A stretch of DNA of 12,555 nucleotides, from UHGV virus genome UHGV-0136485. One strand, written 5' to 3'. The notes below the pieces were generated by a model. That model saw nothing but the letters and a program-made list of their open reading frames with translations, made no database searches and was not told the DNA's origin. This document shows, one piece after another, positions 1 through 12,555 of this stretch. Source of the DNA: a virus. Numbering within the stretch: the stretch's first letter is position 1; the number at the start of each line of letters is the position of its first letter. The position numbers were made by a program, and so were the translations under genes.

Positions 1-53
1 ACTCGTTAACGGGGGTACGGGAAGGGAAGTTTGCAGACAGGGGGATTGCATGA
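1..53 (+). CDS. 3' end of upstream gene (probably a replication initiation protein), partial
   Basis: Frame starting at position 3 is open to a TGA at 51-53, which overlaps the helicase ATG (ATGA at 50-53) in the coupling pattern seen throughout this operon. Too short to identify by sequence. Confidence 0.3.
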
Positions 54-1426
54 GACAGGATATCGAAGCGAGCGTTATCGGTGGCCTGCTGATTGGTGGA
101 TTAACACCAACCGCCAGCGACGTTCTGGCAACGCTGGAGCCGGAAGCGTTTTCAATTCCGCTCTACCGGAAAGCCTTCGAGGTTATCCGCAAGCAGGCGA
201 GAAACAGAAACCTAATCGACGCGCTGATGGTTGCCGAGGCGTGCGGAGAGGAGCATTTCACGTCAATCCTGATGACCAGCAAAAACTGCCCGAGTGCCGC
301 AAACCTGAAGGGATATGCCGGAATGGTCGCGGATAACTATCACCGCCGTCTGGTGCTGGAAATCATGGATGAAATGCGTGAACCAATCCAAAGCGGAACC
401 ATCGACGCATCGAGTCAGGCGATGGATGAGCTTGTAAAGCGTCTTTCAGCCATCAGAAAGCCCCGTGACGAGGTTAAACCTGTACGGTTAGGGGAAATCA
501 TCACCGACTACACTGACACGCTTGACAGGCGTCTGAGGAACGGAGAAGAGTCCGATACCCTGAAGACCGGAATCGAAGAACTTGATGCCATCACCGGAGG
601 GATGAACGCGGAAGACCTGGTGATAATCGCCGCTCGTCCTGGTATGGGTAAAACCGAACTGGCGCTGAAGATTGCCGAAGGCGTTGCAAGTCGTGTTATT
701 CCTGGTTCTGACATCCGGCGTGGAGTATTGATTTTCTCAATGGAAATGAGCGCATTACAGATTGCAGAGCGAAGCATTGCCAACGCCGGGAGGATGTCGG
801 TTAGCGTACTGCGAAATCCTGCATCGATGGATGACGAGGGCTGGGCGCGTGTTGCTAACGGCATGAGTCAGCTTGCAGATTTGGATGTATGGGTAGTCGA
901 TGCCTCGCGGTTATCGGTCGAAGAAATACGCTCAATCGCAGAACGGCACAAACAGGAAAATCCTAACCTGTCACTCATCATGGCGGATTATCTTGGCCTG
1001 ATTGAGAAGCCGAAAGCAGACCGCAACGACCTCGCAATTGCTCACATCTCCGGAAGCCTGAAGGCGATGGCGAAAGACCTGAAAACGCCCGTTATCTCCC
1101 TGAGTCAGCTTTCGCGCGATGTTGAGAAGCGACCAAACAAACGCCCGACAAACGCAGATTTGCGTGATTCAGGAAGCATTGAACAGGACGCAGACTCAAT
1201 CATCATGCTCTATCGGGAAGCTGTATATGACGAGAACAGTAGCGCCGCGCCATTTGCTGAAATCATTGTGACGAAAAACCGTTTTGGCTCACTTGGTACG
1301 GTTTACCAGCGGTTCTGCAACGGACACTTTGTTGCATGTGACCAGGATGAAGCCAGACAGATTTGCACAGCATCAAATGCACCTGCTGCGCGTGGCAGAC
1401 GATATGCACAAGGGGCTGACGTATGA
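50..1426 (+). CDS. DnaB-family replicative DNA helicase (phage P22 gene 12-like, 458 aa)
   Basis: Walker A ([12 protein letters not shown]) and DnaB-type motifs: [15 protein letters not shown] (Walker B region), [33 protein letters not shown]. Length fits phage DnaB-like helicases. Purine-rich stretch (CAGGGGGA) upstream of the ATG. Confidence 0.9.
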
Positions 1427-1451
1427 CCATCTACATCACTGAGCTAATAAC

Positions 1452-1483
1452 AGGCCTGCTGGTAATCGCAGGCCTTTTTATTT
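1452..1483 (+). terminator. Rho-independent terminator (tR2-like) between helicase and ninB
   Basis: 8-bp perfect stem AGGCCTGC (1452-1459) / GCAGGCCT (1468-1475), 8-nt loop, followed by TTTTATTT. Confidence 0.6.
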
Positions 1484-1499
1484 GGGGGAGAGGGAAGTC

Positions 1500-1940
1500 A
1501 TGAAAAAACTAACCTTTGAAATTCGATCTCCAGCACATCAGCAAAACGCTATTCACGCAGTACAGCAAATTCTTCCAGACCCAACCAAACCAATCGTAGT
1601 AACCATTCAGGAACGCAACCGCAGCTTAGACCAAAACCGAAAGCTTTGGGCTTGCCTTGGTGACGTCTCTCGTCAGGTTGAATGGCATGGTCGCTGGCTG
1701 GATGCAGAAAGCTGGAAGTGTGTGTTTACCGCAGCATTAAAGCAGCAGGATGTTGTTCCTAACCTTGCCGGGAATGGCTTTGTGGTAATAGGCCAGTCAA
1801 CCAGCAGGATGCGTGTAGGCGAATTTGCGGAGCTATTAGAGCTTATACAGGCATTCGGTACAGAGCGTGGCGTTAAGTGGTCAGACGAAGCGAGACTGGC
1901 TCTGGAGTGGAAAGCGAGATGGGGAGATCGGGCAGCATGA
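1500..1940 (+). CDS. ninB: NinB recombination protein (lambda orf-146 family)
   Basis: Translation [28 protein letters not shown]... is recognised as near-identical to lambda NinB. ATG at 1500 is preceded by GGGGGAGAGGG; the upstream ATG at 1482 is less likely. Confidence 0.9.
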
Positions 1941-2110
1941 TGCGATGTTATCGGTGCGGTGAATGCAAAGAAGATAACCGCTTCCGACCAAATCAACCTT
2001 ACTGGAATCGATGGTGTCTCCGGTGTGAAAGAACACCAACATGGGTGTTACCACTACCGCAGGAAAAGGAGGACGTGTGGCGAGACAGCGACGAAGTATC
2101 ACCGACATAA
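1937..2110 (+). CDS. ninD: NinD (lambda orf-57 family), 57 aa, Cys-rich
   Basis: Start ATGATG overlaps the ninB stop. Product [16 protein letters not shown]... has two CxxC pairs and exactly 57 aa, as in lambda NinD. Confidence 0.8.
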
Positions 2111-2259
2111 TCTGTGAAAACTGCAAATACCTTCCAACGAAGCGCTCCAGAAATAAACGCAAGCCAATCCCAAAAGAATCTGACGTAAAAACCTTCAATT
2201 ACACGGCTCACCTGTGGGATATCCGGTGGCTTAGAGAACGTGCGAGGAAAACAAGGTGA
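2077..2259 (+). CDS. ninE: NinE (lambda orf-60 family), 60 aa
   Basis: GTG start at 2077 preceded by AAAGGAGGA. Product [27 protein letters not shown]... is 60 aa. The 34-nt overlap with ninD matches the lambda arrangement as I recall it. Confidence 0.75.
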
Positions 2260-2426
2260 TTGACCCAAATCGAAGTTACGAACAAGAAAGCGTCGAGCGG
2301 GCTTTAACTTGCGCTAACTGCGGTCAGAAGCTGCATATGCTGGAAGTTCACGTGTGCTCCGATTGCTGCGCAGAGCTGATGAGCGATCCGAATAGCTCAA
2401 TGTACGAGGAAGAAGACGATGAGTGA
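2256..2426 (+). CDS. ninF: NinF (lambda orf-56 family), 56 aa
   Basis: GTG start overlaps the ninE stop (GTGA). Product [56 protein letters not shown] is 56 aa and Cys-rich. Confidence 0.8.
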
Positions 2427-2688
2427 TTTCTCTGAGCTTATTTCCTTCAAAAAAGACAGAGAAGAAATGCGGACTGAATCTGTCTATTACGTTCAACACC
2501 GGAATAAACGCTCGGTGCTTGATCAGGAGCTGGTTATTACCGGAGACCTGGCATTCAGAACATATAAGGCCAGCATGGAAATGAAGGATTTCCCTAAATG
2601 TGGTTCTGAAAGAGAAGCCGCGTTAAAGCTGGCTGAGTGGATGCAGAGAATGGCTGCTGCAATTGAGAATTACTGGAGCGAACCATAA
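2419..2688 (+). CDS. Hypothetical 89-aa protein inserted between ninF and ninG
   Basis: ATG overlaps the ninF stop (ATGAGTGA) and its TAA overlaps the ninG ATG (TAATGG), so it is translationally coupled at both ends. I recognise no motif. Lambda has no gene at this position, as I recall. Confidence 0.6.
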
Positions 2689-3299
2689 TGGCTAAACAAG
2701 CGCGAAGACGATGTAAAAACGAAGAATGTCGGGAATGGTTTCATCCTGCATTCGCTAATCAGTGGTGGTGCTCTCCAGAGTGTGGAACCAAGATAGCACT
2801 CGAACGACGAAGTAAAGAACGCGAAAAAGCGGAAAAAGCAGCAGAGAAGAAACGACGACGAGAGGAGCAGAAACAGAAAGATAAACTTAAGATTCGAAAA
2901 CTCGCCTTAAAGCCCCGCAGTTACTGGATTAAACAAGCCCAACAAGCCGTAAACGCCTTCATCAGAGAAAGAGACCGCGACTTACCATGTATCTCGTGCG
3001 GAACGCTCACGTCTGCTCAGTGGGATGCCGGACATTACCGGACAACTGCTGCGGCACCTCAACTCCGATTTGATGAACGCAATATTCACAAGCAATGCGT
3101 GGTGTGCAACCAGCACAAAAGCGGAAACCTCGTTCCGTATCGCGTCGAACTGATTAGCCGTATCGGGCAGGAAGCAGTAGACGAAATCGAATCAAACCAT
3201 AGCCGCCATCGCTGGACTGTCGAAGAGTGCAGGGCCATCAAGGCGGAGTATCAGCAGAAACTCAAAGACCTGCGAAACAGCAGAAGTGAGGCCGCATGA
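2688..3299 (+). CDS. ninG: NinG / Rap recombination-associated protein (lambda orf-204 family)
   Basis: 203 aa, Cys-rich N-terminus ([12 protein letters not shown]...CSPECG), Lys/Arg/Glu-rich linker and C-terminal CISCG...[11 protein letters not shown] motif. Recognised as lambda NinG-like. Confidence 0.9.
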
Positions 3300-3502
3300 C
3301 GTTCTCAGTAAAAACCATTCCAGACATGCTCGTTGAAGCATATGGAAACCAGACAGAAGTAGCACGCAAACTGAAATGTAGTCGCGGTACGGTCAGAAAA
3401 TACGTTGATGATAAAGACGGGAAAATGCACGCCATCGTCAACGACGTTCTCATGGTTCATCGCGGATGGAGTGAAAGAGATGCGCTATTACGAAAGAATT
3501 GA
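3296..3502 (+). CDS. ninH: NinH (lambda orf-68 family), 68 aa
   Basis: ATGA overlap with the ninG stop. The 68-aa product [37 protein letters not shown] contains a helix-turn-helix-like segment. Confidence 0.85.
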
Positions 3503-4145
3503 TGGCAGCAAATACCGAAATATTTGGGTAGTTGGCGATCTGCACGGATGCTACACGAACCTGATGAAAAAACTGGAGACGATAGGATTCGACACCAAAA
3601 AAGACCTGCTTATCTCGGTTGGCGATTTGGTTGATCGTGGTGCAGAGAACGTTGAATGCCTGGAATTAATCACATTCCCCTGGTTCAGAGCTGTACGTGG
3701 AAACCATGAGCAAATGATGATTGATGGCTTATCAGAGCGCGGAAACGTCAATCACTGGCTGCTTAATGGCGGTGGCTGGTTCTTTAATCTCGATTACGAC
3801 AAAGAAATTCTGGCTAAAGCTCTTGCCCATAAAGCAGAAGAACTTCCGTTAATCATCGAACTGGTGAGCAAAGGTAAAAAATATGTCATCTGCCACGCCG
3901 ATTATCCCTGTGACGAATACGAGTTTGGAAAGCCAGTTGATCATCAGCAGGTAATCTGGAACCGCGAACGAATCAGCAACTCACAAGACGGGATCGTGAA
4001 AAAAATCAAAGGCGCGGACACGTTTATCTTTGGTCATACGCCAGCAGTGAAACCACTTAAATTTGCCAACCAAATGTATATCGATACCGGCGCAGTGTTC
4101 TGCGGAAACCTCACATTGATTCAGGTACAGGGAGAAGGCGCATGA
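3480..4145 (+). CDS. ninI: Ser/Thr protein phosphatase NinI (lambda PPase, orf-221 family)
   Basis: Calcineurin-like metallophosphatase motifs GDLHGC, GDLVDRG and GNHE. 221 aa from the ATG at 3480 ([12 protein letters not shown]...). The 23-nt overlap with ninH matches lambda. The longer ORF from 3405 is treated as an upstream extension artefact. Confidence 0.9.
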
Positions 4146-4765
4146 GACTCGAAAGCGTAGCTAAATTTCATTCGCCAAAAAGCCCGATGATGAGCGACTC
4201 ACCACGGGCTACGGCTTCCGACTCTCTTTCCGGTACTGATGTGATGGCTGCTATGGGGATGGCGCAATCACAAGCCGGATTCGGAATGGCTGCATTCTGC
4301 GGTAAGCATGAACTCAGCCAGAACGACAAACAAAAGGCTATCAACTATCTGATGCAATTTGCACACAAGGTATCGGGGAAATACCGTGGTGTGGCAAAGC
4401 TTGAAGGAAATACTAAGGCAAAGGTACTGCAAGTGCTCGCAACATTCGCTTATGCGGATTATTGCCGTAGTGCCGCGACGCCGGGGGCAAGATGCAGAGA
4501 TTGCCACGGTACAGGCCGTGCGGTTGATATAGCCAAAACGGAGCAGTGGGGGAGAGTTGTTGAGAAAGAGTGCGGAAGATGCAAAGGTGTCGGCTATTCA
4601 AGAATGCCAGCAAGCGCCGCATATCGCGCTGTAACGATGCTAATCCCAAACCTTACTCAACCCACCTGGTCACGCACTGTTAAGCCGCTGTATGACGCTC
4701 TGGTGGTGCAATGCCACAAAGAAGAGTCAATCGCAGACAACATTTTGAATGCGGTCACACGTTAG
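4142..4765 (+). CDS. Q: Late-gene antiterminator Q (lambda-type)
   Basis: 207 aa, recognised as essentially lambda Q, with the zinc-binding cluster CRDCHGTG...CGRCKG. ATGA overlap with the ninI stop. Confidence 0.95.
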
Positions 4766-4807
4766 CAGCATGATTTCCACGGATGGCAACATATTAACGG
4801 CATGATA

Positions 4808-4850
4808 TTGACTTTTTGAATAAAGTTGGGTAAATTTGACTCAACGATGG
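4808..4850 (+). promoter_or_regulatory. pR' late promoter with overlapping qut (Q-utilisation) region
   Basis: -35 TTGACT (4808-4813), 17-bp spacer, -10 TAAATT (4831-4836), predicted +1 near 4844 (ACGATGG...). The arrangement is recognised from lambda pR'/qut. Confidence 0.6.
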
Positions 4851-4871
4851 ATAAATGCACTCGTTAAATAA

Positions 4872-4908
4872 AGCCCTGAGTTAATAGCTCGGGGCTTTTT
4901 GCGTTTTA
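4872..4908 (+). terminator. tR'-like intrinsic terminator ending a short (~60-nt) pR' leader transcript
   Basis: Stem AGCCCTGAG (4872-4880) / CTCGGGGCT (4888-4896) with one G-U pair, 7-nt loop, then TTTTTGCGTTTT. Confidence 0.6.
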
Positions 4909-5198
4909 ATCACGACCTTTCTGAAAGCACATCAAACCAAATACCAGACAGACAAAAATAATCACCTTATCCGCTGTGGCTACGGTGCGGTGTGCTTTGC
5001 ATAAAAGAAAACCAGCGCAATGGCTGGCTTCGTGAAAGCGGGTGGCATGAGGTTGCCCTAACAACCTCCTGCCGTTTTGCCCGTGCATATCGGTCACGAA
5101 CAAATCTGATTACTAAACACAGTAGCCTGGATTTGTTCTATCAGTAATCGACCTTATTCCTAATTAAATAGAGCAAATCCCCTTATTGGGGGTAAGAC

Positions 5199-5522
5199 AT
5201 GAAGATGCCAGAAAAAAATGACCTGTTAGCCGCCATTCTCGCGGCAAAGGAACAAGGCATCGGGGCAATCCTTGCGTTTGCAATGGCGTACCTTCGCGGC
5301 AGATATAATGGCGGTGCGTTTACAAAAACAGTAATCGACGCAACGATGTGCGCCATTATCGCCTGGTTCATTCGTGACCTTCTCGACTTCGCCGGACTAA
5401 GTAGCAATCTCGCTTATATAACGAGCGTGTTCATCGGCTACATCGGTACTGACTCGATTGGTTCGCTTATCAAACGCTTCGCTGCTAAAAAAGCCGGAGT
5501 AGAAGATGGTGGGAATCAATAA
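5199..5522 (+). CDS. S: Holin/antiholin S (class I holin, dual-start motif)
   Basis: MKMPEK dual start (ATG at 5199 for S107 and at 5205 for S105), hydrophobic transmembrane segments and charged C-terminus. Recognised as lambda S-like. The upstream region 5029-5198 matches the lambda S leader from memory. Confidence 0.95.
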
Positions 5523-5982
5523 TCAACGTAAGGCGTTCCTCGATATGCTGGCATGGTCAGAGGGAACTGATAACGGACGTCAGAAAACCAGAAATCATGG
5601 TTATGACGTCATTGTGGGAGGAGAGCTATTCACTGATTACTCCGATCACCCTCGCAAGCTTGTCACGCTAAACCCGAAACTCAAATCAACAGCCGCCGGA
5701 CGCTACCAGCTTCTTTCCCGTTGGTGGGATGCCTATCGTAAGCAGCTTGGCCTGAAAGACTTCTCTCCGAAAAGCCAGGATGCGGTGGCGCTGCAGCAGA
5801 TTAAGGAACGTGGCGCTTTACCGATGATTGATCGCGGTGATATTCGTCAGGCAATTGACCGTTGCAGCAATATTTGGGCTTCATTGCCCGGTGCTGGCTA
5901 CGGTCAGTATGAACACAAGATCGATAGTCTGATTGCCAAATTCAAAGAAGCTGGCGGGGTGGTTAATGAAACTTCGCTATAA
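5506..5982 (+). CDS. R: Endolysin R (lytic transglycosylase)
   Basis: 158 aa. Start overlaps the 3' end of S. Sequence ([18 protein letters not shown]...[13 protein letters not shown]) recognised as lambda R-like. Confidence 0.95.
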
Positions 5983-6427
5983 GCTGGTTATTTCTGCTTT
6001 CCTCCTGACTTTATTCGGTTCTCTCGTCTGGTCAGCTAATCATTACCACAATAAAGCCATTGAATACAAAAAACAGCGCGACGAAAACGCTATGGCATTA
6101 GATTCGGCTATGGCGACGATCTCTGATATGCAGAAGCGTCAACGTGACGTAGCAGAACTCGATGCCAGATATACAAAGGAGCTTGCTGATGCTAACGCGA
6201 CTATCGAAAGTCTCCGTGCTGATGTTTCTGCTGGTCGTAAGCGCCTGCAAGTCGCCGCCACCTGTGCAAAGTCAACGACCGGAGCCAGCAGCATGGGCGA
6301 TGGAGAAAGCCCAAGACTTACAGCAGATGCTGAACTCAATTATTACCGTCTCCGAAGTGGAATCGACAGGATAACCGCGCAGGTTAACTACCTGCAGGAG
6401 TACATCAGGACTCAGTGCCTGAAATAA
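5966..6427 (+). CDS. Rz: Spanin inner-membrane subunit Rz (i-spanin)
   Basis: ATG at 5966 overlaps the end of R. N-terminal transmembrane segment (LVISAFLLTLFGSLVW), then a coiled-coil-like periplasmic domain. 153 aa as in lambda Rz, but clearly diverged from it. Confidence 0.85.
   Translation: MKLRYKLVISAFLLTLFGSLVWSANHYHNKAIEYKKQRDENAMALDSAMATISDMQKRQRDVAELDARYTKELADANATIESLRADVSAGRKRLQVAATCAKSTTGASSMGDGESPRLTADAELNYYRLRSGIDRITAQVNYLQEYIRTQCLK
6189..6374 (+). CDS. Rz1: Spanin outer-membrane lipoprotein subunit Rz1 (o-spanin), embedded in Rz in the +1 frame
   Basis: 61-aa product MLTRLSKVSVLMFLLVVSAC-KSPPPVQSQRPEP...: signal peptide with lipobox (VVSAC) and a Pro-rich mature part. Lies wholly inside Rz, as Rz1 does in lambda. 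Confidence 0.7.
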   Translation: MLTRLSKVSVLMFLLVVSACKSPPPVQSQRPEPAAWAMEKAQDLQQMLNSIITVSEVESTG

Positions 6428-6458
6428 TTTTTTTGCAAATCACAAAGTCAATTTAATG

Positions 6459-6485
6459 AGCCTCGCGAAAAGCGGGGCTTTTTTA
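6459..6485 (+). terminator. Rho-independent terminator downstream of the lysis cassette
   Basis: Stem AGCCTCGC (6459-6466) / GCGGGGCT (6472-6479) with one U-G pair, GAAAA loop, then TTTTTT. Confidence 0.65.
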
Positions 6486-6627
6486 TGTCCGCAGTAAACG
6501 CGCATCTCACGCGCATATTAACGAGAGCCTTTCAGTAAGCGAGCCTGAGAAATGCCGTTATAGGTGGCGACCTCTCTCGGGCGGCTTTTCTGTGAGACAG
6601 GCTCACTTTCTAAAAGGTAAAGACGCT

Positions 6628-7125
6628 ATGAAAGCAATCACGCTTTTTAATACACCGATCCGTGTTGATGAATCAGGAATGATCTGCCTCACTGATATGT
6701 GGAAAGCCAGTGGTAAAAGTGAATCTGAATCTCCGTACCACTACCTGCGAAACAAGCAGACCAAAGAGTTCTTAGCCGAGCTGGAGAAAAACCACGAATC
6801 TGTGGTTTTTACTGAGCGCGGTGTACACGGTGGAACATATGGCGGGAAGTTTGTTGCTTACGATTATGCGGCTTGGTTAAACCCCGGGTTCAAGTACGCG
6901 GCCTATAAAGTCCTCGATGACTACTTCACCGGAGAACTTCAGCATCGCAACAGCTTAAGTGCGCAGCTCAACATGAAATGTCATGAGTTTGACCAGAAGA
7001 AAGACATGGCGAGCTTCTGCGGACAAGGGCTGGCAGCATGGCGCTATACGAAGCCAGTGTTGGTCGCTGAGATTAACTCCCTGGCTAACCAGCTGCAGAT
7101 TACGATCCCCGGGCTTCCGGGATGA
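6628..7125 (+). CDS. KilA-N (APSES-type) domain DNA-binding protein, 165 aa
   Basis: N-terminus ITLFNTPIRVDESGMICLTDMWKASGKS...YLRNKQTKEFLAELEK resembles KilA-N/Bro-N-type phage DNA-binding domains. This is pattern recognition, not a search result. ATG 6628 is preferred over the GTG at 6592, which has no RBS. Confidence 0.6.
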   Translation: MKAITLFNTPIRVDESGMICLTDMWKASGKSESESPYHYLRNKQTKEFLAELEKNHESVVFTERGVHGGTYGGKFVAYDYAAWLNPGFKYAAYKVLDDYFTGELQHRNSLSAQLNMKCHEFDQKKDMASFCGQGLAAWRYTKPVLVAEINSLANQLQITIPGLPG

Positions 7126-7379
7126 GTGATCGTGTTATTGAATGCGCCTCCAGAGCGGGGCGCGACTTCTCAGAGTTCATGAAAGGCGAGAAGGGCATGA
7201 TGGAAGCATTGGCCTCGGTGGATGAGTTTGGCGAGCAGCTGCGCCTCAACGGCTGTGTCAATCATCACTTTGTTAGCTACATGATGCGTAACTCGATCAT
7301 GCAGGCATTCATGGACATGGCAAAAGCCGAGAGGAAAGAAGAGCGCCGGCGTAAGCGAGCGGAAGCAAAAGCGAAGTAG
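7122..7379 (+). CDS. Hypothetical 85-aa protein with a basic C-terminal tail, coupled to the KilA-N gene
   Basis: ATGA overlap with the upstream stop. C-terminus AKAERKEERRRKRAEAKAK is highly charged. No motif recognised. Confidence 0.55.
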   Translation: MSDRVIECASRAGRDFSEFMKGEKGMMEALASVDEFGEQLRLNGCVNHHFVSYMMRNSIMQAFMDMAKAERKEERRRKRAEAKAK

Positions 7380-7735
7380 CCATTACAAAGCCCATCTACT
7401 GGTGGGCTTGATAATGAAACCGTGATTTACATCCCTCACAATCCAGGTATGTAAAAGCTGGATCATGCGAGAACGGATTTAACTAAATCTGTGCGCCACC
7501 AGTTAACGGCAGTACAGCGAAACAACCCAAGCCAGTAAGTGGGGAAATAACACTGGCAGCCACTGAAAGATGAACCTCCTGCCTTATGGCAAAAAAGATT
7601 CTTTGTGGTGGCGGACTGATGGAAAGACATCGGTTATTGCAGAGGCCATTCAATGAGTGGTCTCGACAATGGCTTATACCCTACACGGGATAACTTAACT
7701 GATATCCCTTTTAACGGATAAACGGAGCACAAATA

Positions 7736-8233
7736 ATGGCAAAGCTCACCGACAAACAAGAGCTGTTTGCCCATCCGGATGATGTGTATGTCGGAGAGTG
7801 TGTGATTTATACCGGCTACATAAATAAGCGAGGGTATGGGCAGAAGCACATTTCACGAAAGCCGCACTACGCACATCGAATCGCATACTGCGAAGCTAAC
7901 GGAATTTCGCTAGATAGCATCAAGGGCCTGGTTGTTAGGCATAAATGCGATAATCCATCATGCGTGAATCCTGACCATCTGATTATAGGTACTGTCGCTG
8001 ACAATAATCGTGACAGGTCAAGGCGAGGCAGAAACTCATACCCTGACCGTTCAGGTGAAAAGAACGGAATGGCGAAATTAAAAGAGTGCGATGTCATCTG
8101 CATTCGCCTCGAGTATGTGCGCGGGAGTGTAGGTAATGGGCTTAGGTCTTTAGCAAAGAGATATGGCGTATCCACTACCATGATTGCTGACATCGTTAAT
8201 CATAGAAATTGGAGCAATGTTTCGGAGGTGTGA
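7736..8233 (+). CDS. HNH endonuclease (HNH_3-type) with a C-terminal helix-turn-helix-like region
   Basis: Motifs HYAHRIAY...VVRHKCDNPSCVNPDHLIIGTVADNNRD are typical of phage HNH nucleases. GGAG lies 9 nt upstream of the ATG. Sits immediately upstream of the terminase genes. Confidence 0.85.
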   Translation: MAKLTDKQELFAHPDDVYVGECVIYTGYINKRGYGQKHISRKPHYAHRIAYCEANGISLDSIKGLVVRHKCDNPSCVNPDHLIIGTVADNNRDRSRRGRNSYPDRSGEKNGMAKLKECDVICIRLEYVRGSVGNGLRSLAKRYGVSTTMIADIVNHRNWSNVSEV

Positions 8234-8234
8234 T

Positions 8235-8789
8235 TTGAAACAGCTCACACCTAAGCAGGAACTGTTCTGCAGGGAATATTTAAAAGATTTAAACGCCACT
8301 CAGGCAGCTATCAGGGCGGGCTACAGCGAGAAAACTGCTCGCGCCACTGGTAGCGAGAACCTGTCAAAACCTGACATAGCAGATCGCATTGCTGAGCTAA
8401 AGGCTGAACGCAATGAAGAGGTAGGTATAGACGCTGCCTATGTATTGCGACGGCTGACTGAAATCGATCAGATGGACGTGCTGGATATCCTGCTTGCCAA
8501 TGGCGAACTGAAGCCGATTAAAGACTGGCCTAAGGTGTGGCGTACAACGCTATCAGGAATGGATGTCGTCGAGATGGCATCAGCAGATAGTGCTGCTCTC
8601 CTGAAGAAAATCAAATGGCCTGATAAGGTTAAAAACCTTGAGTTGCTCGGGCGTCATGTTTCTGTTCAGGCGTTTAAAGACAACGTCAAAAATGAAGTGA
8701 CTGGTGCTGACGGAGGACCAGTCAGAACAGAAATTACCAACTTAACGCCGGAGCAGGCTGCAGAGGCGTATAGAAAAATGATGGGCTAA
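8235..8789 (+). CDS. Terminase small subunit (Terminase_2-like)
   Basis: N-terminus [48 protein letters not shown] fits the terminase small-subunit DNA-binding domain. Start is uncertain: TTG 8235 has a GGAGG 6 nt upstream; in-frame ATGs at 8217 and 8184 would overlap the HNH gene by 17 or 50 nt. Confidence 0.8.
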
Positions 8790-8791
8790 GT

Positions 8792-10414
8792 ATGCCGTTA
8801 CCATTCCCCTTCGATTTTAAACATCCTGATTACCAGATGGTTTTTGAATGGCGGATGGAACGCCTACAGCGCATTCGCCAGAATCCTGAAATATTGCCTG
8901 CACTAAAACAGTTTTACCGAACCAATCCGGCTCAGTTCATCATCGACTGGGGCATGACAACGGACCCGCGTAATATTGATTATGGCCTGCCGGTGACCAT
9001 TCCGTTTTTACTCTTCCCTAAGCAGGAGGAGTGGATCCACTGGATTATGGAACGCTGGGGTAATCGGGAGAATGGTATTACCGAAAAATCCCGTGAAATG
9101 GGGCTCAGTTGGACCGCGATCGGGCTGGCATGCTCGCTTTGTCTCTTCAACAAAGAAATGGTTATCGGTTTCGGCTCCCGTAAAGAGGAATACGTCGACA
9201 GCACCGGTGACCCGAAAGCATTGTTCTGGAAGGCGCGCAAGTTCGTGGAAACACTACCTGTAGAGTTTCGTGGTTCGTGGGACGAGAAGAAGCATGCGCC
9301 GTATATGCGCGTTGAGTTTCCAGATACTGGTGCCGTTATCAAAGGCGAGGCTGGCGACAATATCGGACGTGGTGACCGTACCACGCTTTATCTGGTTGAT
9401 GAGGCTGCATTCCTTCAGCGTCCTCTGCTGATTGATGCGGCGTTGTCACAAACGACGCGTTGCCGTATTGACCTGAGTTCAGTTAACGGCATGGCGAACC
9501 CGTTCGCTCAGAAGCGTCATGGCGGGAAGATACCGGTATTCACATTCCACTGGCGGGATGATCCTCGCAAGGATGAAGAGTGGTATCGCAGGGAATGCGA
9601 GAAAATCGATAATCCGGTGGTGGTGGCACAGGAACTTGATCTGAACTACAGCGCATCAGCGGAAGGCGTCCTGATTCCATCCGAATGGGTACAGGCTGCC
9701 GTTGATGCGCATATCAAACTGGGTATCCAGCCAACAGGCAAACGACTTGGCGCGATGGATGTCGCCGACGAAGGCAGGGACAAAAATGCCTTTTCCACCC
9801 GTCACGGCTTCCTCCTGGAGAACGTGCGGGAATGGTCTGGTGTGGGCAGCGACATTTATCAGTCCGTCGAGAAGGTTTTCGGCTTTTGCGAACAGGACAA
9901 CCTCGAAGAGTTTCGCTTTGACGAGGACGGGCTGGGCGCTGGCGTTCGCGGCGATGCACGCGCTATCAACGAACTGCGTAACGCTGCGCGCCGACCGTCA
10001 ATACTCGCCACACCGTTTCGAGGTAGTGGCGCGGTATTTGATCCGGACGACGAAGCGGTGCGCGGTGACAACGGACAGGCCGCCCGCCTGAACAAGGACT
10101 TCTTCGCTAACGCCAAAGCCCAGAGCTGGTGGCGGTTACGTAAACTTTTTCAGAATACCTGGCGCGCCGTGGTTGAAGGTATGGATTACAACCCGGACGA
10201 AATCATCTCAATCAGCAGTAGCATGGCACTCAAAGATAAACTCATCATCGAGCTTTCGCAGCCGACCTATTCCATTAATGGTGTGGGAAAAATCGTTATT
10301 GATAAACAGCCTGATGGAACCCGGTCGCCAAACCTTGCCGACTCGGTGATGATCAGCTACGCGCCAATGAATTCAGCCCTGAACATCTGGGAGCTGCTAG
10401 GGAGACAGGCCTGA
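8792..10414 (+). CDS. Terminase large subunit (ATPase/nuclease), 540 aa
   Basis: Position directly after the small subunit and typical size. Deviant P-loop-like KSREMGLS (compare lambda gpA-type KSxxxGxS) and Walker B-like LYLVDEAAF. Assignment is by context and motifs. Confidence 0.8.
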
Positions 10415-11880
10415 TGGCACGAAACAAACAAGCCCTGCGGAGAACTGCGCAGGCCACCGCTGATGGCTATGAGAACTTTGTCGCCCGCGTGGGAATGCAG
10501 ACGCCTAACCAGCACTCAGCATCGACCTACCGGGCTAACTTCACCAGCCGCAACCGCATGCTGGTGGAATGGTCCTATCGTTCGTCCTGGATCATCGGCG
10601 AAGCGGTCGACGCTATCCCGGATGATATGACCCGCAAAGGCATTCGCATCACTTCGGAAATTGATGCAAAAGATCGTGGCATTCTCGAATCACAACTGGA
10701 TGAGTTGCAAATCTGGGATGCGCTGAACGACGTGCTGAAATGGTCTCGCCTCTACGGCGGCGCGGTCGGCTTCATCATGATCGAGGGGCAGGCACCAATG
10801 ACCCCGCTGCGGCTCGAAACCATTGGAGAAGGCAAGTTTAAGGGCATTCTCCCGCTCGACCGCTGGATGATTAACCCGGTCCTGACCCGCCGCATTAAAG
10901 AGATGGGGCCAGATCTCGGCAAACCTGAGTTTTACGACGTGGTGACCACTGCAACGGGCATCCCGGCCTGGCGCATCCATCACAGCCGCCTGATTCGCTT
11001 CGACGGGGTGACGCTGCCATTCCAGCAGAAGATGACCGAAAACGAATGGGGAATGTCGGTTGTAGAGCGTATCTGGGATCGGCTTACTGCGTTCGACAGC
11101 GCCACTGTCGGCGCGGCGCAGCTGGTCTACAAAGCGCATTTGCGTACCTACAGCGTGGAGAAGCTACGCGAGCTTATCGCACTTGGTGGTCCTGCGTATG
11201 AAGCGTTGCTGAAGAATATCGACCTGATTCGACAGTTCCAGAGCAATGAAGGCATGACGCTCATGGACTCGCGGGATAAGTTCGAAACCCACCAGTACAG
11301 CTTTAGTGGTCTGGATGACATCCTTTCACAGTTTGCAGAACAGATTAGTGGCGCTGTTGGTATCCCGCTGGTGCGCCTTTTCGGGCAGTCCCCGAAAGGC
11401 TTCTCTACCGGTGACGCAGACCTCGCCAACTATTACGACCGGGTGAGCTCGTTGCAGGAACGCCGCTTACGGCTGCCGATGCGTCGGATACTGGACATCA
11501 TGCATCGTTCGGAGCTTGGCAAGCCGCTGCCGGACGATTTCACGTTTGAGTTTAACCCGCTCTGGCAAATGTCTGACGTTGACCGCTCAACGGTGGCCGT
11601 AAATACCACCACCGCAATCAGCACCGCGCTGGGCGACGGATTGATGACGCGTAAGGCGGCAATGACCGACCTACGCGAAAACTCTGATGTCACCGGCATC
11701 GGGGCATCTATTACCGACGAGGATATCGAGAATGCCGAAGACGAAGCGCCGCCAGGCATCGGCGAACTTGACGACAAACCGCCAGAGCCGCCAGGCGGAG
11801 ATCCGATATCGAACGAGCCTACGGCAGATAGCGCGGGCGGTCGGAGACATCGTAAATGGTCGCTACGATGGTTCAAATGA
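10414..11880 (+). CDS. Portal protein (DUF1073-like), 488 aa
   Basis: ATG overlaps the terminase large-subunit stop (TGATGG). Size and position after terminase fit a portal. Acidic/Pro-rich C-terminal tail (DEDIENAEDEAPPGIGELDDKPPEPPGGD). Confidence 0.75.
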   Translation: MARNKQALRRTAQATADGYENFVARVGMQTPNQHSASTYRANFTSRNRMLVEWSYRSSWIIGEAVDAIPDDMTRKGIRITSEIDAKDRGILESQLDELQIWDALNDVLKWSRLYGGAVGFIMIEGQAPMTPLRLETIGEGKFKGILPLDRWMINPVLTRRIKEMGPDLGKPEFYDVVTTATGIPAWRIHHSRLIRFDGVTLPFQQKMTENEWGMSVVERIWDRLTAFDSATVGAAQLVYKAHLRTYSVEKLRELIALGGPAYEALLKNIDLIRQFQSNEGMTLMDSRDKFETHQYSFSGLDDILSQFAEQISGAVGIPLVRLFGQSPKGFSTGDADLANYYDRVSSLQERRLRLPMRRILDIMHRSELGKPLPDDFTFEFNPLWQMSDVDRSTVAVNTTTAISTALGDGLMTRKAAMTDLRENSDVTGIGASITDEDIENAEDEAPPGIGELDDKPPEPPGGDPISNEPTADSAGGRRHRKWSLRWFK

Positions 11881-12505
11881 CAGTATCACGGAAATTATTG
11901 AGGCGCTGGAACGCTACAGTGAAATCATCACCCCCTGGGCGACAAAGGTCGCGGAAAACTTTACTGCGGACCTAACCCGGCAGAACGAGAAAGTTTGGCG
12001 GCAACACAGCAAGAACATCAGTCGCGAGCTCCGCAATCTTGTGGAAAGCGCTCCTGTGGGCCAGGTGATGCAATCCATCATCGCCGAACAGGTCAAGTAC
12101 ATCAAATCGCTCCCCCTCGAGGCGGCTGACAGGGTGTACGACATCCAGAATCGGGCGATAGAAGCTGTTGTGACCGGTGGGAGAGCAGAACATTTTGCTA
12201 AAGAAATAGCCGCATCGGGTGATATAGCAAAGTCCAGAGCTGACCTGATTGCCCGTACTGAACTTGGACGTGCAACCGGCGCGCTGGATCAGGCGCGTGC
12301 GCTGTCAATTGGTTCGAATGGTTATATTTGGCGTACAGCCGAAGATGGTGACGTCAGGCATTCTCATCGGGAAATGGAAGGTAAATTTGTCGAATGGGGC
12401 AAACCTCCAACGCTTGACGGCATGACCGGTCACGCTGGCGAGCTCCCGAATTGTCGTTGTTATAAAGAAATCGTTTTTCCCAACCCTCATTCTTATCTCG
12501 CCTGA
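11732..12505 (+). CDS. Head morphogenesis protein, Mu F / SPP1 gp7 family
   Basis: C-terminal conserved MuF-type region (GYIWRTAEDGDVRHSHREMEGKFVEW...HAGELPNCRCY). ATG 11732 has GAGGA 8 nt upstream; the alternative ATG at 11687 has no RBS. Either start overlaps the portal 3' end out of frame. Confidence 0.75.
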   Translation: MPKTKRRQASANLTTNRQSRQAEIRYRTSLRQIARAVGDIVNGRYDGSNDSITEIIEALERYSEIITPWATKVAENFTADLTRQNEKVWRQHSKNISRELRNLVESAPVGQVMQSIIAEQVKYIKSLPLEAADRVYDIQNRAIEAVVTGGRAEHFAKEIAASGDIAKSRADLIARTELGRATGALDQARALSIGSNGYIWRTAEDGDVRHSHREMEGKFVEWGKPPTLDGMTGHAGELPNCRCYKEIVFPNPHSYLA

Positions 12506-12519
12506 ATCGCAGGTAAACC

Positions 12520-12555
12520 ATGAAATATTTTTTCAATACCAGGCTGGGGGAAACC
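12520..12555 (+). CDS. 5' end of the next ORF (partial, MKYFFNTRLGET...), function unknown
   Basis: ATG at 12520 with AGGT 5 nt upstream, open to the window end. Only 12 codons are visible. Confidence 0.3.
   Translation, partial: MKYFFNTRLGET

Follow-up and report, generated by a model that had tools for sequence, protein, structure and literature searches.

The small protein HkbL is encoded directly downstream of a gene of the Bro/KilA-N network in every context examined, namely in about 20 independent contexts and without exception. What the present analysis adds is mainly this link of HkbL to the Bro network, together with a definition of the boundaries of the cassette in which hkbL is carried. 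The cassette was analysed in the window, a stretch of 12,555 nucleotides of viral DNA, where it would consist, in order, of a terminator, a leader of ~140 nt, hkbK, the translationally coupled hkbL and a structured 3' stem-loop. Taken by itself, the pair is an ordinary accessory module, long annotated as hkbK–hkbL; it has to be regarded as already catalogued, since positions 6459-7741 of the window show 98% DNA identity to coliphage HK620 and the pair occurs widely, its two genes moving together among phages of enterobacteria. The novelty that an earlier, sequence-only reading had implied for the two genes is thus lost, and what is novel lies in the association of HkbL with the network and in the boundaries.

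The window spans early and late genes of the right-hand part of a lambdoid phage or prophage. Its genes run from a DnaB-type helicase through ninB and other nin genes, NinG, a phosphatase, Q, holin, endolysin and Rz to the hkbK and hkbL homologues, which are followed by an HNH endonuclease gene, the small and large terminase subunits, portal and a MuF-like gene. The left half is nearest to HK446, HK544, HK106 and mEp234 (96-98% identity), with matches that stop at about 7741. The sequence-only reading had described a bounded, accessory-looking two-gene unit at the lysis/packaging junction, with an ATGA overlap between its genes, a terminator upstream, and a hairpin and a 356-bp non-coding spacer downstream, and this architecture is confirmed in each of its parts. 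The features concerned are as follows.

6458..6486, + strand: intrinsic terminator just after Rz, from a terminator scan; 5' boundary of the cassette
6487..6627, + strand: conserved cassette leader, ~140 nt, with GCGCA-N6-GCGCA at 6500-6515 and AAAGG before the ATG
6628..7125, + strand: hkbK homologue, 165 aa, ATG start; KilA-N and ORF11CD3 domains
7108..7121, + strand: CCCGG-GCTT-CCGGG hairpin, a GC-only 5-bp stem abutting the hkbL start codon, read from the sequence
7122..7379, + strand: hkbL homologue, 85 aa; three-helix protein with a basic C-terminal tail
7381..7416, + strand: 3' boundary stem-loop, type A; the MFE fold has 14 bp, split over two helices
7492..7631, no strand assigned: optional conserved block of 140 nt, present or absent among related loci at 96-99% identity; no Rfam match
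7634..7672, + strand: diverged second stem-loop copy, type B, from local alignment with hairpin A and compensatory differences
7673..7735, + strand: conserved leader before the first gene of the packaging module, nearly invariant in six aligned sequences, HK620 and HK446
7736..8233, + strand: HNH homing-endonuclease gene, outside the cassette; Pfam HNH_3 and a PADLOC homing-endonuclease model

HkbK is made of a predicted DNA-binding domain of the KilA-N type (APSES fold) and an ORF11CD3 helical hairpin. Residues 7-101 match KilA-N (PF04383) at 58.5 bits against a gathering cut-off of 23.8, in agreement with the KilA-N-like N-terminus proposed earlier. The C-terminal half, previously left unassigned, can now be assigned: residues 109-161 match ORF11CD3 (PF10549) at 50.5 bits against a cut-off of 25, with the full 54-position profile covered. 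In the AF2 model (pLDDT 84), an alpha/beta N-domain precedes two long antiparallel helices, and the APSES-like alpha/beta DNA-binding fold expected of KilA-N proteins is found in HkbK. Among the aligned homologues, differing KilA-N versions are joined to a near-identical ORF11CD3 domain at 'FTGELQ', and the family is, to judge from this alignment, mosaic at the level of domains. Matches of HkbK to PHROG 'anti-repressor' families are weak (E 3e-4 to 6e-4), and no ANT, AntA or P22_AR domain was found in it by Pfam. A literature search on ORF11CD3 returned a methods mention only.

HkbL matches PHROG 875 over its full length (positions 1-85 of 85, E 3.2e-54), while neither Pfam nor NCBIfam holds a family for it; NCBIfam holds none for HkbK either. 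A profile search found only 21 representative clusters among 1.84 billion proteins, and the named sources of the homologues are all Enterobacterales; by these matches, HkbL is a narrow Enterobacterales family. It models confidently (AF2, pLDDT 94) as a three-helix bundle, with predicted helices at 3-20, 26-42 and 48-84, the last of which runs into the basic tail. A small second protein with a basic tail had been noted before, and residues 67-85 indeed have a pI of 11. Fold searches with the model returned generic helical bundles only. Across 41 homologues, 17 residues are invariant and cluster in 'ECASRAGRDFSEF..GEK' and 'GCVNHHF'. A zinc site formed by C8, C45, H48 and H49 was considered and rejected, C8 and C45 being lost in distant homologues.

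Regarding known functions, neither protein had a match below E 0.28 in PDB sequence searches, neither matched a known toxin or antitoxin family in Pfam, NCBIfam or PADLOC, and no nuclease domain was found in HkbK or HkbL in Pfam, PHROGs or NCBIfam. Homology of the pair to terminase, portal, HNH-packaging, holin, endolysin or spanin proteins was sought in Pfam, PHROGs, NCBIfam and PDB and none was found. With fold searches added, no characterised late or packaging protein was matched, a result with which the accessory interpretation of the sequence-only reading stands; as a whole, that interpretation is partly supported.

At 7122-7125, the ATG of hkbL overlaps the TGA of hkbK in an ATGA, and the RefSeq starts in HK620 and in E. 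coli HZDC01 are the same for both genes. Start/stop overlaps of 4 nt or similar are usual in this phage (2256/2259, 3296/3299, 4142/4145); since such overlaps are the rule across the genome, the ATGA alone is weak evidence and nothing special. The hairpin at 7108-7121 is consistent with translational coupling of hkbL to hkbK, and because of it ribosomes may have to complete hkbK before hkbL can be translated. Purifying selection acts on both genes, with a pN/pS of 0.08 for hkbK (33 alleles). For hkbL, a value from 80 viral loci was circular because these loci had been picked for identical protein, and it was replaced by one recomputed on independent homologues, giving 0.07-0.4 against nine of them.

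The adjacency of hkbL to network genes is strict. In every context examined, hkbL starts -8 to +2 nt from the stop of the upstream partner, and hkbK is present in all 80 viral contigs that encode an identical HkbL. Homologues with 60-75% identity still follow a Bro-network gene, at three kinds of site: where the lysis genes meet those for terminase, among the tail genes, between those for tail tube and tape measure, and in the ant (immI) operon that precedes the gene for the tailspike. Four partner architectures can be found.

KilA-N–ORF11CD3: window, HK620, L100, L101, L107-L110
KilA-N–P63C: HK446, HK022, L091-L093, L102, L105
Rha: L096
Rha–ANT: L099

A common C-terminal docking segment in these partners was looked for and not seen, their C-termini (PGLPG, KLLYAAA, HGSEVA, GIGGVAA) being different. 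The association runs in one direction. Distant KilA-N–ORF11CD3 proteins (D3 Orf11, ST104 Orf45 and that of ST64B) match hkbK, yet their records are absent from the 57 with an HkbL match, and many KilA-N–ORF11CD3 proteins appear to have no HkbL partner; because D3 Orf11 and ST104 Orf45 apparently do without it, HkbL is not generally required by this architecture.

HkbL-like domains can also be found in fused form. Two distant ones make up the N-terminus of T5orf172/MUG113 proteins (hhalign probability 95-96%); the gene for one of them lies after the lysis genes and before terS, in the same slot as the pair here, and that for the other adjoins a KilA-N–P63C gene. From its association with Bro-network genes and the T5orf172 fusions, HkbL would appear to be a module, as yet without a name, of the domain-shuffling Bro/KilA-N/T5orf172 network. 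A broader proposal, which we regard as tentative and as possible rather than probable, is that HkbL represents an unrecognised domain family of the Bro/KilA-N/Rha/T5orf172 network, serving as a dedicated small subunit (a restrainer or targeting factor) for otherwise unrelated antirepressor-like proteins, and that terminator, leader, Bro-network gene and hkbL form a discrete mobile cassette in which the leader would hold down a potentially harmful DNA-binding protein.

Several irregular copies of hkbL were encountered. In the 123-aa protein P0001 (NCBI), an ORF11CD3 end is joined to a full HkbL in a single protein, probably because the ATGA junction carries an indel or the start was called wrongly. 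The hkbL frame is intact or nearly so, and unannotated, in HK446 (L086, 2151-2405) and in HK022 (L104, 2501-2707). The HkbL of HK97, HK97p61, has 77 aa, diverges from the family after about residue 54 and looks like a frameshift. Actinobacillus phage vB_Apl-pPE4 (L103, 2007-2566) encodes an HkbK with 100% protein identity to that of the window, followed by the first 22 hkbL codons only, which is unexpected for a Pasteurellaceae phage and suggests either a very recent transfer or a mislabelled or contaminated record.

The unit is mobile, and its upstream boundary can be placed at the terminator. The stem at 6458-6480 has 9 bp, 6 of them G-C pairs, and is followed by TTTTTTAT; it is kept, with a variable loop, in HK620, HK446 and the tail-region copies. 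In a comparison that covered the contexts with KilA-N partners, terminator and leader were homologous before KilA-N genes at the lysis junction as well as in the tail-gene region, with ORF11CD3 and with P63C partners alike, and it is because of this homology at different insertion sites that the mobile unit is taken to begin at the terminator. The leader folds better than shuffled sequences (z = -3.1). In all of its variants, the GCGCA element lies at a fixed distance after the terminator with a spacing of GCGCA-N5-7-GCGCA, and one variant reads TGCGTA…ACGCAT, a compensatory change that keeps the pairing or palindrome. The element at 6500-6515 is a candidate operator, HkbK binding site or RNA hairpin. 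A long leader hairpin sequestering the Shine-Dalgarno showed compensatory changes in 10 of its 39 pairs in a 6-sequence alignment and was not recovered with 11 more diverse sequences. No sigma-70-like promoter was detected on the + strand of 6480-6628 by a crude consensus scan, which could miss a non-canonical, weak or activator-dependent promoter, and no IHF consensus site was seen by eye in the leader.

Downstream of hkbL, the 356-bp spacer (7380-7735) is modular and strongly structured (+ strand fold z = -5.6 against shuffles). It holds no + strand ORF of at least 40 aa, no tRNA and no Rfam family; across the whole window, a tRNA search found none and Rfam at E <= 1 gave a chance snoRNA match only. 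Minus-strand ORFs of the spacer were not credited, as they cross the boundaries of conserved blocks. The hairpin at 7381-7416 has no U tract and was not called by the terminator scan. It belongs to a family of ~40-nt stem-loops with three sequence types (in the window, L076, L006, L028 and others), one of which stands at the end of every small cassette located between hkbL and the packaging module; in other genomes, extra small genes can be found between stem-loop copies. Among 17 distinct copies, 97.5% of cells are paired and both-side changes occur in 5 of 14 pairs, a covariation that is supportive and not conclusive because the structure was derived from one of the sequences and the copies are related. 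Hairpins A and B of the window align locally with a score of 30 (shuffles 13.4 +/- 2.7). Possible roles for the stem-loops are transcript processing or stabilisation, or that of recombination boundaries. Between the two copies, the 140-nt block may be a small RNA or the remnant of one; it contains a terminator-like hairpin on the minus strand (7596-7575). A coding role for a 27-codon ORF at 7570-7653 is argued against by A-run indels in two variants. The leader before the packaging module holds GGGATA-N10-TATCCC and then TTTT, and is kept whichever gene follows, be it the HNH gene as here or hkbM (DUF2560) as in HK620.

Within 7736-8271, the HNH gene itself has the appearance of a homing-endonuclease gene that was inserted into terS at its 5' end. 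It is absent from the relatives L075 and L029, where the conserved leader runs straight into terS. Positions 7743-7772 and 8242-8271 (~30 nt) align to the same bases of L075 and L029, and the N-terminus of the gene product, MAKLTDKQELF, resembles Ter protein sequence. In phage Dewey (L087), a different HNH endonuclease gene (1711-2262) lies just upstream of hkbK, where it replaces most of the cassette leader and leaves the last ~35 nt.

With regard to occurrence, a chromosomal E. coli prophage is 99.6-100% identical to the cassette stretch, and cassette DNA is present in 525 of 5426 complete E. coli genomes (~10%); a query that includes both cassette flanks matches 2739 genomes (~50%), with the flanks pooled. 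The match to mEp213 goes no further than the end of Rz. There are 57 phage records that encode HkbL, among them Stx-converting phages, HK022, HK97, mEp phages and Klebsiella phages. A scan of genome contigs for such loci returned 5.

As far as sequence can tell, the pair is most likely a late-transcribed, non-essential regulator or antirepressor-like two-protein module. The fuller reading is that of an accessory cassette, complete in itself and moving horizontally, which belongs to the phage Bro/KilA-N ('antirepressor-like') network, sits in a Q-dependent late operon and encodes a regulator/antirepressor-type pair; it is preferred here with a confidence that falls somewhat short of even. Polymerase modified by Q (antiterminated late transcription) would read through the terminator, and the pair would be made late in lytic growth and not in the lysogen. 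Late expression is favoured over prophage expression because no sigma-70-like promoter was detected and the pair, in all contexts found, has the orientation of the late (or ant) operon that contains it. HkbK would bind DNA via its KilA-N domain and may oligomerise or dock via the ORF11CD3 hairpin, while HkbL, made in step with HkbK and in a fixed ratio to it, would act with HkbK or on it. The two proteins might form a complex that acts on DNA or on some other DNA-binding protein, with a regulator/antirepressor-type activity that would modulate the expression of phage or co-resident prophage genes, and the pair would be dispensable for virion production.

A terminator placed before the genes fits equally well a unit insulated from upstream transcription, which would suit prophage-expressed defence or superinfection exclusion, where the DNA of an incoming phage would be sensed or bound by the KilA-N protein, leading to abortive infection in the manner of BstA, with HkbL as a modulator. 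HkbK matches the PADLOC candidate PDC-S22 (E 7e-9), and the cassette is present in only ~10% of E. coli genomes, against ~50% for its flanks. However, the best stretch of the PDC-S22 match is confined to aa 60-90, inside the KilA-N domain, the 165-aa HkbK ends in ORF11CD3 and not in a BstA C-terminal domain, HkbL matches no PADLOC defence model (QatB at E 0.02 only), no promoter was detected in the sigma-70-like scan, and the pair is always co-oriented in late or ant operons and not beside the repressor, which is where bstA lies; a defence role is considered unlikely. Production of HkbL always right after its partner could also be explained if the Bro-network protein, when unchecked, were harmful to the cell or to phage growth and HkbL bound and restrained it, as an antidote does a poison. 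The lethality of P1 KilA, which shares 30% identity with HkbK aa 11-127, points this way, as do the tight coupling of HkbL with four partner architectures, the conserved and structured leader, which suggests that expression is held down, and the block that Rha imposes on the growth of phage in hosts deficient in IHF (PMC4936722). Against it, HkbL is apparently missing beside some related KilA-N–ORF11CD3 proteins, no toxin or antitoxin family was matched in Pfam or NCBIfam, and the HkbL-like domains fused to T5orf172 look like working modules and not like antidotes, which leaves this explanation improbable as well.

The cassette might instead be selfish, related to homing elements and persisting by spread between phage genomes with little benefit to the phage. 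Such a reading would draw on the presence of the terminator-leader-gene unit at unrelated sites, the HNH endonuclease genes inserted beside the cassette here and in Dewey, the boundary hairpins that recur between neighbouring small cassettes, and the fusion of HkbL-like domains to T5orf172, a domain whose proteins are treated as nuclease-related in papers on ICP1 and PLE. It is quite improbable, given that neither protein has a nuclease domain and that both are under strong purifying selection, which speaks for a role of the proteins as such. The same low likelihood attaches to the idea that hkbK and hkbL are mere neighbours with unrelated functions, brought together by modular recombination. 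Overlapping starts and stops are common throughout the genome and many alternative inserts are found at the junction, a hotspot of recombination, but chance neighbourhood is hard to reconcile with an HkbL that, at 60-75% identity, follows a Bro-network gene in ~20 independent contexts without exception.

The regulator/antirepressor-type reading bears on a wider group of genes. Bro, KilA-N and Rha proteins are among the commonest uncharacterised genes of temperate phages and prophages, and most of them are without known biochemical function; Shiga-toxin phages are among the carriers of the present pair. A single small family coupled to four network architectures, and found in T5orf172 fusions, would offer an experimental handle as a common partner, with HK620 (host E. 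coli H), which can be grown on laboratory strains of E. coli, as a practical starting system. If it is true that HkbL restrains or directs Bro-network proteins, this would help to explain the tolerance of such genes in late operons.

Among known systems, HK620 is the closest. Its hkbK and hkbL (NP_112071 and NP_112072), named 'KilA-N domain-containing protein' and 'hypothetical protein' in RefSeq, share with the window the gene order, the ATGA overlap, the upstream leader and the downstream spacer. It differs by hkbM (DUF2560) downstream, where the window has the HNH endonuclease gene, and by ~170 bp extra between Rz and the terminator. Searching the literature for the names hkbK and hkbL gave unrelated papers only, with nothing on function. 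Pseudomonas phage D3 Orf11, which appears to have given the ORF11CD3 domain its name, has the same KilA-N and ORF11CD3 domains and aligns with HkbK over aa 10-160, although with 27% identity only and from a different genomic position, and its record is not among the HkbL matches.

Compared with phage morons, which by the account of Hendrix and Juhala reportedly combine a patchy presence, an own promoter, a factor-independent terminator downstream and a deviant base composition, the cassette shares the first trait: it is patchy at this junction (525 versus 2739 E. coli genomes, with the mEp213 match ending at Rz). No sigma-70-like site was found on the + strand of 6480-6628 by the crude scan, the hairpin at 7381-7416 is without a U tract and the true terminator lies upstream of the genes, and GC content is 0.47-0.55 in the cassette against 0.45-0.53 in the flanks.

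Other KilA-N proteins are more distant. P1 KilA, the founding member, is lethal when expressed, and its gene is part of the kilA-repL lytic-replicon operon; beyond the 30% identity over aa 11-127 of HkbK, its C-terminal region differs and P1 records are not among the HkbL matches. BstA is about twice as long as HkbK and is expressed from the prophage, where its gene adjoins that for the repressor; the system has this one gene only, to which a DNA element, anti-BstA, is cognate. The KilA-N domain is the sole feature that it has in common with HkbK, which lacks the combination of a KilA-N-like N-domain with a BstA C-terminal domain that marks the family. BstA itself has two domains, with a C-terminal region of its own (PMC8585504). 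With T5orf172/MUG113 proteins (e.g., ICP1 Odn and PLE CapR), the likeness is to HkbL, distant relatives of which form the N-terminus of some of them, whereas the HkbL of the window stands alone with 85 aa and no nuclease-like domain. T5orf172 is GIY-YIG-like and a classical partner domain of the Bro network.

By analogy, the nearest studied precedent would be Rha of P22 and phi80. The rha gene of P22 lies in the same slot as the cassette here, between the lysis genes and the small terminase gene (gene 3). P22 has no record among all 57 with an HkbL match, and the N-terminal domain of Rha is Phage_pRha where that of HkbK is KilA-N. Like HkbK, Rha is the product of a Bro-network gene of the late operon, and Rha-type genes are found elsewhere as alternative upstream partners of HkbL. 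P22 rha (orf201) belongs to the late operon, and its product is detrimental to lytic growth where the host is deficient in IHF; Rha of P22 and phi80 is itself subject to regulation (PMC4936722).

Follow-up and report, generated by a model that had tools for sequence, protein, structure and literature searches.

Introduction

Intercistronic stem-loops and regulatory cassettes at mosaic joints are elements of an already known kind. The RNase III hairpins of the T7 R1.1 type are intercistronic and occur in phage polycistronic mRNAs, and the intercistronic 3' hairpins of the REP/BIME type stabilize the upstream mRNA. Within the modular theory of lambdoid phage evolution, the idea of "boundary sequences", or linkers, is reportedly treated by Clark et al. 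in 2001. In T4-type phages, PeSLs (promoter-early stem-loops), which are conserved cassettes of a promoter plus a stem-loop, mediate modular shuffling (PMC2839356, PMC4122927). By analogy, the PeSL is the closest published concept to the hairpin element described here.

The window is the whole 12,555-nt stretch of the viral genome UHGV-0136485 that was analyzed. The spacer under study (7380-7735) sits between an 85-aa ORF (7122-7379, TAG stop at 7377-7379), which is homologous to hkbL of HK620, and an HNH_3 gene. Its 5' neighbors are the 85-aa ORF and genes for holin, endolysin, Rz and a KilA-N protein, and we infer that the spacer is the junction of the lysis/accessory genes and the packaging-head module within a Q-dependent late transcript. 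It is a mosaic of a hairpin (A), a variable segment (A2), a conserved core (B), a second hairpin (C1) and a 3' leader that carries an RBS. What is new, and apparently undescribed, is that the first hairpin and the stronger C1 belong to a family of gene-end hairpins that bracket an empty accessory cassette and whose function we infer.

The likeness to PeSLs lies in short conserved stem-loops beside accessory ORFs in plastic regions, where recombination between copies gives insertions, deletions and replacements; the corresponding cases here are the difference between phage 2851 and the window, and the gene 66 cassette found between B and the hairpin. However, PeSLs join a strong sigma-70 early promoter to an efficient terminator, whereas the spacer shows neither a promoter-like site nor a U-tract. 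Its element lies inside a Q-antiterminated late operon and abuts stop codons, and the conserved part is the stem base AUURCA/GAYAAU with a CA/GA loop. Like the T7 R1.1 sites, the spacer hairpins have an internal loop between lower and upper stems (8 + 10 bp and a 2x2 loop in C1) and a sense orientation at gene ends, such that a cut would leave a protective 3' hairpin upstream. In contrast to those sites, A-type hairpins have a lower stem of 4-5 bp and about 16 bp-equivalents in total, which is short for RNase III, and the spacer hairpins have no sequence similarity to T7 sites. The shape of C1 is compatible with a phage RNase III site, as a candidate only. A stable hairpin just 3' of a cistron within an operon, in sense orientation and without a U-tract, also recalls REP/BIME elements, but the spacer family is phage-borne, has another sequence and occurs in 1-2 copies per genome instead of hundreds. 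With the boundary sequences it shares the placement of short conserved sequences at mosaic joints between lambdoid modules. However, bsq7 is annotated inside gene 63 in the part of the Sf6 record examined, not at the spacer, and the spacer element goes beyond a homology patch, being a folded RNA-type hairpin with covariation.

Results

Coding status and organization of the spacer

The preliminary description had held that no ORF above about 30 codons with a credible start lies in the spacer. Taken literally this is incorrect, as a mechanical ORF listing returns ORFs of 55 and 56 aa on the minus strand and of 35, 28 and 22 aa on the plus strand, but its substance, that the spacer does not code for protein, is borne out by 68 distinct homologues. 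In these sequences, the 35-, 28-, 55- and 56-aa ORFs are disrupted, by stops or frameshifts, or their ends vary. The start of the 22-aa ORF is missing from the Sf6 C' allele, and its common polymorphisms fall on codon positions 1, 2 and 3 in the ratio 2:7:1, with 7/10 at position 2. Since these ORFs are either interrupted or vary without codon-position bias, the spacer is non-coding, and small protein genes at any of the five were rejected on the same grounds.

The blocks listed in Table 1 come from local BLAST comparisons with 13 annotated phage loci and with 120 loci from IMG/VR.

Table 1. Features of the spacer and of the genes that follow it (positions in the window)
Feature	Position	Strand	Description
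Hairpin A	7382..7415	+	ATTA-CA-AAGCCCATC-TACT-GGTGGGCTT-GA-TAAT; R1 51.8 bits, E = 6e-11
Block A2	7421..7496	+	Variable filler; fold not significant, z = -1.8
Block B (core)	7497-7631	+	B1, then hairpins B2 and B3
Block B1	7497..7557	+	Sequence conserved, unstructured; z = +0.4
Block B2	7559..7612	+	Long interrupted hairpin; z = -2.7 (+), -2.8 (-)
Hairpin B3	7614..7635	+	GACUGAUG-GAAAGA-CAUCGGUU; -10.3 kcal/mol, z = -4.4; minus strand -3.1 kcal/mol
Insertion point	7632	.	About 410 bp accessory cassette in Sf6, Huey, IME10, Stx2_112991
Block C	7633-7722	+	Hairpin C1, then leader with weak GGGAUA hairpin
Hairpin C1	7636..7670	+	ATTG-CA-GAGGCCATTC-AAT-GAGTGGTCTC-GA-CAAT; R1 45.3 bits, E = 4e-9
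3' leader	7672..7722	+	Common to all contexts; contains weak GGGAUA/UAUCCC hairpin
RBS and start	7723..7738	+	GGAG 7725-7728, ATG 7736, first packaging-module gene
HNH_3 gene	7736-8233		First gene 3' of the spacer
Terminase_2 small subunit (TerS)	8235-8789		After the HNH_3 gene
Presumed large terminase subunit	8792-10414		Without Pfam match; portal gene next

Hairpin A begins 2 nt past the TAG of the 85-aa gene. Its inner part is the hairpin that had been described at the start of the spacer, and the stem AAGCCCATC (7388-7396), the loop TACT and the second arm GGTGGGCTT (7401-7409) are indeed present, without a U-tract. Beyond a 2x2 internal loop, the stem continues as CAUUA/UAAUG (7381-7416), giving a 5 + 2 + 9 layout with a folding energy of -19.9 kcal/mol (z = -5.0, equalled by 0/200 shuffles). 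The A2 block that follows is carried by HK620, HK106 and Sf6 and is missing in HK97, mEp234, ES18, phage L and Huey. In P22, B1 begins directly after the stop of rha, and in ES18 B1 is all that is retained of block B. An origin of the spacer as a remnant of the rha gene was considered and discarded, as the P22 match starts only at the last 10 bp of rha.

B2 folds similarly on both strands and has a terminator-like site on the minus strand at 7596..7575; a leftward terminator is annotated at the matching place in the phage L record. B3 is specific to the plus strand, and 8/8 of its pairs are invariant among the 68 homologues. The cassette inserted at 7632 in Sf6 encodes gene 66 (Pfam Phage_gp49_66), and the hairpin equivalent to C1 begins there 2 nt past the gene 66 stop, whereas the C1 copy of the window has no ORF directly upstream. 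The outer stem of C1 reaches 7632-7675, with 8 + 10 bp around the 2x2 loop, at -23.1 kcal/mol (z = -7.1) on the plus strand compared with -10.2 kcal/mol on the minus strand, and pairing is kept in all its common polymorphisms. This hairpin, the strongest of the spacer, and the one at 7614-7635 were absent from the preliminary description. The last hairpin described there, GGGATA/TATCCC followed by TTTT, does exist, although the coordinates given for it were 1-2 nt off; with arms at 7687-7692 and 7703-7708 and TTTT at 7709-7712, it is weak (-8.3 kcal/mol, z = -2.3). Homology among the differing downstream modules breaks at 7722-7744.

The spacer as a whole folds at -117.9 kcal/mol on the plus strand, compared with -86.4 +/- 5.6 in dinucleotide shuffles (z = -5.6), and with z = -3.5 on the minus strand. 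The hairpins at 7632-7675 and 7614-7635 rely on G-U pairs and reach only -10.2 and -3.1 kcal/mol on the minus strand. Because C1 and B3 collapse there, the structured strand is that of the late transcript.

A family of hairpins next to stop codons

Hairpin A, C1 and the hairpin after gene 66 of Sf6 share one architecture, and the differences between the copies are compensatory. The family frame is AUURCA-stem-loop-stem-GAYAAU, in which an outer stem (AUUA/UAAU or AUUG/CAAU) and a 2x2 CA/GA internal loop carry an inner stem of 9-10 bp and a loop of 3-6 nt. In an alignment of 33 variants from loci anchored on block B1 (A4), 97.6% of the cells pair, compared with 87.4% in shuffles (reached by 0/500); both sides change in 8/14 pairs, and controls slid along the alignment are low.

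IMG/VR was then scanned for the family frame with a different first stem base, which gave at least 120 contigs and at least 59 distinct contexts with perfect 8-10 bp stems of many different sequences. Nearly all of the matches listed lie between a gene ending in ...VTVTAA and a gene starting with MTP(I/L)LEIGE. Providencia phage PSTNGR2lys, which is annotated, has the hairpin starting 1 nt past the stop of the major tail protein V gene, and a hairpin after the major tail gene is found in at least 120 IMG/VR contigs and in many other Enterobacterales phages. In lambda, the V-G gap is only 15 nt long and holds no such hairpin. In a combined alignment of 32 variants (A5), both sides change in 10/14 pairs, and the covariation score is 0.519 compared with 0.224 in shuffles (0/500 reach it) and at most 0.18 in slid controls; the second half of A5 had been pre-selected for stems of at least 8 bp, which inflates its percentage of paired cells.

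The covariance model made from A5 (R1) finds exactly two copies in the 12.5-kb window, A and C1. Over the window and the 13 annotated phage loci, 22/22 matches are in sense orientation. The gap between stop codon and hairpin is 1-6 nt in 49/50 tail-gene contexts among the matches listed, and exactly 2 nt in 22/46 contexts at the lysis/terminase junction. A and C1 are thereby shown to be one hairpin family with strong covariation. Across phages, sequence is conserved at the flanks AUUACAAAG/CUUGAUAAU and in the CA/GA internal loop, while the inner stems are wholly turned over, and this conservation of the stem base and the loop points to recognition by some factor. A literature search on the hairpin flank sequences returned nothing relevant, and the family, which is widespread, was apparently undescribed before.

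Constraint on the core

No homologue of the B-C core with less than about 86% identity was found, so that the core can be tested only through the distribution of polymorphisms. Among the 68 distinct homologues, polymorphisms were counted as common when two or more sequences carry the minor allele; these occur in 4/93 paired columns and 21/102 unpaired ones (Fisher p = 0.00095). Each of the four stem cases, carried by 25, 4, 3 and 2 sequences, keeps the pairing (GU to AU, UG to UA, GC to GU and CG to UG), and all stem-breaking variants in the core are singletons. There is no double compensatory change in the core pairs among these 68 sequences, and the shuffle control is uninformative on this point.

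Core diversity is low, with pi of 0.010; in the same 12 loci, third codon positions give 0.118 for hkbM and 0.057 for hkbN. Reading this as strong purifying selection had to be downgraded, as the 85-aa gene is equally low. Its pi at third codon positions is 0.014, below the 0.049 of hairpin A, and differences in diversity from block to block therefore reflect mainly the recency with which each one was shared.

Distribution and mosaic joints

Megablast and blastn matches to parts of the spacer, at 90-99% identity, come from about 200 phage records, including HK620, HK97, HK022, mEp234, HK106, Sf6, P22, ST64T/L, ES18, CUS-3 and Stx phages. Parts of it are also present in 2554/5426 complete E. 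coli genomes, always unannotated. With blastn tuned for distant relatives, every homologue was at least about 86% identical.

Breakpoints recur at 7373-7381, 7422/7429, 7492-7506, 7552, 7631/7636, 7655, about 7685, 7722 and 7744, and those at 7373-7381, 7422/7429 and 7631/7636 are shown to lie at hairpin edges. The variable 5' genes (the 85-aa gene, rha, HK106_064, Sf6 gene 65 and Rz) all meet the spacer at the 5' border of A, and the 5' border of C1 is where the gene 66 cassette is attached, the order in Sf6 being B, gene 66, hairpin. In phage 2851, the 85-aa gene and hairpin A are fused straight to GGCTTATACCC..., which in the window stands after C1. Segment 7416-7670 (A2 + B + C1, 254 bp) is therefore bracketed by two hairpin copies and is present or absent as one unit. 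No Chi site was found in the spacer.

Phages that lack large parts of the spacer are nevertheless functional: 2851 is without 7416-7670, HK97 without A2, and ES18 without everything after 7552. The finding of such phages, which the preliminary description had named as evidence against a function, does speak against an essential role; since each sub-block is missing in some functional phage, any effect would be modulatory.

Packaging, promoter, terminator and small RNA signals

The spacer was earlier suggested to hold a packaging site (cos or pac). Its position just 5' of the HNH and terS genes and its inverted repeats are the sole support for a role as a cos or pac site, or as an accessory site for the adjacent terminase. 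Against this, the same spacer, with 90-99% identity, stands ahead of at least four unrelated terminase systems. The 3' neighbors are hkbM, hkbN and gene 3 (headful) in HK620, an orf80 remnant, the HNH gene gp74, cos and an unrelated TerS in HK97, orf80 and gene 3 in P22, and genes 67 and 68 in Sf6; in one E. coli and one Shimwellia genome, the spacer precedes the Terminase_2 terS of the window with the HNH gene absent. For the headful phages P22 and HK620, we take the pac sites to lie within gene 3. In the linear HK97 record (39,732 bp, ending at cos), the spacer is at about 38,637-39,053, some 680 bp before the cos end. A consensus search found no IHF-like site in the spacer, and the functional phages without large parts of it also count against this reading. 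As one and the same spacer precedes unrelated terminases of both headful and cos types, we reject the cos/pac interpretation, whose probability we consider to be close to nil.

Signals of an independent small RNA gene were also sought. ARAGORN found 0 tRNA or tmRNA genes in the window, and no Rfam family reached threshold there. With Rfam 15 at gathering threshold, the window and 13 related loci gave nothing except tRNAs elsewhere, and the AgvB, AsxR and STnc100 families stayed below gathering threshold in the same set. The best match in the spacer is RF03044 (Proteo-phage-1) at 7526-7561, with 16.8 bits compared with a gathering threshold of 42 (E = 3.7). The single-stranded flanks of that model (CCccaG ... 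AAaAACaCCGGCAGCC) resemble 7526-7561 and both come from proteobacterial phages, but both model hairpins are missing here and 13/13 related loci are below threshold. Permissive Rfam matches to snoRNA were judged spurious. The known RNAs LPR1, LPR2 and 6S of lambda, STnc6030 of BTP1, the Pas sRNAs, AgvB and AsxR all map elsewhere.

On the plus strand of the spacer there is no sigma-70 or other promoter-like site, and no canonical terminator was detected on the plus strand over 6500-8500, where a G+C-rich stem directly before a U-tract (at least 5 U in 8) was required. The sequences following A (GAUAAUGA), C1 (GGCUUAUA) and C2 (UUUUAACG) contain no such U-tract, and the GGGAUA hairpin with UUUU (7709-7712) was not scored as a terminator by the scan. 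The same operon has canonical terminators with 6-7 U at 4870-4898 (tR') and 6458-6480 (after Rz). The C>G composition of Rho rut-like sites is absent from the spacer.

Discussion

We tentatively propose, with somewhat less than even confidence, that the spacer carries cis-acting intercistronic hairpins that shape the processing or stability of the late mRNA and that double as joints for recombination around an empty accessory-gene cassette. The arrangement can be pictured as three layers. A and C1 would be frame-conserved hairpins that normally stand 1-6 nt past the stop of a late-operon gene; A2 and B would form the leader of an "empty cassette", which elsewhere consists of leader, accessory gene (gene 66 in Sf6) and hairpin; and the short 3' leader would supply the RBS of the first packaging gene. 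Folded within the mRNA, the hairpins would work in cis, either as sites of processing or as obstacles to 3' exonucleases, so that the segments on either side of a hairpin would differ in stability and expression. Here, these segments would be the upstream accessory and lysis genes and the downstream terminase and head genes, and in other phages the abundant major tail gene and its chaperone. Because the frame is conserved in sequence, we propose that the hairpin copies also act as short homology joints, at which modules and accessory cassettes could be exchanged, inserted or deleted. The role as stabilizer or processing site draws on the parallels with the RNase III sites of T7 and with 3' hairpins of the REP type. 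The results favor, in general terms, the earlier suggestion of a regulatory region: a structured or regulatory RNA is supported by the strand-specific fold, the stem-avoiding polymorphisms and the covariation of the hairpin family.

Plain termination is disfavored, since U-tract terminators are present elsewhere in the operon and none is found at A or C1. In lambda, Q-modified polymerase reads through terminators, which likewise favors processing or stability over plain termination. A more specific proposal is that the hairpins insulate, as leaky or factor-dependent terminators for polymerase that is not Q-modified, and stop accessory and leftward antisense transcripts from entering the adjacent module in lysogens. 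Genes of moron type (KilA-N, rha, gene 66) do occur between Rz and the terminase gene, UUUU comes after the last hairpin, and the leftward terminator-like site at 7596..7575 has its annotated counterpart in phage L, for which intra-operon terminators of unknown role have been discussed (PMC8022706), a precedent for insulation. However, A and C1 are without U-tracts, the plus-strand scan scores nothing where the true terminators of the operon have 6-7 U, the scan showed no promoter-like site ahead of the upstream accessory genes, and there is no C>G rut-like composition. We regard insulation as rather improbable. A trans-acting sRNA of about 220 nt, running from B to the UUUU at 7712, processed from the late transcript or made from an unrecognized promoter and pairing through B1 with mRNAs of the host or the phage, appears still a little less probable. 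The layout would fit such an RNA, with the unstructured conserved B1 (z = +0.4), stable hairpins and a final hairpin with U4, and so would its wide, unannotated occurrence in the 2554/5426 E. coli genomes. There is also a precedent, as the late and early operons of lambda give processed Hfq-bound sRNAs (bioRxiv 10.1101/2024.10.31.621285). But the U-tail is short for Hfq, B precedes a protein gene and not C1 in a third of the homologues, and the sRNA literature searched names nothing at the position of the spacer. With no Rfam match at threshold and neither a promoter-like site nor a canonical terminator on the plus strand, these scans lend no support to an independent gene for the small RNA envisaged in the preliminary description.

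The spacer might instead be a mostly neutral relic of accessory cassettes after gene loss, with the hairpins being at most DNA homology patches and the apparent conservation resulting from recent and frequent exchange of the block among lambdoid phages. This is unlikely in our estimation, but it accounts for several observations. Every sub-block is missing from some functional phage; the homologues found are at least 86% identical and come essentially from phages of E. coli, Salmonella, Shigella and Shimwellia; the 85-aa gene varies just as little, third codon positions included; other phages carry gene 66 at position 7632; and the orthologues contain no double compensatory change. Conversely, the fold is far better than in shuffles and asymmetric between the strands through G-U pairs, common polymorphisms avoid the stems or, where they fall in them, keep the pairing (p about 0.001), and the family covaries and keeps a fixed sense orientation beside stop codons in unrelated contexts. 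Neutral DNA would not preserve features of this sort.

A bolder extension, which we consider a long shot, is that the AUURCA...GAYAAU hairpin is the recognition or joining element of a late-operon accessory-gene cassette system in Enterobacterales phages. The unit of such a system may be leader-ORF-hairpin, loosely like integron attC sites or the PeSLs of T4. The stem base and CA/GA loop may be read by an RNase, an RNA-binding protein or a recombination enzyme, and the 254-bp segment 7416-7670 may be an empty cassette kept for an RNA function of its own.

The spacer occupies the principal junction at which lysis and head modules are exchanged among lambdoid phages, and the hairpin family is a testable candidate for tuning the segmental expression of a long late mRNA. 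It would also offer a physical explanation for the positions of mosaic joints and moron insertions. For annotation, a tempting but wrong cos/pac label is removed, and the R1 covariance model could be used to mark such hairpins. Parts of the block are present, unannotated, in about half of the complete E. coli genomes and in the textbook phages P22, HK97, HK022, HK620 and Sf6. The spacer is essentially limited to E. coli, Salmonella, Shigella and Shimwellia phages; in a scan of genome contigs, the matches came from E. coli and Shimwellia and otherwise only from contigs placed in MAGs of unrelated taxa, the latter probably mis-binned.

Genes flanking the spacer

The HNH gene that follows the non-coding spacer appears to be an insertion within the 5′ end of terS. 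In one E. coli genome and one Shimwellia genome, the spacer leads directly into the same terS, with no HNH gene between the two. The first ~12 codons of terS form the start of the HNH ORF (MAKLTDKQELFA), and terS restarts at 8235 through a recoded duplicate of its first codons (14 residues). As judged from the sequence, this arrangement matches the pattern seen with free-standing homing endonucleases. No similarity was found between the HNH protein of the window and gp74, the packaging-associated HNH protein of HK97.

The annotated ATG of orf118 in phage L/ST64T, equivalent to window position 7586, falls within non-coding block B of the spacer and is not preceded by a Shine-Dalgarno sequence, and the first ~37 codons correspond to an ORF that many homologues carry only in disrupted form. 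Translation probably begins at the internal MAEITALT... instead, a match to the start of orf80/hkbM type (the first packaging-module gene in P22/HK620) found after the spacer. In HK97-like phages, the first codons of a P22-type orf80/hkbM (ATGGCAGAGATTATT...) are kept immediately 3′ of the spacer, upstream of gp74; in the mEp234 record this remnant is annotated as a 45-aa 'Orf80'. The remnant looks like a relic of module exchange at the spacer joint.

In Sf6, Huey, IME10 and one Stx2 phage, an accessory cassette for a Phage_gp49_66 family protein occupies exactly spacer point 7632. In the Huey record this protein is annotated as an 'anti-CRISPR protein', a putative assignment.

Hairpins and other signals in the late operon

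The hairpin family of the spacer also occurs at tail genes. The conserved frame ATTACAAAG-stem-CTTGATAAT is retained there, and the inner stem occurs in many versions. At least 120 viral contigs carry the hairpin 1–6 nt 3′ of the major tail protein stop codon, just ahead of the RBS that serves the following tail gene; lambda has no conserved-frame hairpin after its major tail protein gene. A fourth allele lies 2 nt past the stop of an 89-aa ORF, the pair being flanked by one gene presumed to be Q-like and another presumed to encode a holin. Because of this position, the family is not confined to the terminase junction in lambdoid late operons.

Upstream in the window, a promoter-like site followed by a terminator matches what would be expected of pR′/tR′ downstream of the gene at 4142-4765, which we take to be Q. 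The two Chi sites compare with ~0.3 expected by chance, and two or more were obtained in 8 of 200 shuffles.

Features in the window and at comparison loci (L-numbers: annotated phages or IMG/VR contigs)
Feature	Position	Details
HNH gene and terS 5′ end	window 7736-8271	domains HNH_3 plus zf-His_Me_endon
Conserved-frame hairpin at tail genes	L143-L262; L265:1049-1082	IMG/VR; Providencia phage PSTNGR2lys
Fourth hairpin allele	L032:5008-5041	IMG/VR prophage; inner stem AAGCGUCUAU/AUGGGCGCUU
Two Chi sites (GCTGGTGG)	window 10125-10132 and 10560-10567	+ strand; terL/portal region
orf118	L013:1648-2004	phage L/ST64T
orf80/hkbM-type remnant	L002:3382-3472; L003:3375-3512	HK97; mEp234
Accessory cassette	window 7632; L006:2783-3163; L007:2727-3107	Phage_gp49_66 family protein; Sf6 gene 66; Huey
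Promoter-like site, then strong terminator	window 4808-4898	TTGACT-17-TAAATT; 13-bp stem plus U-tract
Second canonical terminator	window 6458-6480	just past Rz, upstream of KilA-N gene

Follow-up and report, generated by a model that had tools for sequence, protein, structure and literature searches.

An open reading frame (ORF) for an HNH endonuclease stands directly before the small terminase gene, terS, in the stretch of viral DNA analysed here (12,555 nt of the UHGV virus genome UHGV-0136485; hereafter the window). This arrangement raises the question of whether the nuclease is part of the DNA-packaging machine, as the initial annotation had it by assigning the protein to the HK97 gp74 class of cos-type components, or a mobile element lodged in a packaging gene.

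The HNH ORF (7736..8233, on the plus strand, as are all genes, signals and segments placed below) encodes 165 aa, beginning with ATG and ending with TGA at 8231-8233. It matched HNH_3 (PF13392, E 2e-10) and zf-His_Me_endon (PF05551, E 4e-7) in Pfam, both above gathering scores, and PHROG 59 'HNH endonuclease' (E 1e-34), and because of these matches we regard it as a real gene rather than a chance ORF. The sole PADLOC match was 'homing endonuclease' ('HEase'), and an NCBIfam search returned no name for HNH, terS or terL. The protein has a nuclease core (aa ~20-96; 7793-8023) and a putative three-helix DNA-binding domain at the C-terminus (aa 117-154; 8084-8197), which is confidently modelled by AF2 (pLDDT 88.8 for the model). 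Residues C22, H47, R48, H69, C71, D72, C76, H81 and N90 are invariant in the HNH protein and its homologues (n=46); the catalytic H69 and N90 and the zinc ligands C71, C76, H81 and C22 are among them, and the protein is predicted to be catalytic. In a PDB profile search the top match was I-PpoI, at a level below significance (E > 0.1), and the C-terminal part gave weak sigma-region-4-like/HTH matches (E 0.15-0.5). Foldseek with the model returned I-PpoI and Smad MH1, both also below significance and used as consistency checks only, while the HNH sequence searched against PDB sequences gave only noise. In one homologue (P0006), the C-terminal domain has been exchanged for another.

Comparison with prophages lacking HNH shows where the beginning of this ORF comes from. 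The HNH-less prophage of E. coli S163-2 (L029) matches the window without a difference over the 70 nt upstream, the ATG and the 33 nt after it, and the ATG there is the start of terS. A second HNH-less prophage (L002) also has the ATG and these 33 nt as in the window, with differences at 5/70 upstream positions. The first 12 codons of HNH (MAKLTDKQELFA; 7736..7771) match the terS 5′ end of both prophages at 36/36 nt, and the residues that they encode are homologous to the beginning of the Terminase_2 profile. The native initiation region of terS, now that of HNH, occupies 7724..7738 (GGAG at 7724-7727, an 8-nt spacer and the ATG at 7736-7738). In other lineages, the N-terminal segment of HNH follows a different terS allele type, MALTDKQEMFA. 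The AF2 pLDDT of the terS-derived N-terminus is ~50, which suggests that this segment lies outside the HNH fold. The initial annotation had described the HNH gene as fused to the packaging operon; this is literally true in that the first 12 codons of the ORF are the terS 5′ end, a derivation that it had missed.

The window and L029 are near-isogenic around the insertion (left flank 199/200; right flank 495/500 and 2098/2132), and flanking module identity between filled and empty alleles is about 98-99.5%. Between sharp boundaries at 7771|7772 and 8282|8283, the window carries a cassette of 511 nt (7772..8282) where the empty-site allele has 12 nt (CGTGAGTACCTG). The cassette consists of HNH codons 13-165, the stop codon, a new Shine-Dalgarno (SD) sequence, a TTG and a recoded replacement of terS codons 1-16 (8235..8282). 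This replacement differs from the empty-site allele at 20/48 nt, mostly at synonymous positions, compared to about 1% in the flanks. Two types of empty allele were found, the S163-2 type, which contains GAGCTGTTTGCCCGTGAGTACCTGAAAGAT, and a second type, MALTDKQEMFCREYL. Derivation of the empty alleles from filled ones by deletion is ruled out, since the 12 nt (CGTGAGTACCTG) are present in the empty and absent from the filled allele. A search of IMG/VR found the recoded terS 5′ end never with ATG and never without HNH or an HNH remnant, and found no donor allele. Taken together, the alignments show that the cassette interrupts terS after codon 12, with HNH using the SD, ATG and first 12 residues of terS, and that the 3′ end of the cassette (GGAGG, UGA-U-UUG and recoded codons 1-16) is a substitute terS start. 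Because the cassette supplies this start, an intact TerS of 184 aa is still encoded.

The terS frame is open from a TTG at 8184 to the stop at 8789, and the gene itself is placed at 8235..8789 (184 aa). Translated from TTG 8235, TerS matches Terminase_2 (PF03592, E 4.9e-41) over residues 4-155 and profile positions 1-139, a full-length match from the N-terminal LTPKQ..F..EYL helix onward that makes it a Terminase_2 protein, and it also matches PHROG 51 (E 2e-53). A GGAGG SD (8224..8228) lies inside the last HNH codons, 6 nt before the TTG (8235-8237), and the gap between the HNH stop and the TTG is 1 nt. The HNH ORF at 7736-8233, the terS frame open from 8184 and the TTG at 8235 behind a GGAGG were all reported in the initial annotation, and each of these sequence statements is confirmed. 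Its choice of TTG 8235 as the start of terS also holds up across HNH-linked loci that were found independently of the junction sequence: the codon is kept in L001, L006-L008, L009, L010-12, L013-15 and L016, and HNH-less terS alleles have their ATG at the aligned position. Most HNH-positive loci keep the GGAGG, whose variants in L006 and L013 differ by one base. The in-frame ATG at 8217..8219, which has a GGAG only 2 nt upstream, was rejected as the start, since it is ACG or GCG in L006, L009 and L013 and would add six residues that have no counterpart in HNH-less terS. PGAP (NCBI automatic annotation) uses the TTG in L004, L006, L007 and L008 and ATG 8217 in some other records; the cassette architecture explains these inconsistent starts (190 aa from the ATG, 184 aa from the TTG).

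The junction is both highly conserved and predicted to be structured. One or more RNA hairpins are predicted at 8210..8252, pairing the SD, the HNH stop and the terS UUG, and the predicted fold of 8205-8275 has a minimum free energy of -22.1 kcal/mol (z -2.7). For 50-nt initiation regions, predicted folds range from -12 to -18 kcal/mol in HNH-positive loci, compared to -0.5 to -5 kcal/mol in HNH-less alleles. The hairpin coincides with a peak of nucleotide conservation: pairwise identity is 95-97% at 8212-8271 and about 70% in the HNH body, and synonymous differences are 0.145 and 0.27 around the junction compared to 0.56 in the HNH body (pairwise codon counts, which are not phylogenetically independent). 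Covariation gives no support for the hairpin, the region being nearly invariant. The suppressed synonymous change and the predicted hairpins suggest that translation of terS may be coupled to that of the HNH ORF, in which case ribosomes reaching the UGA at 8231-8233 would open the hairpin that pairs the SD and the UUG. Alternatively, the freezing of synonymous sites could be due not to RNA structure but to recent spread or to the overlap of coding and SD constraints. Regulated translation of terS, which had been read from its non-ATG start, is plausible in view of the strongly structured predicted initiation region and the frozen synonymous sites.

The distribution of the cassette was determined in 5,426 complete E. 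coli genomes. The same terS-terL module is present in 317, and only about 4% of these carry the full HNH gene (14/5,426); the last 62 nt of HNH alone are found in 7 genomes, and an uninterrupted allele of the same 5′ type in 37/5,426. In L004, L005 and L022 a deletion has removed HNH between Rz and its final 62 nt; the gene is frameshifted in L007 and truncated in L025, and terS and terL are intact in each case. Prophages that are otherwise near-identical (about 99%) differ in having or lacking the element, with a precise empty site, and the element decays without loss of terS or terL. It also occurs in two E. coli terL backgrounds, each of which is also found with empty alleles (window compared to L029, and L008 compared to L002), and with two different 5′-arm allele types, which suggests repeated transfer by recombination. 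No match to the junction was found by an exact-pattern scan of species-representative genomes, and a protein-based scan of these genomes returned one locus, distant and unrelated, so we consider this HNH clade rare. Among isolate phages, no HNH relative above 80% identity was found.

Relatives of HNH at 70-82% identity were found in Yersinia, Xenorhabdus and metagenomes, always 1 nt before a Terminase_2 terS that starts with TTG. The terL genes downstream of these relatives encode proteins of 540, 506-508, 496, 490 (Terminase_6C), 494 and 392-425 aa (Terminase_3), so that at least five terL types co-occur with the HNH-terS pair, along with portals of PF06381 or DUF4055. The terL of the window (8792..10414; 540 aa) belongs to PHROG 2, had no Pfam match and is accompanied by a PF06381 portal and a Mu-F-like protein. 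As judged from these gene neighbourhoods, HNH is linked to its target terS and not to the packaging motor, and the element travels together with the terS 5′ end, turning up beside several terL and portal types that are unrelated to one another. The conserved N-terminal region of terS appears as a recombination hotspot that joins different terL modules. The wider family (42-53% identity) is found in unrelated places, such as the gap between ligase and DNA polymerase in T7-like phages, or beside an S-AdoMet lyase or amidase gene (contexts of P0007, P0009 and P0013). In T7-like phages, tblastn matches lie beside genes for DNA polymerase, ligase, primase and internal virion protein, with 1-3 copies per genome. 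Insertion at many unrelated sites is what is expected of a family of homing endonucleases.

Taken together, these comparisons make it very probable that HNH is a free-standing homing-endonuclease cassette (no intron, no intein) inserted in the 5′ end of terS, and not a component of the packaging machine; the host gene is the Terminase_2 small terminase of a lambdoid prophage, with the insertion in frame. When an HNH-less relative is in the same cell, the enzyme would cut the uninterrupted terS near codons 12-16, in the conserved stretch coding for ELF(A/C)REYL, and repair of the break from the HNH-positive copy would transfer the cassette. Crossovers would fall in a left arm made up of the conserved spacer and the first 36 nt of the ORF and in a right arm from 8283 onward. 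At the putative target the filled allele is unlike the empty one, being split at 7771|7772 in the upstream copy and recoded in the downstream one, and we infer that the carrier would be immune for this reason. Co-conversion, intronless homing and genes split by homing-endonuclease genes belong to the general logic of homing (PMC2988022). The tight linkage of HNH and terS across genera could alternatively come from a functional partnership of HNH with the N-terminal domain of TerS.

A further proposal, which we put forward tentatively and think unlikely as it stands, is that the cassette swaps starts and makes terS, an essential late gene, dependent on translation of HNH. HNH would have taken the strong native initiation region, and terS would be left to start at a UUG that a hairpin hides and that only ribosomes finishing the HNH ORF expose. 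If this were true, nonsense or frameshift decay of HNH would lower TerS and be selected against, such translational addiction would slow the degeneration phase of the homing cycle, and the frozen synonymous sites at the junction would be its footprint.

The homing cassette has to be weighed against readings in which HNH no longer homes or never did. Among these, the one that survives best, although we consider it improbable, is a formerly mobile HNH that is now a passenger or is retained for the translation of terS, or that serves as a weapon cutting the terS of competitors (marker exclusion) without efficient self-transfer. The rarity of the element fits this reading, and the coupling architecture could select for retention of the ORF. 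In addition, the fusion junction A|HPDD is identical in all lineages, which implies a single origin of the fusion. Against it, none of the catalytic and zinc residues has been lost or varies, and the two E. coli terL backgrounds with empty alleles and the two 5′-arm types point to repeated transfer.

The reading of the initial annotation, in which HNH is an accessory nuclease of the HK97 gp74 type that binds terminase and aids the cutting of cos ends during packaging, is very improbable here. HNH does directly adjoin terS where the packaging operon begins, this adjacency is kept in the Yersinia, Xenorhabdus and metagenomic relatives, and packaging HNH proteins beside terminase genes are well documented (PMC3592412; PMC12967558). 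The window protein shares with HK97 gp74 and its counterparts in phiSLT, GVE2 and Skunavirus (HrdP) that it is an HNH-superfamily nuclease encoded next to terminase genes. However, HK97 gp74 (119 aa) matches PF01844 only, compared to PF13392/PF05551 in the window, and BLASTP of the window HNH against gp74 gave no alignment at E<=100. Enzymes of the gp74 type are small and non-specific (PMC12967558), single-domain PF01844 proteins of about 95-130 aa, whereas the window protein has two domains, the second being the DNA-binding-like domain at its C-terminus. They are conserved throughout those groups of cos phages that have an HK97-type terminase and portal, and plaques do not form without them (PMC12967558; PMC3592412); in contrast, the window HNH is sporadic, with the low share of modules that carry it showing that it is not conserved across its group, and it stands beside other families. 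The HK97 pair has TerL_ATPase/TerL_nuclease and a PF04860 portal, so that in the comparison proposed by the initial annotation the HNH, terminase and portal families all differ. A module of 98-99% identity has a precise empty site, deleted and frameshifted HNH copies lie beside intact terS and terL, and the phage records vB_EcoM-689R2 and SEN34 have a TerL 95-99% identical in amino acid sequence and no HNH upstream of terS. The number of terL types also argues against a specific partnership with terL. The initial annotation had itself named, as the outcome that would speak against it, an HNH protein that is dispensable for packaging and has homing-like specificity, and on the comparative data this outcome appears to be favoured.

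Its cosN-like motif and spacer fare no better. The segment 7380-7735 recurs at 95-98% identity in HK620 and Sf6 as well as in many lambdoid phages, and the gene that follows it in HK620 is hkbM, not a terminase gene. This suggests a joint shared between modules, with nothing that marks it clearly as a cos site. On whether the TerL clade (SEN34, BcepB1A) is of the pac or the cos type, a literature search returned nothing usable; from the type of module, headful packaging would be expected. An HNH gene beside terminase is not automatically of the gp74 type, and to conclude from it that packaging is of the cos type would be wrong here.

It is hardly credible that HNH is a moron, serving in defence or counter-defence as part of the variable DNA that separates the lysis genes from terS. 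Relatives do carry varying accessory genes in the Rz-terS interval (KilA-N, Rha, DUF2560 or Gp49), but HNH lies outside it, in frame inside terS and with the terS start duplicated; in all genera it stands at exactly the same nucleotide distance from terS, and PADLOC gives homing endonuclease only. A group I intron or intein with an endonuclease ORF, spliced out to restore terS, can practically be dismissed: the insertion is within coding sequence and in frame with 12 exon-like upstream codons, but Rfam gave no intron match in 6400-8400 even at E<=1 (nor, at this permissive threshold, a riboswitch or other RNA family), Pfam found no Hint/intein domain, and the ORF ends in a stop codon that is followed by a complete second terS N-terminus with its own SD and start, for which reason no splicing is needed.

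The exact empty site documents a probable intron-less homing cassette in the first codons of an essential gene, whose start it has hijacked and to which it has brought a recoded one. This architecture bears on how selfish nucleases may settle in coding sequence and yet leave the host gene functional, and on how they become self-immune. The predicted target, the ELF(A/C)REYL-coding stretch of Terminase_2 terS, could serve together with the enzyme as a natural nuclease-target pair.

Among known systems, HNH resembles the free-standing HNH homing endonucleases of phages (T4 Mob proteins, HNH_3 proteins in T7-like phages, and the I-HmuI/I-PpoI type) in having a His-Me-finger nuclease with a separate C-terminal domain that may bind DNA. 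It also resembles them in its sporadic presence in near-identical genomes, its site in a conserved essential gene, the unrelated contexts of its family and the existence of decayed copies (PMC2988022). Typical free-standing homing genes are intergenic and have their own start, whereas the window HNH lies inside its target gene, with a borrowed SD, ATG and 12 codons and a replacement 5′ end. The mobA/gene 60 cassette of T4 is an endonuclease cassette that interrupts an essential gene without an intron or intein. In Aeromonas phage Aeh1, mobE is reported to split nrdA, again with no intron or intein (PMC3045599). As in these two cases, an endonuclease gene is found within an essential gene, host function is kept by an arrangement that the cassette delivers, and the cassette sequence plausibly shields the carrier allele from cleavage. 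Unlike them, TerS is not split into two polypeptides and there is no ribosomal bypass; the window cassette duplicates and recodes the first 16 codons only, and the host gene restarts at a UUG that would be translationally coupled. The ShiLan element, an out-of-frame 'hidden' HNH insertion in actinophage methylase genes (PMC11855218), is likewise an HNH element without intron or intein inside a host ORF, and for both elements the translation of two products is in question. In ShiLan the host frame stays open across the insert, and HNH is read in a different frame, whereas in the window HNH is in frame and ends at a stop codon, 1 nt after which the host gene starts again.

The HNH ORF at 7736-8233 is very probably a free-standing homing-endonuclease cassette inserted in the 5′ end of terS, and comparison among sequences establishes the anatomy of the insertion, its polymorphism, its decay, the family membership of its product and its linkage to the target gene. 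In two HNH-less E. coli prophages, Z1323CEC0016 (L002) and S163-2 (L029), the upstream DNA is the same, as are the ATG and the next 33 nt, which lead directly into terS (ATGGCAAAGCTCACCGACAAACAAGAGCTGTTTGCC-CGTGAGTACCTG-AAAGATTTAAACGCC...). Over its first 36 nt the window's HNH ORF is identical to these empty alleles; it then goes on, with the frame kept, as the HNH body (CATCCGGAT...), while terS has a new start, TTG 8235, and the empty-site sequence resumes at AAAGATTTAAACGCC (8283). Between the window and L029, 12 nt are replaced by 511 nt (7772-8282) with sharp boundaries, the left flank being identical at 199/200 positions and the right flank at 495/500 and 2098/2132, up to the end of terL. 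The flanks diverge by about 1%, compared with 20 differences, mostly synonymous, in the cassette's 48 nt for terS residues 1-16. Since the empty allele holds 12 nt absent from the filled allele, it is not a simple deletion derivative, and the polarity is that of an insertion or replacement.

The prophage is lambdoid (P22/HK620-like), and the window corresponds to its right half. Genes for a DnaB-type helicase, NinB/E/G/H, a phosphatase and antiterminator Q come first, followed by holin (5199-5522), endolysin (5506-5982), Rz (5933-6427) and KilA-N protein (6592-7125) genes, an hkbL-like ORF (7122-7379), a 356-nt non-coding spacer (7380-7735), the HNH ORF (165 aa), terS (8235-8789), terL (8792-10414), a portal gene (10414-11880; PF06381, DUF1073) and, 3′ of it, a Mu-F-like head protein gene; no tRNA genes were found in the window. 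A strong terminator-like hairpin with a T-run (plus strand, 6458-6480; 9-bp stem, 6 GC pairs) lies just 3′ of Rz, within the late operon and before the KilA-N gene, which in L002 is interrupted by IS100 (IS21 family; L002 570-2711). In E. coli B-type prophages, truncated DUF1073 portal genes (L003 5129-5887) carry the label 'anti-CBASS protein Acb1 family protein'. The 340 nt preceding 7736 show 95-98% identity in many lambdoid and P22-like phages, and the spacer is 95-98% identical in HK620, Sf6, HK106, mEp234 and hundreds of E. coli prophages. Its 3′ edge is exactly the ATG of the next gene, which is hkbM (DUF2560) in HK620, terS in S163-2 and the HNH gene in the window. It has no Rfam match, contains a minus-strand terminator-like hairpin (7596-7575), and looks like a conserved module joint, not a cos site.

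The full HNH gene is present in 14 of 5,426 complete E. coli genomes and a remnant, consisting of its last 62 nt only, in seven. A terS of the same 5′ type without interruption occurs in 37 of them, and 317 have this terS-terL module at a coverage of 80% or more. The cassette accompanies two E. coli terL types, of 540 aa (window) and 506-508 aa (L008), and both have empty-site versions (540 aa in L029, 506-508 aa in L002). The records of phages vB_EcoM-689R2 and SEN34, with TerL 95-99% identical, have no HNH in the Rz-terS interval. In the remnants (L004 2487-2562; L005; L022 from IMG/VR), the Rz stop and 15 nt are joined straight onto the 62-nt HNH tail, with the TTG terS and an intact terL kept. 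The deletion in the seven E. coli genomes removed KilA-N, hkbL, the spacer and most of HNH, and retained the hairpin, SD, TTG and terS. In addition, HNH is frameshifted in L007 and truncated in L025. A 224-aa protein (P0054), in which a KilA-N/ORF11CD3 protein is fused to the last ~55 HNH residues (96% identical), is a further deletion product of the same region. The N-terminal two-thirds of terS (8283-8683) is common to prophages with different terL (540 vs 506-508 aa), and the C-terminal third (8684-8789) changes along with terL; the switch marks a mosaic joint in terS that would fit a C-terminal TerL-binding segment.

On rechecking, all coordinates of the initial annotation proved correct. 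The terS frame is open from 8184, and GGAGG lies at 8224-8228, the HNH stop at 8231-8233 and TTG at 8235-8237. Its choice of TTG 8235 as the terS start also holds. This codon is conserved in every HNH-linked locus found without the junction as probe and aligns with the ATG of empty alleles, and in its product the Terminase_2 match begins at residue 4 (E 5e-41). An alternative start, ATG 8217, is missing in three loci (L006, L009, L013) and was rejected. No ATG version of the recoded terS 5′ end was found in IMG/VR, where 11/11 contigs with the recoded 5′ end have TTG and HNH or an HNH remnant. RefSeq is inconsistent for the same terS, which starts at an upstream ATG (190 aa, overlapping HNH) or at TTG (184 aa; L001 and L005 set against L004 and L006-L008).

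Across five lineages recovered solely through protein similarity, nucleotide conservation is highest at 8212-8271 (95-97% identity), against ~70% for the HNH body and ~50% for that of terS. Measured as a fraction, synonymous codon differences drop sharply from 0.56 in the HNH body to 0.145 in the last 12 HNH codons and recover through 0.27 (terS codons 2-16) and 0.48 (17-32) to 0.59 (33-60), a large effect for which the p-values are inflated because the pairs are phylogenetically non-independent. The junction RNA has alternative predicted hairpins pairing the SD, UGA and UUG (MFE -22.1 kcal/mol, z -2.7), for which no supporting covariation was found. The predicted folding of 50-nt initiation regions is -12 to -18 kcal/mol, compared with -0.5 to -5 for three HNH-less alleles. 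These features fit a model in which TerS is translationally coupled to the HNH ORF; that the arrangement makes TerS supply dependent on an intact HNH ORF seems unlikely.

The HNH protein matches HNH_3 (PF13392, E 2e-10), the I-PpoI-type zinc loop (PF05551, E 4e-7) and HNH endonucleases in PHROGs (best E 1e-34), and 'homing endonuclease' is its sole PADLOC match. No intron RNA was found at the locus and no intein domain in the protein (Pfam). The AlphaFold2 model (46 homologues, mean pLDDT 88.8) predicts a beta-beta-alpha metal-finger core (~aa 20-96) connected by a linker to a C-terminal domain of three helices (aa 117-154), with pLDDT ~50 in the terS-derived first 10 residues. I-PpoI was the top match in a PDB profile search (E 0.05), in which the C-terminus weakly resembled sigma region 4 HTHs; the top Foldseek matches, I-PpoI and Smad MH1, were below significance. 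A chimera on a 627-bp metagenome contig (P0006) is nearly identical to the window HNH over residues 1-75, including the terS-derived N-terminus, and has the putative DNA-binding C-terminal domain swapped for unrelated sequence, which could be a domain swap altering target specificity.

The closest relatives (70-82% identity), from Yersinia enterocolitica, Xenorhabdus miraniensis and metagenomes, all lie exactly 1 nt 5′ of a TTG-start Terminase_2 terS. The terL genes that follow are of several unrelated families (Terminase_3, Terminase_6C, unclassified 494-496 aa), and the nearby portals are PF06381 or DUF4055. The relatives' N-termini track terS allele types, MAKLTDKQEL(F/L)A and MALTDKQEM(F/S)A, the latter being that of the MALTDKQEMFCREYL terS of E. 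coli B-type prophages (L003, L030). That all relatives have the same A|HPDD junction (MAK|HPDD in Xenorhabdus) argues for one founding fusion followed by left-arm exchange. The next relatives (42-53% identity) occupy unrelated sites at up to three copies per genome: in T7-like phages they lie, for example, in the ligase-DNA polymerase interval or adjoin internal virion proteins, and elsewhere they neighbour S-AdoMet lyase or amidase. Linkage to a target gene without linkage to a partner motor is the pattern of homing-endonuclease families. The Yersinia prophages L010 and L012 have a second, different HNH_3 + NUMOD4 endonuclease gene (1664-2191), ~1.3 kb 5′ of the terS-linked HNH, in an accessory region.

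The initial annotation had likened the HNH protein to the HK97 gp74 class of packaging proteins, and comparison with the HK97 pair does not support this. HK97 gp74 has 119 aa and PF01844, a different Pfam family, as its sole match, and BLASTP of the window protein against gp74 gave no alignment at E<=100. The HK97 TerL (TerL_ATPase/TerL_nuclease) and portal (PF04860) also belong to other families. In two studies, packaging HNH proteins are described as small, non-specific, conserved across their phage group and needed for plaques (PMC12967558; PMC3592412); the window HNH has none of the testable defining features of the gp74 type.

As a homing endonuclease, the enzyme would cleave the uninterrupted ELF(A/C)REYL-coding region of terS. 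Repair would then transfer the cassette, with the spacer and first 36 nt as left arm and terS from 8283 as right arm; the carrier allele would be immune via its split and recoded site, and TerS translation would be tied to the HNH ORF. Neither a homing endonuclease in a phage genome nor an HNH gene adjoining a terminase gene is out of the ordinary. In the literature searched, we found no description of an architecture in which HNH captures, in frame, the start signals and first 12 codons of the host gene, the cassette delivers a recoded replacement start whose UUG is conserved, and the junction is frozen at the nucleotide level across genera. T-even phage work has established intronless homing, co-conversion and the interruption of genes by those for homing endonucleases (PMC2988022; PMC3045599), and the homing logic proposed here follows that work.

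Follow-up and report, generated by a model that had tools for sequence, protein, structure and literature searches.

The portal gene and the adjoining MuF-like head morphogenesis gene in the stretch of prophage DNA analysed here (UHGV virus genome UHGV-0136485, 12,555 nt, hereafter the window) share 149 nt of the same strand in different reading frames, and comparison with related sequences points, with a probability that we place at about 85%, to genuine and conserved out-of-frame dual coding. The open portal frame across the shared segment is conserved in diverged genomes far beyond chance. An earlier note on this DNA had offered dual coding as one of several explanations, and this explanation is supported by conservation of both frames, by codon-position diversity, and by simulations. 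The positions of the features are given in Table 1.

Table 1. Features of the portal/MuF junction, in window coordinates
Feature	Position	Strand	Remarks
Portal gene	10414..11880	+	488 aa; ORF, Pfam, NCBIfam and PHROG
MuF-like head morphogenesis / minor capsid gene	11732..12505	+	257 aa; +1 frame relative to portal
Putative dual-coding overlap, 149 nt	11732..11880	+	Portal residues 440-488 and stop; MuF residues 1-50
3' part of the overlap	11786..11877	+	Conserved helix-like N-terminal MuF motif AEIRYRTSLRQIARAVGDIVNGRYDGS, read together with portal tail GDPISNEPTADSAGGRRHRKWSLRWFK
Portal stop codon TGA	11878..11880	+	Same position, or one codon away, in the window clade
Shine-Dalgarno-like GAGGA	11719..11723	+	Inside portal codons GAC-GAG-GAT (D-E-D)
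Predicted MuF start ATG	11732..11734	+	Lies across portal codons aAT-Gcc (N-A)
Upstream in-frame ATG, rejected as MuF start	11687..11689	+	Unconserved

Gene identities and geometry of the overlap

The listed plus-strand ORFs run from 10414 to 11880 (488 aa) and from 11687 to 12505 (272 aa), the portal translation ending in ...RRHRKWSLRWFK* with its stop codon at 11878-11880. The MuF frame opens at 11666, directly after a stop codon at 11663-11665, and has ATG codons at 11687 and 11732; its codons begin one base after those of the portal gene, which places it in the +1 frame. Counted from these two ATG codons the ORF overlap is 194 and 149 nt, respectively, and the ORF list and translations thus reproduce the portal frame to 11880 and the overlap of 149-194 nt described in the earlier note.

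The upstream protein belongs by profile to the PF06381/DUF1073, TIGR01555 portal family, with matches to PF06381 Phage_portal_3 (E=2.9e-105, 352 bits against a cut-off of 33.8), to TIGR01555 of NCBIfam (248.9 against 196.25), and to phrog_146, annotated 'portal protein' (E=6e-174, residues 3-488). Its relatives among solved portal dodecamers include the Pam3 portal (8hds, E=6.7e-36) and E217 gp19, and the solved structures align to residues 15-451, excluding the tail. The gene directly follows the large terminase gene, a 540-aa ORF at 8792-10414 that has no Pfam match and is identified by the annotation of the relatives SEN34, 689R2, and yong1; TerS (PF03592) lies at 8184-8789. The downstream protein matches PF04233 Phage_Mu_F (E=1.3e-17, 64.9 bits against a cut-off of 29.6), TIGR01641 (42.1 against 39.65), and phrog_324 (E=1.3e-90, residues 5-255), and a PDB sequence search at E<=0.01 returned no relative with a solved structure. 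MuF genes directly follow the portal gene (Jamet et al. 2017, PMC5576092), and the position of the gene agrees with this, except that here it begins inside the portal gene.

Constraint on the two reading frames

Among about 90 related loci, 76 have MuF overlapping portal in the +1 frame, with a taxonomic range that extends from Enterobacterales to Acinetobacter and Burkholderiales, and both frames are intact across the diverged homologues. In E. coli, 339 prophage copies were found. The clade that contains the window and a GZ7-like clade, whose MuF proteins are about 51% identical, both have the 149-nt overlap, lengthened to 152 nt by an additional codon in some portal tails. The earlier note had suggested that a sequencing indel might have extended the frame artificially beyond an earlier true end of the portal. 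The sole argument for such an error in sequencing or assembly is that long co-directional overlaps are rare a priori (PMC2478687), and its likelihood is negligible because the frame structure and the portal stop position are shared by the 76 loci, which come from many laboratories and represent independent genomes and phage isolates. In relatives the portal alignment likewise reaches the stop codon, rather than normally ending before 11730.

The MuF frame carries a motif, E-x-x-Y-x-x-x-L, that starts at 11798 within the overlap and is common to overlapping, non-overlapping, and stand-alone MuF homologues. It aligns with the MuF protein of Burkholderia Bups phi1, whose portal and MuF genes share just 4 nt, and with a stand-alone Klebsiella KB2 gene product beginning MSRQTELNYYRQLKQVAR; tblastn matches to relatives of 25-51% identity begin at MuF residues 19-22, corresponding to 11786-11795. 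All members of the family carry E-x-x-Y-x-x-x-L-x-x-[IV]A, so that the MuF reading is probably the older one in the 3' two-thirds of the overlap. This bears on a further reading, in which the overlap is absent and MuF begins past the portal stop as a protein of about 202 aa or shorter. The gene is annotated in this way in the GenBank/RefSeq records of SEN34, yong1, vB_EcoM-689R2, and E. coli E2348/69, and 202-aa gene calls are present in the protein cluster. This reading is extremely unlikely, as the motif that precedes the portal stop aligns with homologues lacking the overlap, diversity by codon position tracks the MuF frame in 11786-11877, and the window has no start codon at the site equivalent to the annotated SEN34 start, where it reads ATT (11897). 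The MuF orthologue therefore very probably does not start after 11880, an outcome that the earlier note had considered; its homology reaches into the overlap.

Variation is restricted in both frames. Within the window clade, the third codon position of the portal gene is variable at 373 of 436 codons outside the overlap compared with 18 of 49 inside it (Fisher p=6.6e-13), and that of MuF at 180 of 206 codons outside compared with 15 of 30 in the 3' part of the overlap (p=8.5e-6); the GZ7 clade gives the same pattern of codon-position diversity. Nucleotide variation is lowest in 11786..11877, where pi at MuF positions 1, 2, and 3 is.042,.050, and.205, compared with.087,.040, and.340 downstream. 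Relative to a synonymous baseline of 1.75-1.86 events per site, changes that are synonymous in MuF and nonsynonymous in the portal frame occur at 0.83 events per site, the reverse class at 0.46, and changes that are nonsynonymous in both frames at 0.27. MuF is thus strongly constrained in the overlap (omega about 0.15-0.3), and the portal tail is constrained weakly but significantly (omega about 0.5-0.7 against the synonymous baseline; NN/SN ratio 0.6-0.86).

An NN/SN ratio not far from 1 would also be expected if the portal tail past about 11790 were functionless read-through, open by chance and hitch-hiking on the constraint acting on MuF. In one sequence, a 49-codon open run has a p value of about 0.07 at the 5.4% stop density of the same frame downstream, and the tail is labile in length and sequence: Acinetobacter, Pseudomonas, and Dyella have a shorter, acidic form, Burkholderiales have a different one, and a natural truncation removes 7 aa in the E. 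coli E2348/69 prophage. We nevertheless consider a functionless tail unlikely. When the MuF protein was held fixed, its synonymous codons were randomized, and the portal frame was scored, 16% of the simulated sequences were stop-free, compared with 34 of 35 diverged loci observed. Identity to the window in the portal frame was about twice the simulated value (12.3 against 5.8; p<0.05 in each of the 34 loci compared, these per-locus values not being independent because the loci are phylogenetically related), whereas in three control segments outside the overlap the observed and simulated values were about equal. The roughly 2-fold depletion of MuF-synonymous changes in the overlap (30 events at 36 sites against 254 at 145) and the retention of the LRWF ending throughout Enterobacterales also argue against it.

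The tail itself is rich in Pro, Asp, and Gly, closes with the basic-aromatic peptide noted above, and includes the peptides ...GDPISNEPTADSAGGR, WSLR, and WFK, with an ending of the form LRWF(K/KR/TGKR/TGQR) across Enterobacterales. Taken together with the dual-coding reading, these comparisons suggest that the part beyond ...AEDEAPP, which is probably disordered, is a lineage-specific C-terminal extension that was overprinted on the MuF N terminus and later came under purifying selection of its own, weaker than that on MuF. The possibility that Bups phi1 became un-overlapped through tandem duplication of the overlap was considered and rejected, as the Bups portal-tail DNA contains no MuF-like sequence in its other frames.

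Start site and translation of the MuF-like gene

The best-supported start of MuF, as judged from the alignments, is the ATG at 11732. The AGGA core of the Shine-Dalgarno-like sequence lies 8 nt before this codon, within D-E-D codons that belong to the conserved portal motif ITDEDIxNA, and AGGA is kept at that spacing by the window clade and by most members of the GZ7-like clade, with exceptions that include Photorhabdus loci (L057, L058, L060, L063, and L075). The ATG is invariant in the 16 sequences of the window clade, its equivalent is the sole possible start before the conserved motif in three loci (L039, L040, and L051), and in others (including L011, L012, L013, L014, L019, and L029) an in-frame stop codon lies just before it. 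An independent start signal for MuF inside the portal gene is therefore found in both enterobacterial clades, and the preference of the earlier note for 11732 was well placed. The ATG at 11687 was rejected as the start; it has no Shine-Dalgarno sequence, a stop codon separates it from the 11732 equivalent in yong1 and several other loci (L010-L014 and L019), and the protein collection lacks the exact 272-aa product. The exact 257-aa product has already been called in a public assembly.

A real but shorter overlap of 110-113 nt would result if MuF started at TTG 11768, or at ATG 11771 in E. coli variants, giving a protein of 243-245 aa as annotated by PGAP. Within the protein cluster no lengths are called more often than 245 and 243 aa, the annotations of E. 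coli Rb-23 and 00_3230 show a 110-nt overlap, and the first 18 residues of the longer product are poorly conserved (pi of.184 at MuF position 2 in 11732-11785). This shorter form is rather improbable, since TTG 11768 has no Shine-Dalgarno sequence and is unconserved (E. coli variants read CTG and, directly after it, ATG, and the GZ7 clade lacks the TTG), whereas the 11732 equivalent retains AGGA at a spacing of 8 in both enterobacterial clades and is the only candidate in the three loci named above. The phrog_324 alignment also begins as early as residue 5, and the Bups phi1 MuF protein (251 aa), which has no long overlap, carries a leader of about equal length.

With the start at 11732, the portal would be translated through to its TGA codon, and MuF would be translated independently via the GAGGA embedded in the portal D-E-D codons, in competition with ribosomes elongating through the portal gene. 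The start lies 146 nt before the portal stop codon, unlike the geometry of short coupling overlaps, and at such a distance coupling by termination and reinitiation would be impossible, so that MuF would need its own internal ribosome-binding site. Competition with portal elongation together with the lack of coupling would therefore favor a low output of MuF relative to portal, and MuF synthesis may be linked to portal translation and restrained by it. The related SPP1 protein gp7 has a low copy number in virions, 1-2 per capsid, and is reported to bind the portal (PMC5576092). A low MuF output would fit this copy number by analogy, and one could imagine that the overlap sets the stoichiometry.

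The portal binding reported for SPP1 gp7 could also be invoked in favor of a programmed +1 (or -2) ribosomal frameshift within the overlap that yields a portal-MuF fusion, the third explanation in the earlier note. MuF is in the +1 frame relative to portal in nearly all relatives, and phrog_2662 (717 aa, annotated as portal) carries a MuF-like region, its positions 524-708 matching MuF residues 72-248. The constant +1 relation is, however, attributable to common ancestry, with indels limited to lengths divisible by three, and we found no support for a programmed frameshift, which is highly improbable. Inspection by eye of the overlap alignment and of portal codons 11732-11880 gave no conserved slippery motif, including the +1 sites CCC-N, UUU-N, and CUU-UGA, and the candidate sites CTT-GAC and CGG-AGA differ among close relatives. 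The segment 11745-11790, in which a shift would join the conserved parts of the two proteins, is the most variable one, and MuF has its own conserved Shine-Dalgarno sequence and ATG, often directly after an in-frame stop. No stimulatory structure was found, the folding energies being equal to those of shuffled sequence (z = 0.15 and 0.95), and Rfam at permissive thresholds gave no frameshift element or any other match at E<=1; the same two results give no support to an RNA element behind the conserved bases 11790-11850. No promoter or terminator was predicted on the plus strand. A very unlikely elaboration is that a minority +1 shift supplies a fusion subunit to the portal dodecamer and so fixes 1-2 MuF molecules at the portal vertex or, in a milder form, that the LRWF tail and the embedded start together set the MuF:portal ratio. 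If true, the stronger form would represent a frameshift-made equivalent of the apparent portal-plus-MuF proteins of other phages, such as phrog_2662.

Annotation and comparison with known overlaps

Four lengths of MuF are in public use, 257, 245, 243, and 202 aa, and long overlaps already occur among public gene calls (164 nt in GZ7 and 110 nt by PGAP). Several GenBank phage records truncate MuF to avoid the overlap, thereby losing the conserved N-terminal motif. The SEN34 paper mentions neither mass spectrometry nor a gene overlap, and no paper was found for Hafnia phage yong1. The understanding of phage assembly is unchanged by the portal/MuF overlap; it offers a clean case on which to test methods of detecting dual coding and in which to study the origin of a disordered protein tail by overprinting.

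The overlap is unusually long, but it is not a new kind of gene overlap. Viral overlaps of the phiX174 type are long, out-of-frame overlapping genes made by overprinting. The portal/MuF junction resembles them in that one stretch of DNA is read in two same-strand frames with reduced synonymous variation, one frame (here the MuF N terminus) appearing ancestral and the other (the portal tail) lineage-restricted, of low complexity, and likely disordered. It differs in that two known structural genes share their ends and no new gene is created, the younger frame being a C-terminal extension of an existing protein. The Rz/Rz1 spanin genes of lambdoid phages are likewise a +1-frame, same-strand overlap inside a lambdoid prophage, in which both products are needed, but Rz1 is wholly embedded in Rz whereas the portal/MuF overlap is terminal. 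The window contains an Rz gene (5933-6427) with an embedded Rz1-like ORF (6162-6374), the latter recognized by position, frame, and lipobox alone, and this pair is an exception to the statement of the earlier note that overlaps elsewhere in the window measure 1-8 nt.

Short coupling overlaps, such as ATGA, TGATG, and the TerL/portal junction at 10414, also join adjacent same-strand genes of morphogenesis operons, but the portal/MuF overlap extends over 149 nt. The phrog_2662 proteins suggest that a single protein can combine the portal and MuF functions, whereas here each has its own frame, portal ending at a stop codon and MuF having a start of its own, and no evidence of a fused product was found. 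In bacterial genomes, co-directional overlaps of more than 60 bp are regarded as annotation errors, none being accepted as real in 338 genomes, and the longest accepted case is holD/rimI, at 32-56 bp (Palleja et al. 2008, PMC2478687). The portal/MuF overlap resembles holD/rimI in being a co-directional terminal overlap conserved in Enterobacteria with both protein ends aligned. At 149 bp compared with 32-56 bp, and constrained in both frames across Enterobacterales prophages, it would represent a well-supported exception to the 60-bp rule.

Gene order and reading frames

Within the window is the late region of a prophage of lambdoid type, and the table below collects its features. The portal and MuF-like (head morphogenesis/minor capsid family) genes share a conserved dual-coding overlap of 149 nt that is real; we put at roughly 0.85 the probability that the overlap is genuine, spans at least 83 nt and is translated in both frames. 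MuF codons begin one base after the portal codons, placing MuF in the +1 frame, and the third frame of the overlap is interrupted by stops. Both open reading frames were re-derived by translation, and the coordinates and overlap lengths (149-194 nt) in the earlier note proved correct. Its statement that the other overlaps in the window measure 1-8 nt is contradicted by the long out-of-frame Rz/Rz1-like overlap, where an ORF lies fully embedded in the Rz gene. This ORF looks like an Rz1-type o-spanin, since its translation includes LVVSAC, which resembles a lipobox, and a segment rich in Pro. TerS directly follows the HNH endonuclease gene, with which its longest ORF (TTG 8184) shares 50 nt; because relatives have TerS annotated from the position equivalent to 8217, this is probably only an ORF-calling effect.

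Features of the prophage late region
Feature	Coordinates (strand)	Remarks
DnaB-like helicase, NinG, phosphoesterase, antiterminator Q
KilA-N protein
Rz (PF03245)	5933-6427 (+)
ORF embedded in Rz	6162-6374 (+)	70 aa, +1 frame
HNH endonuclease	7736-8233
TerS	8184/8217-8789
TerL	8792-10414
Portal	10414-11880 (+)	Frame passes through NAEDEAPPGIGELDDKPPEPPGGDPISNEPTADSAGGRRHRKWSLRWFK to TGA 11878-11880
MuF-like gene	11732-12505 (+)	Frame open from 11666; ATGs at 11687 and 11732 (the latter the very probable start)

Constraint on the two frames of the overlap

Recurrence of the arrangement in independent genomes excludes a sequencing indel. In the DNA alignment three-base periodic variation ceases at 11732 and returns directly after 11880, with ~11790-11850 nearly invariant. 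Diversity by codon position was determined for 15 distinct sequences of the window clade, the close relatives of the window (table below). The initial 54 nt of the overlap vary more in keeping with the portal frame, with pi values of 0.184 for portal position 3 and 0.099 for MuF position 3. The same diversity pattern is seen in the GZ7-like clade, a second enterobacterial clade. Substitutions in the window clade amounted to 0.83 events per site for changes nonsynonymous in portal and synonymous in MuF, 0.46 for the converse class and 0.27 for changes nonsynonymous in both, compared with a synonymous baseline of 1.75-1.86 outside the overlap. The MuF N-terminus is strongly constrained, and the portal tail is constrained weakly but detectably.

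Codon-position diversity among window-clade sequences
Region	Codon position	pi	Variable sites	Test
Portal only	Portal 3	0.33	373/436
MuF only	MuF 3	0.34	180/206
Whole overlap	Portal 3 (= MuF 2)	0.099	18/49	Fisher p=6.6e-13 vs portal only
Overlap 11786-11877	Portal 3 (= MuF 2)	0.05	7/31
Overlap 11786-11877	MuF 3 (= portal 1)	0.205	15/30	p=8.5e-6 vs MuF only

The two frames were separated by simulation on 35 diverged enterobacterial loci, in which the MuF protein segment of each locus, from E23 to the portal stop, was held fixed while synonymous codons were redrawn according to the codon usage of that locus. On average, 16% of simulations left the portal frame free of stops, compared with 34 of the 35 loci observed, the single exception being a portal that ends one codon earlier. 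Portal-frame identity to the window tail was 12.3/27 observed versus 5.8 simulated in a repeat run of 34 loci, with p<0.05 in 34/34, although the loci are related and these tests are therefore not independent. Three control MuF segments outside the overlap gave observed/simulated values of 8.4/6.3, 4.2/5.5, and 5.8/5.6; because these lie near the simulated level, the excess in the overlap is not due to shared ancestry of synonymous sites. The contrast between the overlap and the control segments is clear despite the relatedness of the loci. A search for an RNA element in the overlap gave no Rfam match and ordinary folding energies, and no plus-strand promoter or terminator signal was found.

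Start and expression of the MuF-like gene

A tblastn search of phage genomes with the 257-aa MuF product matched 424 records, and alignments to relatives at 25-51% identity begin at MuF residue 19-22 (window 11786-11795), well upstream of the portal stop. The N-terminal motif common to the window and its relatives (AEIRYRTSLRQIARAVGDIV in the window) aligns with Klebsiella GZ7, Acinetobacter Ab105-1phi, Burkholderia Bups phi1, and Klebsiella phage KB2. It aligns in Bups phi1 even though portal and MuF overlap there by only 4 nt, and the KB2 MuF is a stand-alone gene beginning MSRQTELNYYRQLKQVAR. Since homologues have this motif in common, MuF coding must begin before 11798. The ATG at 11732 and the preceding GACGAGGAT are invariant in 16 close relatives, apart from GAC to GAT in L015 and GAC to AAC in L016 and L017. 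A stop 1-2 codons upstream of the equivalent ATG, present in yong1 and in several copies from E. coli, Shimwellia, and Pantoea, excludes the ATG at 11687 as the MuF start. All in-frame start codons were surveyed in the window clade and the GZ7-like clade (32 Enterobacterales loci, ~51% MuF identity). In most loci of both clades an ATG is retained with AGGA located 8 nt before it, and the genes overlap by 149 or 152 nt; Photorhabdus loci deviate, having TTG at the aligned position and ATG 9 nt upstream, and in L039, L040, and L051 the equivalent ATG is the sole start codon available. Portal codons encoding the conserved motif T-D-E-D-I-x-(N/D)-A supply both the Shine-Dalgarno (SD) sequence and the ATG. 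A public assembly contains the 257-aa product in exactly this form; the exact 272-aa product was not found in the public protein collection. Homology, the conserved ATG and SD, the upstream stops, the start survey, and the public 257-aa product together place the MuF start, given an overlap, very probably at exactly 11732, with TTG 11768 as a minor alternative.

A +1 frameshift yielding a portal-MuF fusion is retained as a highly improbable explanation because phrog_2662, a PHROG family annotated as portal, carries a MuF-like region. However, inspection of the alignment by eye showed no conserved slippery codon, the sole segment in which a shift would connect the conserved parts of the two proteins (11745-11790) is the most variable, and MuF has its own start signal. 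The analysis shows two conserved ORFs with an internal SD and ATG. On the polycistronic late mRNA, MuF would be initiated independently, within a region translated in another frame. Ribosomes reinitiating after portal termination would be unable to get back to a start that lies 146 nt before the stop codon, and ATGA-type coupling would therefore not apply. Passing ribosomes might unfold and transiently occlude the MuF start site, which could conceivably contribute to a low amount of MuF compared with the 12 subunits of the portal. In SPP1, the homologue gp7 binds the portal and numbers 1-2 copies per capsid (PMC5576092).

Portal tail lineages, annotation and known overlaps

The portal alignment is conserved family-wide up to ...ITDEDIxxAEDE (~11745), followed by a Pro/Gly/Asp-rich linker and, in all Enterobacterales portals, a terminal ...DS...LRWF(K/KR/TGKR). 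Tail length and sequence vary in other lineages. The Burkholderiales tail ends ...WLSAWRS; short acidic tails, with overlaps of ~30-110 nt, are found in Acinetobacter, Pseudomonas, and Dyella; and a +2 frame relation with short or no overlap is seen in Bups phi1 (4 nt as annotated) and in one locus each from P. putida and Xanthobacter. Reading in the MuF frame is universal, and past the linker the portal reading is lineage-specific; the portal tail is therefore likely to be the younger of the two frames, having arisen as a 3' extension overprinted on sequence for the MuF N-terminus. The +1 reading of the acidic linker (GAN codons) is the basic MuF leader (NAEDEAPP to MPKTKRRQ, 11731-11760); this pairing is a by-product of the +1 relation, and each frame partly determines the composition of the protein end encoded in the other. 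Six Pandoraea, Cupriavidus, and Burkholderia loci (L026, L028, L041, L042, L071, L072) also have long overlaps, with a different portal tail, ...GQWLSAWRS(RR..), again Trp-rich and basic, that may be a second, independent extension over the MuF N-terminus. In the E. coli E2348/69 prophage (L010), TGG to TAG at 1957-1959 shortens the portal tail by 7 residues, and in MuF this substitution replaces G with R (IVNGRY to IVNRRY); the locus may offer a natural test of tail dispensability or be a decaying prophage.

The overlap is already implicit in databases. GZ7 is annotated with a 164-nt overlap, and PGAP annotation has one of 110 nt. Public MuF calls use at least four starts (products of 257, 245, 243, and 202 aa); calls of 202 aa and shorter lack the conserved N-terminal motif, and the SEN34, yong1, 689R2, and E2348/69 records shorten MuF, avoiding the overlap. 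In Apirhabdus apintestini (L020, CP138906.1) the MuF frame is split at ~2650-2700 by a frame change of ~1 base near ...EIITPW; either a pseudogene or an error in the assembly could account for this. For some portals among E. coli RefSeq homologues (H94, H109) the PGAP name is "anti-CBASS protein Acb1 family protein" in place of DUF1073 or portal, which looks like a naming problem of the PF06381 family. The 90%-identity cluster that includes the portal (488/489 aa) also has many TerL proteins of 540 aa as members and a TerL as its representative. The grouping is probably an artefact of clustering, with a fused or mis-called ORF at the 1-nt TerL/portal junction as a possible bridge.

Overlapping genes that arise by overprinting are classic in viruses. 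Our literature search found no paper describing the portal/MuF overlap. Its use lies in a validated long co-directional overlap and an annotation correction, and the understanding of phage assembly is unchanged. For bacterial genomes Palleja et al. (PMC2478687) report no genuine co-directional overlap >60 bp, the longest accepted being the 56 bp of holD/rimI; in contrast to holD/rimI, the portal/MuF prophage overlap extends beyond that length.
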